From Chitinophagales bacterium (lineage in GTDB: Bacteria > Bacteroidota > Bacteroidia > Chitinophagales > Chitinophagaceae): a DNA stretch of 64,000 nt. Where the stretch lies: positions 9,346 to 73,345 of the forward strand of contig JANXQO010000036.1 in assembly GCA_025353485.1 (NCBI GenBank). The letters run 5' to 3'. Below the pieces are notes generated by a model. That model did no database searches. It was not told where the DNA came from and saw only the letters and a list, made by a program, of their open reading frames with translations. Positions 1 to 64,000 of the stretch are shown here, in pieces (within the stretch, counting starts at the first letter, position 1; the number at the start of each line of letters is the position of its first letter). Made by a program: the position numbers and the translations under genes.

Positions 1-120
1 GTTATGCTGGCTGTAGTAAAACAAATGCTGAGTGTTGCATGGGCAATTGCAGGAATGTTTGCCCTTGGGATCGTTCTTATGATCGCAATTAAGCTCTATA
101 AAAAATTCAGGAAAGATTAG
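1..120 (+). CDS. 3' end of a truncated upstream ORF (hydrophobic tail, partial)
   Basis: Frame 1 is open from the window edge to TAG at 118-120. It reads ...AWAIAGMFALGIVLMIAIKLYKKFRKD*, one TM-like helix plus a basic tail. No family call is possible. Confidence 0.3.
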   Translation, partial: VMLAVVKQMLSVAWAIAGMFALGIVLMIAIKLYKKFRKD

Positions 121-126
121 ATATCA

Positions 127-1152
127 TTAATGAAACAATAACTCACAAGGTTTTAAACCGGTATGTTTTTTAAATGCTGTAGAAAAATGTGAGATGGAAG
201 AATAGCCGAGCAAAGAAGAAACATCTGTAACACTTAACGCCTTTTCATACAAAAGATATTTAGCATGTTCCATTCTCTGGCTTTGAAAAAAATCAAATAT
301 GGTAGTGCCATACATTTCTTTAAATCCTTTTTTTAAGTAACATTCATTAATAGCAACTTTGCGGCTTAAAGCTTTTATGGTTAAAGGTTCGCTTATGTGA
401 AGCAATAAAATTTCTCTTGCCTTACTTATCTTTTCCCTGTCAGCTTGGTTGGCTAAAAACTTACAGGTAAAATTCTCTTCGGCTTCGCCAACCATACACT
501 CCATGCTGTACAGTAAAAGCATTTGCGTTTGAGCATTAATAAAAATATTTTCAAGACTGTCAGAATATGAATGATTCAGCAAGGCTTCCAATACCATTTT
601 TGTTTTGCTGCAAAGAGGCATTATTTTACTAAAGCTGGAAGTGTGCTTAAAATTTAAGATATCATCAGAAAAAGTAGTTTGCTTAATACCTTTTACAAAT
701 TGAGAAAGATGGGCCGGAGTAAATTTAAAACTTACAAAATCAATTGTGTCAATCCTTTCTTCACAATTTATTGATTGATGAAATTTACACAAATCACATT
801 CTGTATTTTTAGCTCTGCAATAAGTATTTCCGGAAATACAGAATTTTAATTCAAGATGATTTTCTTTTGGTTCCTCTTTTTTAAAATGATAAACCATCAT
901 TCCTGTATCATCAATATTTATTTCTGGTAATTTCTTAAATCTTTTTATTGTGTATTGAACAGAGCCTGGTATCATTTGCTCTTTTTCCTGCAAGAGATAC
1001 TGCTGCCCTTGCAATACAGGTTGCCATTGTGCAATTGATAGTATGTCTTGATGTTGCTCCATTAAAATTAATAGGTGCAAAGATAACCAACCTGGTGTTG
1101 AGATAGGTAATGCTACTGTCATGCTATTGTAAACTAAATTTAAAAAAATCAT
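127..1152 (-). CDS. AraC/XylS-family transcriptional regulator
   Basis: C-terminal double HTH typical of AraC (…LTIKALSRKVAINECYLKKGFKEMYG…VTDVSSLLGYSSISHFSTAFKKHTGLKP). Start is uncertain; the alternative ATG at 1122 gives MTVALP…. Confidence 0.85.
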   Translation of the reverse strand: MIFLNLVYNSMTVALPISTPGWLSLHLLILMEQHQDILSIAQWQPVLQGQQYLLQEKEQMIPGSVQYTIKRFKKLPEINIDDTGMMVYHFKKEEPKENHLELKFCISGNTYCRAKNTECDLCKFHQSINCEERIDTIDFVSFKFTPAHLSQFVKGIKQTTFSDDILNFKHTSSFSKIMPLCSKTKMVLEALLNHSYSDSLENIFINAQTQMLLLYSMECMVGEAEENFTCKFLANQADREKISKAREILLLHISEPLTIKALSRKVAINECYLKKGFKEMYGTTIFDFFQSQRMEHAKYLLYEKALSVTDVSSLLGYSSISHFSTAFKKHTGLKPCELLFH

Positions 1153-1297
1153 TGAAAAATTTCATTGATTAACGATATAAAATGGCAACTCTAAACCATA
1201 TATTAGTGATGAAAAAAGTTGATTATAGTTAACCCAATTTTAGGTACTTCCTCTTATTTTTTGTAAGTTTGCGTGATTCACAAATTTTAGTTTTTAA

Positions 1298-3307
<2,010 letters not shown>

Positions 3308-3337
3308 TATCTTAACTATTATGCTTCAAACTCATTT

Positions 3338-3381
3338 ATTAGTGAAAACTTTATGAGATACTTCCTCACTAATTGTTTTTT
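3338..3381 (+). terminator. Possible weak intrinsic terminator after gyrB
   Basis: 8-bp stem ATTAGTGA (3338-3345) / TCACTAAT (3366-3373) followed by TGTTTTTT. The loop is long (20 nt) and the stem AT-rich, so this is weak. Confidence 0.3.
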
Positions 3382-3533
3382 ATAATTTATCCGAAATTGA
3401 TTTTATACAGAAAGTCAAATTCTTTGTGGAAATATATTTTAGTTATAATTACGTATAAAAAACTACATTTGACTATACCACGGTTAAGTAACCTTGGTTT
3501 AACCCATATTTTCTAACTAAAAAACTATACAAA

Positions 3534-3734
3534 ATGTCAAAAATGATAACCGCTTATTGCATGAAGACCAAAGAAAAAAACGTTCCTATGCAGGAAGCTG
3601 TCATTACTAAAACTTCCCGTGGAGGCTATATGGCTCAAGGGAATGATGGTAAAGGAAACAAAATGACTACAATGCTTAGTGAAGCAACTGCCCTTCAGGC
3701 AGTTAAAGACGGTGTGGCCAAGAAGAGTTGGTAA
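3534..3734 (+). CDS. Small basic hypothetical protein (66 aa; may start at an internal Met)
   Basis: Isolated ORF with a 226-bp upstream spacer and a TACATTTG -7-like box at 3466-3473. A strong terminator follows directly. Lys/Gly-rich with no motif I can assign. Confidence 0.6.
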   Translation: MSKMITAYCMKTKEKNVPMQEAVITKTSRGGYMAQGNDGKGNKMTTMLSEATALQAVKDGVAKKSW

Positions 3735-3757
3735 ATTGCGATTAAACTTTTTATAAA

Positions 3758-3790
3758 AGCGATACAGAAATCTGTATCGCTTTTTTTTTA
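3758..3790 (+). terminator. Rho-independent terminator
   Basis: Perfect stem AGCGATACAGA / TCTGTATCGCT with a short loop, followed by a run of 9 T. Confidence 0.9.
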
Positions 3791-3891
3791 TTTCATAACA
3801 TCATCATAACAGAGCCGGAAGATAAATTCGCAATGTATTACTAAAATATTTAGTAAATTTATGCTAAAATAATTGGTAAATAAATATTCTT

Positions 3892-4506
3892 ATGGACACA
3901 AAGTCGCTGATACAAATACCAGGGTATCGTTATAACGAATACCTGTTGGTACTAAATCCGCATGAGGAGTTGCGCAACAAAATAATTTATATAAAAAATG
4001 TTTTTGCAGATAAATACAAAACTCCCTACGCAAAATTTGGTCAGCCTCATATCACGCTTGTAAACTTTGTTCAATTGGAAATAGCTGAAGATCGGTTACT
4101 CAACAGGCTTAAGACAATAGCAATGGGCTACCATCCTTTTAAAGTTGAATTGAAAGATTTTGGGAGTTTTCCAAGTCATACCATATTTATTAATGTTGAT
4201 ACACAGCTTCAGGTAAAGAATTTAGTAAAAGAATTAAAACCTGCGCAACAGTTAATGACATTAAATAAAGATAATAAGCCGCATTTTATTGATACGCCTC
4301 ACTTAACAATTGCAAGAAAATTAGTGCCTTGGCAATACGAAAAGGCATGGCAGGAGTATAGCAATCTGCAATTTACAGGTCGTTTTATAGCTGATAGTAT
4401 GTTATTAATAAAGCGAAAAGTAGGAGATAAAAAATATCAAATCGTTAGGCAATTCGAATTTATGAATTTGCCTGTTTCCACAAAGCAGGGTAATTTATTC
4501 ATGTAA
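3892..4506 (+). CDS. 2H phosphoesterase superfamily protein (LigT / 2'-5' RNA ligase-like)
   Basis: Two H-x-T-x motifs at the expected spacing: GQPHITLVNF and DTPHLTIARK. 204 aa. Confidence 0.8.
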   Translation: MDTKSLIQIPGYRYNEYLLVLNPHEELRNKIIYIKNVFADKYKTPYAKFGQPHITLVNFVQLEIAEDRLLNRLKTIAMGYHPFKVELKDFGSFPSHTIFINVDTQLQVKNLVKELKPAQQLMTLNKDNKPHFIDTPHLTIARKLVPWQYEKAWQEYSNLQFTGRFIADSMLLIKRKVGDKKYQIVRQFEFMNLPVSTKQGNLFM

Positions 4507-4539
4507 ACACCAATTATTAAGATTATAAAAAATATTATT

Positions 4540-5649
4540 ATGTCAAACCAATTACAACAAGATCATTTTAAAGTTGCTCCACAGCAAAAAGAAGAAGACG
4601 ATAAGTATTTAGCAGGTCGTGGTGCACAATTCAATACAAAAAATAGGTTTTTAAAAAATGAAAAAACCAGAGAACATGTAGAAGCTATTGATGATTGGGA
4701 AGAAACCAATTTACCAACCCAATACTTAGAGCAGGAATCAAAAACAATTGTAAACAAAGTAGAGAGCAAAGATGTAGGCATGAGTTACAGCATGAATCCG
4801 TATGCAGGTTGTGAGCATGGCTGCATATATTGCTATGCCCGAAATGTACATGAATACTGGGGTTACAGCGCCGGTCTGGATTTTGAACAAAAGATACTCG
4901 TGAAAAAAAATGCGCCGCAGTTGCTGCGAAAATTTTTAATGCATCCAAAATGGGATGCCACACCAATCATGTTAAGCGGCAACACAGATTGCTATCAGCC
5001 AGCAGAACAAAAATACCGGCTAACAAGACAGATGCTGGAAGTATGCAACGAGTTCAATCAGTCAGTTGGTATCCTCACAAAAAATTCATGGATACTAAAA
5101 GATAAAGATGTACTGCAGGAAATGGCGAAGAAAAAAATTGTATCGGCCATGGTTTCCATAACATCTTTTAATGAAGATCTGCGCAGAGTGATGGAACCAA
5201 GAACCACAACCGCCAAACAAAAATTAAAAGTGATAAACGAACTAAGCAGCGCCGGTGTACGCATGGGCATTATGATGGGGCCGATGATACCGGGGTTAAA
5301 TGAACATGAAATGCAACGCATTATGAAAGCCGCCGCAGATAACGGCGCAACTTTTACGGCATATACTTTTATAAGATTGAATGGCGCCATTAAATTTCTA
5401 TTTCACGATTGGCTCTACAAAAACTTCCCCGACCGGGCAGATAAAGTGTGGCATTTAATTGAACAAAGCCATGATGGAAAAGTTAATGATACAAGGTGGG
5501 GAGTGCGTATGCGTGGCGAAGGAAACATTGCACAGATGGTTGCCCAGCAATATAAGAAATACGGCAAGCTCTATAACATGAATGCAGAAGAATGGAGTTT
5601 GAATACAAGTATTTTTAGAAGACCTGGAGAGCAGGGGAAATTGTTTTAG
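4540..5649 (+). CDS. Radical SAM protein, PA0069/SplB-like (COG1533-type) family
   Basis: CxxxCxxC cluster motif AGCEHGCIYCYARN. Size and overall layout fit the 'DNA repair photolyase-like' radical SAM group. It starts 33 bp after the preceding gene. Confidence 0.8.
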   Translation: MSNQLQQDHFKVAPQQKEEDDKYLAGRGAQFNTKNRFLKNEKTREHVEAIDDWEETNLPTQYLEQESKTIVNKVESKDVGMSYSMNPYAGCEHGCIYCYARNVHEYWGYSAGLDFEQKILVKKNAPQLLRKFLMHPKWDATPIMLSGNTDCYQPAEQKYRLTRQMLEVCNEFNQSVGILTKNSWILKDKDVLQEMAKKKIVSAMVSITSFNEDLRRVMEPRTTTAKQKLKVINELSSAGVRMGIMMGPMIPGLNEHEMQRIMKAAADNGATFTAYTFIRLNGAIKFLFHDWLYKNFPDRADKVWHLIEQSHDGKVNDTRWGVRMRGEGNIAQMVAQQYKKYGKLYNMNAEEWSLNTSIFRRPGEQGKLF

Positions 5650-5650
5650 C

Positions 5651-5693
5651 CATCCTTGAAAATCGAAAATTACATTTTTGATTTTCAAGGATA
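5651..5693. repeat. Hairpin repeat copy 1 (about 18-bp stem)
   Basis: CATCCTTGAAAATCGAAAATTACATTTTTGATTTTCAAGGATA. Its 3' 20-mer CATTTTTGATTTTCAAGGAT is identical to the copy at 6888-6927. Confidence 0.8.
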
Positions 5694-5710
5694 GTTTTTA
5701 CCTTTGCTGA

Positions 5711-6877
5711 ATGATACAAAGACAATTGCACAAAGAAATAATCACTTTAATGAAACAATTTCCTGCGGTGGCTATACTTGGTGCAAGGCAGGTGGGCAAA
5801 ACTACATTGGCAAAACAAATTGCTGCATCGCAAAAAAAACCGTCATTGTATCTTGACCTTGAAAACCCTTTGGATGTACGCAAACTGGCTGACCCTTACA
5901 CGTTTTTATCAGGCCATAAAGACAAATGTATTATTATAGATGAAGTGCAAACCATTCCTTCTTTATTTGCTGTGCTACGCTCAATCATTGATGAAGACAG
6001 GCGTAATGGAAGATTTATATTACTCGGTAGTGCCTCGCCGCAATTGGTAAAAGGTGTTTCAGAATCGTTGGCAGGCAGGATTGCATACCGTGAGCTATCG
6101 CCGGTAAGTTTTATTGAATTGCCGGAAAAAATCAGTCGGGATAAACATTGGCTGAGGGGTGGTTTCCCTCAACCGCTGCTGGCAAAAACTGATAAAGCCG
6201 CTTCTGAATGGATGAGCAGTTTTGTTCGCAGCTATGTTGAAAGAGACCTGGGGTTTTTGTTTGGCGTAGAGCTAACCAGCAATATTATTCGCAGAGTGTT
6301 AAGCATGCTGTCACATGTGAACGGCAATGTTTGGAACGCTGAGATGATGGCACGTTCATTAGGTATAACAGCGCCTACAGTAAACCGGTATATTGATTTT
6401 TTGGAAGGCGCTTTTTTGGTGCACAGGCTGCCTGCTTTTTATGCAAATACCCGTAAGCGGCTGGTAAAAGCGCCGAAGGTATATATCAGGGACAGCGGCC
6501 TGCTGCACCAGCTAAGCGATCTGTCAAATATGCTTTCGCTTAAGGGGCACCCGGTTGTCGGATCTTCGTGGGAAGGATATATTGTTGAGCAGGTAAAGCA
6601 GCTAAAGCCTGCCGGAACTGACTTATATTATTACCGCACGCAAGCAGGGGCAGAGTGTGATATTGTAATTGCAAAGGGAGTGCATCCCGTTGCCTGCGCA
6701 GAAATAAAACTGAACAATGCCCCCAATATCAGCAAAGGAAATTACCAAAGCATTGCCGACCTGAAAACAAAAAAAAATTTTGTGGTAGTACCGGATATAG
6801 CAGAATATAAAACGAAGGAAGGTATTGTTATATGCAACATAGAAACGTTTCTAACAAAATATCTTCCCAAATTGTAG
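5711..6877 (+). CDS. AAA+ ATPase (AAA_14-like) with C-terminal DUF4143 / PD-(D/E)xK-like domain
   Basis: Walker A ILGARQVGKTTLAK, Walker B CIIIDEVQ, and a C-terminal …GAECDIVIA…ACAEIKLN nuclease-like motif. Visibly more G+C-rich than its neighbours. Confidence 0.85.
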   Translation: MIQRQLHKEIITLMKQFPAVAILGARQVGKTTLAKQIAASQKKPSLYLDLENPLDVRKLADPYTFLSGHKDKCIIIDEVQTIPSLFAVLRSIIDEDRRNGRFILLGSASPQLVKGVSESLAGRIAYRELSPVSFIELPEKISRDKHWLRGGFPQPLLAKTDKAASEWMSSFVRSYVERDLGFLFGVELTSNIIRRVLSMLSHVNGNVWNAEMMARSLGITAPTVNRYIDFLEGAFLVHRLPAFYANTRKRLVKAPKVYIRDSGLLHQLSDLSNMLSLKGHPVVGSSWEGYIVEQVKQLKPAGTDLYYYRTQAGAECDIVIAKGVHPVACAEIKLNNAPNISKGNYQSIADLKTKKNFVVVPDIAEYKTKEGIVICNIETFLTKYLPKL

Positions 6878-6887
6878 ACACTATTAT

Positions 6888-6927
6888 CATTGATAATCGA
6901 AAGTATCATTTTTGATTTTCAAGGATG
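6888..6927. repeat. Hairpin repeat copy 2 (degenerate left arm)
   Basis: CATTGATAATCGAAAGTATCATTTTTGATTTTCAAGGATG, in direct orientation relative to copy 1. Together the two copies bracket the ATPase gene. Confidence 0.75.
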
Positions 6928-7098
6928 AGAGAGAAAACTAAAATTTTACCTCATGTCTCAAACAACGGGTTGTAAATATAGAGCCTTATGATAAAATTTA
7001 GAAGGTAAACGATAATGGAAAAATGGTTTATCATCAGTGAAATGCCTTTCAGCTCCGCAGAAATTAATTAATATTCTTTCACGTACGATAAAATCTAT

Positions 7099-7122
7099 GG
7101 TCTGCATTTGCAGACCTTTTTT
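7099..7122 (+). terminator. Rho-independent terminator with no annotated gene directly upstream
   Basis: GGTCTGCA-TT-TGCAGACC followed by TTTTTT. It lies 220 nt past the ATPase stop and inside the doubtful minus-strand ORF 6958-7161. Confidence 0.55.
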
Positions 7123-7193
7123 GTGTTCAAAGATGTTTAAAGCATAACATTTACTAACCAAAAAACTCTATTTTTACCCACTCAAAATTTTGC

Positions 7194-8654
7194 ATGAAAA
7201 CGGTTGCCGAAGACATAAAGAAAGTTTTTCTTTCTTATAAAAATATACCGGTTAAGTCCGTTGAAAAACTGCCTCAATCCGGTGGTGACAGGGTTTATTT
7301 CAGAATAAGAAGTAACGATGGATCTTACATAGCTACGTATAATCATAACATTAAAGAGAATGATACTTTTTTAAAATTCAGCGAGCATTTTAAAAAGAGT
7401 GAGGCCCCTGTTCCGGAAATTTTAAAAGTGAGTGAGGACAGGACAATGTATATTCAGCAGGATTTTGGCGATGATTCATTGCTGACAAATCTTGAGCTTC
7501 ACGGGCATACACTTTTTGTTTACTCCCTGTTTCAAAAAAGCATAAAAAAACTTGCCTGGCTGCAGATAGAAGGGCATAATGGTCTGGATTATGAATGGTG
7601 CATAACATCAAAAGAGTTTGGTAAACAAGCGATAATTAGTGACCTGTTATATTTTAAATATTATTTTCTTGACACACTTAAAATACCTTACGATAAAGAA
7701 AAACTGATAGATGATTTTGATGCGCTGGGAAATTATCTGGCAAGAGTGGAACATAAATATTTTATGTTCCGCGATTTTCAAAGCAGAAATATAATGGTAA
7801 AAAATAAAGATGTTTATTTTATAGATTATCAGGGAGGCATGCATGGCGCTTTGCAATACGATGTTGCTTCTTTGTTGTGGCAGGCAAAGGCTGAGTTGCC
7901 TGATGATTGGAAAACCGGTCTGCTTGTATATTACATGGATTGTGTAGATGAAATTTTAAAAGAACCAATTGACCGCATCCGTTTTATCAGTCAATATAAC
8001 GGGTATGTTTTAATAAGATTGTTACAGGTTTTAGGGGCGTATGGTTTTAGAGGTTTGTTTGAAAGGAAAGCACATTTTTTAACAAGTATTCCTTTGGCGT
8101 TAAAAAACATGAAATGGTTTTTGGAAAATAAAAAGACCGGGATTGTTCTTCCTGAATTTGAACGTGTATTGATGTTAACGGTTGAAGATGAAATCGTACA
8201 TCGCTTTGAGCCATTGCAGGCAACGGGAACAACACCATTGGTTGTAAAAGTGAATAGCTTTTCTTATAAAAAAAATGGTATTCCAAAAGATAAATCAGAA
8301 AATGGCGGTGGCTTTGTTTTTGATTGTCGTGGAATTTTAAACCCCGGCAGATTTGAAGAATTTAAAGCATTTAACGGGAGAGATAAATCAGTGAAAGATT
8401 TTTTAGAGCAGCAAACAAAGATGCAGGAGTTTTTAAATAACGTGTATAACCTGGTTGATATATCTGTAGAAGATTATATTAAAAGAGGATTCAGTTCGTT
8501 AATGGTAAGTTTTGGTTGTACTGGCGGCTGTCACCGCAGTGTGTATGCAGCAGATGCTTTGGTTCGCCATTTGCGAAATAAGTTTGGCGTTAAAGTTGAA
8601 CTCAATCATATAGAGCAAAAAATTACAGAGAGCAATCCTAAAATTAACGGTTGA
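7194..8654 (+). CDS. AmgK-like (APH-fold) anomeric sugar kinase fused to a RapZ C-terminal-like domain
   Basis: N-terminal part has FRDFQSRNIMV, FIDYQGG and YDVASLLWQ (APH/AmgK-type catalytic and DFG-like motifs). The last ~140 aa read …VNSFSYKKNGIPKD…FVFDCRGILNPGR…SVKDFL…MVSFGCTGGCHRSVYAADAL, matching the RapZ C-terminal signature. Confidence 0.8.
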   Translation: MKTVAEDIKKVFLSYKNIPVKSVEKLPQSGGDRVYFRIRSNDGSYIATYNHNIKENDTFLKFSEHFKKSEAPVPEILKVSEDRTMYIQQDFGDDSLLTNLELHGHTLFVYSLFQKSIKKLAWLQIEGHNGLDYEWCITSKEFGKQAIISDLLYFKYYFLDTLKIPYDKEKLIDDFDALGNYLARVEHKYFMFRDFQSRNIMVKNKDVYFIDYQGGMHGALQYDVASLLWQAKAELPDDWKTGLLVYYMDCVDEILKEPIDRIRFISQYNGYVLIRLLQVLGAYGFRGLFERKAHFLTSIPLALKNMKWFLENKKTGIVLPEFERVLMLTVEDEIVHRFEPLQATGTTPLVVKVNSFSYKKNGIPKDKSENGGGFVFDCRGILNPGRFEEFKAFNGRDKSVKDFLEQQTKMQEFLNNVYNLVDISVEDYIKRGFSSLMVSFGCTGGCHRSVYAADALVRHLRNKFGVKVELNHIEQKITESNPKING

Positions 8655-9370
8655 TGAAAGCAATGATATTGGCTGCGGGTTTAGGTACAAGGCTCAAACC
8701 TTTTACGGATGACTATCCCAAGGCGCTTGCAATAATAAATGGCAGATCATTGTTGCAAAGAAATATTGAATACTTAGCTTCTTCCGGTATTACCGATGTT
8801 ATTGTAAATGTTCATCACTATCCTGATCAGATAACTGATCTGATAAAAAAGAATAAAGGTTTTGGAAGTAATGTAACCATCTCTGATGAAAAAGATGAAG
8901 TGCTTGAAACAGGCGGCGGACTTATGAAGGCCAAAGATTTCTTTGATAAAAAAGAACCTTTTGTTTTGATGAATGTTGATGTACTAACAGATATGAATTT
9001 ACGCAGCATGCTAAAGCAACATAGATCTTCAAAAGCATTGGCAACACTGGCAATAACAAACAGGAAGACAAGCCGCAATTTTCTTTTTGATGAACTGGAA
9101 ACTTTGTGCGGCTGGAGAAATATAAAAACAGGTGAACAAAAGATAAGTAAAGAAGCAGCAGAATATTTTCAAAAAGCCTTCAGCGGTATCCATATTATTT
9201 CACCCCGAATTTTTCCGTTAATAAAAATGACAGGAAAATTTTCTATGGTTGATGTGTACCTGCAACTTTGTAAAACAAATACGATTGCCGGGTTCGATCA
9301 CAGCCTATCAAAGTTTATGGATGTAGGTAAGCCGGAAAGTATTGCAATAGCTGAAGAAATATTTTTATAA
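8654..9370 (+). CDS. Sugar-1-phosphate nucleotidyltransferase, MurU-like
   Basis: N-terminal MILAAGLGTRLKPFTD NTP-transferase motif, 238 aa. The ATG overlaps the upstream stop (TGATG). The track's TTG at 8651 is less likely. Confidence 0.8.
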   Translation: MKAMILAAGLGTRLKPFTDDYPKALAIINGRSLLQRNIEYLASSGITDVIVNVHHYPDQITDLIKKNKGFGSNVTISDEKDEVLETGGGLMKAKDFFDKKEPFVLMNVDVLTDMNLRSMLKQHRSSKALATLAITNRKTSRNFLFDELETLCGWRNIKTGEQKISKEAAEYFQKAFSGIHIISPRIFPLIKMTGKFSMVDVYLQLCKTNTIAGFDHSLSKFMDVGKPESIAIAEEIFL

Positions 9371-9390
9371 ACCTGTCAGTGAGTGAGCGC

Positions 9391-10764
9391 TTATTTCTTC
9401 TTATCAAACAATTCACTCTTAGGAACCACTTTCACTTTATCTTTGCTCTTTAAATTTTTGCTTACAACATCATATGGCCCGGTAATTACTTCATCACCTT
9501 CATTCAATCCTCCTAAAATTTCTATATAATTTATATCCTGGATATCAGTTCTCACTTTTGCTTTTTTCACTGTTCCGTCTTTTTGTAAAATAAAAACCAC
9601 TTCTTCAAGATCATCTGCATCTGTATTTGTTTTTTCATTCGCATTTACAACATCCTTACTTTTTTCGGTGGCAGAACTTTTTTCAGAAGTGCTGTCATTT
9701 TTATCTCTTGTAGTTACAGCATTAATAGGAACAGCTAACCTGTTCTCATGCGTTTTGGTTTGTATGTCAGCGCTGGCACTCATTCCGGGGCGAAAAGGAA
9801 AACTCTTTGGCTTGGATGGATCCATCAGATCTTTGTATGATTCCGGAAGCAGCCGTATGTAAACTTTATAGTTGGTTACATCGGTACCGGTAGAAGTTTG
9901 TAAAGAGGCAGCGCCATTATTGCTGCTGGCTATTTGCGTAACGATGCCTTTAAATTTCCTGTTGTTGTATGCATCCACTTCTACCGATGCGCTGTCACCT
10001 AAGTGTATTTTAGGAATGTCGTTTTCGCCAACATCAACTCTTACTTCAATTTTCCGCAGGTCGGCAATACGCATCATTTCTGTTCCTGCCATCATTGAGC
10101 TGCCCACAACTCTTTCCCCTTTTTTTACATTTAATAAACTTACAACTCCTTCCATCGGCGAAACCAAAGTTGCACGGCTTATATCTTTATTTGCTTTTGA
10201 TAAAGCGGCTCTTGCACTTTGTACACTTGCCTGGCTGCCGCGGATGGTTTGTTTGGCAGCATTAAAATTTGCCTGTGCAGATTTGTATGCAGCATCAGCA
10301 GTATTAAATTCACTTTGAGAAATTACTTTATCATCAAGCAATTGCTTTTGCATATCATAGGTCTTCTTTGCCTGTTCAAGCTGTGCTCTGGAAGCTTCAA
10401 TAGATGCGGAAACATTTGCAACCTGCGCCTGCTGCTGGTTTACCACTGCCGATGCCTGGTCTCTTTGCGTTGCATAAATGTCTGCGTAAATGCGTGCAAG
10501 TACCTGGCCTTTTTTTACACTGTCACCTTCTACAACATTCAGTTCTACAATTTCTCCTGAAATATCCGGGCTAAGTTTTACTTCTACTTCGGGATATACT
10601 TTGCCGCTGGCATTTACCGTTTCCACAATGGTGCGTTTAGTTGCTTTTTCTGTGCTCACTTTCACGCCTTCGTCTTTACCAAGCACACCTGCTTTTTTTA
10701 ATATCACCAATAAAATAATCAATCCCACTAAAGAAAAGATTATCCATTTTAAAGTTTTATTCAT
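9391..10764 (-). CDS. Efflux transporter periplasmic adaptor (HlyD/MFP family, MacA-like)
   Basis: N-terminal TM anchor, a lipoyl-like segment, a long Ala/Gln-rich coiled coil, then beta-barrel segments. It sits downstream of a TolC gene on the same strand. Confidence 0.85.
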   Translation of the reverse strand: MNKTLKWIIFSLVGLIILLVILKKAGVLGKDEGVKVSTEKATKRTIVETVNASGKVYPEVEVKLSPDISGEIVELNVVEGDSVKKGQVLARIYADIYATQRDQASAVVNQQQAQVANVSASIEASRAQLEQAKKTYDMQKQLLDDKVISQSEFNTADAAYKSAQANFNAAKQTIRGSQASVQSARAALSKANKDISRATLVSPMEGVVSLLNVKKGERVVGSSMMAGTEMMRIADLRKIEVRVDVGENDIPKIHLGDSASVEVDAYNNRKFKGIVTQIASSNNGAASLQTSTGTDVTNYKVYIRLLPESYKDLMDPSKPKSFPFRPGMSASADIQTKTHENRLAVPINAVTTRDKNDSTSEKSSATEKSKDVVNANEKTNTDADDLEEVVFILQKDGTVKKAKVRTDIQDINYIEILGGLNEGDEVITGPYDVVSKNLKSKDKVKVVPKSELFDKKK

Positions 10765-10818
10765 GTAATTATTTCAAGAGTTAATTTATTATTATTTTGA
10801 TACCAGCTTTAGTTTTTC

Positions 10819-10838
10819 ATCCCGATAGCTATCGGGAT
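10819..10838. repeat. Family A palindrome ATCCCGATAGCTATCGGGAT (intergenic copy)
   Basis: Perfect 20-nt palindrome. The same core recurs at 22853-22868 and 36281-36296, with variants at 22718, 15337 and 26569. Confidence 0.85.
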
Positions 10839-10889
10839 CATCGTTGCGTAACAATCACTTCTCATCTTTTAGTTCATTGAGTATCTTAG

Positions 10890-10954
10890 CCTCACCCTCC
10901 CTCTCCACCTCATCCGCCCTGCGGGCACCTTTCTCCTGAAGGAGGGAGAAGGAC
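10890..10954. repeat. GC-rich REP-like cluster of small hairpins
   Basis: CCTCACCCTCCCTCTCC…GCCCTGCGGGC…CTCCTGAAGGAG…GGAGGGAGAAGG. Nested complementary GC-rich blocks within an AT-rich spacer. Confidence 0.5.
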
Positions 10955-11089
10955 GATAGCAAAATCTATTTGAAGGAGCGGAGCTTTTGAGTAAATCCAA
11001 ACATTATATCTTCCACCTCATCAGTTATTTTCTTTAGCATTTTTTTTATACAGTATCTTTTTATTCACTCTCCTCAATCTCCTCTTTTT

Positions 11090-11117
11090 CCTCTCCCGTT
11101 GGGGGAGATATAGGGGG
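11090..11117. repeat. Family E hairpin repeat directly after the TolC stop
   Basis: The reverse complement CCCCCTATATCTCCCCCAACGGGAGAGG closely matches CCCCTCTATCTCCCTAACGGGAGAGG at 62804-62829, which directly follows the moxR stop. Confidence 0.65.
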
Positions 11118-11122
11118 CTGTT

Positions 11123-12574
11123 TTAAAACTTCAACCCCTGCCCTTTATAAAATTCCAATACTTTCATTTTAAAAACATAATCAAATTGGTTAAGCACCAA
11201 TTCAAGCTTAGCCCTGAATAAATTATTTTGATCAGTAATTAATTCAAGTGTCGTCAGCATTCCTATAGTATATCTTTTGGTTGCAAAGTCAAAACTTTTT
11301 TGTGCTGCTTCAACAGATTTTGCAGAAGAATTAAATTTTTCCATCGCAACAATTGCAGAATTGTATGCCTGGTAAATATCCTGTTTTGTAGTTTTATTAT
11401 CAAGATCTTTTTGTAATTCAAGTGTAGTAATATTTAGTTTAGATCTTTCATAATTAGCTCTTGCAGACCACCCGTTAAAAATAGGAACAGAAATATTTAT
11501 GCCTACTGATTGACCAAAATTATTATTAAGCTGCGTTCCAAATGATTCAGATGTAATGTAACCGCTTTTGCTTCCCTTTGTAAATAAAGGCCGTTGCACA
11601 TCAGTAAAGCCACCAGTACCATTGCTAATAACAAGTCCGCTTGGTATGTAACCCGAAAATACCTGCTGGTAAGTTGGCGCTCTAAAATATCCATAATTTG
11701 TACCAAGGCTGAAATATGCACCAATACTGGGATATAAGGCTCCCCATGCAGCTTTTACATTTGCATTGGCAGCTTTTATTTTAAAATCATTTACTCTTTG
11801 TTGCGGCAGATGAGCCAATGCTGATGCATAAACATCTTCAGGTTGCAGGTCTGCAATATTTTCAACAGGTATTTTATCGGCAGTCTGCTCTTCAATATCA
11901 AAAGGTTGTCCTGCATCAATATTCATATAAGCTTTTAAAACAAATTTTGCCTGCGTTACATTTCCTTTTGCAACAATATAATTGGCGCTGTCTCTTGCTA
12001 CCTGTGCTTCAAGTTCAACCGCATTTAATTCCGGCAAAGCGCCGGCCTTCACCTGCTTTTGTACAATATCAAATTGCGCTATTGATTGCTGCACCTGCAC
12101 GGCTGAAATATTTTGTTGTTCACGTGCAAGCAGTATTTGTAAGTAAGCATTGGCAACCGTTAACGCAATATCATTTTTTAATTTTTCTGTTCCTGCTTTT
12201 GCAGCTTCAATATTCCATTGATAGGCAAGCGTAGTATTTCGTTTTGAATACCAGTTAAAAATTTCAACACTGCTTTGAAAATTTAAACTCAGGGAAAGAA
12301 AATTCTGATTCTCTAAAATACCTGTTGACGGATTCTGCGACTTTCCAAAACGGTAGCCATCATTATTGCTGAAGTTGGCAGAAGGATATTTTGAAAGGCT
12401 GCTTTGTTTATAGTTTAGGGCTGCCAGTTTTGCCTGTATCTCATTTTGTTTTACTGAAATATTATTATCCATTGCGTATTGCACGCATTGCAGCAAACTC
12501 CATTTTTGTTGGGCAGCGGCTTTATTAATTAAGCAGGTAATAATGATAAATGAAAAAATAATTCTAAGTAACAT
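11123..12574 (-). CDS. TolC-family outer membrane efflux protein
   Basis: 483 aa with a signal peptide, two tandem TolC-type repeat halves, and a C-terminal …LEFYKGQGLKF aromatic end. Confidence 0.85.
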   Translation of the reverse strand: MLLRIIFSFIIITCLINKAAAQQKWSLLQCVQYAMDNNISVKQNEIQAKLAALNYKQSSLSKYPSANFSNNDGYRFGKSQNPSTGILENQNFLSLSLNFQSSVEIFNWYSKRNTTLAYQWNIEAAKAGTEKLKNDIALTVANAYLQILLAREQQNISAVQVQQSIAQFDIVQKQVKAGALPELNAVELEAQVARDSANYIVAKGNVTQAKFVLKAYMNIDAGQPFDIEEQTADKIPVENIADLQPEDVYASALAHLPQQRVNDFKIKAANANVKAAWGALYPSIGAYFSLGTNYGYFRAPTYQQVFSGYIPSGLVISNGTGGFTDVQRPLFTKGSKSGYITSESFGTQLNNNFGQSVGINISVPIFNGWSARANYERSKLNITTLELQKDLDNKTTKQDIYQAYNSAIVAMEKFNSSAKSVEAAQKSFDFATKRYTIGMLTTLELITDQNNLFRAKLELVLNQFDYVFKMKVLEFYKGQGLKF

Positions 12575-12646
12575 AATTCAAAAATAATTCATCATACAAT
12601 AATAATTATTAAAACAGGGATGAGCGGGTTTAAAGGATATAAGTAA

Positions 12647-13825
12647 TTAAATTTTTTCAAACGCCTGTTGCAAATCTTTAATCAAGTAATCAGGTTCTTC
12701 CAAACCTATATACAACCGCAACATGCGATGCTCTTTATTTTCAACATTAAATTCTTCCGGTTTGATGGATGCACATTTTGGGATCACTAATGATTCATGT
12801 CCACCCCAGCTAACGGCCATGAGTATATGTTGTAAGCTTTCACAAAATTTCTCTATTTGATTTATATCAGTTGCCTTTATAATAAATGACAATAATCCGC
12901 AGGCACCTTTCATTTGTTGTTTGGCTAATTCATATTGCGGAAAGTTTTCATCAAAAGGAAAAATAACCTGTTCAACTTTTGGATGTTGCTTTAAAAAGTT
13001 GACAAGTTGATAAGTTGACAAGGTGATACGGTCTAACCTGGCAGGTAATGTTCTTAAGCCTCTTATCAGCAGCCATGCATTAAATGGTTGTATGCCGCTG
13101 CCGATATTCATGTATTCGCTGTTGAATATTTTTGTGATCATTTTTTTACTACCGCTTAATACCCCCGCAACGGTATCACTATGGCCACCGATATATTTTG
13201 TTGCGCTTTGTAAAACCATGTCAATTCCAAATTCGATTGGCTTTTGATAGAGTGGCGAACAATAACTGTTATCGCAAATGGTTGTGATGCCTTCTGCTTT
13301 TGCAAGGTCTGCAACGGCTTTAAGGTCCTGCAATGCAAAGTCCCAACTGTTGGGGCTTTCCAAATAAACTAAAGATGTGTTGGGGAGGATTGCTCTTTCA
13401 AAATTTTCAATATTCCTTCCATCAATGTAAGTGGTGGTTACATTAAACCTTGGCAAAATATCATTGAACATTTTTTGTGCCCATGTATAAGGCTTGTCAA
13501 CAGAAACTATATTATCTCCCGCTTTTACATTGGCAAGTACAGATGCAAAAATGGCTGCAGCACCGCTGTTAAATACAAGGCAATCTTCTGCACCATCTAA
13601 AGCCGCTAATTTTTTTCGAAGTATATCAACAGTAGGATTTATGCCACGGCTATACAGGTAAGCAGAAGATTCATCTTGAAATGCTTTACGCAGGTCATTC
13701 ACTTTGTCAAAAGCAAAATTGCTTGTTTGTATGATGGGTGGTGCTATCGCATTAAAATATAATTCACGGTCTTCACCCAATTCATTTATGATATAAGAAA
13801 TATTATTTTTTTCAGATTCAGACAT
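12647..13825 (-). CDS. PLP-dependent Cys/Met-metabolism enzyme (cystathionine gamma-synthase / methionine gamma-lyase family)
   Basis: PLP-lysine motif SATKYIGGHSDTVAGV. Preferred start is MSESEK at 13825, which overlaps the upstream stop by 8 nt; the track ORF extends to 13876. Confidence 0.85.
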   Translation of the reverse strand: MSESEKNNISYIINELGEDRELYFNAIAPPIIQTSNFAFDKVNDLRKAFQDESSAYLYSRGINPTVDILRKKLAALDGAEDCLVFNSGAAAIFASVLANVKAGDNIVSVDKPYTWAQKMFNDILPRFNVTTTYIDGRNIENFERAILPNTSLVYLESPNSWDFALQDLKAVADLAKAEGITTICDNSYCSPLYQKPIEFGIDMVLQSATKYIGGHSDTVAGVLSGSKKMITKIFNSEYMNIGSGIQPFNAWLLIRGLRTLPARLDRITLSTYQLVNFLKQHPKVEQVIFPFDENFPQYELAKQQMKGACGLLSFIIKATDINQIEKFCESLQHILMAVSWGGHESLVIPKCASIKPEEFNVENKEHRMLRLYIGLEEPDYLIKDLQQAFEKI

Positions 13826-15191
13826 TGTTTCTCTTTTGAAAATAGTGAACGGCAAAATAGATCCCGATAAAACCAATAAGCACAGCCAATCCTATTAAAC
13901 AAAGATAGGTTTGCGTTACTAATAAACTTATGGCTACAAATGTATAAGCAGCAATAAATATTAACGGCAGCAATGGATATAATTTCATTATGTAAATACC
14001 GGAATTATTAAGATGTACTGTTTTCTTTCGTAAAATAAAAATGCTGCCGGCAGATAATATCATTCCAAAACAATCAAGAAAAATACTAAAGCTTAAAATG
14101 GTATCAAATTCTTTAGCCCAAAAAACAATTAGTATACACAAGGCTGCAAACACACTTAATGAAGTTGTAAGCACATCCGTTTTTATATTTCGTTTTCTAA
14201 AACTTTTTGGTAATATTTTATCGTCGCTCATAGCAGCCATTACTCTCGGGTTGCTCATCAGCAAAACATTTACATAAGCAAGCACACTAAAAAACAGAAG
14301 CACTGATAAAATTCTTTCTGCATTAACGCCAAATATTTTTGAAGCCATTATTGCAGCGATGTTCTTGCTGGTTTTTAATTCTTCAAAACCTATCACTTTT
14401 ACATAAGCATAATTAATGATTAAATAAAGAGAGATGATAATAAATATTCCAAAGAAAATTCCTCCTGGGATATTTTTTTTAGGCTGATCAACTTCGGCGC
14501 CAAAATTAATTGTCTGCTGATAGCCTCCATAGGTAAAGCTTACAGCTACCAGCCCAATTCCAAACGCTTTTAAATATTCAGTAAACATTGGTGAAGCGGA
14601 ATGTGTAACAGCAATTACAGGTGATGATTGTGTGGCGAAAAATAATGGTGTAACCAGCAATAATATCATGGTTATCTTAACAACGGTTAAAACATTTTGC
14701 GTACGGGCACTCATCTTTAATCCTAAAAGATTTACCCCATAAAAAATAATAATAGCAACAATGGCAATTACAATTTGTATAGTTTGTATTTGCTGTGCAT
14801 TGGCTGCACCCTTTAACCACGCTGCATCTTTTGAATGTGGAATTAAAATTCCTGTGATGTACTCACCACCCACCAATGCAACTGCAGCCAGTGAAGCTGC
14901 ATTGGAAACAAGTATTAAACAGTTAACACCAAATGCAATTGATGGGTGATATGCATACGAAAAAACTTTGTAATATCCACCGGTAACAGGAAGCCTGCTG
15001 CCGATCTCAGCATAGGTAAGAGCGCCGCACAAAGCAATGAGACCTCCGGCAATCCATACAGCATAAAAAATAAAAGGAGTATCAACAGCCTTGGCAACAT
15101 TTACCGGAGTTCTGAAGATTCCCATACCTATCACCAGGCTTACAACAATCATTGTAAAATCAAAGAGGTTAAGTTTTTTTGCTGCCTTCAT
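13818..15191 (-). CDS. APC-superfamily amino acid permease
   Basis: 457 aa with about 12 hydrophobic segments. The N-terminal …GMGIFRTP… motif is typical of amino acid/polyamine permeases. Confidence 0.85.
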   Translation of the reverse strand: MKAAKKLNLFDFTMIVVSLVIGMGIFRTPVNVAKAVDTPFIFYAVWIAGGLIALCGALTYAEIGSRLPVTGGYYKVFSYAYHPSIAFGVNCLILVSNAASLAAVALVGGEYITGILIPHSKDAAWLKGAANAQQIQTIQIVIAIVAIIIFYGVNLLGLKMSARTQNVLTVVKITMILLLVTPLFFATQSSPVIAVTHSASPMFTEYLKAFGIGLVAVSFTYGGYQQTINFGAEVDQPKKNIPGGIFFGIFIIISLYLIINYAYVKVIGFEELKTSKNIAAIMASKIFGVNAERILSVLLFFSVLAYVNVLLMSNPRVMAAMSDDKILPKSFRKRNIKTDVLTTSLSVFAALCILIVFWAKEFDTILSFSIFLDCFGMILSAGSIFILRKKTVHLNNSGIYIMKLYPLLPLIFIAAYTFVAISLLVTQTYLCLIGLAVLIGFIGIYFAVHYFQKRNNV

Positions 15192-15233
15192 TGGGGGAAG
15201 ATAAAAAATTTATGGTGACTAATTTATAATCGG

Positions 15234-15268
15234 CAGGTGTATGACAACTAAAAGTTGTCTGACACCTG
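15234..15268. repeat. Imperfect 16-nt-arm inverted repeat
   Basis: CAGGTGTATGACAACT-AAA-AGTTGTCTGACACCTG, lying between the divergent permease gene and the riboswitch promoter. Confidence 0.5.
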
Positions 15269-15283
15269 TGAACTAAAATTTGT

Positions 15284-15316
15284 TTTGGAAATTCAATTCC
15301 ATTAAACATATTTTTG
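15284..15316 (+). promoter_or_regulatory. Bacteroidota-type promoter candidate (-33 TTTG / -7 TATTTTTG)
   Basis: TTTG at 15284-15287 and TAnnTTTG-type TATTTTTG at 15309-15316, 21 nt apart. It sits just upstream of the riboswitch 5' end. Confidence 0.5.
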
Positions 15317-15321
15317 CGCCG

Positions 15322-15546
15322 TAATTGGTTCCCAATCCCGATAATTATCGGGACGGGATTAAAAGGGAATCCGGTTAAATTCCGGAGCTATCCCCGTAGC
15401 TGTAAGCTAAACCGTGAATCGTGAAAGGGTGAAACGTGAATTCATATTCACTATTGGCCATTGACGGTTCACAACTGCTGAATCTTCTACCACTGTCTTA
15501 TCAGACGGGAAGGTGTTCATCAGGGTGGCAAGCCAGAAGACCTGCC
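15322..15546 (+). promoter_or_regulatory. Cobalamin (B12) riboswitch
   Basis: GGTTCCC…AAAAGGGAATCCGGTTAAATTCCGGAGCTATCCCCGTAGCTGTAAGC core, CCACTG…GGGAAGG, and the B12 box AGCCAGAAGACCTGCC at 15531-15546. It lies upstream of a TonB-dependent receptor. Confidence 0.85.
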
Positions 15547-15655
15547 GTTTACATTAAAATCATTTCAAAGCTTTCGGGTGAAAGGCAGGAGTGTAACGGC
15601 TTTACCGCTTTTATACTACTTTATTATCCGCAAGCAGCCATTAAAATTTCTAAAA

Positions 15656-17584
15656 ATGAAAAAGAAAATTTTATTTGTGGCTGCATGTATTACAGGCAGC
15701 ACACTATTTGCACAGGACAGTACAAAAACATTAAATGAAGTTGTGATCGCAGTTACAAAATTTCCTCAAAAACAAAATGAAACAGGAAAGGTAATAACGG
15801 TTATCACAAAAGAACAATTACAAAAAAGCGCAGGCAAAACTTTGTCGGAAGTTTTAAATCAGCAAGTGGGTATTACAATTAACGGAGCTAATAATAATCT
15901 GGGTACTAATCAAACTTTATACATGCGTGGGGCACATGCTGCCAACACTTTAATATTGGTGGATGGAGTTCCCGTGTATGATGCCTCCGGCGAAACCAAT
16001 CAATTTGATATAAGTAATTTCTCATTGTATAATATAGAACGGATAGAAATATTAAAAGGCGCTCAATCTACTTTGTATGGCTCTGATGCGGTTGCAGGCG
16101 TTATAAATTTGATAACAAAAAAGGGAGGGGATAAGCCAATAAATTTAAACGTAATTCTTTCTGCAGGAAGTTATAACACATATAAAGGTTCATTTGCTTT
16201 TAGCGGAACAAAAAATGATCAAACCTATTTTCTTTCTTATTCAGACATAAACAGTAAAGGTTTTTCTTCAGCATACGACTCGACAGGTAAAAATAATTTT
16301 GATAAAGATGGTTTTAAACAAAACGTGTTGCAGGGAAGTTATGGATGTAAGTTTTCTAAAAAATTAGAAACAGGAATCTATGGTAAATACAGTACAAATA
16401 AAGCCGACATTGATGCCGGTGCGTTTGCCGATGATAAAGATTATACCTATAAATATAAAAATCTGCAAACCGGAGTTTTTATAAATTATAATTATGAAAA
16501 GGGATCAATAAAATTCAATTATAATTATAACCAGTATCAAAGAAATTATTTAGATGATTCATTATCGGTTGGTGGATTTTCAAAATATCAAAGAGGGAAT
16601 TATTTAGGAAAATCTCATTTTGCCGAAGTGTATGCAAACTTTAAACCCTCCACAAATATTGAGTTACTTGCCGGTATTGATTACAGGCGAAATGCAACAA
16701 CCCAAAATTATTTATCAATAAGTTCTTTTGGGCCATTTCAAAGTTTGCCTTTATCGGAAGACAGCATTAAAACAAACCAGGTTAGCACATATGCTTCAAT
16801 GAACCTGAAATTTAAAAATGGTTTTAATACTGAGTTAGGCGGCCGGTGGAATTATCACAATATTTTCGGAAATAATTTTACTTACTCATTTAATCCATCT
16901 TACTTCATAAAAAATAAATTTAAAATATTTGCAAACATTTCTTCCGCATATCGTGTTCCTTCTTTATATCAATTGTATTCGGAGTTTGGCAACAAAAAAT
17001 TACATCCTGAAACTACAACAGGTATAGAAGGAGGAATGCAACTCTTGTCAAAAAATTTTACTGCAAGAGTGGTTTTATTTTACAGGAATAGTAAAGATGT
17101 ATTTGCCTTTTATACTGATCCTGTAACCTATGTTAGTTATTATATAAATGAGGATAAACAAAAAGATAATGGCGCAGAGGCTGATGTAAGCTGGCATTCT
17201 GATAAAATTAGCGCATCAGCAAATTATACGTATGTACATGGAAAAATCTACACAAAAGATTTCAGCAAAGACACTGCTTACAATAATTTATATAGAAGAC
17301 CTGCACATACATTTAATATTACTGTAAGCTACCAGACATCAGAAAACCTTTTTATTTCAACACATTTTAAAACTGTGAATAAATTTTACGAAGGCCAATA
17401 CGCTGCGGCACCTTATCAAATCAATGGTTATTATACATTGGATATTTATGGTGAATATAAATTGGATAAAAAGTGTAAACTGTTTATAGATTTTCAAAAC
17501 ATTACTAATCAAAAATATTTTGATCTGAGAGGATTTAATTCAAAGCGATTTAATTTTAATGCAGGCGTAAATCTCAATTTATAA
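15656..17584 (+). CDS. btuB: TonB-dependent receptor, BtuB-like vitamin B12 transporter
   Basis: Signal peptide MKKKILFVAACITGSTLFAQ, a plug domain (…GAQSTLYGSDAVAGVINLITKKG) and a beta-barrel. It is preceded by the B12 riboswitch. The track start at 15578 lies inside the leader. Confidence 0.85.
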   Translation: MKKKILFVAACITGSTLFAQDSTKTLNEVVIAVTKFPQKQNETGKVITVITKEQLQKSAGKTLSEVLNQQVGITINGANNNLGTNQTLYMRGAHAANTLILVDGVPVYDASGETNQFDISNFSLYNIERIEILKGAQSTLYGSDAVAGVINLITKKGGDKPINLNVILSAGSYNTYKGSFAFSGTKNDQTYFLSYSDINSKGFSSAYDSTGKNNFDKDGFKQNVLQGSYGCKFSKKLETGIYGKYSTNKADIDAGAFADDKDYTYKYKNLQTGVFINYNYEKGSIKFNYNYNQYQRNYLDDSLSVGGFSKYQRGNYLGKSHFAEVYANFKPSTNIELLAGIDYRRNATTQNYLSISSFGPFQSLPLSEDSIKTNQVSTYASMNLKFKNGFNTELGGRWNYHNIFGNNFTYSFNPSYFIKNKFKIFANISSAYRVPSLYQLYSEFGNKKLHPETTTGIEGGMQLLSKNFTARVVLFYRNSKDVFAFYTDPVTYVSYYINEDKQKDNGAEADVSWHSDKISASANYTYVHGKIYTKDFSKDTAYNNLYRRPAHTFNITVSYQTSENLFISTHFKTVNKFYEGQYAAAPYQINGYYTLDIYGEYKLDKKCKLFIDFQNITNQKYFDLRGFNSKRFNFNAGVNLNL

Positions 17585-17626
17585 GGCTCACGTGTTGTCA
17601 GTGGACAGTAATATATTTGTAAAAAT

Positions 17627-18220
17627 TTGGTAATGGATTTTTCAGAAATACTTAGCAAGGATCTGCTTACTGTAAGTTTTACATTATTTGCTATAATAGA
17701 TATTGTTGGCGCCGTACCTGTTTTGATAGGACTGAAAAGTAAGCTGGGAGGCATCAATGAATTTAGGGCCACTTTGATAGCCGGAGCATTAATGATATTG
17801 TTTTTATTTCTTGGAAAGCCTTTTCTTAACCTGCTGGGGCTTGATATTAGATCTTTTGCTGTTGGGGGTTCTATCGTAATTTTTATTCTTGGACTTGAAA
17901 TGGTTTTGGGAACAGAATTTTTTAAGAGTGAAAAAGATTTTAGGGCTGCAACTGTTGTTCCTATTGCTTTTCCTTTAATTGCCGGATCGGGTACATTAAC
18001 AACAATCATTTCTTTAAAGGCAAATTATCAGGAGCTCACAATTCTTATTGCCATCCTGTTCAATCTTATAATTGTTTATGCAGTGCTTAAATCACTAAGA
18101 TTTATAGAACGCATTTTAGGGCCTGCGGGTCTCATCGCAGTCAGGAAATTTTTTGGTGTAATTTTAATTGCTATTGCAGTAAAAATATTTGCAGCAAACG
18201 CACATGGATTGATAAAATAG
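17627..18220 (+). CDS. MarC-family (UPF0056) integral membrane protein
   Basis: 197 aa with about 6 TM segments. The size and hydrophobic pattern fit the MarC family. Confidence 0.75.
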   Translation: MVMDFSEILSKDLLTVSFTLFAIIDIVGAVPVLIGLKSKLGGINEFRATLIAGALMILFLFLGKPFLNLLGLDIRSFAVGGSIVIFILGLEMVLGTEFFKSEKDFRAATVVPIAFPLIAGSGTLTTIISLKANYQELTILIAILFNLIIVYAVLKSLRFIERILGPAGLIAVRKFFGVILIAIAVKIFAANAHGLIK

Positions 18221-18275
18221 ATATGCAGATGTGTAAATAGGCAGATTAGTTTTTTTGATTTGCACATCTGCATAT
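18221..18275. repeat. Long hairpin (18-bp stem) directly after the marC-family stop
   Basis: ATATGCAGATGTGTAAAT … ATTTGCACATCTGCATAT with one G-U position and a 19-nt loop. No U-tract follows. Confidence 0.6.
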
Positions 18276-18297
18276 CAACTTATCTGAATATCAGCAA

Positions 18298-18369
18298 GGC
18301 CCCGTAGTACAATGGATAGTATAAGAGTTTCCGAAGCTCCAGATCCAGGTTCGATTCCTGGCGAGGCCA
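18298..18369 (+). tRNA. tRNA-Arg (anticodon CCG)
   Basis: Manual cloverleaf: acceptor GGCCCCG/CGAGGCC with one C-A mismatch, D arm GTAC/GTAT, anticodon loop TTCCGAA, T arm CCAGG-TTCGATT-CCTGG. No encoded CCA. Confidence 0.85.
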
Positions 18370-18530
18370 CATAAGAAGTTGCATTAAAAGATTATCAATA
18401 ACAATAGAAAAATATTTTATCCTTGACACAATATTCAGAAAGTACTCTTTTTAATTACAGCAAAGTAATTGTGCCTACCTTAGGCTTATACTAATACCCC
18501 CTTATAGCCAAAATAAATTCCAAATATTTT

Positions 18531-21500
18531 ATGACCCGTTCGGCTGTTAAAAAAATCCCTTTATTAGAAGTAAGTACAATAATTATAGCCATGCTCTCTT
18601 TGGCATACCTGTATATGGATATTAATATATTGCCTGGTTTAAAAAGCAGCCTGTTTATGAACGCCGCAGCAGCTATGATATTTCTTGCAGCAGCGTCTTC
18701 CAGGCTATTTTTTATATACTCACTTACAAATAAAAAATTACTCCAGCCTGCAAAAGTGTTAGCTGCGGGTACAGTGCTGATGGGAGTTATCAGCTGGCTG
18801 GCTATAATATTTAAGATAAATTCTTCAGGAGGTTTATTTCTTAGTGATCAAATAAATTCAGGCAGCGCATTAAGTCCCATGCCGGTTGCCAGCGCTTTTT
18901 GTTTTATACTTTTAGGAACCGCCCTTTATTATATAACACTGCATAAAGGGGAAAAAATATTTTTGCCTCATCTTTTATCGCTTATCATTTTAATAATTGC
19001 ATTGCTTACAATCATTGAATTTATTGTTTTTGAAAATATGGCTGAAGCAAATGCCTATTATAAACCTATGAGTGTAACAGGAGCTATAAATTTTTGTTTG
19101 TTGTCGTGCAGTATTTTGTTGGTAAATAAGCGGAAGGGATTTATGGGTGAGATAATGAGTGAGTATGCTGGCGGTAAAATAGCAAGGCTGTTTTTACCTA
19201 TGGCAATTGTGGTTCCCGTTATCATAAGTTTTTTTAGATTTAAAAGTGAAGATACAGACCCCTATAGTACGGCGTTGCTTATCATGGGGCGTATCATCAT
19301 TCTTAGTTTTTTTATCTGGAGAAGCGCTGTAATAATAACCCGCTCTAATAAAGCACTTATTGCAGAAATAGAAGAAAGAAAAAAAGCTGAAGAGACTTTA
19401 CGATACAGGAAAGCCTTACTGGAAGCGCAAAACGAAGCTATTCCCGACGCCATTCTTATTGTAGATAACAAAGGGAAAATTCTATCTTATAATCATCATT
19501 TTGAAGCGCTTTGGGGATTGCCACAGCATATAATAGAGGAAGAGAATGATACTGCCGCACTCAAATTTGCAATGACACAATTGGTGGACCCTAATGAATT
19601 TATTCGCCGTGTAAATTATATATATGCCCATCCTGAAGAGGCGGCTCATGATGAAATATTATTTAAAGATGGGCGTATTATTGAACGGTACGGAAATGTA
19701 GTAATGGGTGATGATGGCACAAGATATGGTTGGGCATGGTACTTTAGAGATATAACACAAAACAAAAACTATGAGAATAAAATAAAAAATTTTAATAAAG
19801 ACCTGGAAAAAAGAGTTGAGGAACGTACAGAAGAATTATATAAAAGTGAAAAACGTTTCCGCCTGCTTGTTGAAAACTCTTTAGATATTATCTCTCTCGT
19901 TGACGCAGATGGACGAATTTTTTATATAAGCCCTTCTATAAAAAGATTAACAGGGTTTGCAGAAAAAGAATTAATAGGAAAATTGGGATTTGAGATGCTT
20001 CATAAAGATGATTTGGAAGATGGTAAAAAATTGCGGGCATACCTCATCAATCACCCGGGAGTATCTGCAAATAATGCATTTCGTTTTTTGCATAAAAATG
20101 GTGGATACATTTGGATTGAGGGAACTGTTACCAATATGTTGAATGATGAAAATGTAAAAGCTTTTGTTTTAAATTATCATGATATAACAGAAAGGAAAAA
20201 TTGGGAGCAAAGTATTCGTAAAAGTGAAAAGCGTTTCCGCTCGCTGATAGAGAATGCACTAGATATAATTTCACTTTCTGATGAAAAGGGCATGTGGTTT
20301 TATATAAGCCCGGCAATAGAAAGGCTCACGGGATATTCAATTCAGGAAACTATAAATCAACCTGTATATAATATAGTTCATCCTGATGATATTGAGCAAT
20401 CAAAAAAAATGCGGGCCGAATATATGAAGGATCCTGGAGTAATTAAACCTATGTCATTTCGCTTCCTTCATAAAAATGGAGGCTTGGTATGGATGGAAGG
20501 AACGCTGATAAATCTGCTGCATGATGAAAATGTAAAAGCGGTTGTAGGTAATTTTCATGATGTTACCGAAAGAAAAAGAAGTGAAGAAAAAATCCGTGTA
20601 TATAATGAACGTTTTGAAATGGTAAGCAAAGCTACCCATGATGCCGTATGGGATTGGAATTTAGAAACTGATAAAATTTATTGGAACGACGAAATAAAAT
20701 CAATGTTTAATTATAGCGATAAAGATATACCTACAGGGGTTGAATGGAAAGTTCATATTCATCCGCAGGATTTTAAACGGGTAACAAGAAAACTTATATA
20801 CTATATAAAGCAGGGAATAGAGAACTGGCAGGATGAATATCGCTTTCGTTGCTTAGATGGCAGCTATAAGTATGTATTTAACAGGGGGTTTATTTTATTC
20901 AACCATGATAATAAGCCATACCGTATAATAGGCGCCATGCAGGATGTAACAGAAATTAATAAATTACAGCAATCTTTAAGCGATGAAAGAATAAAAAGGC
21001 AAAAGGAGCTTACCAATGCTACTATAGAAGGTCAGGAAAAACAAAGAACAGAAATTGGCAGAGAGTTGCACGATAACATTAACCAAATACTTACTGCCAC
21101 AAAATTATTTCTGGATGTTGCAGCAACACAGCCTGCCATTAAAGATGAGATGATTAAGCGTTCTGCAGAAAATTTATCTAATTGCATGGAAGAGATAAGA
21201 AAGCTTTCAAGTTCACTCGTTCCTCCGTCAATGGATAACAATACTTTTGATGAGATTATAAAAGATCTTGCAGAACCCATAAAATTAGCCACTGCAATAA
21301 ATATTACTTACAAAATTGATACTGCCTGTACCAATGCACTTACAGATACTCAACAGCTAAATGTTTACCGCATTATTCAGGAACATCTTAATAATATTCT
21401 TAAACATGCCAATGCAAAAAAAATATCAATAAACATACAACATAAGGAGGATCAGATTAAACTTTCTATTAAAGATGATGGCCAGGGATTTGATACAACT

Positions 21501-21638
21501 GCCAGGCGTAAAGGGATAGGGTTTAAAAATATTCAAAGCAGGGCAGAACTGTTAAATGGGAAAATGAATGTGATCTCTAAGCCCGGCGAAGGCTGTTTGC
21601 TGGCAGTAGATTTTCCGGTAAATAATGCGGATAATTAA
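18531..21638 (+). CDS. Multi-PAS sensor histidine kinase (HisKA_3 + HATPase_c) with polytopic N-terminal membrane domain
   Basis: About 270 aa of TM helices, then about four PAS/PAC repeats (repeated …FRFLHKNGG..W.EGT…HD(I/V)TERK). The H-box is ELHDNINQIL and the ATPase has N, DDGQGF and GIGFKNI boxes. Confidence 0.9.
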   Translation: MTRSAVKKIPLLEVSTIIIAMLSLAYLYMDINILPGLKSSLFMNAAAAMIFLAAASSRLFFIYSLTNKKLLQPAKVLAAGTVLMGVISWLAIIFKINSSGGLFLSDQINSGSALSPMPVASAFCFILLGTALYYITLHKGEKIFLPHLLSLIILIIALLTIIEFIVFENMAEANAYYKPMSVTGAINFCLLSCSILLVNKRKGFMGEIMSEYAGGKIARLFLPMAIVVPVIISFFRFKSEDTDPYSTALLIMGRIIILSFFIWRSAVIITRSNKALIAEIEERKKAEETLRYRKALLEAQNEAIPDAILIVDNKGKILSYNHHFEALWGLPQHIIEEENDTAALKFAMTQLVDPNEFIRRVNYIYAHPEEAAHDEILFKDGRIIERYGNVVMGDDGTRYGWAWYFRDITQNKNYENKIKNFNKDLEKRVEERTEELYKSEKRFRLLVENSLDIISLVDADGRIFYISPSIKRLTGFAEKELIGKLGFEMLHKDDLEDGKKLRAYLINHPGVSANNAFRFLHKNGGYIWIEGTVTNMLNDENVKAFVLNYHDITERKNWEQSIRKSEKRFRSLIENALDIISLSDEKGMWFYISPAIERLTGYSIQETINQPVYNIVHPDDIEQSKKMRAEYMKDPGVIKPMSFRFLHKNGGLVWMEGTLINLLHDENVKAVVGNFHDVTERKRSEEKIRVYNERFEMVSKATHDAVWDWNLETDKIYWNDEIKSMFNYSDKDIPTGVEWKVHIHPQDFKRVTRKLIYYIKQGIENWQDEYRFRCLDGSYKYVFNRGFILFNHDNKPYRIIGAMQDVTEINKLQQSLSDERIKRQKELTNATIEGQEKQRTEIGRELHDNINQILTATKLFLDVAATQPAIKDEMIKRSAENLSNCMEEIRKLSSSLVPPSMDNNTFDEIIKDLAEPIKLATAINITYKIDTACTNALTDTQQLNVYRIIQEHLNNILKHANAKKISINIQHKEDQIKLSIKDDGQGFDTTARRKGIGFKNIQSRAELLNGKMNVISKPGEGCLLAVDFPVNNADN

Positions 21639-21761
21639 GAAAGTGTATCGCTAAGCAATAAAGCAATTTATTGCTGTAGAACTGATTTGACATAATTACA
21701 AAAAATATTTACAAACTTTACGAACTGATTGACAGTTTTTTTTAATCACCATAATTATTAA

Positions 21762-22394
21762 ATGAAAAAATTTTTGCTTATAGATGATCATGCTATCGTT
21801 AGATCAGGTATGAAATTCTGGCTTTCCGCAGAATACAATCCTTCTGAAATTGATGAAGCTGAAAATGGGAAAGAGGCATTCCAAAAAATACAGGACACGG
21901 ATTATGATCTTCTCCTGCTGGATATACATATGCCTGAAACAAATAGTTTTGAGCTACTTAAATCTATTTTAAACACAAAGCCGGATTCCAAAGTGTTGAT
22001 CTTTTCAATGAACTCGGAAAGTATGTATGCCAAAAGATTTATAAAAGCAGGAGCCATGGGATTTGTGTCTAAAGATTGGCCTATAGAAGAACTTAAAAAA
22101 GCTGTTGATCTTATACTCAATAATAAAAAATATTTTAGTAATGCATTTATAGAATCTGCATTGGATGAAAAAATCGGCAAGGAAAATAATAATCCATTTT
22201 CTAATCTATCCGACAGGGAATTTGAAATAACTAATTTATTGCTGGAAGGAAAAGGTGTTGGTGAAATATCAATTTTATTAAATATAAAAAATTCCACAAC
22301 GGGTACCTATAAGGCAAGAATTTTTGAGAAGCTAAACGTACAAAATGTTTTGCAGTTGAATGAGCTTGCAGTTCTTTACGACATTAAAAAATAA
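21762..22394 (+). CDS. Response regulator, NarL/LuxR family
   Basis: REC domain (DDHAIVRSG…LLLLDIHMP) plus a C-terminal LuxR HTH (LSDREFEITNLLLEGKGVGEIS…). Confidence 0.9.
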   Translation: MKKFLLIDDHAIVRSGMKFWLSAEYNPSEIDEAENGKEAFQKIQDTDYDLLLLDIHMPETNSFELLKSILNTKPDSKVLIFSMNSESMYAKRFIKAGAMGFVSKDWPIEELKKAVDLILNNKKYFSNAFIESALDEKIGKENNNPFSNLSDREFEITNLLLEGKGVGEISILLNIKNSTTGTYKARIFEKLNVQNVLQLNELAVLYDIKK

Positions 22395-22445
22395 TAAGAA
22401 TATTTTATTTTTCACAAGTCTCCTTTTAAAAAGGTTTACAGGGTT

Positions 22446-22922
22446 TCATTCCCTGTTCTTTGTATCAATCCAAATGGTAACAGGTCCGTCATTAATTAGA
22501 TGCACTTTCATAGCAGCGCCAAACTCGCCGGTATGTATTATTTTACCAAGGTCATTTGCTAATTGAACAATAAATTTTTCATACAGCGGTATTGCAACTT
22601 CGGCTTTACTTGCTTTTATATAAGAAGGCCGTTTTCCTTTTTTGGTGGAGGCATGCAATGTAAATTGGCTTACTGCTAAAATATCGCCATCAATATCTTT
22701 TACAGAAATGTTGGGCTGCCGATAGCTATCGGCATTATTTTCATCATCAAAAATGCGCAGGTTAACGATCTTGTTACTAAGCCATTTAATGTCATCAATC
22801 GTATCAGCATCTTCAATACCAACAAACACCAGTAATCCTTTTTTAATTTCATCCCGATAGCTATCGGGATTATTATCTATTAAAACACCCGCCTGAAAAA
22901 CTCTTTGTATAACAGCTCTCAT
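22446..22922 (-). CDS. dtd: D-aminoacyl-tRNA deacylase
   Basis: MRAVIQRV…, SQFTL and NDGPVT motifs. At 158 aa it is slightly long because of two in-frame palindrome-encoded segments. Confidence 0.9.
   Translation of the reverse strand: MRAVIQRVFQAGVLIDNNPDSYRDEIKKGLLVFVGIEDADTIDDIKWLSNKIVNLRIFDDENNADSYRQPNISVKDIDGDILAVSQFTLHASTKKGKRPSYIKASKAEVAIPLYEKFIVQLANDLGKIIHTGEFGAAMKVHLINDGPVTIWIDTKNRE
22718..22733. repeat. Family A palindrome variant GCCGATAGCTATCGGC, inside dtd
   Basis: Perfect 16-nt palindrome that is in frame and encodes ADSYRQ. Confidence 0.8.
22851..22870. repeat. Family A palindrome ATCCCGATAGCTATCGGGAT, inside dtd
   Basis: Perfect 20-nt palindrome that is in frame and encodes PDSYRD. 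Confidence 0.85.
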
Positions 22923-23179
22923 AATTATTTTTTTCTAAATAGTGATGCTGATAATTCAGCCAATACATTACTACCTTAAATTCCTTATGGCAGCAAATTT
23001 ATTTTATCCCAAAATGTGCAAAAATCAAAAAACTCAATACCCGTATGGCTTAAAATTTTTTGCACATCTCTTTTCCACAGGTGTTAATATTTAAGAGTTT
23101 GTTTGTTGGGATAGAAAAAATATTTTCGTTCTCCACGTTTGCCGAAATTAAGTATTAACCCTAAATAATTTTTAATCTT

Positions 23180-26100
23180 ATGTCCACTAAAAAGCAGTCT
23201 GAAAAAGGACTCCGGTTCCCCCGTCACTTTACCAAAGAAGGAATTGCCCCATATGATATGTTTGAATACGATTATCGAACATCAATAATTAAAAACATTA
23301 CAGGTGAAGTTGTTTTTCAAATGGATAATGTAGAAGTACCAAAACAATGGAGCCAGATTGCTACAGATATTTTAGCACAAAAATATTTCCGCAAAGCCGG
23401 AGTACCGCAGGCAGATGGTTCAACAGGAAGAGAAACAACTATTAAACAGGTAGCACACCGTATGGCTCATTGCTGGCGTGTTTGGGGCGAACGGTATAAT
23501 TATTTTGCATCACCGCAAGATGCACAAATCTTTTACGAAGAGTTAGTGTATGGTATCTTAAACCAATCATGCGTTCCCAACTCTCCACAATGGTTTAACA
23601 CCGGCTTACATGAAGTGTATGGCATAAAAGGAAAACCACAAGGCCATTATTATGTTGATGAAGCTGACGGGCAATTAAAAAAATCTACATCCGCTTATGA
23701 ACGTCCGCAACCACATGCTTGTTTTATTTTAAGTGTTGAAGATGATCTGGTAAACGAAGGTGGAATTATGGATCTGTGGGTTAGGGAAGCAAGAATATTT
23801 AAATACGGGAGTGGTGTAGGAACTAACTTTTCCAGCATACGTGGTGAAGGTGAAAAATTAAGCGGTGGTGGTACATCAAGTGGCTTAATGAGTTTTTTAA
23901 AAATTGGTGACAGGGCAGCAGGTGCAATAAAAAGCGGTGGTACAACAAGGCGTGCTGCTAAAATGGTTTGTCTTGATCTTGATCATCCTGAAATTGAAAC
24001 TTTTGTAAACTGGAAAGTAGAGGAAGAAAGGAAAGTAGCTGCACTAATTGCTGCAGGTTATCCCAGCGATTATGAAGGAGAAGCATACAAAACAGTAAGC
24101 GGGCAAAACAGTAATAATTCTGTAAGAATTCCGAATGAATTTTTTCATGCTCTGGAAGCAGATGGTGATTGGGAATTGAAAGCAAGGAGCGATGGAAGAA
24201 CAATGAAGAAAATAAAAGCAAATTCGTTGTGGGATAAAATTACCAATGCTGCCTGGAATTGTGCAGACCCCGGAACACAATATAATACTACCATTAATGA
24301 ATGGCATACCTGCCCCGAAGGCGGACAAATAAGAGCAAGCAATCCATGCAGCGAATATATGTTCTTAGACAATACAGCATGTAATCTTGCTTCTGTTAAT
24401 CTTCGTAAATTTTTTAATGAAGATGATAATAGTTTTGATGTTGCAGGGTTTGAATATACCGTAAGATTATGGACAACTGTGTTAGAAATTTCTGTGCTGA
24501 TGGCGCAGTTTCCAAGCAAAGAAGTTGCTCAACTTTCTTATGATTACAGAACGCTGGGTTTAGGCTATGCAAACTTAGGAAGCATGCTGATGGTTAGCGG
24601 CATTGCCTACGATAGTGAAGATGCCCGTGGAATTGCAGGAGCAATAACAGCGATAATGACAGGAATAGCTTACAAAACATCGGCCGAGCTTGCGGAGCAT
24701 TTAGGAACATTTAGCAGGTATGAAGAAAATAAAAATCACATGCTTCGTGTAATGCGCAATCACCGTGCTGCTGCTTACGATGCGATGGATGCGTATGATG
24801 GAATTGAGATAAAACCCCATGGCATCAATGCAAAATATTGCCCTGATTATTTATTGAAAGCTGCAACCAAAGCATGGGATGATGCAGTGATGATGGGCGA
24901 AAAATTTGGTTACCGCAATGCGCAAACAACAGTGATTGCACCAACAGGAACAATCGGGTTAGTTATGGATTGCGATACTACCGGAGTAGAGCCTGATTTT
25001 GCTTTGGTTAAATTTAAAAAATTAAGTGGCGGCGGTTATTTTAAAATCATTAATCAAAGCGTGCCGCAGGCATTGCGCAATTTTAAATACAGTGAAAAGC
25101 AAATTGACCGGATTGTAAATTATGCAAAAGGTTATGCAACATTTAAAAGTTCTCCTCATATTAATGATAAAACTTTAACTGCGAAAGGATTTCTATCTGA
25201 AGAAATAAAAAAATTGGAAGATAGTCTTGCATCTGCATTCGATATTGCTTTTGTATTTAATGTTTTTAATTTGGGTGAAGAATGTTTACAGCGCTTAGGA
25301 TTTACAAAAGAACAATACAACAATTTTGAATGGAATTTTTTAGAAGCATTAGGATTTAGTGAAGAACAGATTGAAGAAGCCAACGAATATATCTGCGGAA
25401 CAATGACTGTAGAAGGTGCACCCTATTTAAAAGAAGAGCATCTATCTGTTTTTGATTGCGCCAATAAATGTGGGCAAAAAGGTGAAAGATATATTCATTT
25501 TACAGGCCATATCCGTATGATGGCTGCTGCACAGCCTTTCATCAGCGGTGCAATTTCAAAAACCATTAACCTTCCCAATGAAGCAACGATAGAAGAAATT
25601 GCGGAAGCCTACAAACTAAGCTGGCAATTAGGTTTAAAAGCCTGTGCGCTGTATCGTGATGGTTCTAAATTATCACAGCCATTGAGCAATAAAAGTGATA
25701 AAAAGAAAAAGACAATTGACAATGAGCAATTGGCAATGGAAAAGAATGAGCCAAGAATAGTTGACATGAGTACGCTTACTGTTGAAGATCTTTTGGAAGA
25801 AGTAAATAAAAGAGTGCAAAGCAGTGCAGACACTTCTTTGAAACGCCAACTGGCAATGATTGTAGAGCGCAGAGCATTGCCTGCAAAGCGAAGAGGCTTT
25901 ACACAAAAAGCAAAAATTAACGGGCAGGCATTGTTTTTAAGAACAGGTGAATACAATGACGGAACATTAGGAGAAATTTTTATTGATATGGCTAAAGAAG
26001 GCGCTACCATGCGTAGCATGCTTAACTGTTTTGCAATCTCTATTTCAATCGGTTTGCAATATGGTGTTCCGCTGGAAGAATTTGTTGAAAAATTTGTGTT

Positions 26101-26560
26101 CACAAGGTTTGAGCCTTCCGGTATGGTTGATCATCCAAATATTAAAACAACCACTTCCATCATTGACTTTATGTTCCGCTCATTAGCGTATGAATATTTA
26201 GGAAGAAATGATTTGGTACATGTGCTGGACAAGCCCGAAGTGCTTAATACAGGTAATGAAGAATGGGATGAAGCAACACCAACCATTGGTGAAAGAGTAC
26301 ATGAATTAAGTGAGGTAAGAGTAGTAGGAACTTCGCCTAATGGCAACGGAATCAAACAGGCAAGTGTACAACCACCACAGATAAGAGCACACAGAATGGA
26401 ATCAATAAAGAAAGTGCACAACGAAATGGATGCAGTTAATGCTGCTGCCAAAAGTATGCAAAGTGATGCTCCTGCCTGCAATACCTGTGGTCATATAACC
26501 ATACGCAGCGGCACATGTTATAAATGTTTGAATTGCGGCAATAGCATGGGTTGCAGTTAA
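23180..26560 (+). CDS. nrdJ: Adenosylcobalamin-dependent ribonucleotide reductase (class II)
   Basis: 1126 aa with the …NPCSEYMFLDNTACNLAS… active-site region and …TVIAPTGTIG…. The C-terminal Cys-rich tail is CNTCGHITIRSGTCYKCLNCGNSMGCS. Confidence 0.9.
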   Translation: MSTKKQSEKGLRFPRHFTKEGIAPYDMFEYDYRTSIIKNITGEVVFQMDNVEVPKQWSQIATDILAQKYFRKAGVPQADGSTGRETTIKQVAHRMAHCWRVWGERYNYFASPQDAQIFYEELVYGILNQSCVPNSPQWFNTGLHEVYGIKGKPQGHYYVDEADGQLKKSTSAYERPQPHACFILSVEDDLVNEGGIMDLWVREARIFKYGSGVGTNFSSIRGEGEKLSGGGTSSGLMSFLKIGDRAAGAIKSGGTTRRAAKMVCLDLDHPEIETFVNWKVEEERKVAALIAAGYPSDYEGEAYKTVSGQNSNNSVRIPNEFFHALEADGDWELKARSDGRTMKKIKANSLWDKITNAAWNCADPGTQYNTTINEWHTCPEGGQIRASNPCSEYMFLDNTACNLASVNLRKFFNEDDNSFDVAGFEYTVRLWTTVLEISVLMAQFPSKEVAQLSYDYRTLGLGYANLGSMLMVSGIAYDSEDARGIAGAITAIMTGIAYKTSAELAEHLGTFSRYEENKNHMLRVMRNHRAAAYDAMDAYDGIEIKPHGINAKYCPDYLLKAATKAWDDAVMMGEKFGYRNAQTTVIAPTGTIGLVMDCDTTGVEPDFALVKFKKLSGGGYFKIINQSVPQALRNFKYSEKQIDRIVNYAKGYATFKSSPHINDKTLTAKGFLSEEIKKLEDSLASAFDIAFVFNVFNLGEECLQRLGFTKEQYNNFEWNFLEALGFSEEQIEEANEYICGTMTVEGAPYLKEEHLSVFDCANKCGQKGERYIHFTGHIRMMAAAQPFISGAISKTINLPNEATIEEIAEAYKLSWQLGLKACALYRDGSKLSQPLSNKSDKKKKTIDNEQLAMEKNEPRIVDMSTLTVEDLLEEVNKRVQSSADTSLKRQLAMIVERRALPAKRRGFTQKAKINGQALFLRTGEYNDGTLGEIFIDMAKEGATMRSMLNCFAISISIGLQYGVPLEEFVEKFVFTRFEPSGMVDHPNIKTTTSIIDFMFRSLAYEYLGRNDLVHVLDKPEVLNTGNEEWDEATPTIGERVHELSEVRVVGTSPNGNGIKQASVQPPQIRAHRMESIKKVHNEMDAVNAAAKSMQSDAPACNTCGHITIRSGTCYKCLNCGNSMGCS

Positions 26561-26566
26561 CCCTCT

Positions 26567-26585
26567 ATCCCGATACCCATCGGGA
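26567..26585. repeat. Family A palindrome variant (CCCGATACCCATCGGG)
   Basis: Same arms as family A with a different centre. It starts 7 nt after the nrdJ stop. Confidence 0.6.
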
Positions 26586-26639
26586 CTTTAAAGGGAGACT
26601 TGTAAACAGTTGAGAAGTTTTGGTTTCAATAAGGAAGAG

Positions 26640-26665
26640 AGCCATCGTAAAAGATGGCTTTTCTT
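26640..26665 (+). terminator. Rho-independent terminator after nrdJ
   Basis: Stem AGCCATC / GATGGCT with loop GTAAAA, followed by TTTTCTT. Confidence 0.6.
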
Positions 26666-26766
26666 ATGCAACTATTTTACTTCATTAAATAATTATTATA
26701 AGCAGTAGTATTCTTACTTAAATTATTTTAGTTTTATAGCAGTATAAATTCTTTAATAAAAATTCT

Positions 26767-27459
26767 ATGAAAAAAGTTTTATCCATTTTATTTTTTTCCT
26801 TCTTACTTTTTTTAACTCATGCACAAACCAACCTTCCTAAAGATGCAAAAGTTGAAGGCTCAGTTGTTGACATGCGAAGTAAGCAACCGCAGAATAATGA
26901 ACTGATCGTTTTTAAAAGCCGGAAGAACGGAAACGAATACCAGGCGGTAAGTGACTCATTGGGAAAATTTACTACACGCTTACCTGCAGGAGATAAGTAC
27001 GAGATATTTATAATGGGATTTAAAGATTCAACAAGTTATAATTTAATAGAAATACCTCCGCCCCGGCCTAACGGATTTTATAATAATGCATTTTCTGTAA
27101 ATATAGAATTCGATCCTCCAAAAACATTCATCCTTGATAACGTAGAGTTTGATTTTGGTAAAGCAACACTTCGCCCTGCATCTTATAAAACTTTGGATGA
27201 ATTGGCAGAGTATCTTCAGCGTAAGTCGGATGACAAAATAGAGATTGGCGGACATACGGATAATGTAGGCAGTGAGGCAAAAAATAAAATACTTTCTTTG
27301 GAAAGAGCAAAATCAATTGTAGCATATCTGGTGTCTAAAGGAATTGATGCTGCAAGATTAACTGCTAAAGGTTATGGTTCCATGGAGCCAATAGAAGAAA
27401 ATAATACCGAAGCAGGAAGACAAAAAAACAGGCGATCAGAAGTGAAAATATTGGAATGA
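26767..27459 (+). CDS. OmpA-family protein (N-terminal CarboxypepD_reg-like region + OmpA C-terminal domain)
   Basis: Signal peptide, then the C-terminal motif …GHTDNVGSEAKNKILSLERAKSIVAYLVSKGI…GYGSMEPI…NRRSEVKI. Confidence 0.85.
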   Translation: MKKVLSILFFSFLLFLTHAQTNLPKDAKVEGSVVDMRSKQPQNNELIVFKSRKNGNEYQAVSDSLGKFTTRLPAGDKYEIFIMGFKDSTSYNLIEIPPPRPNGFYNNAFSVNIEFDPPKTFILDNVEFDFGKATLRPASYKTLDELAEYLQRKSDDKIEIGGHTDNVGSEAKNKILSLERAKSIVAYLVSKGIDAARLTAKGYGSMEPIEENNTEAGRQKNRRSEVKILE

Positions 27460-27614
27460 AGTGCCCATCATTATAAAAATAATTTCTTTCTTTAACAGCA
27501 AAATAAATCTTTCGGTTAAAACGGTAAGATAAGTCCACAAGCGGGATAAATCAGTTGTTAATTTTGCCTTCATTGTATAAGAAAGAATTAATTTAGCCCC
27601 TAAAATATATTATT

Positions 27615-28316
27615 ATGAAAAAATACTTTTTATTGATATTTGCCATCGCCACGTTTGGCTTTACGCATGCTCAAACGGCGGATGAAATTGTAAATAAACA
27701 TGTTACAGCTATAGGCGGTTTAGATGCATGGAAAAAAGTGAATTCGATGGTAACCACAGGCACTATAAAAATGCAAAGTGCAGAAATAGGCGTCAGCCAA
27801 ACGATACTTAACGGCAAAGGTTCCCGCCAGGATATTACTGCAATGGGAATGAGCGGTTACCAGATTGTAACTCCTGTTTCGGGTTGGAACTTTATGCCTT
27901 TCCAGGGACAAAAAGCTCCGGAGCCAATAACTGCTGATGAATTAAAAGAAGCCCAGGATGATTTAGATGTACAGGGTAGCCTTATAGATTACAAAGCCAA
28001 GGGCCATACAGTTGAATATCTTGGTACTGATGATGTAGAAGGTGTAGATGCGTATAAATTAAAATTGACTTTGAAGAATGGTAAAGTTCAAACTATATTC
28101 ATTGATCCTAAAAACTATTATATTATCAGAGTAATTACAAAGCAAAAAGCTAATGGTAAAGAAATGGAGGTAACAACCAATATAAGTAATTATCAAAAAT
28201 TACCGGAAGGTATCATGGTTCCCTGGTCAATTGGTTTACCCTTTGGCGAAATGATTATTAGCAAAGTGGAAATTAATAAACCGGTAGATGAGAATATTTT
28301 TAAACCCGCCAAATAA
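27615..28316 (+). CDS. Secreted hypothetical protein (possibly LolA-like / outer-membrane lipoprotein-sorting fold)
   Basis: Signal peptide ending …THAQ, 233 aa, beta-rich. The family assignment comes from overall resemblance only. Confidence 0.6.
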   Translation: MKKYFLLIFAIATFGFTHAQTADEIVNKHVTAIGGLDAWKKVNSMVTTGTIKMQSAEIGVSQTILNGKGSRQDITAMGMSGYQIVTPVSGWNFMPFQGQKAPEPITADELKEAQDDLDVQGSLIDYKAKGHTVEYLGTDDVEGVDAYKLKLTLKNGKVQTIFIDPKNYYIIRVITKQKANGKEMEVTTNISNYQKLPEGIMVPWSIGLPFGEMIISKVEINKPVDENIFKPAK

Positions 28317-28331
28317 AATTGATTGAATAGT

Positions 28332-28358
28332 AACCCGGTTAGGCCGGGTTATTTTTTT
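28332..28358 (+). terminator. Rho-independent terminator
   Basis: AACCCGG-TTAGG-CCGGGTT followed by ATTTTTTT. Confidence 0.85.
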
Positions 28359-28379
28359 ATAATCCTTCAAAACTAATTG

Positions 28380-31300
28380 ATGAACAAAATAATATTTTTT
28401 GCGGCTATAGTTTTATTTGCAAACAACAGTATTGCACAGGTTTCTTCAGCAACATTTGGTACAATGGAAGCCCGCCAGTTAGGACCGGGAACAATGAGCG
28501 GCCGCATAACTGCCATTGATGGCAGCGCCAGCGATGGCAAAACAATTTATGTTGGTACAGCCGGCGGCGGAATTTGGAAATCAACAAATGCTGGCACTAC
28601 CTTCAAGCCCATCTTTGATAAATACTGCCAGTCAATAGGCGCTGTTGCTATCAATCAAAGCAATCCTAATATCGTTTTTGCAGGCACCGGCGAAAGTAAT
28701 ATGAGAAATTCAGTTTCAATTGGCAATGGTTTATATCGTTCAACTGATGCAGGAGACAACTGGACAAAAATAGGTTTAGATAGCACAGAGCATATTGCAA
28801 AAATTATTATTGATCCTAAAAATCCGGATAATATTTATGTAGCAGCTCCCGGACCTTTATGGAGCGATAGCAAACACCGGGGCTTATATAAATCAACCGA
28901 TGGTGGTAAAACATGGGATAAAATTTTATACATAAATGAAAAAGCCGGTTGTGCAGATGTTGCCATAGACCCTCAAAACCCCAACATAATTTTTGCTTCT
29001 ACATGGGAGTTTCGCAGATTGCCATATGCATTTAATTCAGGCGGTACAGGAAGCGGTTTTTATAAAAGTATTGATGGTGGTAAAACATGGAAAGAGTTAA
29101 CCAATGGCCTTCCGCCAAAACCATTTGGACGGATAGCATTTGCACTGGCTCCAAGTTCTCCTCAAAATATGCTGGCAATTGTTGAAAATGCTGCAACCGG
29201 TTTATACATTTCTTCTGATGGTGGAGAAAGCTGGAAAAAACAAAGCGCTACCTCAAATGTTGAAGCCCGTCCATTTTATTTTAGCGTAATACAGGTAGAT
29301 CCAAAAGATCCCAAGAGGGTCTATCGTCCCGCCTATGTATTTTCTTATTCAACAGACGGTGGTTATTCATTTGCAGATGCATCTGATGAAGGCGGTTGGC
29401 TTCACAGTGACATGCATGCGCTTTGGATAAATCCAAATAATACAAATCAATTATACCTCGGTACTGATGGCGGTGTATACTTTAGTTTAGATAAAGGAGC
29501 TACCTGGAGGTTCATACAAAATTTACCGGTTGGTCAGTTTTATCATGTGTCTATTGATAATGAAACGCCTTACAATGTAATGGGCGGATTACAGGATAAC
29601 GGAAGCTGGATTGCGCCATCTTCTGCACCGGGAGGAATTAGCAACAGTAATTGGAAATCTTTATATGGTGGTGATGGATTTTGGGTACAGCCTGATCCCA
29701 TTAATCCTAATATAGTATATGCTGAAGCACAGGGAGCAACTGCTGCACGCATTGATAAACAAACTACAAAATCAGTAAACATAAAGCCACAACAAAGTGC
29801 AGGTGAAGATAAATTAAGGTGGAACTGGAATTCGCCGATAATTATTGGTGCAGCCAACAAAAAAAATCTATACATAGCCTCTCAATATTTATACAGATCA
29901 ACTGACGGGGGCAGAAACTGGACTCGTATTTCACCTGACCTTACTACCAATGATCCAAAAAAACAAAAGCAGGAAAACAGCGGTGGCTTAAGCGCTGATA
30001 ATACATCTGCAGAAAATCATTGCACCATTTTTACCCTTGCTGAATCGCCATTGGATGAAAATATTATTTGGGCCGGAACGGATGATGGCAATTTGCAGTT
30101 TACAACAAATGGTGGAAAGAGCTGGACCAATATTTCAAAAAATTATAGTGCAGCCGGTATTCCTGCGCAAACATGGGTTAGCAGTATAGAACTATCAGGC
30201 TTTGATAAAAATACTTTGTTCGTAACTTTTGATAATCATATGTATGGCGATCATAAAACGTATGTTGCCAAATCAACAGATATGGGCAAAACATGGGGCA
30301 TGTTTTCATCAAAAGAGTTTACAGGGTTTGCACATAAAATAAAAGAAGATATTGTAAATAAAGATCTGCTTTTCCTGGGCACTGAAATGGGATTGTTTAC
30401 AACAGTTGATGGTGGAGCAAACTGGTTCCGCATGAAAAATAATATTCCGGAATATGCGCTGGTACGTGATATTAAAATTGATGTAAAAACAAATGATCTT
30501 ATACTTGCAACGCATGGCAGGGGAATAATGATTGTTGATGATATTTCACCAATAAGAAATCTTACAAAAGATATTATAGATAAAGATGTTTATGTTTTTA
30601 ATAACAAGCCGATCAATTTAACCAATGGTATGTTTGGTGGGGGTGGCTTCCCGGGAACGGGCGGATGGGTAGCCAATAATCGTCCCTCAATACCTCCTGT
30701 TCAATATTATTTAAAAGACAGGGTATCCTCCGGCGAAGTAACAGTTGAAATTTATGATGCCAACAATAAACTTGTACAATCAATACCGGGTAGTAAAAGA
30801 AAAGGTATAAATAAAGTATATTGGAACTTACGTATGAAGCCTCCTAAAGTTGCAACCGGCGGAACAAAAATGGATAACAGCGGTTTTTTTGCTCCTATGG
30901 TTTTACCCGGAGATTATACAATGAAATTAAAAGTGGGAGACAAGGAATATTCATCACCACTTAAATTGGTACATGATGCTTCGCAAAAAGATTTTACTTT
31001 GGAAGATAGAAAATTGCAATATAAAACCGCAATGGACATTTATGCACTTCATGAGCAGCTTGCCAAAGTAGTAGATGATATTAATGGCAAACAAAAAATG
31101 CTTAAGAGAGGGATAGACAGTGCAAATGATAAAAAAGCAAAAGCTTTATTTCAGGAATATAATGACAAACTTGAAAGCTTACGGGGAGAGCTGTTAGGTA
31201 CAAAACAAAAATCAATTTTTGCAGATGAAGAACGTTTACGGGAACGGATAAGCGAAGTTTATGCAGCGGTAGTTCTGCAGGAAGCTGCTCCATCCAATTT

Positions 31301-31469
31301 GCAAATTCAAAGAGTAAATGGATTGCAGCAGGAAGTTAATAAGGCGCAACAAACAAATGAAACCTTAACCAAAACGTATTTTGCAAAAGCTAAAGAAGCA
31401 TTAGATAAAACTGCCGCAATAAAAAAAGAATTACAGCCAAAGCTACATAAGGAGAAAATAAAAAAATAA
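28380..31469 (+). CDS. Secreted BNR/Asp-box repeat protein (sortilin/VPS10-like, 'glycosyl hydrolase BNR repeat' family)
   Basis: At least 9 Asp-box motifs (S-x-D-x-G-x-(T/S)-W), e.g. STDGGKTWDK, SIDGGKTWKE, STDGGRNWTR. Signal peptide present. ATG at 28380 is preferred over the track's TTG at 28377. Confidence 0.85.
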   Translation: MNKIIFFAAIVLFANNSIAQVSSATFGTMEARQLGPGTMSGRITAIDGSASDGKTIYVGTAGGGIWKSTNAGTTFKPIFDKYCQSIGAVAINQSNPNIVFAGTGESNMRNSVSIGNGLYRSTDAGDNWTKIGLDSTEHIAKIIIDPKNPDNIYVAAPGPLWSDSKHRGLYKSTDGGKTWDKILYINEKAGCADVAIDPQNPNIIFASTWEFRRLPYAFNSGGTGSGFYKSIDGGKTWKELTNGLPPKPFGRIAFALAPSSPQNMLAIVENAATGLYISSDGGESWKKQSATSNVEARPFYFSVIQVDPKDPKRVYRPAYVFSYSTDGGYSFADASDEGGWLHSDMHALWINPNNTNQLYLGTDGGVYFSLDKGATWRFIQNLPVGQFYHVSIDNETPYNVMGGLQDNGSWIAPSSAPGGISNSNWKSLYGGDGFWVQPDPINPNIVYAEAQGATAARIDKQTTKSVNIKPQQSAGEDKLRWNWNSPIIIGAANKKNLYIASQYLYRSTDGGRNWTRISPDLTTNDPKKQKQENSGGLSADNTSAENHCTIFTLAESPLDENIIWAGTDDGNLQFTTNGGKSWTNISKNYSAAGIPAQTWVSSIELSGFDKNTLFVTFDNHMYGDHKTYVAKSTDMGKTWGMFSSKEFTGFAHKIKEDIVNKDLLFLGTEMGLFTTVDGGANWFRMKNNIPEYALVRDIKIDVKTNDLILATHGRGIMIVDDISPIRNLTKDIIDKDVYVFNNKPINLTNGMFGGGGFPGTGGWVANNRPSIPPVQYYLKDRVSSGEVTVEIYDANNKLVQSIPGSKRKGINKVYWNLRMKPPKVATGGTKMDNSGFFAPMVLPGDYTMKLKVGDKEYSSPLKLVHDASQKDFTLEDRKLQYKTAMDIYALHEQLAKVVDDINGKQKMLKRGIDSANDKKAKALFQEYNDKLESLRGELLGTKQKSIFADEERLRERISEVYAAVVLQEAAPSNLQIQRVNGLQQEVNKAQQTNETLTKTYFAKAKEALDKTAAIKKELQPKLHKEKIKK

Positions 31470-31473
31470 AAGT

Positions 31474-31536
31474 AATCATGAAACGTGAAAAGTCAAACGT
31501 AAGATTCTTACGTTTGACTTTTCACGTTTCACGATT
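31474..31536. repeat. Family B: 63-nt near-perfect palindrome (31-nt arms)
   Basis: AATCATGAAACGTGAAAAGTCAAACGTAAGA-T-TCTTACGTTTGACTTTTCACGTTTCACGATT with one mismatch. It begins 5 nt after the BNR gene stop. Confidence 0.85.
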
Positions 31537-31562
31537 GAATGCTTCCTTTATCTTTGTCTCCT

Positions 31563-32045
31563 ATGACCTCTTCTTTTTTTACTTACAACAAATCAAAAGT
31601 TATACAGGCTTTACGTTATCATTTTATTACACGCAAAGAAATAAAGACTATGATAATACTGGTAAATATTTTTGCCATTTTATCAGCAGGCCTTTTCTTT
31701 TTTAAAAAAATATCTCCATTGGCATTTTTAGTGAGTTCTGTTTTATGGTTTACGTTGATGCTCTCTTTTTGGTTCATACTTCCGTATTCGATATACAAAA
31801 AAGCAGCAACATTTAAAGATGGATTTAAAGTTAGTTTTGAAGAGCAGCATTTGTTTCTGGAAAATGACAGGGGCAGTAAAAGTTGGCCATGGACGGCTTT
31901 CAGCAGCTTTATTGAAAGCCCACATTTCTTTCATCTGTATTTTGACAGCCGTTCATTTTTTCTAATCCCGAAATCGGCATTTGATAATGATGCAGTGTAT
32001 GATGCAAGAAAATTTTTGACAAATAAAATAAGGAAGAAAGCGTAA
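31563..32045 (+). CDS. YcxB-like membrane protein
   Basis: Two central TM helices and a C-terminal …HFFHLYFDSRSFFLIPKSAF… segment typical of the YcxB family. The track start at 31539 lies just after the palindrome, so ATG 31563 is preferred. Confidence 0.65.
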   Translation: MTSSFFTYNKSKVIQALRYHFITRKEIKTMIILVNIFAILSAGLFFFKKISPLAFLVSSVLWFTLMLSFWFILPYSIYKKAATFKDGFKVSFEEQHLFLENDRGSKSWPWTAFSSFIESPHFFHLYFDSRSFFLIPKSAFDNDAVYDARKFLTNKIRKKA

Positions 32046-32049
32046 TGTT

Positions 32050-32502
32050 TTAGCGCAGTTTTTTTTCCATCACATAATGAGAGATAGTTATTTCTTCAAA
32101 CTCGTTACCGCTAACTTTATATCCGAGTTTTTCATAAAAGCCTGTAGCGGTTTTTCGGGCATGCATAATAACTTTATAATAGCCTGCATCTCTTGCAACA
32201 TTCTCTGCGTAATTCATCATTGCTGCACCAATGCCTTTACCCTGTAAATTATTTTGAACAGCCATTTGCCTTAGCCGCACACACTTGTTATCAACTTTTG
32301 TAAGCAGGCAACAGCCCAGCATTGTATCATCTTCAAATGCGGCAATTAAAATGTCTTCCGTTTCCCTGTCTAATTCTTCCGAATCAAATGCAAGCCCCAA
32401 TGGTTTGCGCAAAATTTCATTTCTTAGCTCAACCATTTGCTGGTATTCCTTTGTTCCGTGATCTATTTGTTTAATCGGCATGACGGCTATAATTGCAATC
32501 AT
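32050..32502 (-). CDS. GNAT-family N-acetyltransferase
   Basis: Acetyl-CoA motif …RQMAVQNNLQGKGIGAAMM… Start could instead be MPIKQ at 32481. Confidence 0.85.
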   Translation of the reverse strand: MIAIIAVMPIKQIDHGTKEYQQMVELRNEILRKPLGLAFDSEELDRETEDILIAAFEDDTMLGCCLLTKVDNKCVRLRQMAVQNNLQGKGIGAAMMNYAENVARDAGYYKVIMHARKTATGFYEKLGYKVSGNEFEEITISHYVMEKKLR

Positions 32503-32589
32503 TATTTGATAGCATAAAATAAATATACAATTTTTATTGATTTATCAGCCCTGATGCTGATGGTGTAAATTATTTAAAAATTTTTGTAA

Positions 32590-32616
32590 ATAAAAAAGCA
32601 GCCTTAATAGCTGCTT
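32590..32616 (-). terminator. Rho-independent terminator (minus strand) after the hemD-like gene
   Basis: Minus strand reads AGCAGC-TATTAAG-GCTGCT followed by TTTTTTA. Confidence 0.65.
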
Positions 32617-32634
32617 TGCGGTAAGTATTTTTTT

Positions 32635-33429
32635 TTATTTCTTTTTAACTGTAGAAAGAAAGTGTTCCAGAGCTGATACCATACTTGGCATTTTAGGCTG
32701 GGGTGCTTTTATATCAAGTGTAAGGCCTGCTGCAGATGCTGCTTTAAAAGTATTATCACCAAAGGCGCCGATCCGTGTGCCGTTCTGTTTAAATTTTGGA
32801 AAATTTTCTACAAAACTTCTTACTCCTCCGGGAGTAAAAAAACAAATGATATCGTAATTATTTTTTGCAAATATCTCTTTTACATCATTGCTGATAATGC
32901 TATATAATACCGGGGTGGCATATTCGCACTCATTTGCTTTTAGCCAGTTAGTTATTTCGCTGTCAAAAGATTGAGAACACGGATATAAAAAACTTTCCTG
33001 CTCTTTGTGCTTATTGATAACATCAAACAAACTTTTATTGGTACCATCGGCACCATAAAAAACTTTTCGTTTTCTATATAAAATAAATTTTTGCAGGTAT
33101 AAGGCTACGGCTTCAGTTATACAAAAATATTTAGTGTGCTGCGAAACGGTGATCTTCATTTCCTCACAGGTTCTAAAAAAATGATCAATTGCATTACGGC
33201 TGGTAAAAATTACAGCTGAATAACCGGGGATCTCAATTTTTTGTTTACGAAATTCTTTTGAAGGGATACCCTCAACCCTGATAAATGGCTGGAACTGAAG
33301 ATTTACTTTATACTTACGGGCCATCTCAAAATAGGGAGACTTTTCATTTTCGGGCCTGGCCTGGGTAATGAGTATATTTTGTATTTGTTTTACAGGTTTA
33401 AGTTCCTGTATAGCAGCATTTTTAACCAT
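32635..33429 (-). CDS. hemD: Uroporphyrinogen-III synthase-like (HEM4 domain) protein
   Basis: Size and pattern (…ILITQARPENEKSPYF…FTSRNAIDHFF…) match the Bacteroidota HemD-like genes that follow DUF4271. The track ORF extends to 33477. Confidence 0.7.
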   Translation of the reverse strand: MVKNAAIQELKPVKQIQNILITQARPENEKSPYFEMARKYKVNLQFQPFIRVEGIPSKEFRKQKIEIPGYSAVIFTSRNAIDHFFRTCEEMKITVSQHTKYFCITEAVALYLQKFILYRKRKVFYGADGTNKSLFDVINKHKEQESFLYPCSQSFDSEITNWLKANECEYATPVLYSIISNDVKEIFAKNNYDIICFFTPGGVRSFVENFPKFKQNGTRIGAFGDNTFKAASAAGLTLDIKAPQPKMPSMVSALEHFLSTVKKK

Positions 33430-33525
33430 GTGTATTATTTCATACGGGTTCGCAAATGTAAGCATTTTATAGAACAATCATCCATTTAGCATTTCAAAAA
33501 TATTAAGACGAAAGAAGATAGAATG

Positions 33526-34413
33526 TTACAATAATATCCGGATCCCTAATTTATAAATCAACAGGATTGGTAAAAACTCCATACCAATTATATAAAGTAG
33601 AAAGTGGAAGAATTTAATGTTTAATTGATTTTGCAACAATCCATACGTTCGTAAATAACGCTGTAAAAATAGTATGCCTGTTACAAAGAAAGAAGATATA
33701 ATTACAAAGGTTAACCAATTAGCAGGTGCAAAAGCCAGTAGAATAATAAATGGAATAAGAAGAATCCCTGTTATTTTATTAATTAAAAATATTACAAAGA
33801 TATATTGATCAATTGCGCTATTCATGCCTGAGATCCATCCGATAATTTTTAGCGATAGAAATTTTCCTAAATATATGATCGTCACAAATAAAATTGATAA
33901 TATTATTAGGATATAATTATTGCTTTGCTTAAGCATATGATAGTGATCTAATACAAGCCAGGTATACAATCCGGCACTGATCAAAAAAAAAATATTAAAT
34001 ATCAGCGATGGAAGCCTGGCCTGTAATAAAAGATCTTTAAGTTGATTTTGCCGGAGTGAAGTATTAAAAAAGACCCTGAAAATATTATTGAAATACCTTG
34101 TATAAAAAACTTTAAACAAGGCAAGTAATAAAATGACAATGCCTAAAAGGTAAAATAAAAATTCTTTGCCGGGTTTGGTCTTTTGTTTTACAGCTAAAGA
34201 AACAGGTGTTGTTGCAGTGTTTAGATATTTATTTTTTTTTAACAAAGTATCTAAAAAAGTTATTTGGGTTTTGGCAGTTGTGATGGAATCAGATAGTTGT
34301 AAGGAATCAATCTTTATTATTTTACTGTCATTTCTTAGTTGGCCTATGCAGTTTCTTCCAAAAGAAATAAAAATAAAAAGGAGGAAATATGTTTTTATTC
34401 TGTAATTTTTCAT
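33526..34413 (-). CDS. DUF4271-like polytopic membrane protein
   Basis: N-terminal signal or soluble region followed by about 6 TM helices. The position upstream of the hemD-like gene is conserved in Bacteroidota. Confidence 0.65.
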   Translation of the reverse strand: MKNYRIKTYFLLFIFISFGRNCIGQLRNDSKIIKIDSLQLSDSITTAKTQITFLDTLLKKNKYLNTATTPVSLAVKQKTKPGKEFLFYLLGIVILLLALFKVFYTRYFNNIFRVFFNTSLRQNQLKDLLLQARLPSLIFNIFFLISAGLYTWLVLDHYHMLKQSNNYILIILSILFVTIIYLGKFLSLKIIGWISGMNSAIDQYIFVIFLINKITGILLIPFIILLAFAPANWLTFVIISSFFVTGILFLQRYLRTYGLLQNQLNIKFFHFLLYIIGMEFLPILLIYKLGIRILL

Positions 34414-34417
34414 TCAA

Positions 34418-36256
34418 TTAAAAATAATTTATATACCCAAAATGTAATTTAGAAGCTCCCTGCAAATCAAACTTTACATCATTTCGTTTTCCAATTGCAT
34501 AGCTCACATTTACTATTCCAAACTTAGTTTCAAAGCTTAAACCTAACCCTGCCGAAAAAAAATTATTGGTAAAATTAGTTGTTTGAAAATGAGTTTTTGT
34601 AACTCCTATATCAGTAAAACCAAACAGGTAAGAATTGATCCCGGTCAGGTACCTGTATTCTGCTGTAAATATTGCATACTGCGATGCGTAAATACTTTCT
34701 TCATCAAAACCCCTTAATAGTTTACTGCCTCCAATTTGAAATAATTCATTTCTAAAAATATCCTGGCTTTGAAAAACACCTCCATTGATTTCTGTTTTTA
34801 AGGTACTTTTTTTAGCCACAGGAAAATAATGTGCTGCATTAAATATTATACGGAATTGATAGGTATTTAATGTAAAAGAATCATAAAGAGAACTGAATTT
34901 AAAAGGTGGCGCAGCCGGGTCTTTCAAGTTGGCTATTTCATTGTTAATGAAAATCTTTTTTAAGCCAATTGCTGTAACAATTTTTAATTCATTCCCTTCT
35001 CTTGGATTGTACAGGTAGTTTGTATTTATCCATTCATAATTTATTCCAAGGCTGTTTGCGGTAACATCAATATTTGCAGGAAGCCTTTTTGTTATTTTAA
35101 TCTGGTTGGTGTCAAATCCGCCGGATAGTAAATAAGTTCTTTGATTTTGTAAAAATATTTTGCCTGATTGATTGGCTGATAAAATATACAAGAGGCCGGC
35201 TTGTGCATTTATCTGCAAATAAGAAGAATCTCTTTTAAGCAGATCTAAAGTAAGATCAATACCAAATGGCGAATTTAAAATATAAGGATGCTGGTAACCG
35301 AGATTTAATTTTGGAGATTGTTTTTGCAATTGCTGCCAGTTAAGCAAAATGCTTTCACCTGTACCCAAAGCATTTTTTAAATTTAGATTCACATCAGCCG
35401 TTACCTGTAATTTACCCGTTTGCGCATTGCCGGGTAAAAAGCCAATTAAAAAATTTACCTGGCTGCTGCGTTTTTGTTGCAGGTACAAATTTAAGACAGA
35501 ACCGGAGCCTAGCATATTCAAATCCCAATGTTGTTGTTCCTGCAGGTAAGGAAGTTCCAAAAGTTTTTTGCTGATATTTTGTAATTTATTTTTATCGTAA
35601 AGGCTTCCTTTTTCAATACCAAGATATCGCTGCAAAAAAAAATTTTTAATTTTTACTTTTCCATATACACGAATACTGTCAATAAAATATAAGGGCCCTT
35701 TATCTATTTTTAGCAGCGCTTTTATTTTATCTTCTTCAATTTTAATACTGTCTAATTTTATTGCAGCAAAAGGATATCCTCTTGTTTCATAATAGGCTAA
35801 AATTTTTTGTTGCCGGGTTTGCAGTTGAACGAAATCCATTTTAGTATTTTGAAATACCCTGGTGTTCCACCCTGTTTCATTCAGCAGCTTTTTATCTATA
35901 CTATCAGTAATTATTTCGAACCATTTATACTGCACCCCTAAATATAAATTGATGTATGCTGAAGTTGAGTCATAAAACAGCGAGTCTATTGATGCAGCGG
36001 GATATCCTTTAGCAGTAAGTATTCCGGGTATCCTGAATATATAATCCGTGCAATGCTCCCTGTTGGAGAAAGAAGTTTGAAGATTGAGAGATTGCATCCT
36101 GTTTAATTTACTGTTTTGTGATAAGGAACTATCTTTGTCAACAAAATGTATCACCAGGGGATAATTATTTTGGGAAAAAACGGCTGATCTATTTAAGCAA
36201 CAGAATGAGATGAATAAAATATAAAAATGCCAATATTTTCTTTGGTAGGCTTTCAT
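34418..36256 (-). CDS. Omp85/BamA-family outer membrane protein (POTRA + surface-antigen beta-barrel)
   Basis: 612 aa with a signal peptide and an alternating beta-strand pattern. The C-terminal beta-signal is …LHFGYINYF. Confidence 0.75.
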   Translation of the reverse strand: MKAYQRKYWHFYILFISFCCLNRSAVFSQNNYPLVIHFVDKDSSLSQNSKLNRMQSLNLQTSFSNREHCTDYIFRIPGILTAKGYPAASIDSLFYDSTSAYINLYLGVQYKWFEIITDSIDKKLLNETGWNTRVFQNTKMDFVQLQTRQQKILAYYETRGYPFAAIKLDSIKIEEDKIKALLKIDKGPLYFIDSIRVYGKVKIKNFFLQRYLGIEKGSLYDKNKLQNISKKLLELPYLQEQQHWDLNMLGSGSVLNLYLQQKRSSQVNFLIGFLPGNAQTGKLQVTADVNLNLKNALGTGESILLNWQQLQKQSPKLNLGYQHPYILNSPFGIDLTLDLLKRDSSYLQINAQAGLLYILSANQSGKIFLQNQRTYLLSGGFDTNQIKITKRLPANIDVTANSLGINYEWINTNYLYNPREGNELKIVTAIGLKKIFINNEIANLKDPAAPPFKFSSLYDSFTLNTYQFRIIFNAAHYFPVAKKSTLKTEINGGVFQSQDIFRNELFQIGGSKLLRGFDEESIYASQYAIFTAEYRYLTGINSYLFGFTDIGVTKTHFQTTNFTNNFFSAGLGLSFETKFGIVNVSYAIGKRNDVKFDLQGASKLHFGYINYF

Positions 36257-36278
36257 TAATGTTCAAATCTAAATTATA

Positions 36279-36297
36279 ATCCCGATAGCTATCGGGA
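36279..36297. repeat. Family A palindrome (intergenic copy)
   Basis: ATCCCGATAGCTATCGGGA in the divergent Omp85/hemW spacer. Confidence 0.85.
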
Positions 36298-36312
36298 GAT
36301 AAATCTAAAAAT

Positions 36313-37467
36313 TTGCCCGGCATATATTTTCATATTCCTTTTTGCAAACAGGCTTGTCATTATTGCAATTTTCATTTTTCTACTTCTGTAAAACAAAAAG
36401 ATGAAATGATTATTGCAATAGCTAACGAAATAAAACTTATAAAAATCTTACCTGCCGGGCAAGATTTGGAGAGGGCAGACACAATTTATTTTGGTGGAGG
36501 TACGCCCAGTTTATTAACGGCTTATGAGATAAATAAATTGTTGGATACCGTCCGTCAATATTTTGTAGTAAGTGAAGATGCGGAAATTACTTTAGAGGCA
36601 AATCCCGATGATATCAATGAAATAAAATTAGCAGAATGGAAATCAATTGGCATAAACCGTTTCAGTATAGGTATTCAATCTTTTAAACAGGAAGATCTTG
36701 TATGGATGAACAGGGCACACAATGCAGAACAGGCATCACGTTGTATTCAATTGGTTAAAAACACAGGCTTTCAAAATTATTCCGTTGATCTTATTTATGG
36801 TACTCCAACTTTAACCGATGATGATTGGAAAAAAAATGTTCAAACAATTATTGATCTTAATGTGCCTCATATTTCGTGTTATGCACTAACTGTAGAAGCG
36901 CAAACGGCCCTGCAAAAAATGATCGCATTAAAAAAGAAAGAAGATGTGGATCCGGGAAAACAGGCCTCTCAATTTTTATTATTAACACGCTGGCTTAAGG
37001 ATGCAGGATATGAGCATTATGAAATTTCTAATTTTGCAAAACCCGGATACAGAAGCAAACATAACAGCAGTTATTGGCAGGGTAAATCTTACATAGGCAT
37101 TGGCCCTTCAGCACATTCGTTTGATGGAAATTCACGGAAATGGAATGTGAGTAATAATGCACTCTATATTCAATCGCTACAAAAAAATAATGTTCCTTAT
37201 GAAGAAGAAAAACTTTCTGAGGTACAAAAACTGAATGAATTTATCATGACTTCTTTGCGTACCATAGAAGGAATTGATCTTAATTATGTAGAGAAAAAAT
37301 TTGGCAAAGAAAAAAGAGATAAACTGCAGGCTATAAGCAGTAAGCATATTCAAAACCACAAACTACAAACTACAAACCACAAACTAATATTAACTAACGA
37401 AGGAAAATTATTTGCAGACGGTATTGCAGCAGATCTGTTTTTTGAAGAAAAACAATTAGTGCTTTAA
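36313..37467 (+). CDS. hemW: Radical SAM heme chaperone HemW (HemN-like, oxygen-independent coproporphyrinogen oxidase family)
   Basis: IYFHIPFCKQACHYCNFH cluster motif and GGGTPS. The start appears to be TTG, since no in-frame ATG lies upstream. Confidence 0.85.
   Translation: MPGIYFHIPFCKQACHYCNFHFSTSVKQKDEMIIAIANEIKLIKILPAGQDLERADTIYFGGGTPSLLTAYEINKLLDTVRQYFVVSEDAEITLEANPDDINEIKLAEWKSIGINRFSIGIQSFKQEDLVWMNRAHNAEQASRCIQLVKNTGFQNYSVDLIYGTPTLTDDDWKKNVQTIIDLNVPHISCYALTVEAQTALQKMIALKKKEDVDPGKQASQFLLLTRWLKDAGYEHYEISNFAKPGYRSKHNSSYWQGKSYIGIGPSAHSFDGNSRKWNVSNNALYIQSLQKNNVPYEEEKLSEVQKLNEFIMTSLRTIEGIDLNYVEKKFGKEKRDKLQAISSKHIQNHKLQTTNHKLILTNEGKLFADGIAADLFFEEKQLVL
37351..37385. repeat. Heptanucleotide tandem repeat (ACAAACY) x5 inside the hemW 3' end
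   Basis: CAAAACC ACAAACT ACAAACT ACAAACC ACAAACT, which translates as QNHKLQTTNHKL. Confidence 0.85.
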
Positions 37468-37560
37468 GGATTTTGACTTCTTCTTCGATATACTTTGAAT
37501 TATTACGATTATTAATATAACCGCTATAATACCTGGACCAAATAAAAGATAAAAGACCAT
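37456..37560 (-). CDS. Small membrane peptide, 34 aa (paralog 2)
   Basis: MVFYLLFGPGIIAVILIIVIIQSISKKKSKSLKH*. Its ATG overlaps the upstream stop (TAATG). It is below the ORF-track cutoff, and its 3' end overlaps the hemW stop region. Confidence 0.5.
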   Translation of the reverse strand: MVFYLLFGPGIIAVILIIVIIQSISKKKSKSLKH

Positions 37561-37670
37561 TAGTGTTTCGGAGATTTTGACTTAAAAGATTTTCCAATCT
37601 GCACTATCATAAGTATTGCGGTTAAAATTAAGATGGTTATTGGTCCATAAATATCGTATGAAAGTGGCAT
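37560..37670 (-). CDS. Small membrane peptide, 36 aa (paralog 1)
   Basis: MPLSYDIYGPITILILTAILMIVQIGKSFKSKSPKH*. It shares the GP-TM-KSKSxKH layout with the following ORF, and the shared tail differs by synonymous codon changes. Confidence 0.5.
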   Translation of the reverse strand: MPLSYDIYGPITILILTAILMIVQIGKSFKSKSPKH

Positions 37671-37704
37671 CATATCTTACATAAAGATACTTTAGGCTAA
37701 CGGC

Positions 37705-38775
37705 TTATACAAGCGTTTCTTCTATTTTGGCAAAACCTTCTGCAGCAGGCATATTCTTCCATAAAATTTTATAAACAGTTTCAGCAATAGGCATATCAGC
37801 TTTTATATTTTCATTAATTATTTTCATACACTTACTTGCATTATAACCTTCGGCAACCATACTCATTTCAAGCTGCGCTGTTTTTACTGAATATCCTTTG
37901 CCTATCATATTTCCAAAAGTTCTGTTTCGGCTGTAAGGCGAATAACAAGTAACTAAAAGATCTCCTAAATAAACAGAGGCTGCGTAATTAATATGGCTTG
38001 CTGTTGGCTTCCGGTTGTTACCTGTTGCCGGTTTTCGATCATCTGCAATGTGACCAACATCAATATTTTTTATTCCTGCTTTTCTTAAAAAACCCGCCAT
38101 TTCATCAGCGCTGTTAGCAATCAGAACACTTAAAAAATTATCACCATACTCCAGGCCATGAGCTATTCCTGCGCCGAGTGCATAGATATTTTTTAATATA
38201 GCAGCGAACTGTACACCATAAATATCAGGATTAACAATTGTATTCAGGTATGCTGTTTTAAAATGAGATGCGATATCGGATGTTGTTTTTTCATCAACGC
38301 CTGAAAAAGTTAGGTATGACAATTTCTCTGAAGCAACTTCTTCTGCATGGCAGGGGCCTAATACAGCAAAATAATTTTCGAGTTCAACATTAAATTCCTG
38401 TTTTAAATAATCATTAAGCAATAAATTTTGGTTGGGTAATATTCCTTTTATGGCAGATACTATTTTTTTTCCTTTAAAAATATTTTTATCAAGTTTGCCA
38501 AGGGTATCAGCAGCATATGCTGAAGGAACAGCAATGATAATGCAATCAGAATTATTAATTACTTCGGATACATTTATAGTAGGCTGAAGTAAAGTTGTGT
38601 CAAAAAAAACACTGCTTAAATATTGCGGATTGTGGTGGCGGGCTGATAAATATTTGATATTTTCTTCGCTTCGTATCCACCAGTTAATTTTATTTTTATT
38701 GTCAGTAAGAATTTTAGCTAAAGCTGTGCCCCAGCTACCGCTGCCTATAATGCCGAATGTAAATTTCTGAACCAT
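37705..38775 (-). CDS. gpsA: NAD(P)H-dependent glycerol-3-phosphate dehydrogenase
   Basis: N-terminal IIGSGSWGTALA Rossmann motif, then …GDLLVTCYSPYSRNRTFG…. It carries an extra DDRKPATGNNRKPTAS segment. Confidence 0.9.
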   Translation of the reverse strand: MVQKFTFGIIGSGSWGTALAKILTDNKNKINWWIRSEENIKYLSARHHNPQYLSSVFFDTTLLQPTINVSEVINNSDCIIIAVPSAYAADTLGKLDKNIFKGKKIVSAIKGILPNQNLLLNDYLKQEFNVELENYFAVLGPCHAEEVASEKLSYLTFSGVDEKTTSDIASHFKTAYLNTIVNPDIYGVQFAAILKNIYALGAGIAHGLEYGDNFLSVLIANSADEMAGFLRKAGIKNIDVGHIADDRKPATGNNRKPTASHINYAASVYLGDLLVTCYSPYSRNRTFGNMIGKGYSVKTAQLEMSMVAEGYNASKCMKIINENIKADMPIAETVYKILWKNMPAAEGFAKIEETLV

Positions 38776-38834
38776 GATTTATAGGATTAAATTGTCTGAA
38801 CCATGATTTATGAGATTATAAGATTTATGAGATT
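38766..38834. repeat. Family C repeat, two tandem copies (first overlaps the gpsA start codon)
   Basis: TCTGAACCATGATTTATAGGATTA followed by TGTCTGAACCATGATTTATGAGATTATAAGATTTATGAGATT. Related copies lie at 48560, 58760 (reverse orientation) and 63029 (reverse orientation). Confidence 0.75.
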
Positions 38835-38890
38835 TTGATTTTTTATAAATGCATAATAATAATTTGAAACAACAAGAGGAAAATATATTT

Positions 38891-38930
38891 CATCATACTT
38901 TGTAAATCATACTTCTTACATCGTACTTCC
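38891..38930. repeat. Family D repeat (ACTTCTTACATCGTAC core) abutting the rnc stop
   Basis: CATCATACTTTGTAAATCATACTTCTTACATCGTACTTCC. The 18-mer ATACTTCTTACATCGTAC is identical at 57663-57680, and a diverged copy lies at 61321-61344. Confidence 0.6.
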
Positions 38931-39652
38931 TACATCGGCTTAATTTCAATGCCTAATTTTTCCACAGCAATTTGCGAAGCTACCTGACTTGCATCTTTTT
39001 TATTATAAGCCTTTGCCTGTGCTATCAGTTCACCATCTACCATTGCACCTATGGTGAATAATCTTCTTCCGTTTTCTATTTTCTCCTCCAAAGTTTCAAA
39101 TTCAAGCAGCTTACCATTTTTATTTGCCCAGCCGTACAATTTATTTTTCTGATTGATATCAAGATTTTCAAGGTCATCCATATAAAGATGGGGATTGATG
39201 ATATGCTTGGTAACCCATTTCTGTGTTTTTTTATATCCTTTATCAAGATAAACAGCGCCTACTACAGCTTCTAAGGTGTTACCAAATATCTGCGATATTT
39301 TAAGTGAGCTATCAAATTTATTATAAAAGGTTATCTTCTTTAAACCCATTTTTAAAGCAATATCATTTAATTGATTTCTGTTTACCATCTTGCTTCTCAT
39401 CTCAGTTAAAAAACCTTCCTCCTTATAAGGGTATCGCATAAAAAGATAATGACCTACCAATGAGCTAAGCACAGCATCTCCTAAAAATTCAAGCCGTTCA
39501 TTATTTTCATCAGCTCCTTCTCTTATAGAGCGGTGACTTAATGCTGTTTTGTATAAACTTAAATTTTTCGGAATAAAGCCCAGTACATTGTGCAGTTGTT
39601 TCTTAAACTCTTTATCAGACTTAGTATCAAGAAAATTTTTAAGGAATTGCAC
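38930..39652 (-). CDS. rnc: Ribonuclease III
   Basis: The RNase III signature ERLEFLGDAVL and a C-terminal dsRBD. Confidence 0.9.
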   Translation of the reverse strand: MQFLKNFLDTKSDKEFKKQLHNVLGFIPKNLSLYKTALSHRSIREGADENNERLEFLGDAVLSSLVGHYLFMRYPYKEEGFLTEMRSKMVNRNQLNDIALKMGLKKITFYNKFDSSLKISQIFGNTLEAVVGAVYLDKGYKKTQKWVTKHIINPHLYMDDLENLDINQKNKLYGWANKNGKLLEFETLEEKIENGRRLFTIGAMVDGELIAQAKAYNKKDASQVASQIAVEKLGIEIKPM

Positions 39653-39703
39653 AAAAAATATTTATTACCCGAAAGTAATATTATTAAGCCAATAAAAAAT
39701 CGG

Positions 39704-39780
39704 GAGACGTGAGACGGCAGATGTGAAAAAAATACTTGGTTGTATGGTAGGCTTTCACGTTTCACCTCTCACGTTTCACG
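39704..39780. repeat. Family B-related repeat (GTGAAACGTGA words, imperfect inverted repeat)
   Basis: GAGACGTGAGACGG…CTTTCACGTTTCACCTCTCACGTTTCACG. The right end overlaps the fabF stop codon. Confidence 0.6.
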
Positions 39781-41029
39781 CTCTGTACTTCTTTATTATA
39801 ACAGATGCGTTGTGCCCTCCGAAACCAAATGTATTACTTAATGCAGCATTTACTACCCTGGATTGCGCTTTATTAAAAGTAAAATTTAATTTAGGATCAA
39901 GATCAGGGTCATCAGTAAAATGATTTATAGTAGGAGGAATAATATCTTTTGTTACCGCTAAAATGCAAGCCAGCGCTTCCACAACTCCTGCGGAGCCAAG
40001 GCAATGACCTGTCATTGACTTACTGGAGCTAATATTTAAATCGTAGGCATTTTCTCCAAATACATTTAATATCGCTTTTGTTTCTGCTATGTCTCCGAGT
40101 GGAGTTGATGTGCCATGAACATTGATATAATCAATATCTTCTGCTTTCATTCCTGCATCTTTAAGCGCAACTATCATTACATTTTGGGCACCCAACCCTT
40201 CAGGATGTGGGGCAGTAATATGATGTGCATCTGCTGTAGCTCCGCCACCGGCAATTTCACAATAAATCTTTGCTCCCCTTGCCAAAGCATGATCAAGGGA
40301 TTCAAGAATTAAAACACCTGAACCTTCTCCCATTACAAAACCATCCCTGTCTTTATCAAAAGGTCGGGATGCTGTTTTAGGATCATCATTTCTCTCACTT
40401 AAAGCTTTCATTGCATTAAACCCTCCTACACCGGCTTCTCTAATTACCGCTTCACTTCCGCCGGTAATAATTATATCTGCCCTTCCTATACGGATATTAT
40501 CAAAGGCTTCAATAATTGCATTTGTGCTGGATGCACATGCACTTACAACAGCATAATTAGGGCCTCTGAAACCATGCCGCATTGATATTTGCCCTGCGGC
40601 AATATCCAGAATCATTTTAGGAATAAAAAAGGGATTGAAACGGGGAGTTCCATCACCGCGGGCAAATTCCATTACATCATCCTGAAAAGTAATCAGGCCG
40701 CCAATACCGCTGGCAAAAATTACACCCACTCTATCTACATCAACATTTTCCCTGCTAATGCCTGCATCCTTAACTGCTTCGTCGCTGGCAATTAATGCAA
40801 ACTGTGTAAACCGGTCAATTTTACGGGCTTCTTTTTTCTCTAAATAATTGGTGGGTTCAAAATCTTTTACTTCGCAGGCAAATTTGGTTTTAAATTTTGT
40901 GGTATCAAATTGTGTAATGTTATCAGCGCCGGAAACACCGTTGATCAATCCATCCCAATATTCCGGTACAGATTTACCCAATGGCGTTATAGCACCCAAT
41001 CCGGTTACAACAACTCTTTTTAATTCCAT
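39776..41029 (-). CDS. fabF: Beta-ketoacyl-ACP synthase II
   Basis: 417 aa with active-site …AVVSACASSTNAI… and the HGTSTP and GHCLGSAG motifs. It is adjacent to acpP. Confidence 0.92.
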   Translation of the reverse strand: MELKRVVVTGLGAITPLGKSVPEYWDGLINGVSGADNITQFDTTKFKTKFACEVKDFEPTNYLEKKEARKIDRFTQFALIASDEAVKDAGISRENVDVDRVGVIFASGIGGLITFQDDVMEFARGDGTPRFNPFFIPKMILDIAAGQISMRHGFRGPNYAVVSACASSTNAIIEAFDNIRIGRADIIITGGSEAVIREAGVGGFNAMKALSERNDDPKTASRPFDKDRDGFVMGEGSGVLILESLDHALARGAKIYCEIAGGGATADAHHITAPHPEGLGAQNVMIVALKDAGMKAEDIDYINVHGTSTPLGDIAETKAILNVFGENAYDLNISSSKSMTGHCLGSAGVVEALACILAVTKDIIPPTINHFTDDPDLDPKLNFTFNKAQSRVVNAALSNTFGFGGHNASVIIKKYRA

Positions 41030-41061
41030 AAAAGATTACCAGCGATAATTATAAAAGATAA

Positions 41062-41298
41062 TTACTTAGCGTGTTCTTCTAAGTACGTTACAGCCTGTCC
41101 AACAGTAGTAATGGTTTCAGCCTGTTCATCAGGAATAGAAATATTAAATTCCTTTTCAAATTCCATAATTAATTCTACGGTGTCCAAACTATCGGCACCT
41201 AAATCATTAGTGAAAGAAGCTTCCGGAGTAACCTCTGCTTCGTCAACACCTAATTTGTCAACAATAATTTTTTTAACTCTTGACGCTATGTCTGACAT
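41062..41298 (-). CDS. acpP: Acyl carrier protein
   Basis: 78 aa with the [16 protein letters not shown] phosphopantetheine-attachment motif. Confidence 0.95.
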
Positions 41299-41426
41299 GA
41301 TAGTAAAGTTTAGTTTTAAACGGCTACAAAAATATACTTTTTGTGATAAAAAAAAATAATAAGTAAGAACTTCTGTTTTAGCTAAAAATGAGAATCATTT
41401 TGCACCTTTGTTGTCCCCAAAAAGCA

Positions 41427-43535
41427 ATGCCAAAATTTACAAATAAACTCGCAGCTGAATCAAGCCCTTATCTTTTACAACATGCACACAATCCCGTAAA
41501 CTGGTATCCATGGGGGGATGAGGCATTGCAAAAAGCAAAAGAAGAAGATAAGCCAATTCTTATCAGCATAGGTTACTCAGCCTGCCACTGGTGTCATGTA
41601 ATGGAGCATGAAAGTTTTGAGGATGAAGAAACGGCAAAGCTGATGAATGATAATTTCATCAATATAAAAATTGACAGGGAAGAGCGGCCCGATCTTGATA
41701 ACATTTATATGGATGCAGTGCAGACTATTAGTGGCAGTGGAGGCTGGCCGTTAAATGTTTTTCTTACGCCTGATAAAAAGCCATTTTATGGCGGCACTTA
41801 TTTTCCTCCACAGCGGGCGCATAACAGGGCTTCATGGAAAGAAGTTTTACAGGGCGTATCTCAATTATTCAAGGGAAAACGGGAGGAAACGGAAGCTCAG
41901 GCAGAAGAATTAACAAAACACATTGACCGGCCTACTATAAATTCTTCACTACAAAAAATTTCTTTGGATATACCGGCAGAAGAAATTTTTAGTAAGAAAC
42001 AATGCGATGAAATTTTTGAAAATATAATGAAGCAGGCAGATAAAAAAAATGGTGGTTTCGGAAATGCTCTAAAGTTTCCGCAAACTTTTACAATAAATTA
42101 TTTGCTTCGGTATTATCATTATACTAAAAATGAAGATGCATTAAAACAGTGCTGCCTTAGCCTGGATAAAATGCTTCAGGGAGGTATTTATGATCAGTTA
42201 GGCGGCGGGTTTGCAAGATATTCAACAGATGCTGAATGGCTGGCTCCTCACTTTGAAAAAATGTTGTACGATAATGCACTCCTGATTCGCACATTAAGTG
42301 ATGCTTACCAAATAACACAAAATCTATCGTATAAAAAAATAATAGAACAAACCATTGATTTTATTGAAAGAGAATTGATAAATCAAAATGTTGGTTTTTA
42401 TTCAGCGCTGGATGCGGATAGTGAAGGTGAAGAAGGAAAATATTATATATGGAGTTATGATGAAGTAAGTGAGATACTGGCTGATGATGCCCGCCCGGAT
42501 GACATGGGCGGACGGGCAAAATTATTTTGTGAATATTATAATGTTACACAAAATGGTAACTGGGAGCATAAAAATATTTTACGTGTGCTTACACCTTTGC
42601 CTGATTTTGCCAAAGAAAAAAATTTAGATGATGATGATCTTGAAAAGAAAATACGGTCTTCATCAGAAAAACTTTTAAAAGAAAGAAGCAAAAGAATTCG
42701 CCCCGGCACGGATGATAAAATATTACTTGGATGGAATGCTCTTATGGTAACTGCCTTGTGTAAAGCCTCTGCAGCATTGGGTATAAGCCGTTATAAAAAA
42801 ATGGCTGTCGAAAATTTTGATTTTTTATTATTTAACTTCAGAGTGAATGAGAATGATTTTGAACTATATCATACCTATAAACAGGGAATTTCAAAATACC
42901 CTGCCTTTTTAGATGATTATGCATATTTGACAGAGGCTTGCATTTCTCTTCAGGAAATAACATCTGATAATAAATATATTGAGTATGCCCGCTCACTAAC
43001 AGAGTATGTTCTTGAAAATTTTTTTTCTGCTGAAGAAGATTTTTTTTATTATTCAGGCAAAAAACAACATGATGTTATTGTAAGAAAAAAAGAAATTTAT
43101 GACGGCGCTTTGCCTTCAGGAAATTCGGTAATGATTGGTAATCTTTTTTATCTTTCTATAATTTTAGATAATGCAATATGGAAAGAAAAGGCTGTAGGAA
43201 TTTTAAACAGCTTATCAGAATTAATAATTAAATACCCAACTTCTTTTGGTAACTGGGCTTGTTTGCTTATTGATGTTTTTGCGGGTATAAATGAAGTTGC
43301 GATCTGCGGCAATGGATTTGAAAATTTAAGAGATGAATTGATCTCTCAATTCATTCCAAATAAAGTACTTCAATGTACTAACAATCCTGAGGGGAATGAA
43401 TACCCATTATTTTCACAAAAAAGTATTTCTACCCAACCATTTGTCTATTTATGTCGTAATTATACATGTAAAGCTCCCGTAAATAATATACCATCCATAA
43501 TTAAGGAAATTGTTAACAATCCAAAATTTAATTAA
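41427..43535 (+). CDS. Thioredoxin-domain protein, YyaL/DUF255 family (thioredoxin-like + six-hairpin glycosidase-like domain)
   Basis: N-terminus [25 protein letters not shown]…[22 protein letters not shown] 41427 is preferred over the track start at 41388. Confidence 0.85.
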
Positions 43536-43645
43536 TCGTTTACAATATTTATATTGTTCATCCGTTTGTAAAATGGTCAGTAATTGTTTACAAAACTTTA
43601 AGAAATCAGAAAAGCTTTGATGATTAGTTTAATAAAAAATAATTA

Positions 43646-43653
43646 TACATTTG
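43646..43653 (+). promoter_or_regulatory. Candidate -7 box TACATTTG for the gldK operon
   Basis: Matches the Bacteroidota TAnnTTTG consensus 25 nt upstream of the gldK ATG. The nearest TTTG (43616-43619) is 26 nt away, which is longer than ideal. Confidence 0.35.
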
Positions 43654-43677
43654 TCGTGTACCCTCAAAGTTAAACTC

Positions 43678-44979
43678 ATGAAGAATTACTTGTTAAATGT
43701 AATAGCTATCGCAGCAATTGTTTTTTTATCAAGCTGTGGTAAATTGGGTAAATCCAAAACTAAAGGTTTGGCTAATGATGGTCAGTTACATGGTGTAGCG
43801 CCTTCTACCCGTTATACTCCTCCTAAACCTCCGGGGATGATCTACGTTCCACCCGGAACTTTTCACATGGGACCAAGTGATGAGGATGTTAACTATGCTT
43901 TTACTGCCCGTAACAAAGCAGTTTCTATTAGTGGCTTTTGGATGGACGCTACTGAAATTACTAATAACGAATACAGACAGTTTACTAATTGGGTACGTGA
44001 TTCAATAGCAGCAAAGCTGTTAGGTGCTCCTTATGTAAAGCAGGACGCAAATGGTATTGAAGCTATTGACTGGAAAAAAGCCGGTGTTATTAAATATAAT
44101 GATAGAACGGTAATTGAAAAAATTGATGCAATGATCCTTACCCCCGATAACAGGTTGTATGGTCAAAAAGCAATAGATGCTAATAAAATTGTTTATCATT
44201 CAGAGGTGGTTGATTTTAAAGAAGCTGCAAGAAGAGAAAACGCCCGTAAACCTATTTCTCAATTTATTGTAAAAACGGATGTTCCTGTTTACCCAGATAC
44301 ATTAGTTTGGATGAGAGATTTTTCCTATTCCTACAATGAGCCGATGGCAAAACAATATAACAGCCATCCCGCTTTTGGAAATTATCCAACAGTAGGTATT
44401 ACATGGAAACAGGCTACAACTTTTTGTGAATGGAGAACGCATTATCTGAATTCATTTCTGGTTTCAAAAAATAGAACTACAGAATCACCTTTCCGTTTAC
44501 CTACAGAGGCTGAATGGGAATATTCTGCAAGGGGTGGACGTTCACAATCACCATACCCATGGGGTGGACCATATTTAAGAAATAAAAAGGGCTGCCTGCT
44601 TGCCAACTTTAAACCCGGCCGTGGCAACTATCCTGAAGATGGAGGTTTTTATACAGTAAGAGCAGATGCTTATTGGCCAAATGATTTTGGTTTATATAAT
44701 ATGGCAGGTAATGTATCAGAATGGACGTCTTCTCTTTATTATGAAGGTGGCTATAATTTTCAACATGATATGAACCCGGATATTCGCTACAATGCAAAAG
44801 ATCAGGATCCTCCACGCATGAAACGTAAAGTTATCCGCGGCGGAAGCTGGAAAGATGTAGCCTACTTTTTACAAACAAGTACAAGAAATTACGAATACCA
44901 GGATACTGCCAAATCTTATATTGGCTTCAGAACTGTGATTGATTTACCACCAACAATTGGTAAAAAAGGAAGGAAATAA
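43678..44979 (+). CDS. gldK: Gliding motility / T9SS lipoprotein GldK (PorK; FGE-sulfatase fold)
   Basis: Lipobox …VFLSSCGK, a formylglycine-generating-enzyme-like domain (…RGGSWKD…) and the gldKLMN gene order. Confidence 0.9.
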   Translation: MKNYLLNVIAIAAIVFLSSCGKLGKSKTKGLANDGQLHGVAPSTRYTPPKPPGMIYVPPGTFHMGPSDEDVNYAFTARNKAVSISGFWMDATEITNNEYRQFTNWVRDSIAAKLLGAPYVKQDANGIEAIDWKKAGVIKYNDRTVIEKIDAMILTPDNRLYGQKAIDANKIVYHSEVVDFKEAARRENARKPISQFIVKTDVPVYPDTLVWMRDFSYSYNEPMAKQYNSHPAFGNYPTVGITWKQATTFCEWRTHYLNSFLVSKNRTTESPFRLPTEAEWEYSARGGRSQSPYPWGGPYLRNKKGCLLANFKPGRGNYPEDGGFYTVRADAYWPNDFGLYNMAGNVSEWTSSLYYEGGYNFQHDMNPDIRYNAKDQDPPRMKRKVIRGGSWKDVAYFLQTSTRNYEYQDTAKSYIGFRTVIDLPPTIGKKGRK

Positions 44980-45126
44980 ATTTAATCTCAATACTACTTA
45001 TTCGAAAGAATTTTTTAATCAACATTTACTGCTTTTAATTATAACTGATAATGGCATTGCCATTTCTTTCCCCAAACAATAAACGAAAACGAAAACAAAA
45101 ACTTTAAACTTTAAAAATCTATTATC

Positions 45127-45891
45127 ATGGCTCACAGAAAAAGAACCTTTTTAACCCTTATTGATGTATTAGTAAGCGCAGGCGCTGCTGTAGTTATTTT
45201 TGCCGCCTGGGCTAAATTAACGCATCAATCATATGCTGATAAAATGCTTACGATTGGTATGTGGACTGAAACTGCCATATTTATGGTATATGCAATTATA
45301 GAGTGGGTTAAACCAAAAAGACATGAAGAAGATATTCAGCCCGGCGACTTAGAAGAAGTTGTGGTAGGTAATCCTGCATTGCAATCAATGGATAAAATGC
45401 TTATGGAGGCTGATATTACTCCGGCTAATTTAAAAAGACTTGGAGATAATTTTCAAAAGCTGGGTACTACTGTTTCAAATATTGGTGAAGTAGGTGATGT
45501 TGTAAAATCTACAAGCGATTTTTCTGCAAAAACAAAAGAAGCAACCTCTGCCATGAGCAGTTTAAGAGATGCTTATACCACATCGGCAAATACTATGTCT
45601 CACTTTAATGATGCAGCAGACAGCGCTAAAGGTTTTCATAGCCAGGTGCAGGTATTAACCAAAAATCTTTCTTCTCTTAATACTATTTATGAATTGGAGT
45701 TGAATGAAAGCAACAATCATTTAAAATCATTAAACAGCTTTTATGGGAAGCTTGCTGAAGCCAGCCAGGTTATGCTGGATACTGTTGATGATGCAGGAAG
45801 AGCAAAAGAGCAAATTGGTACTTTGGCAAATAATCTTGGTAAATTAAACCAGGTATATGGTAACATGCTAAGCGCTATGCAGGGAAGATAA
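45127..45891 (+). CDS. gldL: Gliding motility / T9SS protein GldL (PorL)
   Basis: Two N-terminal TM helices (…VSAGAAVVIFAAWAKLTH…) and a coiled cytoplasmic tail. Position is between gldK and gldM. Confidence 0.9.
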   Translation: MAHRKRTFLTLIDVLVSAGAAVVIFAAWAKLTHQSYADKMLTIGMWTETAIFMVYAIIEWVKPKRHEEDIQPGDLEEVVVGNPALQSMDKMLMEADITPANLKRLGDNFQKLGTTVSNIGEVGDVVKSTSDFSAKTKEATSAMSSLRDAYTTSANTMSHFNDAADSAKGFHSQVQVLTKNLSSLNTIYELELNESNNHLKSLNSFYGKLAEASQVMLDTVDDAGRAKEQIGTLANNLGKLNQVYGNMLSAMQGR

Positions 45892-45941
45892 TAAAGAAAT
45901 GGTATCTATTTAAAAACTAACAAAAAGTAAATTAAAATATT

Positions 45942-47474
45942 ATGGCTTTACCCAGAGAGCCCCGGCAAAAGATGATAAATGTTATGTATTTGGTACTAAC
46001 AGCCATCTTAGCATTAAATGTATCTGCCGAGGTTATTAATGCATTTAAAGTTGTAGACAGAAGTCTTATAACTTCAAATGATAACATTAAAGCATCAAAT
46101 GAAACACTATATAAATCACTTTCTGATAAATTAAATGATCCAAAACAAAATCAGGAGAAAGTAAAATTGTGGAATGATAAAGCTAAAACAGCAAAAACCC
46201 TTTCTGCAGATATAGATACTTATATCAACACTTTAAAGCAACAATTAAAAGAAGCAGCTAATCTTACAATGGTTGAAAAAGATGGTAAAACAGTAGAAGA
46301 TTATAAAGAAGATAACTTAGATGCTTCTACCAGGCTTTTTGAAACGAATGGTAAAGGGAAAGAATTGAAAGATAAGTTAGATGTATATAAACAATCAATA
46401 CTTAATATCGATCCTTCAATAAAAAAGTTATTTGAAAATAATTTTCCTGTAACTACTGATCCTCCTGTTTCTCAGGAAGGCGGTAAAAGAGATTTTACTA
46501 CATCATTTTTCCATATGACACCTACTGTTGCAGCGTTAACAATGCTCAGTAAATTTCAAAATAATGTAAAGAATGCAGAAAGCCAGATAGTAACTTATTG
46601 TCACAATCAAATTGGCGCAGTTGAAGTTCACATGGATAAATCTAATATTCTTGTAGGCCAAAATTCTAATTATTTAATGCCTGGTCAGGAGTTAGTTGTT
46701 ACTGCAGGTGTGGGGGCCTATAGTTCAACCACATCAAGTTCTATAACAGTTAATGGTAGTCCGATAAGCATGGTTGCCGGACAGGGCGAATATAAAACTA
46801 CTGTAAGTGGAGCAGGTGATCATTCTATAGAAGTAAATGGAAGTTTTATAGGAGAAGATGGAAAGCCTGTACCGGTTCATCAAACAGTTAAATATACCGT
46901 AGGTACGCCTGGTGGTGCAGCAGTAATGCTTGATAAAATGAATGTATTTTATATCGGTGTTCCAAATCCAATTAGTATATCATCCGGCACTGGTTGGGAT
47001 AAAACACACGTTTCAATGAGTGGCGGAACTTTGACTCCTGCAGGAGGACCAGGTAAGTATATAGTAAACGTAAGTGCGGTAGGTAAATCATCTATAACAG
47101 TAAATGCAGATGGTAAGGCAAGTACGTATGAGTTCAGGATTAAAAGAATTCCTGATCCTGTATTTATGGTAGGCCCAAGCAAAGGCGGAAGATTGCAATC
47201 TGTAATGTTTAAAAACCAACAATTTTGCCGGGCAGAATTAGAAAATTTTGATTTTGATGCAAGATTTAGTGTAATAAGCGCTACTGTTTATTTTGCCGGC
47301 GCCAATTTTGCCAATGTGCAAACGCAAACAATCAATGGTGGTAGTTTAGCATCATTGCAAGGTCAATTTGCCAAATGTATTCCCGGTACTTCGGTAACAT
47401 TTGATAACGTAAAAGTTCAGGGGCCTGATGGAACAGTCAGGGTAATTCAAGGCCCGGGATTCATACTCTTTTAA
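45942..47474 (+). CDS. gldM: Gliding motility / T9SS protein GldM (PorM)
   Basis: N-terminus PREPRQKMINVMYLVLTAILALNVSAEVINAF is typical of GldM. 510 aa. Confidence 0.9.
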   Translation: MALPREPRQKMINVMYLVLTAILALNVSAEVINAFKVVDRSLITSNDNIKASNETLYKSLSDKLNDPKQNQEKVKLWNDKAKTAKTLSADIDTYINTLKQQLKEAANLTMVEKDGKTVEDYKEDNLDASTRLFETNGKGKELKDKLDVYKQSILNIDPSIKKLFENNFPVTTDPPVSQEGGKRDFTTSFFHMTPTVAALTMLSKFQNNVKNAESQIVTYCHNQIGAVEVHMDKSNILVGQNSNYLMPGQELVVTAGVGAYSSTTSSSITVNGSPISMVAGQGEYKTTVSGAGDHSIEVNGSFIGEDGKPVPVHQTVKYTVGTPGGAAVMLDKMNVFYIGVPNPISISSGTGWDKTHVSMSGGTLTPAGGPGKYIVNVSAVGKSSITVNADGKASTYEFRIKRIPDPVFMVGPSKGGRLQSVMFKNQQFCRAELENFDFDARFSVISATVYFAGANFANVQTQTINGGSLASLQGQFAKCIPGTSVTFDNVKVQGPDGTVRVIQGPGFILF

Positions 47475-47482
47475 TAAATAAA

Positions 47483-48508
47483 ATGAATGCGATGAAAAAG
47501 TTTTTTGTATATTTTATATTGGCCGGTTGCTTTGCAATGGTTACAAATATTGGTGAGGCACAAACAAAGCGTACTGTAAAAAAACGCACCACTGCAAAAC
47601 GAACCACCAACACTAAAACAAAGGTTAGTATCAAGCCTACTAAGGATACAGTTGCTATTGTAGCTCCTCCTAAAGTAGACAGCCTGCCTTTTGCTGTTGT
47701 AAAAAAATCATTGCGGTCCAACGATGCTATAGAAAGAAATCTTGTGAAAGACAGAATACCTTTGCCTTACGAACATTTGCGTGAAGACGATGCTGTGTAC
47801 CGGGAGAAAGTTTGGAGAGAAATAGATATAAGAGAAAAAATGAATTTGCCTTTCCGTTATTCAGCGGATGACGATAATGGTAATCAACGTTTCATTTCAA
47901 TTTTATTTAAAGCAATACAGGACGGGCAGGACAATGGCGGAGTAACTGTTTTTGATGCTGTTGATGACAGGTTCACTACTCCCTTAACTGTATCAAAGGT
48001 GGCAGAAAAAATTTCTGGTGGTACTGTTGATGTTCCTATTTACGATTCATTAGGAGTTGTAGTAGGTACAAAACATGTAACTGCGGAAGTTAACCTTGAT
48101 TCTTTTTATAAATTCAGAATTAAGGAAGAGGTGATATTTGATAAAGAAAGTTCCAGATTATTTTGGAGAATTTTAGGTATTGCTCCGGTAAAAAATGTAA
48201 TTACTTCGGCTGGCGTAAATCTTGGTGAAACAGAATTGTTCTGGGTGTATTACCCTGATATGAGACCCATTTTTGCAAAGTTCGAAGTGTATAACGGTAA
48301 AAACTTTGGAGCAAGAATGAGCTGGGAAGAATTATTTGAAAGCAGGATGTTTTATGGACGAATTATTAAGAGCACGCTGGATAATCCTTACGACAGATTT
48401 TTATCAGAGTATGGCGGTTTAAAAGATAATAAAATATTACAACTGCTGGAAGGAGAAACTATAAAAGACAGAATATTTAATTACGAACAAAATTTATGGA
48501 GCTATTAA
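47483..48508 (+). CDS. gldN: Gliding motility / T9SS protein GldN (PorN)
   Basis: Signal peptide and conserved …RVWREIDIREKMN…LFWVYYP…R… segments. It is the last gene of the gldKLMN cluster. Confidence 0.88.
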   Translation: MNAMKKFFVYFILAGCFAMVTNIGEAQTKRTVKKRTTAKRTTNTKTKVSIKPTKDTVAIVAPPKVDSLPFAVVKKSLRSNDAIERNLVKDRIPLPYEHLREDDAVYREKVWREIDIREKMNLPFRYSADDDNGNQRFISILFKAIQDGQDNGGVTVFDAVDDRFTTPLTVSKVAEKISGGTVDVPIYDSLGVVVGTKHVTAEVNLDSFYKFRIKEEVIFDKESSRLFWRILGIAPVKNVITSAGVNLGETELFWVYYPDMRPIFAKFEVYNGKNFGARMSWEELFESRMFYGRIIKSTLDNPYDRFLSEYGGLKDNKILQLLEGETIKDRIFNYEQNLWSY

Positions 48509-48527
48509 TTTAATGATATATAATTGT

Positions 48528-48556
48528 AAGGGAAGCTGAAATGCTTCCCTTTTTTA
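48528..48556 (+). terminator. Rho-independent terminator after gldN
   Basis: AAGGGAAGC-TGAAAT-GCTTCCCTT followed by TTTTTATTTT. Confidence 0.85.
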
Positions 48557-48559
48557 TTT

Positions 48560-48601
48560 TGTCTGAACCATGATTTATTAGATTACAGGATTAATGGGAT
48601 T
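48560..48601. repeat. Family C repeat copy overlapping the uvrC 3' end
   Basis: TGTCTGAACCATGATTTATTAGATTACAGGATTAATGGGATT. The last 7 uvrC codons (NPINPVI*) are read from it. Confidence 0.7.
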
Positions 48602-50404
48602 ACTGGTGGAGAAATAATTAAGAATAATATTCGCTTTTGAAATGCCTACGGCTTTAGTCAATTCTTCTTCTGATAATTCTTTTATTTTTTTTACTGATTT
48701 AAATTGTTTCAATAAAATATCTGCAGTTGCTTTTCCAATTCCTTTTATTTGCTCAAGCTCATTTACAAATGTTCCGCGGCTGCGCTGGTTGCGATGGAAA
48801 TTTATGCCAAACCGGTGAACTTCATCTCTTATGCGTCTGATCAGTTTAAGGCTTTCACTATTCCACGGTAATTTAATTGATTGCTGATCTCCCGGAAAAA
48901 AAATCTCTTCTTCATTTTTAGCCAGGCCAACTATTGAAACTTTACCCTGCAGGCTTAATTCATTAATGCTTTCAACAGCCGCATTTAATTGCCCTTTACC
49001 ACCATCAATTATTATTAGTTGAGGCAGCGGCTGGTTTTCCAGCACAAGCCTTTTATATCTTCTTAAAACCACTTCCTTCATTGTTGCAAAATCATTAATG
49101 CCCTGCACTGTTTTCACATTAAATTTTCGATAATTATTTTTATCAGGTAAGCCATTAATAAAACTTACCATTGCTGAAACCGGGTAGCTTCCCTGGAAGT
49201 TGGAATTATCAAAGCATTCTATATTAACCGGGGTAGCAGGTAAATGAAGATCTTTCTGTAACAGTTCAAGCGCTTTCTTTTTTTCGCTATCACTTTTGCC
49301 TTCTAATTGCAGCATTTTTTTTCTGTTCAATTCTTCCCTAAAATAGTTTACATTTTTTTCGGAAAGATCTAATAATTTTTTTTTATCACCTGTTTTCGGA
49401 ACAGTTACAATTATGTCCTGCTCAGGATAAATAATTTCAAACGGAACAATTATTTCTTTTGCTTCACTGTTAAAAGTGCTTCTTAATTGTGCAATAGAAA
49501 ATAATAATACTTCCTCCGGAGATTCATCAAGTTTTTGTTCAAGCGTTATTGTTTTTGTAATAATAATAGTTCCGTTACTTACCACCAGGTAATTTACATA
49601 AGCAGTATCACCTTCTTTTAAAATAGAAAATACATCTACATTACCAACTTGCCCGTTTACTACCTGCGAGCGGGATTGATAATTTTGTAAATGATCTATT
49701 TTTTTTCGAAGTAATTCGGCTTTTTCAAACTTCATTTTTTGTACCTGTTGCTGCATCTCCTGTTTAAAATGCTGAATAACGGGGTAAAGATTCCCTTTCA
49801 TTAAATTTTTTAATTGCGATAATCCCTGGCTGTAATTTTCTGCAGACTGAAATCCTTCGCAGGGCCCTTTGCAATTGCCCAGGTGATATTCAAGGCAAAC
49901 TTTAAATTTTTCTTTTTTAATATTTGATTCCGTAAGATTTAGTTTGCAGGTACGTAGCTGAATATTTTGTTTAATAAAATCGAGCAATTCTCTTACTCTT
50001 GCTACCGAAGTAAAAGGCCCTAAATATTGTGAGCCATCGTTAATTTTTGTCCGGGTTAAAAATACACGGGGGAAAGGTTCATTCTTAATAACTATGTACG
50101 GATATGATTTATCATCTTTAAGATTGATATTAAATTTTGGCTGAAATTGTTTTATCAGTGCATTCTCTAATAAAAAGGCATCCTGCTCAGAATCAACAAT
50201 GGTAAATTCAATACGGTGTATACGGCGCACTAACTCGTATGTTTTGTATCCGGTAAAAGTTTTTGTGAAATACGAACTTATCCTTTTACGCAGATGTTTT
50301 GCTTTGCCTACATAAAGTATTTGATTTTTTTCGTCAAAATATTTATAAATGCCGGGGTGGCTGGGCAGTGTTTTTATTATATTTTGAAAAGTTTCAGCCG
50401 TCAT
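48578..50404 (-). CDS. uvrC: Excinuclease ABC subunit C
   Basis: GIY-YIG N-terminus (GIYKYFDEKNQILYVGKAKHLRKRISSYF), a UVR domain, an endonuclease domain and a C-terminal HhH. Confidence 0.92.
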   Translation of the reverse strand: MTAETFQNIIKTLPSHPGIYKYFDEKNQILYVGKAKHLRKRISSYFTKTFTGYKTYELVRRIHRIEFTIVDSEQDAFLLENALIKQFQPKFNINLKDDKSYPYIVIKNEPFPRVFLTRTKINDGSQYLGPFTSVARVRELLDFIKQNIQLRTCKLNLTESNIKKEKFKVCLEYHLGNCKGPCEGFQSAENYSQGLSQLKNLMKGNLYPVIQHFKQEMQQQVQKMKFEKAELLRKKIDHLQNYQSRSQVVNGQVGNVDVFSILKEGDTAYVNYLVVSNGTIIITKTITLEQKLDESPEEVLLFSIAQLRSTFNSEAKEIIVPFEIIYPEQDIIVTVPKTGDKKKLLDLSEKNVNYFREELNRKKMLQLEGKSDSEKKKALELLQKDLHLPATPVNIECFDNSNFQGSYPVSAMVSFINGLPDKNNYRKFNVKTVQGINDFATMKEVVLRRYKRLVLENQPLPQLIIIDGGKGQLNAAVESINELSLQGKVSIVGLAKNEEEIFFPGDQQSIKLPWNSESLKLIRRIRDEVHRFGINFHRNQRSRGTFVNELEQIKGIGKATADILLKQFKSVKKIKELSEEELTKAVGISKANIILNYFSTSNPINPVI

Positions 50405-50443
50405 TCAACTGCAAATTTACGGCTTTGAAAAAAAAAGAGTTGA

Positions 50444-51061
50444 TCAAGGCTCATTAAAACCCCATATCATTTTTTCTTCTTTTATTTTAGGTTGATTATT
50501 TCCCTGTTCAATAATGGTAGTTATTTTGCACCAATGTGCTGCCATCCATGTTAATTGTATTGTTTGTTTTATTGCTGCATTTTGTTTTTCATTAATTTCC
50601 TTTACGATGTAAATCCTTTTTACTTTACTTTTTTGAGGATCCACATATACATCCCACCTTCTTAATTGCATAGTATCAGGCAGTTTTGAAACCGGATCGT
50701 ATGAAAATGTAAACGCATTAATGGTTTGATCTAAAAAAGATTTTTGAGCAAAGAGATCTTTTAGATTGGAGGTATCAATTTTTGGTTGAAGAAATGGTTG
50801 TGCAAAAGTTCTAATATCTTCTTTTTTCATCCATATCGAATCCTCTTTTCCATCAATGCTGATTATTTTTAAAGGTGTAACCGGCAAGCTATCTATCTGG
50901 GCCAATTCTCCCAGAATAAATTGTGTTACCGGAAAAAAAGTATTGTCTTCCGTAGAATCTTTTTTTGTTTGTTGAGAATTTTGTGGTCGTTGTTCTGTAC
51001 AACCAACAAACAAAAAAAACATGAAAACCAGAGCTGATAAAAACCTTAAATGCATCTTCAA
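50444..51061 (-). CDS. Hypothetical lipoprotein
   Basis: Lipobox …FLFVGCTEQ. 205 aa with no motif I can assign. Confidence 0.6.
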   Translation of the reverse strand: MKMHLRFLSALVFMFFLFVGCTEQRPQNSQQTKKDSTEDNTFFPVTQFILGELAQIDSLPVTPLKIISIDGKEDSIWMKKEDIRTFAQPFLQPKIDTSNLKDLFAQKSFLDQTINAFTFSYDPVSKLPDTMQLRRWDVYVDPQKSKVKRIYIVKEINEKQNAAIKQTIQLTWMAAHWCKITTIIEQGNNQPKIKEEKMIWGFNEP

Positions 51062-51095
51062 AAATACTTTAAAAAAAAGTTTGTTGGATACAAAT

Positions 51096-51129
51096 AAAAA
51101 AACCGCTACAGGGTACGGAGCAACGGTTT
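51096..51129 (-). terminator. Possible intrinsic terminator (minus strand)
   Basis: Minus strand reads AAACCG…(18-nt loop)…CGGTTT followed by TTTTT. The stem is short. Confidence 0.4.
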
Positions 51130-51185
51130 AGTAACAGAAAGTTATGGTTTTTATATAACGATCTGAACTTACTTTTTATTGTAAA

Positions 51186-52541
51186 TTATTTTGAGATTTT
51201 GCTGATACCTATGCGTATGCCATAATTAACAAGATGTTCCTTCTCCTGGTATTGTTTTGAATAAGTAGATAAGAGCTGGTAACGTATCTGAGGCCCAATC
51301 TGCCAGTTAAATAAGTTTGATGAAAATAAAACGTATGTTGTAAAACTTGTATTCATATTCCAATTGCGTAATAAATCCGGAGCTGTCAGGTAATTAGTTT
51401 TATCGGTTGAAAGTAAATAGGATTGGCTGGCAATAACAAAAGAAGGCTGAAAAGACGCTGCTGCTCCAAATTTAATATTATCATTTTCTGCAAACACATA
51501 TTGCAAACCTATTGGGAGAGAGACCTGTAAACTATAATTTTTTAATCTTGTAAACTCTGTACCTGTACTGTTACCATAATGAGACATTGTAGAATATATA
51601 TTGTATTGCCCCGGAGTTTCACCATTTAAAGTTAATGTAGCTATAATAGGGTGAGTATTATTGGCTTGAATTTTATATCCTGAATAATTTAGCTGGAGGC
51701 CTGCCGTGAATTGTAATTTTTTAATAACAGGAAAGCTCATTTCAGTTCCTGCTTCGTATCCTATCCTTGGTTTATGGTTAACAGCATTATTTATATCCTT
51801 AGGTAAATATCTATAACTAAAAGAGGGTGATAGATAATAGGTCCAGGTAACATTACTAATTCTTTTTGGTTTATGAATATTGTCTCCATTTGCCAATGGC
51901 TGTAATTTTTTATTAGGCTCTTTAACAGTCCTGCTTATTTCTTTATTAATATGGAATGTTGTGGTTACTACTGCTTCATCATTCTTTACGATATTTAAAT
52001 CCGGTGAAGAAATAGTAACCGCTTCATCTGGCAACGAAGATTTGATTACATTATTTTCAAATTTATCAGGAGTGTTTTTATTTTCCAAAACAGTATTCCT
52101 GAGTTTGTTATTTATATTCTGAAAGAAAACTGTTGTATTTGAAGATGGCTGAATATTTTTTATAAATGATAATTGCATTGTTGCATTAAGAGGATCAATA
52201 TCCCCGGCATTTACCGCTGTGGAATTATCGCTGTTTATTAAACTCTTTGAATAAGGTTTTTTTACTGCATGTGAAATTCTTATAGGTTTTATAAGATGGT
52301 AATTATGGAGAGACGTTAAGTTATACAATGGAGTACTATGTTCATTATTGGTATTTAAATGGCCAATTATAACAAGTGTAAAAATAAAGACCATACTTAT
52401 ACCAACAGAAGGCCATCTTGTTCCCGGATGAAGATCGTTATAGATGCCATGCCATACTTTTTTTGAAGGCGCCATCTTAAACCTGTCTGCATGCCCTTTC
52501 AGGAAGTTTTCAAAATTTTCAGAGTAAAATTTTCTTTCCAT
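51186..52541 (-). CDS. Membrane-anchored protein with C-terminal outer-membrane beta-barrel-like domain (putative ECF sigma partner)
   Basis: A short N-terminal cytoplasmic segment, one TM (…WPSVGISMVFIFTLVIIGHL), a low-complexity linker, and about 200 aa of alternating beta-strand pattern. It sits directly downstream of an ECF sigma gene. Confidence 0.6.
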   Translation of the reverse strand: MERKFYSENFENFLKGHADRFKMAPSKKVWHGIYNDLHPGTRWPSVGISMVFIFTLVIIGHLNTNNEHSTPLYNLTSLHNYHLIKPIRISHAVKKPYSKSLINSDNSTAVNAGDIDPLNATMQLSFIKNIQPSSNTTVFFQNINNKLRNTVLENKNTPDKFENNVIKSSLPDEAVTISSPDLNIVKNDEAVVTTTFHINKEISRTVKEPNKKLQPLANGDNIHKPKRISNVTWTYYLSPSFSYRYLPKDINNAVNHKPRIGYEAGTEMSFPVIKKLQFTAGLQLNYSGYKIQANNTHPIIATLTLNGETPGQYNIYSTMSHYGNSTGTEFTRLKNYSLQVSLPIGLQYVFAENDNIKFGAAASFQPSFVIASQSYLLSTDKTNYLTAPDLLRNWNMNTSFTTYVLFSSNLFNWQIGPQIRYQLLSTYSKQYQEKEHLVNYGIRIGISKISK

Positions 52542-52603
52542 TTCACATAAATTTCTGTAACCGTAATCGTTAAATTGTTTTCTTTTTGGTTTTAAGGTAT
52601 TAG

Positions 52604-53188
52604 TTATTTTGCTCCAATCAAGAACCGTATTTTCTCTTTTGATTTTTGTAAAATTTTTTTATGAATCAATATTTCTTCTAACATTGCTTTTGCCCTTGTA
52701 TATTGCGATCTGCTTGTACTTTCTTCTATATCCAGCATTTGCGAAATTTCTCTATGCGTAAATCCCTCAATTGCATAAAGGTTTAAAACTGTTCTATAAC
52801 CCATTGGCAATTGCCTTACTGACTCTACCACTTCTTTAGTTTCCAATATGGAAGGAATATTATGTTCGTTCAGGTAGATGCTGCCGGCATAAATCAGGTC
52901 AACATTATCAATAAATTTTTTATTCTTGTTTAGAATATTGATACACGTATGCACAATTATTCTTCTTATCCAACCTTCTAATGCTCCTTCTCCGCGAAAT
53001 TGGGGCATTTGGGTAAATACCTTTATAAACCCCTCCTGCAGCATATCTTCCGCATCTTCGCGATTGCGGGCAAACCTGTAACAAACACCTAACATACGAG
53101 GGCTAAAACGACTGTATAATGCCTCCTGTGCGGATGCAACATTATTAAGACAGCCATGAAGCATAAGCTCTTCTGTCATATATTTCAC
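52604..53188 (-). CDS. ECF-type RNA polymerase sigma-70 factor
   Basis: Region 2 (…EDAEDMLQEGFIKVF…) and the region 4 HTH (…YRTVLNLYAIEGFTHREISQMLDIEESTSRSQYTRAK). Confidence 0.88.
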   Translation of the reverse strand: MKYMTEELMLHGCLNNVASAQEALYSRFSPRMLGVCYRFARNREDAEDMLQEGFIKVFTQMPQFRGEGALEGWIRRIIVHTCINILNKNKKFIDNVDLIYAGSIYLNEHNIPSILETKEVVESVRQLPMGYRTVLNLYAIEGFTHREISQMLDIEESTSRSQYTRAKAMLEEILIHKKILQKSKEKIRFLIGAK

Positions 53189-53288
53189 TTGGTTTTAACC
53201 CTCAAGTTATGACAAATAATTATAAAAAATTGCTGCATATCAAAATAAAATAGGTGGTAGTTTTTTAGAATATTTAAGTTATACCTAT

Positions 53289-53780
53289 TTATTTCCGTAA
53301 AAGGCTATCTGCCGGATAATGAGCTTTTATGGTATCTTTTAAAGCCTTAGTCCAGTTGGCTAAAGCAAGTTTTTGCCGGTCACTCAATTTTGCATCAGTG
53401 TGAATTAAAGAATAAGAGCTTAAGGGCATTTCATTTTTCTTTACCAGTTCATTGATATCATCTAACCTGCGAAATTGTTTTTTTATACGATAAGATGTGA
53501 ATTCTGAAAAGTTCAAACCTCTTTTTCCATCTTTGATGTGACTGTTTAGCCACCATGCCACAGGTTGAATTTCAGCATACCATGGATACCTTGTATTGTT
53601 ACTATGACAATCGTTGCAGGCCACTTTTAAAATTGCCTGAATACTGTCGGGAACAGGGTATTTAGTAGAAATATCATTAGCACTTATTCCTCCTGATTTG
53701 TTTCTTGCCGGACGAATAAATTGAATCGCAATAAAGATTATCAGCAATGCAATTAAAATTCTTTTAAAGATTTTTTTCAT
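53289..53780 (-). CDS. Heme-binding domain protein (Haem_bd family, CxxCH)
   Basis: N-terminal TM or signal followed by the CNDCHSNNTRYPWY motif. 163 aa. Confidence 0.75.
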   Translation of the reverse strand: MKKIFKRILIALLIIFIAIQFIRPARNKSGGISANDISTKYPVPDSIQAILKVACNDCHSNNTRYPWYAEIQPVAWWLNSHIKDGKRGLNFSEFTSYRIKKQFRRLDDINELVKKNEMPLSSYSLIHTDAKLSDRQKLALANWTKALKDTIKAHYPADSLLRK

Positions 53781-53831
53781 ATAATTTTTCTATAGGTATC
53801 AGGTCGCTTAAGCGCCCCGACACCAAAACAC

Positions 53832-55346
53832 CTAAGCTATAAGTACCTCTCCAGTCATCTCTTTTGGTATTGGTAAATGCATCATGGTTAATATAGTTGG
53901 AGCAAGATCGCCAAGTTTGCCTGGGTTTATATTTGCCTTCCATTCTTTATCTATAATAAAAAGGGGAACTAAATTTAATGTATGTGCAGTGTTTGGAGTT
54001 CCATCTTCATTTATCATATAATCAGCATTACCATGGTCGGCGGTTAAAAAAATTGTGTATCCATTTTCCAAAGCAGCAGTAATAATTTTTTCTACACATT
54101 TATCTACTGTTTCAGCGGCTTTTATAACAGCATTCCAAACGCCTGTATGCCCAACCATATCTGTGTTTGCAAAATTCAGGCAAATAAAATCCACTGTTTC
54201 ATTTTTTATTTCAGGAAGAAGCGCTTCTGTTAATTCATATGCACTCATCTCAGGTTGCAGGTCATAGGTTGCAACTTTTGGCGATGGTATCATAATTCTT
54301 TTCTCACCTTCAAATGGAACTTCTCTGCCACCGCTGAAAAAGAAAGTTACGTGCGGATATTTTTCTGTTTCGGCAATTCGTATTTGTTTTTTATTATGTT
54401 GTGCAAGAATATCTCCCAAAGTATTTTTCAGGTCATCGGTTTCAAAGATCACATTTATATTTTTAAAAGTATGATCATACCTGCTCATTGTTGTATAATA
54501 AAGAGACAAAGGATTCATTCCAAAATCAGGAATCGGTGTTTGTGTGAGCACCTGTGTTATCTCCCTGCAACGGTCTGTACGAAAATTAAAACATAGCACT
54601 GCATCGTCATCTTTTATTAATGCATTTACATTTTGATTTATGATCGGTTTTATAAATTCATCGGTAACATTCATTTCATAAGATTGCTCAACTGCGGTGA
54701 AAATATCATTTGTTATTGTGCCCACTCCGTTTATTAAAGCATCGTAAGCAATCTTAATTCTCTCCCATCTCTTATCACGGTCCATTGCATAATAGCGGCC
54801 AATAATTGTTGCTATTTGCCCTGTTGTATTTTGTAAATGTTTCTGTAACTCTTTTAAAAAGTGAATCCCGCTTTTAGGGTCTGTATCTCTTCCATCAGTA
54901 AATGCATGAACAAACACATTTTGTAATCCTTCTTCTTTACAAATTGTTGTTATTTCTTTTAGGTGATCAATATGAGAATGAACGCCACCATTACTTACAA
55001 GCCCCATTAAATGTAAGGGCTTACCATTATTTTTTGCATATCGGATGGTATTTAAAAGCGCCTCATTTTTTTTAAATTCTCCATTTTTTACAGCAACATT
55101 TATTCTTTCCAGCTCCTGGTAAACAATTCTTCCTGCTCCTATATTTAAATGCCCCACTTCACTGTTGCCCATTTGCCCCGCAGGTAAGCCCACTGCTTCT
55201 CCGCAGGTAACCAAAGTGGTATTTGGATATTTTGAATATAAGGAACTTACAAAAGGAACATTGGCATTTTGAATTGCATCGCTTGATTTTATTTTTCCAA
55301 GTCCCCATCCATCCATTATTATTAGTATAACTTTATTCTCTCCCAT
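53832..55346 (-). CDS. gpmI: 2,3-bisphosphoglycerate-independent phosphoglycerate mutase
   Basis: 504 aa with …LIIMDGWG…, GNSEVGHLNIGAGR and …TADHGNA… motifs. Confidence 0.92.
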   Translation of the reverse strand: MGENKVILIIMDGWGLGKIKSSDAIQNANVPFVSSLYSKYPNTTLVTCGEAVGLPAGQMGNSEVGHLNIGAGRIVYQELERINVAVKNGEFKKNEALLNTIRYAKNNGKPLHLMGLVSNGGVHSHIDHLKEITTICKEEGLQNVFVHAFTDGRDTDPKSGIHFLKELQKHLQNTTGQIATIIGRYYAMDRDKRWERIKIAYDALINGVGTITNDIFTAVEQSYEMNVTDEFIKPIINQNVNALIKDDDAVLCFNFRTDRCREITQVLTQTPIPDFGMNPLSLYYTTMSRYDHTFKNINVIFETDDLKNTLGDILAQHNKKQIRIAETEKYPHVTFFFSGGREVPFEGEKRIMIPSPKVATYDLQPEMSAYELTEALLPEIKNETVDFICLNFANTDMVGHTGVWNAVIKAAETVDKCVEKIITAALENGYTIFLTADHGNADYMINEDGTPNTAHTLNLVPLFIIDKEWKANINPGKLGDLAPTILTMMHLPIPKEMTGEVLIA

Positions 55347-55439
55347 AATTCAAAACTAATTTATTACAAGCAAAAGAAAAATTGTCAAAAAGTTAGTTGG
55401 CACGTTTTTAGACAAATTGATAGTAGCTAATTTATAAAC

Positions 55440-55814
55440 ATGAAAAATATTCTTACATATGGATCAATTGTGTTGTTGTTTTTCCTGTCTTCATTTGCTT
55501 CTGTTGATGAAGTAGTAAATGCAATAAAAACCGGGAGTGCATCACAGCTTTCAAAATTTTTTGACAATACGATAGAAATTACACTCACTGATAAAAGTAA
55601 TACTTACAGCAAAAGCCAGGGAGAGTTGGTTTTAAAAGATTTTTTTGCAAATAATATTGTAAAAGATTTTCAGGTACTGCATAGAGGAGATAATTCAAGC
55701 GCTCAATTTATTATTGGTATGCTGCAAACAAAAAATGGTGAATACAGAACAACTATTTACATGAAACAAAAAGGAGATAAACAATTAATGCAGGAAATAA
55801 GATTTGAAAAATAG
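55440..55814 (+). CDS. DUF4783-like secreted protein
   Basis: Signal peptide and a …AIKTGSASQLSKFFDNTIEITL…YSKSQGELVLKDFF… pattern. Its position upstream of nadC is common in Bacteroidota. Confidence 0.6.
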   Translation: MKNILTYGSIVLLFFLSSFASVDEVVNAIKTGSASQLSKFFDNTIEITLTDKSNTYSKSQGELVLKDFFANNIVKDFQVLHRGDNSSAQFIIGMLQTKNGEYRTTIYMKQKGDKQLMQEIRFEK

Positions 55815-55842
55815 CATTGGCAATTTTTTTTTTGAAACTTTC

Positions 55843-55867
55843 TCCCGCTTTTTAGCGGGATTTTTTT
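55843..55867 (+). terminator. Rho-independent terminator
   Basis: TCCCGCT-TTTT-AGCGGGA followed by TTTTTTT. Confidence 0.85.
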
Positions 55868-55903
55868 GTACACCACAAAAGATCATTGTTTAGTTTTGTT
55901 ATA

Positions 55904-56755
55904 ATGAATTACAAAGAGCAACTCCATCTCCTGATAAAAAATGCTTTGGAAGAAGATATTGGTGACGGTGATCATTCAACCCTAAGTTGTATAAATGCTG
56001 ATGCAAAGGGAAAAGCAATTTTAAAAATAAAAGAAGAAGGAATTATAGCCGGCATCCGGGTTGCAGAAATTATTTTTAAATATATTGAACCCGAAGCAAT
56101 TTTTACTGCTTGTAAAAATGATGGAGATAAAATGCAGTTTGGAGAAGTTGCTTTTGAAGTGCATGCAAAGGCCCGTACCATACTTACCTGTGAGCGGCTT
56201 GTTTTAAATTGTATGCAACGCATGAGCGGCATTGCAACATTAACCCGTAAATATGTTGACAGGCTTAAAGGCTACAACACAAAACTTTTAGACACACGAA
56301 AAACAACTCCTGGTTTTCGGCTACTGGAAAAAGAAGCTGTACGCATTGGCGGTGGAACCAACCATCGGTTTGGATTGTATGATATGATAATGCTGAAAGA
56401 TAACCACATTGATTATTGTGGAGGAATAGAACAGGCAATTGAAAAAGCAAATGCGTATCTGCAACAAAAAAATCTTTACCTGAAAATTGAAATTGAAACA
56501 AGAAATTTAGAAGATGTAAAAACAGTTTTGAAGGTGGGAAAAATAAACAGGATAATGCTCGATAATTTTACGTCCCAACAAATTGAAGAAGCATTACAAC
56601 TTATTAATGAAAAATATGAAACAGAAGCAAGCGGAGGAATAAATCTTGAAAACATCCGTGAGTATGCGGCAACAGGTGTGAATTATATTTCAAGCGGTGC
56701 CATTATACACCAGGCAAAAAGTGTAGACCTTAGTTTGAAAGCACAAATACTATAA
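55904..56755 (+). CDS. nadC: Nicotinate-nucleotide pyrophosphorylase (carboxylating)
   Basis: …LDTRKTTPGFRLLEKEAVRIGGGTNHRFGLYD…LKDNH… ATG 55904 is preferred over the track's TTG at 55886. Confidence 0.9.
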   Translation: MNYKEQLHLLIKNALEEDIGDGDHSTLSCINADAKGKAILKIKEEGIIAGIRVAEIIFKYIEPEAIFTACKNDGDKMQFGEVAFEVHAKARTILTCERLVLNCMQRMSGIATLTRKYVDRLKGYNTKLLDTRKTTPGFRLLEKEAVRIGGGTNHRFGLYDMIMLKDNHIDYCGGIEQAIEKANAYLQQKNLYLKIEIETRNLEDVKTVLKVGKINRIMLDNFTSQQIEEALQLINEKYETEASGGINLENIREYAATGVNYISSGAIIHQAKSVDLSLKAQIL

Positions 56756-56794
56756 CACGTACAAAATTTATGGGAATAAGAAATCAAAAAATAT

Positions 56795-57136
56795 ATGTCT
56801 AAAAAAAAATCTAACTCATCTGGCCTTGTTTATTCAACTGATCCAAATTTTAAATTACCTGAAGAGAATACTGATGATATAACAACGCTTCCTCCATCAC
56901 AGCAAAATTTACGCATAAGGTTAGATGCAAAACAAAGGGCAGGTAAGGTAGTTACTTTGATACAGGGGTTTGAGGGAAAAGAAACAGATCTGGAAGAGTT
57001 AGGTAAAAAATTAAAGTCTTTTTGCGGTACAGGCGGCTCGGTAAAGGAAAATGAAATTATTATACAAGGGGATAACCGTGATAAAATTCTTTCGTGGCTT
57101 CATAAACAGGGATTTGCAAAAGCAAAAAAGATTTAA
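56795..57136 (+). CDS. yciH: SUI1/YciH-family translation initiation factor
   Basis: 113 aa. …[22 protein letters not shown]…[26 protein letters not shown]… is typical of the SUI1 domain. Confidence 0.85.
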
Positions 57137-57247
57137 CCTAAAAGGTTACCTTTTACCCGATGATGGTATTTTATATAAATAACATTAATTGCTGAAACAT
57201 TTTTAACCTTTATCCGTTTTTAATTTAGTTTTACATAAGTGAATAAC

Positions 57248-57634
57248 ATGGTATCCAAAATATCGGAAGGTGTAACCATAAGTGTTGAAACATTTTATCA
57301 GCCTGATCACAGTAATCCTGCAAGCAGTGAATATATGTTTGCCTATCGTATTACCATTGAGAACAACAATTCTTTCACGGTAAAATTATTGCGCAGGCAC
57401 TGGTATATTTTTGATAGCGACAGTACACATCGTGAAGTGGAAGGCGAAGGCGTTATTGGCAACCAACCCGAAATTAACAGCGGTGAAAAATATCAATACA
57501 TAAGTGGTTGCAACCTTCGCACAGAGCTGGGCAAAATGCATGGTACTTATTTTATGGAAAACCTAAATAATAAAAAAACGTTTTATGTAAATATTCCTTC
57601 GTTCGAAATGACAGTGCCATTCAAATTGAATTAA
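57248..57634 (+). CDS. apaG: ApaG (DUF525) protein
   Basis: …FAYRITIENNNSFTVKLLRRHWYIFDS…EVEGEGVIGNQP…PGE-like pattern. A GTG at 57239 is an alternative start. Confidence 0.85.
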   Translation: MVSKISEGVTISVETFYQPDHSNPASSEYMFAYRITIENNNSFTVKLLRRHWYIFDSDSTHREVEGEGVIGNQPEINSGEKYQYISGCNLRTELGKMHGTYFMENLNNKKTFYVNIPSFEMTVPFKLN

Positions 57635-57661
57635 TAATAAACCCTGGTCATTAAGTCATTA

Positions 57662-57684
57662 GATACTTCTTACATCGTACATAC
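57662..57684. repeat. Family D repeat copy abutting the gldB stop
   Basis: GATACTTCTTACATCGTACATAC. It shares an exact 18-mer with 38909-38926. Confidence 0.6.
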
Positions 57685-58700
57685 TAATTCCTCGGTTTAT
57701 ATTTCGATTGGCTATAAATTTCTCTTGCATCTGTTTTCATAAATTCCTGCAAAGTAGTTTTTGGATTTTTCTCCATGTATTTTTTTACGATCTCCCAACC
57801 GCTGAATGCCCCGATATTTCCCGGCGAGCCTTCTCCCAACTCCTGTGTTTTCGGGCTTTCGCCAATATAATTTTTTACAATGTTTTGATCAGTATTATTC
57901 AGCAAATCGTTGTTCAAAAAAAAATCCCAGATAACTGCCTCATTGGTGTACGAATCTTTTAACTGCGTTTGTGTATAACCGATCTTTAAATAATCAGGCG
58001 TATAGGGTAAAAATTTATCAAGTATATATAAGCGCTTTCCTTTTTCAACCATCTGCTCTATTAAAGCTTTGCCAACACTTTTATCAGGATATAGATCATC
58101 AACTATATTTTTTATGCAGTTTACAGCGATATATTCAGGCGTAAATTTTTGAGATATGTAAGCCGGAAAAAGATCCTGCGCAATATCGCTTTTAAAAAAA
58201 GAAAAATTATTGCCCATGTGAAGTTGCAGGCCAACAGCAAAAGCATCTGTAGTTATTATATCGCTATAGCCATCAAACGGGCCGATGAATGTTATGATCT
58301 TATCCGGTGCTTTGTATTCAGGAAAATAATATTTTACAAATTGCAATCCCTTTTTTATTTCTTTTACCTGTGGGTCAAAATTTTCAAAAAGCTTATCAGT
58401 GCTGTCTTTCACAAAGCGATAATCCCGTATAAATAAATGAACATATTTTGTAAGAGAATCTGGCGGAGTGGTAGAAGCAAAGCCAAGTATTTGGCTGGTA
58501 TAATCAGTAATGAAGGAAGAATATTTAATTCTCAGGCGCTGCAATTCGTTCAGGATATTATTAGTGTCAATTGAGAAAAAATCCTTTTCAAATCGCTGCA
58601 CTTTCAACTCTATTTTTATTCCTGAAACATCAGGAATAGTTTTATTGTTGCAGGAAAAAAAAATACTACAGGCAAGAAAAAAGTACAAAAAATATTTCAT
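57684..58700 (-). CDS. gldB: Gliding motility lipoprotein GldB
   Basis: Lipobox …IFFSCNNK and a C-terminus …SPGNIGAFSGWEIVKKYMEKNP…TDAREIYSQSKYKPRN that closely resembles F. johnsoniae GldB as I recall it. Confidence 0.85.
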   Translation of the reverse strand: MKYFLYFFLACSIFFSCNNKTIPDVSGIKIELKVQRFEKDFFSIDTNNILNELQRLRIKYSSFITDYTSQILGFASTTPPDSLTKYVHLFIRDYRFVKDSTDKLFENFDPQVKEIKKGLQFVKYYFPEYKAPDKIITFIGPFDGYSDIITTDAFAVGLQLHMGNNFSFFKSDIAQDLFPAYISQKFTPEYIAVNCIKNIVDDLYPDKSVGKALIEQMVEKGKRLYILDKFLPYTPDYLKIGYTQTQLKDSYTNEAVIWDFFLNNDLLNNTDQNIVKNYIGESPKTQELGEGSPGNIGAFSGWEIVKKYMEKNPKTTLQEFMKTDAREIYSQSKYKPRN

Positions 58701-58759
58701 AATTATTGTGATTTTAAAACTATTTAAATATGGGTTTGATTAACAAAAAAATTTTTATT

Positions 58760-58792
58760 AATCTCATAATCCCATAAATCAGGGTTCAGGCA
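58760..58792. repeat. Family C repeat copy (reverse orientation)
   Basis: AATCTCATAATCCCATAAATCAGGGTTCAGGCA, the reverse complement of a TGYCTGAACCNTGATTTATGGGATTATGAGATT-type unit. Confidence 0.65.
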
Positions 58793-58820
58793 ACAAATTT
58801 ACAATCGTTAATTTTGTACT

Positions 58821-60503
58821 ATGAAAATTTTTCTTGCACAGCAGAATTATCATATCGGAAATTTTGAAAGCAATATCGCCAAAATCATTGATGCCATCAA
58901 TATTGCAAAAGCTAAAAATGCTGATCTTATTGTATTCAGTGAACTCTGTATTTGCAGCTATGCGCCTAAAGATTTTTTAGAGTTCAAAGATTTTATTGAT
59001 AAATGTTACCATGCAATTGATGTAATAAAACAACATGCTGATACCATCGGCGTGTTGGTTGGCGCACCTGATAAAAATCCGGAAAGAGAAGGCAAAGATC
59101 TTTTTAACGGCGCTTTTCTTTTGTATGAAAAAGAAATAAAAGCAGATGCGCACAAAACCTGTTTGCCCAATTATGATGTGTTTGATGAGTATCGCTATTT
59201 TGAGCCTGCCTTTACATGGGATGTGATGAAATTTAAAGGGAAGCGCCTGGCAGTAACTATTTGCGAAGACATCTGGAATTTAGGTAACAATCCTTTGTAC
59301 AGAATTTGCCCAATGGATATTTTGATGAAGCAAAACCCGGATGTGATGATAAATCTTTCTGCATCTCCGTTTGATTATACGCATGATGAAGACAGAAAGG
59401 CAACCATTAAGTCAAATGTTATAAAATATAAAATTCCTCTTTTTTATTGCAACGCAATTGGCGCACAAACTGAAGTAGTATTTGATGGCGCTTCACTTGT
59501 GTTTGATAAAGAGGGAAATCTTTGCAAACAATTTCCCCAGTTCAAGGAACATCTTGAAGAAATAATTTTAAATGATGACGGAACAATTGATGCACCTGTT
59601 ATTGAACCGGCGCAAGCCATGCCTGATCAGCTTTTGGAGCCGATACAGTTTACTGAAACATTGAACATTGCACAAATACACGACGCATTAATTCTTGGTA
59701 TCAGAGATTATTTTACCAAGATGGGATTTAGCAAAGCAATTGTAGGCAGCAGTGGCGGTATTGACAGCGCTGTAACTGTTGCGCTTGCCTGCACAGCATT
59801 GGGTTGTGAAAATGTAAGAGCTGTTTTAATGCCTTCTCAATATTCAACGGCACACTCCATTGATGATGCTGAAAAACTGAGTACGAACATTGGCAATCCT
59901 TATGATATTATCCCTATAAAAAATATTTATGAAGATTTTTTAAAAGAACTAAAACCTGTTTTTAAAGATCTTCCATTCAGTGTTGCCGAAGAAAATATTC
60001 AAAGCCGTACAAGAGGAAATTTATTGATGGCGATTGCCAATAAGTTTGGATATATCTTATTGAATACTTCCAACAAGAGCGAACTGGCAACGGGTTACGG
60101 AACTTTATATGGGGATATGGCAGGAGGCTTAGGTGTTCTGGGCGATTGTTATAAACTGCAGGTGTATGAACTGGCAAAATATATAAACAGGGACAAAGAG
60201 ATCATACCAAATAACATCATAAACAAAGCGCCATCTGCAGAATTACGACCTGACCAGAAAGACAGTGACAGCCTTCCTGAATATGCAGTGCTTGATAAAA
60301 TATTGTATCAATACATTGAAAGGACACAAGGCCCCGACCAGATAAAAGATCAGGGATTTGATGCAGCTTTGGTTGACAGGGTATTAAAAATGGTGAACAT
60401 TAATGAATACAAACGCAACCAGTTTTGTCCTATCATCCGTGTTTCACCAAAAGCATTTGGTGTTGGTAGAAGAGTGCCTATTGTTGGGAAGTATTTGAGT
60501 TGA
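58821..60503 (+). CDS. nadE: Glutamine-dependent NAD+ synthetase
   Basis: N-terminal CN-hydrolase domain (…FSELCICSY…ICEDIW…) plus the NAD synthase domain with SGGIDSAV. Confidence 0.9.
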   Translation: MKIFLAQQNYHIGNFESNIAKIIDAINIAKAKNADLIVFSELCICSYAPKDFLEFKDFIDKCYHAIDVIKQHADTIGVLVGAPDKNPEREGKDLFNGAFLLYEKEIKADAHKTCLPNYDVFDEYRYFEPAFTWDVMKFKGKRLAVTICEDIWNLGNNPLYRICPMDILMKQNPDVMINLSASPFDYTHDEDRKATIKSNVIKYKIPLFYCNAIGAQTEVVFDGASLVFDKEGNLCKQFPQFKEHLEEIILNDDGTIDAPVIEPAQAMPDQLLEPIQFTETLNIAQIHDALILGIRDYFTKMGFSKAIVGSSGGIDSAVTVALACTALGCENVRAVLMPSQYSTAHSIDDAEKLSTNIGNPYDIIPIKNIYEDFLKELKPVFKDLPFSVAEENIQSRTRGNLLMAIANKFGYILLNTSNKSELATGYGTLYGDMAGGLGVLGDCYKLQVYELAKYINRDKEIIPNNIINKAPSAELRPDQKDSDSLPEYAVLDKILYQYIERTQGPDQIKDQGFDAALVDRVLKMVNINEYKRNQFCPIIRVSPKAFGVGRRVPIVGKYLS

Positions 60504-60599
60504 AAGACTGAATTAAGCATATCCATTTACTGCAATTTGAGAGAATGTTTTTTTTGTCAAATTAATTTTTAAATTGAAATAACAGTTTCCTCCATCCAT

Positions 60600-60712
60600 G
60601 ACAATAATAATTTGATGCATCGTACCGGATATTAATGATAGCATTGGCGCCTCTTTCATTAGCGTTTTGAATCATGTGCTGAAAAACTTGTTAGCTCTGG
60701 ACTTTTTGTCGG
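60600..60712 (-). pseudogene. Decayed 3' fragment of a ybjQ-family gene
   Basis: Minus strand reads QVFQHMIQNANERGANAIINIRYDAS…, versus EAFQAMIQHANERGANAIINIRYDAN in the intact gene 793 bp away. DNA identity is roughly 80% by eye over about 90 nt. The 5' two-thirds is missing. Confidence 0.75.
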
Positions 60713-60852
60713 GTAGTTTTAAAGTCTGCCATGGCTTTTTTAATTTCCTCAAAATAGCGCTTCTTGTCTGTGTTATACAAGATGCTTAATTCTTCTCTCA
60801 CCTTACGCATAAAATCTACTGCTTTAAAATTTTTTTCAATTTTCGTTTTCAT
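60691..60852 (-). CDS. Small hypothetical protein, 53 aa (candidate partner of the PIN gene)
   Basis: MKTKIEKNFKAVDFMRKVREELSILYNTDKKRYFEEIKKAMADFKTTRQKVQS*. Its start overlaps the PIN reading frame by 17 nt. It is below the ORF-track cutoff. Confidence 0.45.
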   Translation of the reverse strand: MKTKIEKNFKAVDFMRKVREELSILYNTDKKRYFEEIKKAMADFKTTRQKVQS

Positions 60853-61295
60853 ATGTTACTTCTTTAGGTGTCCTGATATCAATTGTGGAATATCCAAATT
60901 TAAGATTTATTGAATTGTATTGTTTTATGCGAAAAAAATTTACCATGTGTCTAAAATTCCAGCTTACTAAGCTGTCCACTTTCAAAATTGTTGCAATAGC
61001 AATATGTTGAGCATCTGATTCATAATTTTGGTGTCAAAGCGCCTTCTTCAATATAATGCTGTGCTAGAATATCCTGTTCCCCGGTTAAAGAAACTAATTC
61101 CAAAAAAGAATCAGGAATAGATTCAGTCAGTTGCCTAACACTTAACGGAGCGGATACCAATTCCCGTAAGGTTACATCAGAAAGAACAATTGTAAATCGT
61201 CCCTGTCTTGCCTGTTCCAAAAAAGGAATCGTCCACTCTTCAAATTCTTCATCTTCATGCCCTCCCCAAACAGATGTATCCACATAAAATTTCAT
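60836..61295 (-). pseudogene. PIN-domain (VapC-like) gene interrupted by a frameshift
   Basis: The N-terminal half, MKFYVDTSV… (61020-61295), stops at TGA. The +1 frame continues NYESDAQHIAIATILKVDSLVSWNFRHMVN…IRTPKEV… to 60836. Adding one A to the AAAA run at about 61025-61028 fuses the two halves. Confidence 0.7.
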
Positions 61296-61320
61296 ATCAT
61301 AAACTTAAATAAATATTTCC

Positions 61321-61344
61321 ATCACTCTTACATCATACCTCACA
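61321..61344. repeat. Family D repeat, diverged copy abutting the ybjQ stop
   Basis: ATCACTCTTACATCATACCTCACA, compared with ATACTTCTTACATCGTAC in the other copies. Confidence 0.4.
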
Positions 61345-61672
61345 CATTCACCACCTGTACTGCAGTGCCGTAACACAAAACTTCTGTAACACCCGCCATC
61401 ACTTCATTGGCATCATAGCGGATATTAATGATAGCATTGGCTCCTCTTTCATTGGCATGTTGTATCATGGCTTGAAAAGCCTCTTCTCTTGCTCTTTCGC
61501 ATAGCTCAACATAAATGGTAATTTTTCCTCCTACCAATGATTGCAAACCTGCGCCGATATTTCCGAATATATTTCTTGATCTTACTGTAATGCCACGCAC
61601 AACACCTAAGTGTTTGGTGATCTTATAACCTTCAAGCTGGTTACTTGCTGTAATTAGTTGTTGGTCTACCAT
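61340..61672 (-). CDS. ybjQ: YbjQ-family (UPF0145) protein
   Basis: 110 aa. …GYKITKHLGVVRGITVRSRNIFGNIGAGLQSLVGG…ANAIINIRYD… is typical of UPF0145. Confidence 0.85.
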   Translation of the reverse strand: MVDQQLITASNQLEGYKITKHLGVVRGITVRSRNIFGNIGAGLQSLVGGKITIYVELCERAREEAFQAMIQHANERGANAIINIRYDANEVMAGVTEVLCYGTAVQVVNV

Positions 61673-61797
61673 AACTTATATTTTAGCGTTAAAATTAACA
61701 TAGTTTTCCTGTTGGCGGTTGCATGGCAGCATTTTTGTTTACGGGTACTTCGTATTTTGCAGCCCGAAAAGTTTTTTAACCGCATTAATTTTTTATT

Positions 61798-62799
61798 ATG
61801 CTACAAACAGCAGAAGATATTCGTTTACTTAACGAAAGAATAACCCACTCCGCCACCTTTATTGATAAGATACATGATGAAATAGGGAAGGTGATCGTAG
61901 GGCAAAATCATATGATAGAAAGATTGTTGATAGGCCTTTTAAGCAATGGGCATATTTTATTAGAAGGTGTTCCGGGCCTGGCAAAAACGCTTTCCATAAA
62001 ATCGCTTGCACAAACCATCAATGCAAAATTCAGCAGGATACAATTTACCCCTGATCTTTTGCCTGCGGATGTTACCGGCACAATGATATACAACCAGCAA
62101 AAAAATGAATTCGTTGTTCGCAAAGGTCCCATCTTTGCTAATTTTATTTTGGCAGATGAAATTAACCGTGCGCCTGCAAAAGTGCAAAGCGCTTTATTAG
62201 AAGCTATGCAGGAAAGACAGGTAACTATCGGGAACAGTTCTTACAATCTTGAAGAACCATTTCTTGTTCTGGCAACACAAAACCCGATTGAGCAGGAAGG
62301 AACATATCCTTTACCCGAAGCGCAGGTTGACAGGTTTATGTTGAAGGTGATAATAGATTATCCTACAAAATCAGAAGAGCAAAATATTATTCGGCAAAAC
62401 GTGCAGGGTATGAAACAGGCTTTGATAAATCCTGTTGTTGCTACGCAGGAAATTTTAACTGCAAGGGAATTGGTACGGCAGGTTTACATGGATGAAAAAG
62501 TTGAACATTATATTTTAGATATTGTTTTTGCCACCCGTTATCCTGAAAAATATAATCTTCCCAAACTTAAGCCCCTCATAAGTTTTGGAGGTTCGCCCCG
62601 GGCAAGTATCAATCTTGCATTGGCGGCAAAAGCATATGCTTACTTAAACAAGCGTGGCTATGTTATTCCTGAAGATGTTAGAAATATCTGCAGGGATGTT
62701 TTACGTCATCGCATTGGATTAACTTATGAGGCCGAAGCAGAAAATGTAAGTGTTGAAATGATAATTGGGGAGATTTTGAAAGTGGTAAATGTGCCGTAA
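61798..62799 (+). CDS. MoxR-family AAA+ ATPase
   Basis: Walker A LLEGVPGLAKT and Walker B/sensor ILADEINRAPAKVQSALLEAMQE. 333 aa, followed by a DUF58 gene. Confidence 0.9.
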   Translation: MLQTAEDIRLLNERITHSATFIDKIHDEIGKVIVGQNHMIERLLIGLLSNGHILLEGVPGLAKTLSIKSLAQTINAKFSRIQFTPDLLPADVTGTMIYNQQKNEFVVRKGPIFANFILADEINRAPAKVQSALLEAMQERQVTIGNSSYNLEEPFLVLATQNPIEQEGTYPLPEAQVDRFMLKVIIDYPTKSEEQNIIRQNVQGMKQALINPVVATQEILTARELVRQVYMDEKVEHYILDIVFATRYPEKYNLPKLKPLISFGGSPRASINLALAAKAYAYLNKRGYVIPEDVRNICRDVLRHRIGLTYEAEAENVSVEMIIGEILKVVNVP

Positions 62800-62803
62800 A
62801 AGA

Positions 62804-62829
62804 CCCCTCTATCTCCCTAACGGGAGAGG
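62804..62829. repeat. Family E hairpin repeat directly after the moxR stop
   Basis: CCCCTCTATCTCCCTAACGGGAGAGG with stem TCTCCC/GGGAGA. It has the same family and the same post-stop position as the copy at 11090-11117. Confidence 0.65.
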
Positions 62830-62831
62830 TC

Positions 62832-62966
62832 CATTAAGTTAAGGATTTGTACTTGAATATTGAGTGTTAAATATTGTTTATTGAGTGTTTTTTAAGTTCG
62901 AATATTCAAAACTCAAAATATTCAATAATCAATGTTCAAGTGAAACGCAATGTCTTAACTTAATGA
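62832..62966. repeat. About 135-nt imperfect long hairpin (MITE-like) with terminal inverted repeats CATTAAGTTAAG / CTTAACTTAATG
   Basis: The 12-nt termini are perfectly complementary. The inner arms ACTTGAATATTGAGTGTTAAATATT and AATATTCAATAATCAATGTTCAAGT pair at about 80%. TATTGAGTGTT occurs twice internally. Confidence 0.6.
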
Positions 62967-63028
62967 CATTGCCCAACGGGGGAGGACATGGAGAAAACTG
63001 AAAAGAGATAAATAATATAAATTTTTTT

Positions 63029-63097
63029 AAATCTCATAAATCTATTAATCCCCGCCTGAATAACTCAGTCGGGCAGGCAAGAAATCATAGTTCAGAC
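63029..63097. repeat. Family C repeat copy (reverse orientation) split by a GC-rich hairpin, abutting the DUF58 start
   Basis: AAATCTCATAAATCTATTAATC-[CCCGCCTGAATAACTCAGTCGGGCAGGC]-AAGAAATCATAGTTCAGACA, followed by AA and the ATG at 63100. Confidence 0.6.
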
Positions 63098-63099
63098 AA

Positions 63100-63969
63100 A
63101 TGCTTAGCATCGCCGAAATACAAAAAAAAGTAAAAGAGCTTGAGATAAAAAGCAGAAAGCTTACTACACATATGTTTACAGGTGAGTATCATTCTGCTTT
63201 CAAAGGTCGTGGTATGAGTTTTAGGGAAGTTAGAGAATATTCTCACGGTGATGATGTACGATTTATTGACTGGAATGTAAGTGCAAGATATTCTCATCCT
63301 TTTACAAAAGTTTTTGAAGAAGAAAGAGAGCTTACGGTTATTTTATTGGTAGATGTTAGTGCCAGCTCTTTATTTGGAACTACGCTACAGCGAAAGAAAG
63401 ATATGATTACGGAAATTGGTGCTGTACTAACTTTCAGCGCCGTAAATAATAATGATAAAGTAGGTGTGATATTTTTTAGTGATAAGGTTGAACAATATAT
63501 TCCTCCCAAAAAAGGTAAACAACATGCATTGTATATTGTTAGAGAATTGCTCACATCGCAGCCTAAACGTAAAGGCACAAACTTAAATGAAGCAATTAAA
63601 TACTTCAATCGTTCTTCAAAACAAAAAAGTATTGCTTTTATTATGAGCGATTTTTTGGATGATAAGTATGATGATAATTTAAGAGTGATTGGCAGCAGGC
63701 ATGATGTAATAGGTTTGAAAGTGTATGATAAAATGGATATGCAATTGCCGGAAATAGGGATGGTGCAGGTGCAGGATCTTGAAACCGGCAAAACCAAATG
63801 GCTTGATACAAATGATAAGATGGTACAATATAATTACCAGCAATATTTTTTAGAGCAAAGCGCTGTTTGTAAAGCAATATTCAGAAAGGCAGGAGCTGAG
63901 CTTTTGCATATTCGTACGGATGAAGATTATGTAAAAATTTTACAACAATTTTTTATCAGGAGAGGATAG
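63100..63969 (+). CDS. DUF58 (vWA-like) protein, MoxR-operon partner
   Basis: …EYSHGDDVRFIDWNVSAR… and …ILLVDVSASS… motifs are typical of DUF58 proteins downstream of MoxR ATPases. Confidence 0.85.
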   Translation: MLSIAEIQKKVKELEIKSRKLTTHMFTGEYHSAFKGRGMSFREVREYSHGDDVRFIDWNVSARYSHPFTKVFEEERELTVILLVDVSASSLFGTTLQRKKDMITEIGAVLTFSAVNNNDKVGVIFFSDKVEQYIPPKKGKQHALYIVRELLTSQPKRKGTNLNEAIKYFNRSSKQKSIAFIMSDFLDDKYDDNLRVIGSRHDVIGLKVYDKMDMQLPEIGMVQVQDLETGKTKWLDTNDKMVQYNYQQYFLEQSAVCKAIFRKAGAELLHIRTDEDYVKILQQFFIRRG

Positions 63970-64000
63970 CAGGTGATTAATAATATGAGAATGAAAAGAA

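Follow-up and report, generated by a model that had tools for sequence, protein, structure and literature searches.

Why should a dtd gene of 477 nt contain the same short palindrome twice, in frame both times, with further copies of it in spacers and in a riboswitch nearby? The question arises in the window analysed here, a stretch of 64,000 nt from a Chitinophagaceae MAG, by which we mean the whole stretch and not the gene alone. The initial annotation had proposed that the two sites are in-frame mini-insertions of a spreading palindromic repeat, comparable to the Rickettsia palindromic elements (RPEs). Our analysis supports this proposal and finds the element to be far wider in distribution than was supposed. 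The window itself is ordinary chromosomal DNA of 35% G+C, with gyrB, an efflux operon, nrdJ and gldLMN present.

The repeat unit and its copies in the window

The exact 16-mer CCCGATAGCTATCGGG starts at positions 10821, 22853 and 36281, and variants with two mismatches start at 15337 (CCCGATAATTATCGGG), 22718 (GCCGATAGCTATCGGC) and 26569 (CCCGATACCCATCGGG); the initial annotation had every one of these coordinates and sequences right. The unit that repeats is the slightly longer 18-nt perfect palindrome TCCCGATAGCTATCGGGA, the 16-mer being flanked by T and A at all six copies (Table 1). As a single strand the 18-mer forms a hairpin with a stem of 7 bp and a loop of 4 nt, and at 10821 and 22853 it extends further to the 20-nt palindrome ATCCCGATAGCTATCGGGAT. 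The six copies have 0, 0, 0, 2, 2 and 2 mismatches to the 18-mer, and the next matches in the window appear only at 5-6 mismatches, which is the chance level. With up to two mismatches allowed, the 16-mer has six matches in the window versus 0.00 in 100 dinucleotide-preserving shuffles; the palindrome is thus enriched here, as it is across Bacteroidota (below). Copy density in this genome is about 1 per 10-16 kb, and divergent spacers hold two of the four non-coding copies in the window.

Table 1. Copies of the 18-mer in the window and the features that hold or border them, in order of position
Feature	Position	Strand	Remarks
HlyD-type adaptor	9391..10764	-	borders the spacer with the 10820 copy
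Perfect 18-mer (20-nt palindrome)	10820..10837	.	spacer of OEP/TolC-like gene and HlyD-type adaptor
OEP/TolC-like gene	11123..12574	-	borders the spacer with the 10820 copy
Cobalamin riboswitch RF00174	15309..15563	+	86.9 bits; hosts the 15336 copy; upstream of TonB-dependent receptor
18-mer variant TCCCGATAATTATCGGGA	15336..15353	.	terminal loop of first hairpin of cobalamin riboswitch
TonB-dependent receptor	15578..17584		3' of cobalamin riboswitch
dtd (D-aminoacyl-tRNA deacylase)	22446..22922	-	158 aa; holds two copies 135 nt apart; PDB 2dbo, E=1.2e-32
dtd site 2, 18-mer variant TGCCGATAGCTATCGGCA	22717..22734	.	in frame, N-ADSYR-Q, residues 63-69
dtd site 1, perfect 18-mer TCCCGATAGCTATCGGGA (20-nt palindrome with flanks)	22852..22869	.	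in frame, N-PDSYR-D, residues 18-24
Decaying copy TCCCGATACCCATCGGGA	26568..26585	.	loop AGCT to ACCC, stem intact; 9 nt past nrdJ stop
Omp85/POTRA-like gene	34418..36256	-	borders the spacer with the 36280 copy
Perfect 18-mer	36280..36297	.	56-nt divergent spacer, Omp85/POTRA-like gene / hemW
hemW	36313..37467	+	borders the spacer with the 36280 copy

A search of the window against Rfam 15, at the gathering score and at E<=1, assigned the palindrome to no family. The Cobalamin riboswitch and a tRNA were the sole matches besides one to MIR7127 (E=0.84, 22204-22310), which scores far under the gathering threshold and overlaps no copy.

The copy at 15336 does lie within a B12 riboswitch, as had been read from the letters, and carries a symmetric change of the central AGCT to AATT. 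At the hairpin that holds it, cmscan reports an 11-nt insertion relative to the cobalamin model, and in the predicted fold the 18-mer hairpin is stacked on the native UCCC/GGGA stem of the riboswitch. This stem encloses AA, the 18-mer and C, where the Rfam consensus loop is 6 nt; the arrangement would be consistent with a replacement of 3 nt by 18 in the 6-nt consensus loop, the exchange described below for other sites. The copy at 26568 was likewise correctly placed just past the nrdJ stop. The gene's own terminator hairpin (26640-26659) lies downstream of it. Two sister genomes (L205 and L206) have TCCCGATAGCCATCGGGA at the same place, an orthologous copy that has drifted in the loop only; a further relative (L212) has the same spacer without the 18-mer, and another (L207) is without the whole segment; this site is not a clean 18-nt event. 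The hemW spacer of a relative (L213) retains only 'ataaTCCCG', followed directly by the right flank, the remnant of a 21-nt deletion in the copy.

The dtd insertions and the target bases they replace

Both dtd copies are in frame in the minus-strand ORF, as first annotated. Site 1 reads AA/T CCC GAT AGC TAT CGG GA/T, and the variant at site 2 has a compensatory C:G to G:C swap at pair 2/17 and encodes N-ADSYR-Q. Close Dtd homologues (n=120, 73-97% identity, PF02580 found in all) are 150, 153, 154, 155, 158 or 160 aa long, and their length is set only by site 1 and/or site 2 being filled; among the close Chitinophagaceae orthologues, neither, one or both inserts are present. As a baseline we used Dtd genes read from 80 metagenome loci, mostly distant 150-aa orthologues that did not enter the codon-level work. 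A length of 150 aa was found for 60 of these 67 genes, and the only ones with an insert (L126 and L127) had site 2 filled. Orthologues without the palindrome are thus also without the extra residues, which upholds the reading of the two segments as insertions. The excess of about 3 and 5 residues, which the initial annotation had given relative to the E. coli protein, agrees with the alignment gaps of 3 and 5 residues that the solved Dtd structures 2dbo and 1j7g show at sites 1 and 2. In an AlphaFold (AF2) model of the protein (pLDDT 80), both sites are at loops: site 1 is a turn between strands 2-15 and 22-26, and site 2 is a coil (62-71) of low pLDDT. The catalytic motifs SQFTL and NDGPVT are intact despite the inserts.

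The empty and filled states can be compared directly. At site 1 the protein reads N-K-I-K-S when empty and N-[HPDGYRE]-K-S when filled; the orthologues L001 and L002 show the empty state (NKIKS / NIKS), L003 and L213 the filled one (HPDGYRE-KS), and in the L212 lineage the copy has decayed. The corresponding DNA event is GAT AA/CAT/A AAA to GAT CA/18-mer/A AAA. At site 2 the protein goes from N-K-V-P to N-[NADSYRQ]-P, and the DNA from AAT AA/GGT/G CCT to AAT AA/18-mer/G CCC. Site 1 of the window is also without the KS codons that follow, and because of this further 6-nt loss (two codons) its net gain is 3 residues rather than 5. By these sequence comparisons both dtd palindromes are derived in-frame insertions of an 18-base hairpin repeat. 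The G..C variant at site 2 is common to nine lineages, which points to one old insertion as the likely origin. A neighbour-joining tree of the 120 proteins (~140 columns) resolves too poorly to count independent gains, and we do not trust the 12 changes that it places at site 2.

A second enzyme gene gives the same exchange. Within nrdJ, GAA CA/ATT/G GCA has become GAA CA/TCCCGATAACTATCGGGA/G GCA in one relative (L210), with the sequence otherwise unchanged and no microhomology at the junctions; the site is empty in its sister L209, in the window, in L205 and in L212. In three unrelated genomes (L036, L037 and L250) an 18-mer lies nested within an older copy, with exactly 3 bases of the latter replaced. 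Together with the two dtd sites these make six events in which 18 nt stand in place of 3, a net gain of 15 nt each; as exceptions, two nested cases appear to be 18-for-6. No target-site duplication was found in the six compared events, 3 bp of target being lost instead; direct repeats beside some of the copies are accounted for by tracts of short tandem repeats or by duplication of protein segments. A possible objection is that selection on reading frame imposed the 3-bp loss; the nested sites are free of any such constraint, so the loss belongs to the event itself. A gain of 15 nt (5 codons) leaves the reading frame unshifted. All of these events are inferred from comparisons between species, and no movement has been observed. 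With that qualification, the 18-mer is seen to take the place of exactly 3 bp where the boundaries are readable, with neither duplicated target nor microhomology at the junctions, and every copy examined is a derived insertion.

Distribution across Bacteroidota

We scanned one genome per species, from 185,579 species, for exact matches to the 18-mer, and at least 120 blocks matched. The 120 blocks listed are all from Bacteroidota, as their titles say or, where two titles are ambiguous, as base composition indicates: one labelled Variovorax (L112) has 35% G+C and is for that reason considered mis-binned, and one labelled 'uncultured bacterium' (L101) has 39% G+C. Bacteroidales, Flavobacteriales, Chitinophagales, Sphingobacteriales, Cytophagales and Saprospiraceae are all found among the listed blocks, every major order being represented, with host G+C of 29-59%. 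Judged by these matches, the family spans all major orders of Bacteroidota and not this lineage alone.

The pair of bases flanking the 16-mer is complementary in 129 of 134 copies and is T..A in 108; the other pairs (C..G, A..T and G..C) tend to go with particular lineages, as C..G does with Neolewinella/Lewinella. By crude ORF calls, 83 copies are intergenic (~86%) and 14 lie inside ORFs, compared with the roughly 12% of the genome that we estimate to be non-coding. The intergenic copies fall in tandem (52), convergent (17) and divergent (14) spacers in roughly the usual proportions. Copies are thus strongly extragenic and not tied to 3' ends, and divergent spacers are not under-used.

Copies inside ORFs use only the PDSYR or the PIAIG frame, because one of the three phases contains TAG; since the palindrome is identical on both strands, orientation is immaterial. 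In GlnRS the in-frame copy coincides with a 4-residue gap in the PDB alignment, and in RNase HII and HemC it lies within a larger insert. Further in-frame copies are found in L-serine dehydratase (SdaA), an AroA-like enzyme, the SucB linker, a receiver domain and a sigma-factor tail.

Copy number is uneven. In 467 kb of unselected Bacteroidota DNA around dtd we found no copy outside dtd, and we take this to mean that most genomes carry few copies and some many. The repeat is plentiful in this window, in UBA3022 (8 kb with five copies), in an Algoriphagus, in a Neolewinella ITS and in a Mu-like phage. Where the dtd palindromes are intact, the lineage has more copies nearby; where they have decayed, there are none in 13-20 kb. 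Viral stretches (n=46) include the Mu-like phage, which has at least five copies. We considered a phage origin and rejected it, finding no enzyme candidate in the 46 viral stretches. We also rejected rRNA as the master copy: a look-alike hairpin tip occurs in one 23S only (L085), is 4 nt longer than the model, and is not phylum-wide.

Candidate explanations and known systems

The reading that we favour, with a probability of roughly 0.6, is that the dtd palindromes are copies of a phylum-wide 18-bp interspersed repeat, a non-autonomous mobile element moved by an enzyme that remains unidentified. In its favour speak the enrichment in the window, the derived dtd inserts at loops of the protein, the 18-for-3 exchanges, the phylum-wide occurrence, the mostly intergenic location, the stop-free frames, the turnover between relatives and, as set out below, the hairpin-like variation and the clustering of copies. 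The repeat would probably be acted on as a hairpin of single-stranded DNA, its enzyme being encoded at another place in the genome. We infer that such an enzyme would be conserved enough across Bacteroidota to hold the stem sequence fixed, would open its target by breaks 3 bp apart, and would prefer unpaired or hairpin-tip DNA and the surroundings of existing copies. That selection then filters the copies is shown by where they remain, which is where a protein can bear six added residues or a hairpin can bear lengthening: in spacers, in surface loops (as at both dtd sites), in linkers of low complexity and at RNA hairpin tips, namely that of the riboswitch and possibly one of 23S rRNA. Several observations count against this explanation. 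No candidate enzyme was found in the DNA scanned, two nested cases look like 18-for-6, and the site downstream of nrdJ is not clean. The identity of the core throughout the phylum is also unlike REP or MITE families; the known ones diverge between species. A more ambitious formulation, to which we give somewhat less than even credence, is that the 18-bp hairpin is the smallest bacterial mobile DNA element known. It would have spread through Bacteroidota and their phages by an unidentified conserved enzyme that swaps it for 3 bp with a preference for hairpin tips and the vicinity of existing copies, and single copies would later have become structurally constrained. The element would repeatedly give rise to lineage-specific 5-residue indels in essential proteins and to longer helices in structured RNAs.

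The main rival, in our judgement unlikely to displace this reading, is that the repeat is a functional hairpin or protein-binding site selected by the host, its DNA or RNA form being recognised by a conserved Bacteroidota protein, for example in nucleoid/supercoiling organisation or RNA processing, with the copies inside genes incidental. Selection would be central here, and a mobile origin would still be compatible with it, so that host function and mobility may coexist. One support for it is the pattern of variation. Among 75 variant copies, the mismatches per position are 32, 15, 1, 1, 3, 0, 2 in the left arm, 8, 9, 12, 9 in the loop and 1, 0, 1, 2, 3, 14, 30 in the right arm; the inner stem CCGAT/ATCGG is fixed, the loop is free and the two outer pairs covary. 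Compensatory changes occupy 12 cells over three pairs, a number reached by none of 500 shuffles; this covariation is supportive and not proof, because the set was chosen by similarity to the palindrome. The inner stem is, moreover, the same phylum-wide in genomes of 29-59% G+C. Site 2 of dtd adds to this support. In nine lineages its insert has retained GCC, AGC, CGG and CAG, all of them rare codons, and synonymous codons inside it are identical at 6/6 or 7/7 in most pairs (lowest 3/4), compared with 43-66% in the rest of dtd for all pairs except the three closest; the commonest change, TAT to AAT, is at a loop position. Such synonymous-site conservation is not predicted for a purely selfish, decaying insert and counts against the mobile reading. 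However, the sites that would have to serve a host function (loops of proteins and of a riboswitch, a possible 23S tip, phage spacers and divergent promoter spacers) share no conceivable common role. Presence and absence differ between close relatives, some copies have decayed or been half deleted, and with no copy outside dtd in the 467 kb of unselected DNA most members of the phylum do with few. As for one specific function, an intrinsic terminator can be rejected: T-rich tails accompany 11% of copies per side versus 15% of control positions, copies also lie in ORFs and divergent spacers, and the terminator of nrdJ is a separate hairpin further downstream.

A second alternative to the mobile element needs no enzyme. 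Hairpin fragments of single-stranded DNA that survive exonucleases might be patched in at replication forks, by template switching or by short-patch illegitimate recombination, replacing a few target bases. The events are indeed replacements and not pure insertions, and new copies do arise on or near old ones: 15 neighbour pairs lie less than 150 nt apart (38-135 nt) versus 3.3 expected, with unrelated intervening spacers and an orientation that is undefined for a perfect palindrome. That new copies favour sites on or near old ones is also why a 477-nt dtd holds two. Nor was any transposase found among the 30 window ORFs scanned (127 to 48508), or any HUH/Y1 ORF in a motif scan of about 2 Mb of fetched DNA, which comprised loci and not whole genomes. 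We nevertheless consider enzyme-free patching less likely, and a weaker competitor than host function, given that each of six events has cost the target exactly 3 bp and that patching gives no reason for one sequence being fixed phylum-wide. The cleanest case, that inside nrdJ, lacks junctional microhomology, and other stable hairpins such as terminators are not dispersed likewise.

The exact two-fold symmetry of the 18-mer, without any spacer, would also suit a minimal MITE, that is, the pair of 9-bp TIRs from a DDE insertion sequence, directly abutting and moved by the IS, whose ends would be TCCCGATAG...CTATCGGGA; forms of 27 nt with three half-units in a phage contig are in keeping with this. 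We think it very improbable. A MITE by definition is excluded by the lack of target-site duplication and the loss of 3 bp in the six events, and joined IS ends are rejected by the half-sites, which on their own are no commoner than chance: about 8 true solitary ones are present among the 44 matches to TCCCGATAG listed, versus about 15 expected in 1.95 Mb, most of the 44 being part of degenerate or nested full copies and none lying at the end of an IS. The covariation of the stem, moreover, indicates base pairing and not recognition of ends by a transposase. Finally, chance, codon-level convergence or an assembly/adapter artefact, for which only the shortness of the motif speaks, is refuted by the absence of copies in shuffles, by the genome scan and by orthologous copies shared between independent assemblies, the same sequence being found in genomes of isolates and in complete genomes that many laboratories produced on many platforms.

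If the 18-for-3 exchange of a mobile repeat does reflect an enzyme, it would represent a new insertion chemistry, with no duplication, a fixed small loss of target and an element of 18 bp; and if the enzyme exists, the distribution of the repeat is a ready search image for phylogenetic profiling. Independently of the enzyme, the repeat accounts for a group of small, lineage-specific indels in conserved proteins of Bacteroidota, which appear as PDSYR or PIAIG peptides. Indels of this kind are used as signatures in taxonomy and can lead alignments and gene calls astray. The same 18-mer lengthens riboswitch hairpins and possibly rRNA hairpins. Its copies provide a natural map of where essential proteins can accommodate six additional residues. 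It is, furthermore, a second phylum-level conserved palindrome beside HIP1 of the cyanobacteria, and here single insertion events can be dated.

We found no description of the 18-mer in the searchable literature, which leaves out subscription journals, so that an earlier description is possible. Among known systems, the ends of IS200/IS605 elements and their miniature derivatives are like the 18-mer in that a DNA hairpin of defined stem is recognised and no target site is duplicated, and their single-strand intermediates would favour replication forks and hairpin tips. Unlike the 18-mer, they have two different ends, require a specific target tetra- or pentanucleotide and delete no target bases; no TnpA was found in the fetched DNA.

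HIP1 (GCGATCGC) is likewise a palindrome that is conserved and in excess throughout a phylum, both in coding and in non-coding DNA, and its function is unresolved (PMC5861425, PMC4390886). It differs in being 8 bp long, hyper-abundant (up to more than 1 per gene) and tied to methyltransferase sites, whereas the 18-mer is mostly intergenic and sparse in most genomes. A spread by substitution has been proposed for HIP1; we reject such a mode for the 18-mer, whose copies are length-changing insertions.

REP sequences and the REPIN-RAYT system share several features with the 18-mer: they are short, hairpin-forming, mostly extragenic and high in copy number, with compensatory stem changes and an excess of close pairs. 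REP copies are now and then found within coding sequences (PMC3733652). A RAYT subclass specific to Bacteroidetes (2.6, = group 5) and flanked by 'atypical' hairpins has been described (PMC6006769); the supplementary tables of that study do not contain the 18-mer sequence. The 18-mer meets the REP-like criterion of being predominantly extragenic, with six copies in the window. It falls outside the definition of a REP: among 134 copies the flanks lack a GT[AG]G or CGTC tag and show only the complementary T..A, with the next position not conserved, and the unit is a perfect 18-bp palindrome, not an imperfect one of 20-40 bp. It is also the same across the phylum rather than species-specific, divergent spacers are not avoided, and the fetched loci showed no RAYT close to it.

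RPEs resemble the 18-mer in the way they enter genes. They too are palindromic repeats found in frame in essential genes as well as in spacers, with no transposase within the element, and the peptide that they add is tolerated on the protein surface; the 18-mer meets this criterion by its in-frame insertion in functional genes (dtd at two sites, nrdJ, GlnRS). With a length of roughly 100-150 bp, RPEs are known only from Rickettsia, and their families diverge from one another. In contrast, the 18-mer is 18 bp long, adds 5 net residues, replaces 3 bp of target and is phylum-wide with an invariant stem, and its size and its hosts (only Bacteroidota among the blocks listed) rule out membership of an RPE family. 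Short interspersed palindromes that enter genes in frame are thus a kind already known from REP, RPE and HIP1, and the 18-mer family differs from all three in size, symmetry, target signature and taxonomic breadth.

Gene content and in-gene copies in and beside the window

The window and its close relatives have three genes separating nrdJ from the YcxB gene; a locus from another genome that is otherwise syntenic with the window (L002) lacks all three. A bidirectional terminator-like hairpin, ACAGGGTTTCATTCCCTGT, separates dtd from a convergent response-regulator gene. Each of the two palindromes within dtd is followed by a T-rich tail on the + strand, and therefore a simple scan also reports both as terminator-like in the orientation antisense to dtd. 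Directly downstream of dtd, two relatives have a small PDDEXK_3 gene (GxxExxY-type nuclease-fold); this gene is missing from the window, and we saw no link between it and the palindrome.

A further in-gene copy, TCCCCATAACTATCGGGA, with two mismatches, was found in a near-identical genome, about 60 nt past the window's right end. It is read in the PIAIG phase, one of the two stop-free frames of the 18-mer, and encodes IPITIGI in the hydrophobic N-terminal stretch of the gene next after the DUF58 gene.

Features in the window and in loci from other genomes (L-numbers)
Feature	Location	Detail
Genes between nrdJ and YcxB gene	window 26767-31469	OmpA-family; unknown 233-aa protein; Sortilin/BNR protein of 1030 aa
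Terminator-like hairpin	window 22438-22456	
PDDEXK_3 gene	L209:10588-10962; L210:10513-10887	
Two-mismatch copy	L260:1177-1194	
Tandem-repeat tracts around palindrome	L115:1383-1600 and 6097-6230; L053:1600-2000	also flanks in L014, L023, L038, L045
Mu-like phage contig forms	L219:245-271; L241:564-590; L244:2640-2700 and 3286-3312; L245:9028-9054	
18-mer within longer repeat	L006:199; L051:3085; L008:4248	Flavobacteriaceae
rRNA spacer copies	L085:440-720	Neolewinella aquimaris
23S rRNA helix tip	L085:1680-1697	Neolewinella aquimaris

Repeat surroundings and composite forms

The palindrome sits, in several genomes, within low-complexity, strand-asymmetric short tandem repeats, whose units are ACTTACAA, CACTCAT, TTGGTTA, GAAAGAT and GATTTC. 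One contig bearing this Bacteroidota palindrome (L112) is labelled as a Variovorax paradoxus MAG; given the palindrome and a G+C content of 35%, it is almost certainly mis-binned.

In Mu-like phage contigs, three 9-nt half-units are joined into 27-nt forms, TCCCGATAG-TCCCGATAG-CTATCGGGA, and the same contigs also hold a 46-nt perfect palindrome with a single 9-mer at its centre; these forms hint that in some events the unit may be the half-site. At three Flavobacteriaceae loci the 18-mer forms the tip of a longer palindromic repeat, which is family-specific and has flanks of the GCCCGACCCT...AGGGTAACGC type, and there are thus larger composite elements around the same core.

The rRNA locus of Neolewinella aquimaris

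The 16S-23S spacer of this species holds three palindrome copies of the C..G type (C..G replacing the T..A outer pair) within a duplicated unit of ~127 nt, directly after two tRNA genes. Whether insertion, partial conversion or chance accounts for a 23S rRNA helix tip reading CCCCGATACCTATCGGGG is unclear; this tip is 4 nt longer than the 6-nt loop of the bacterial LSU model.
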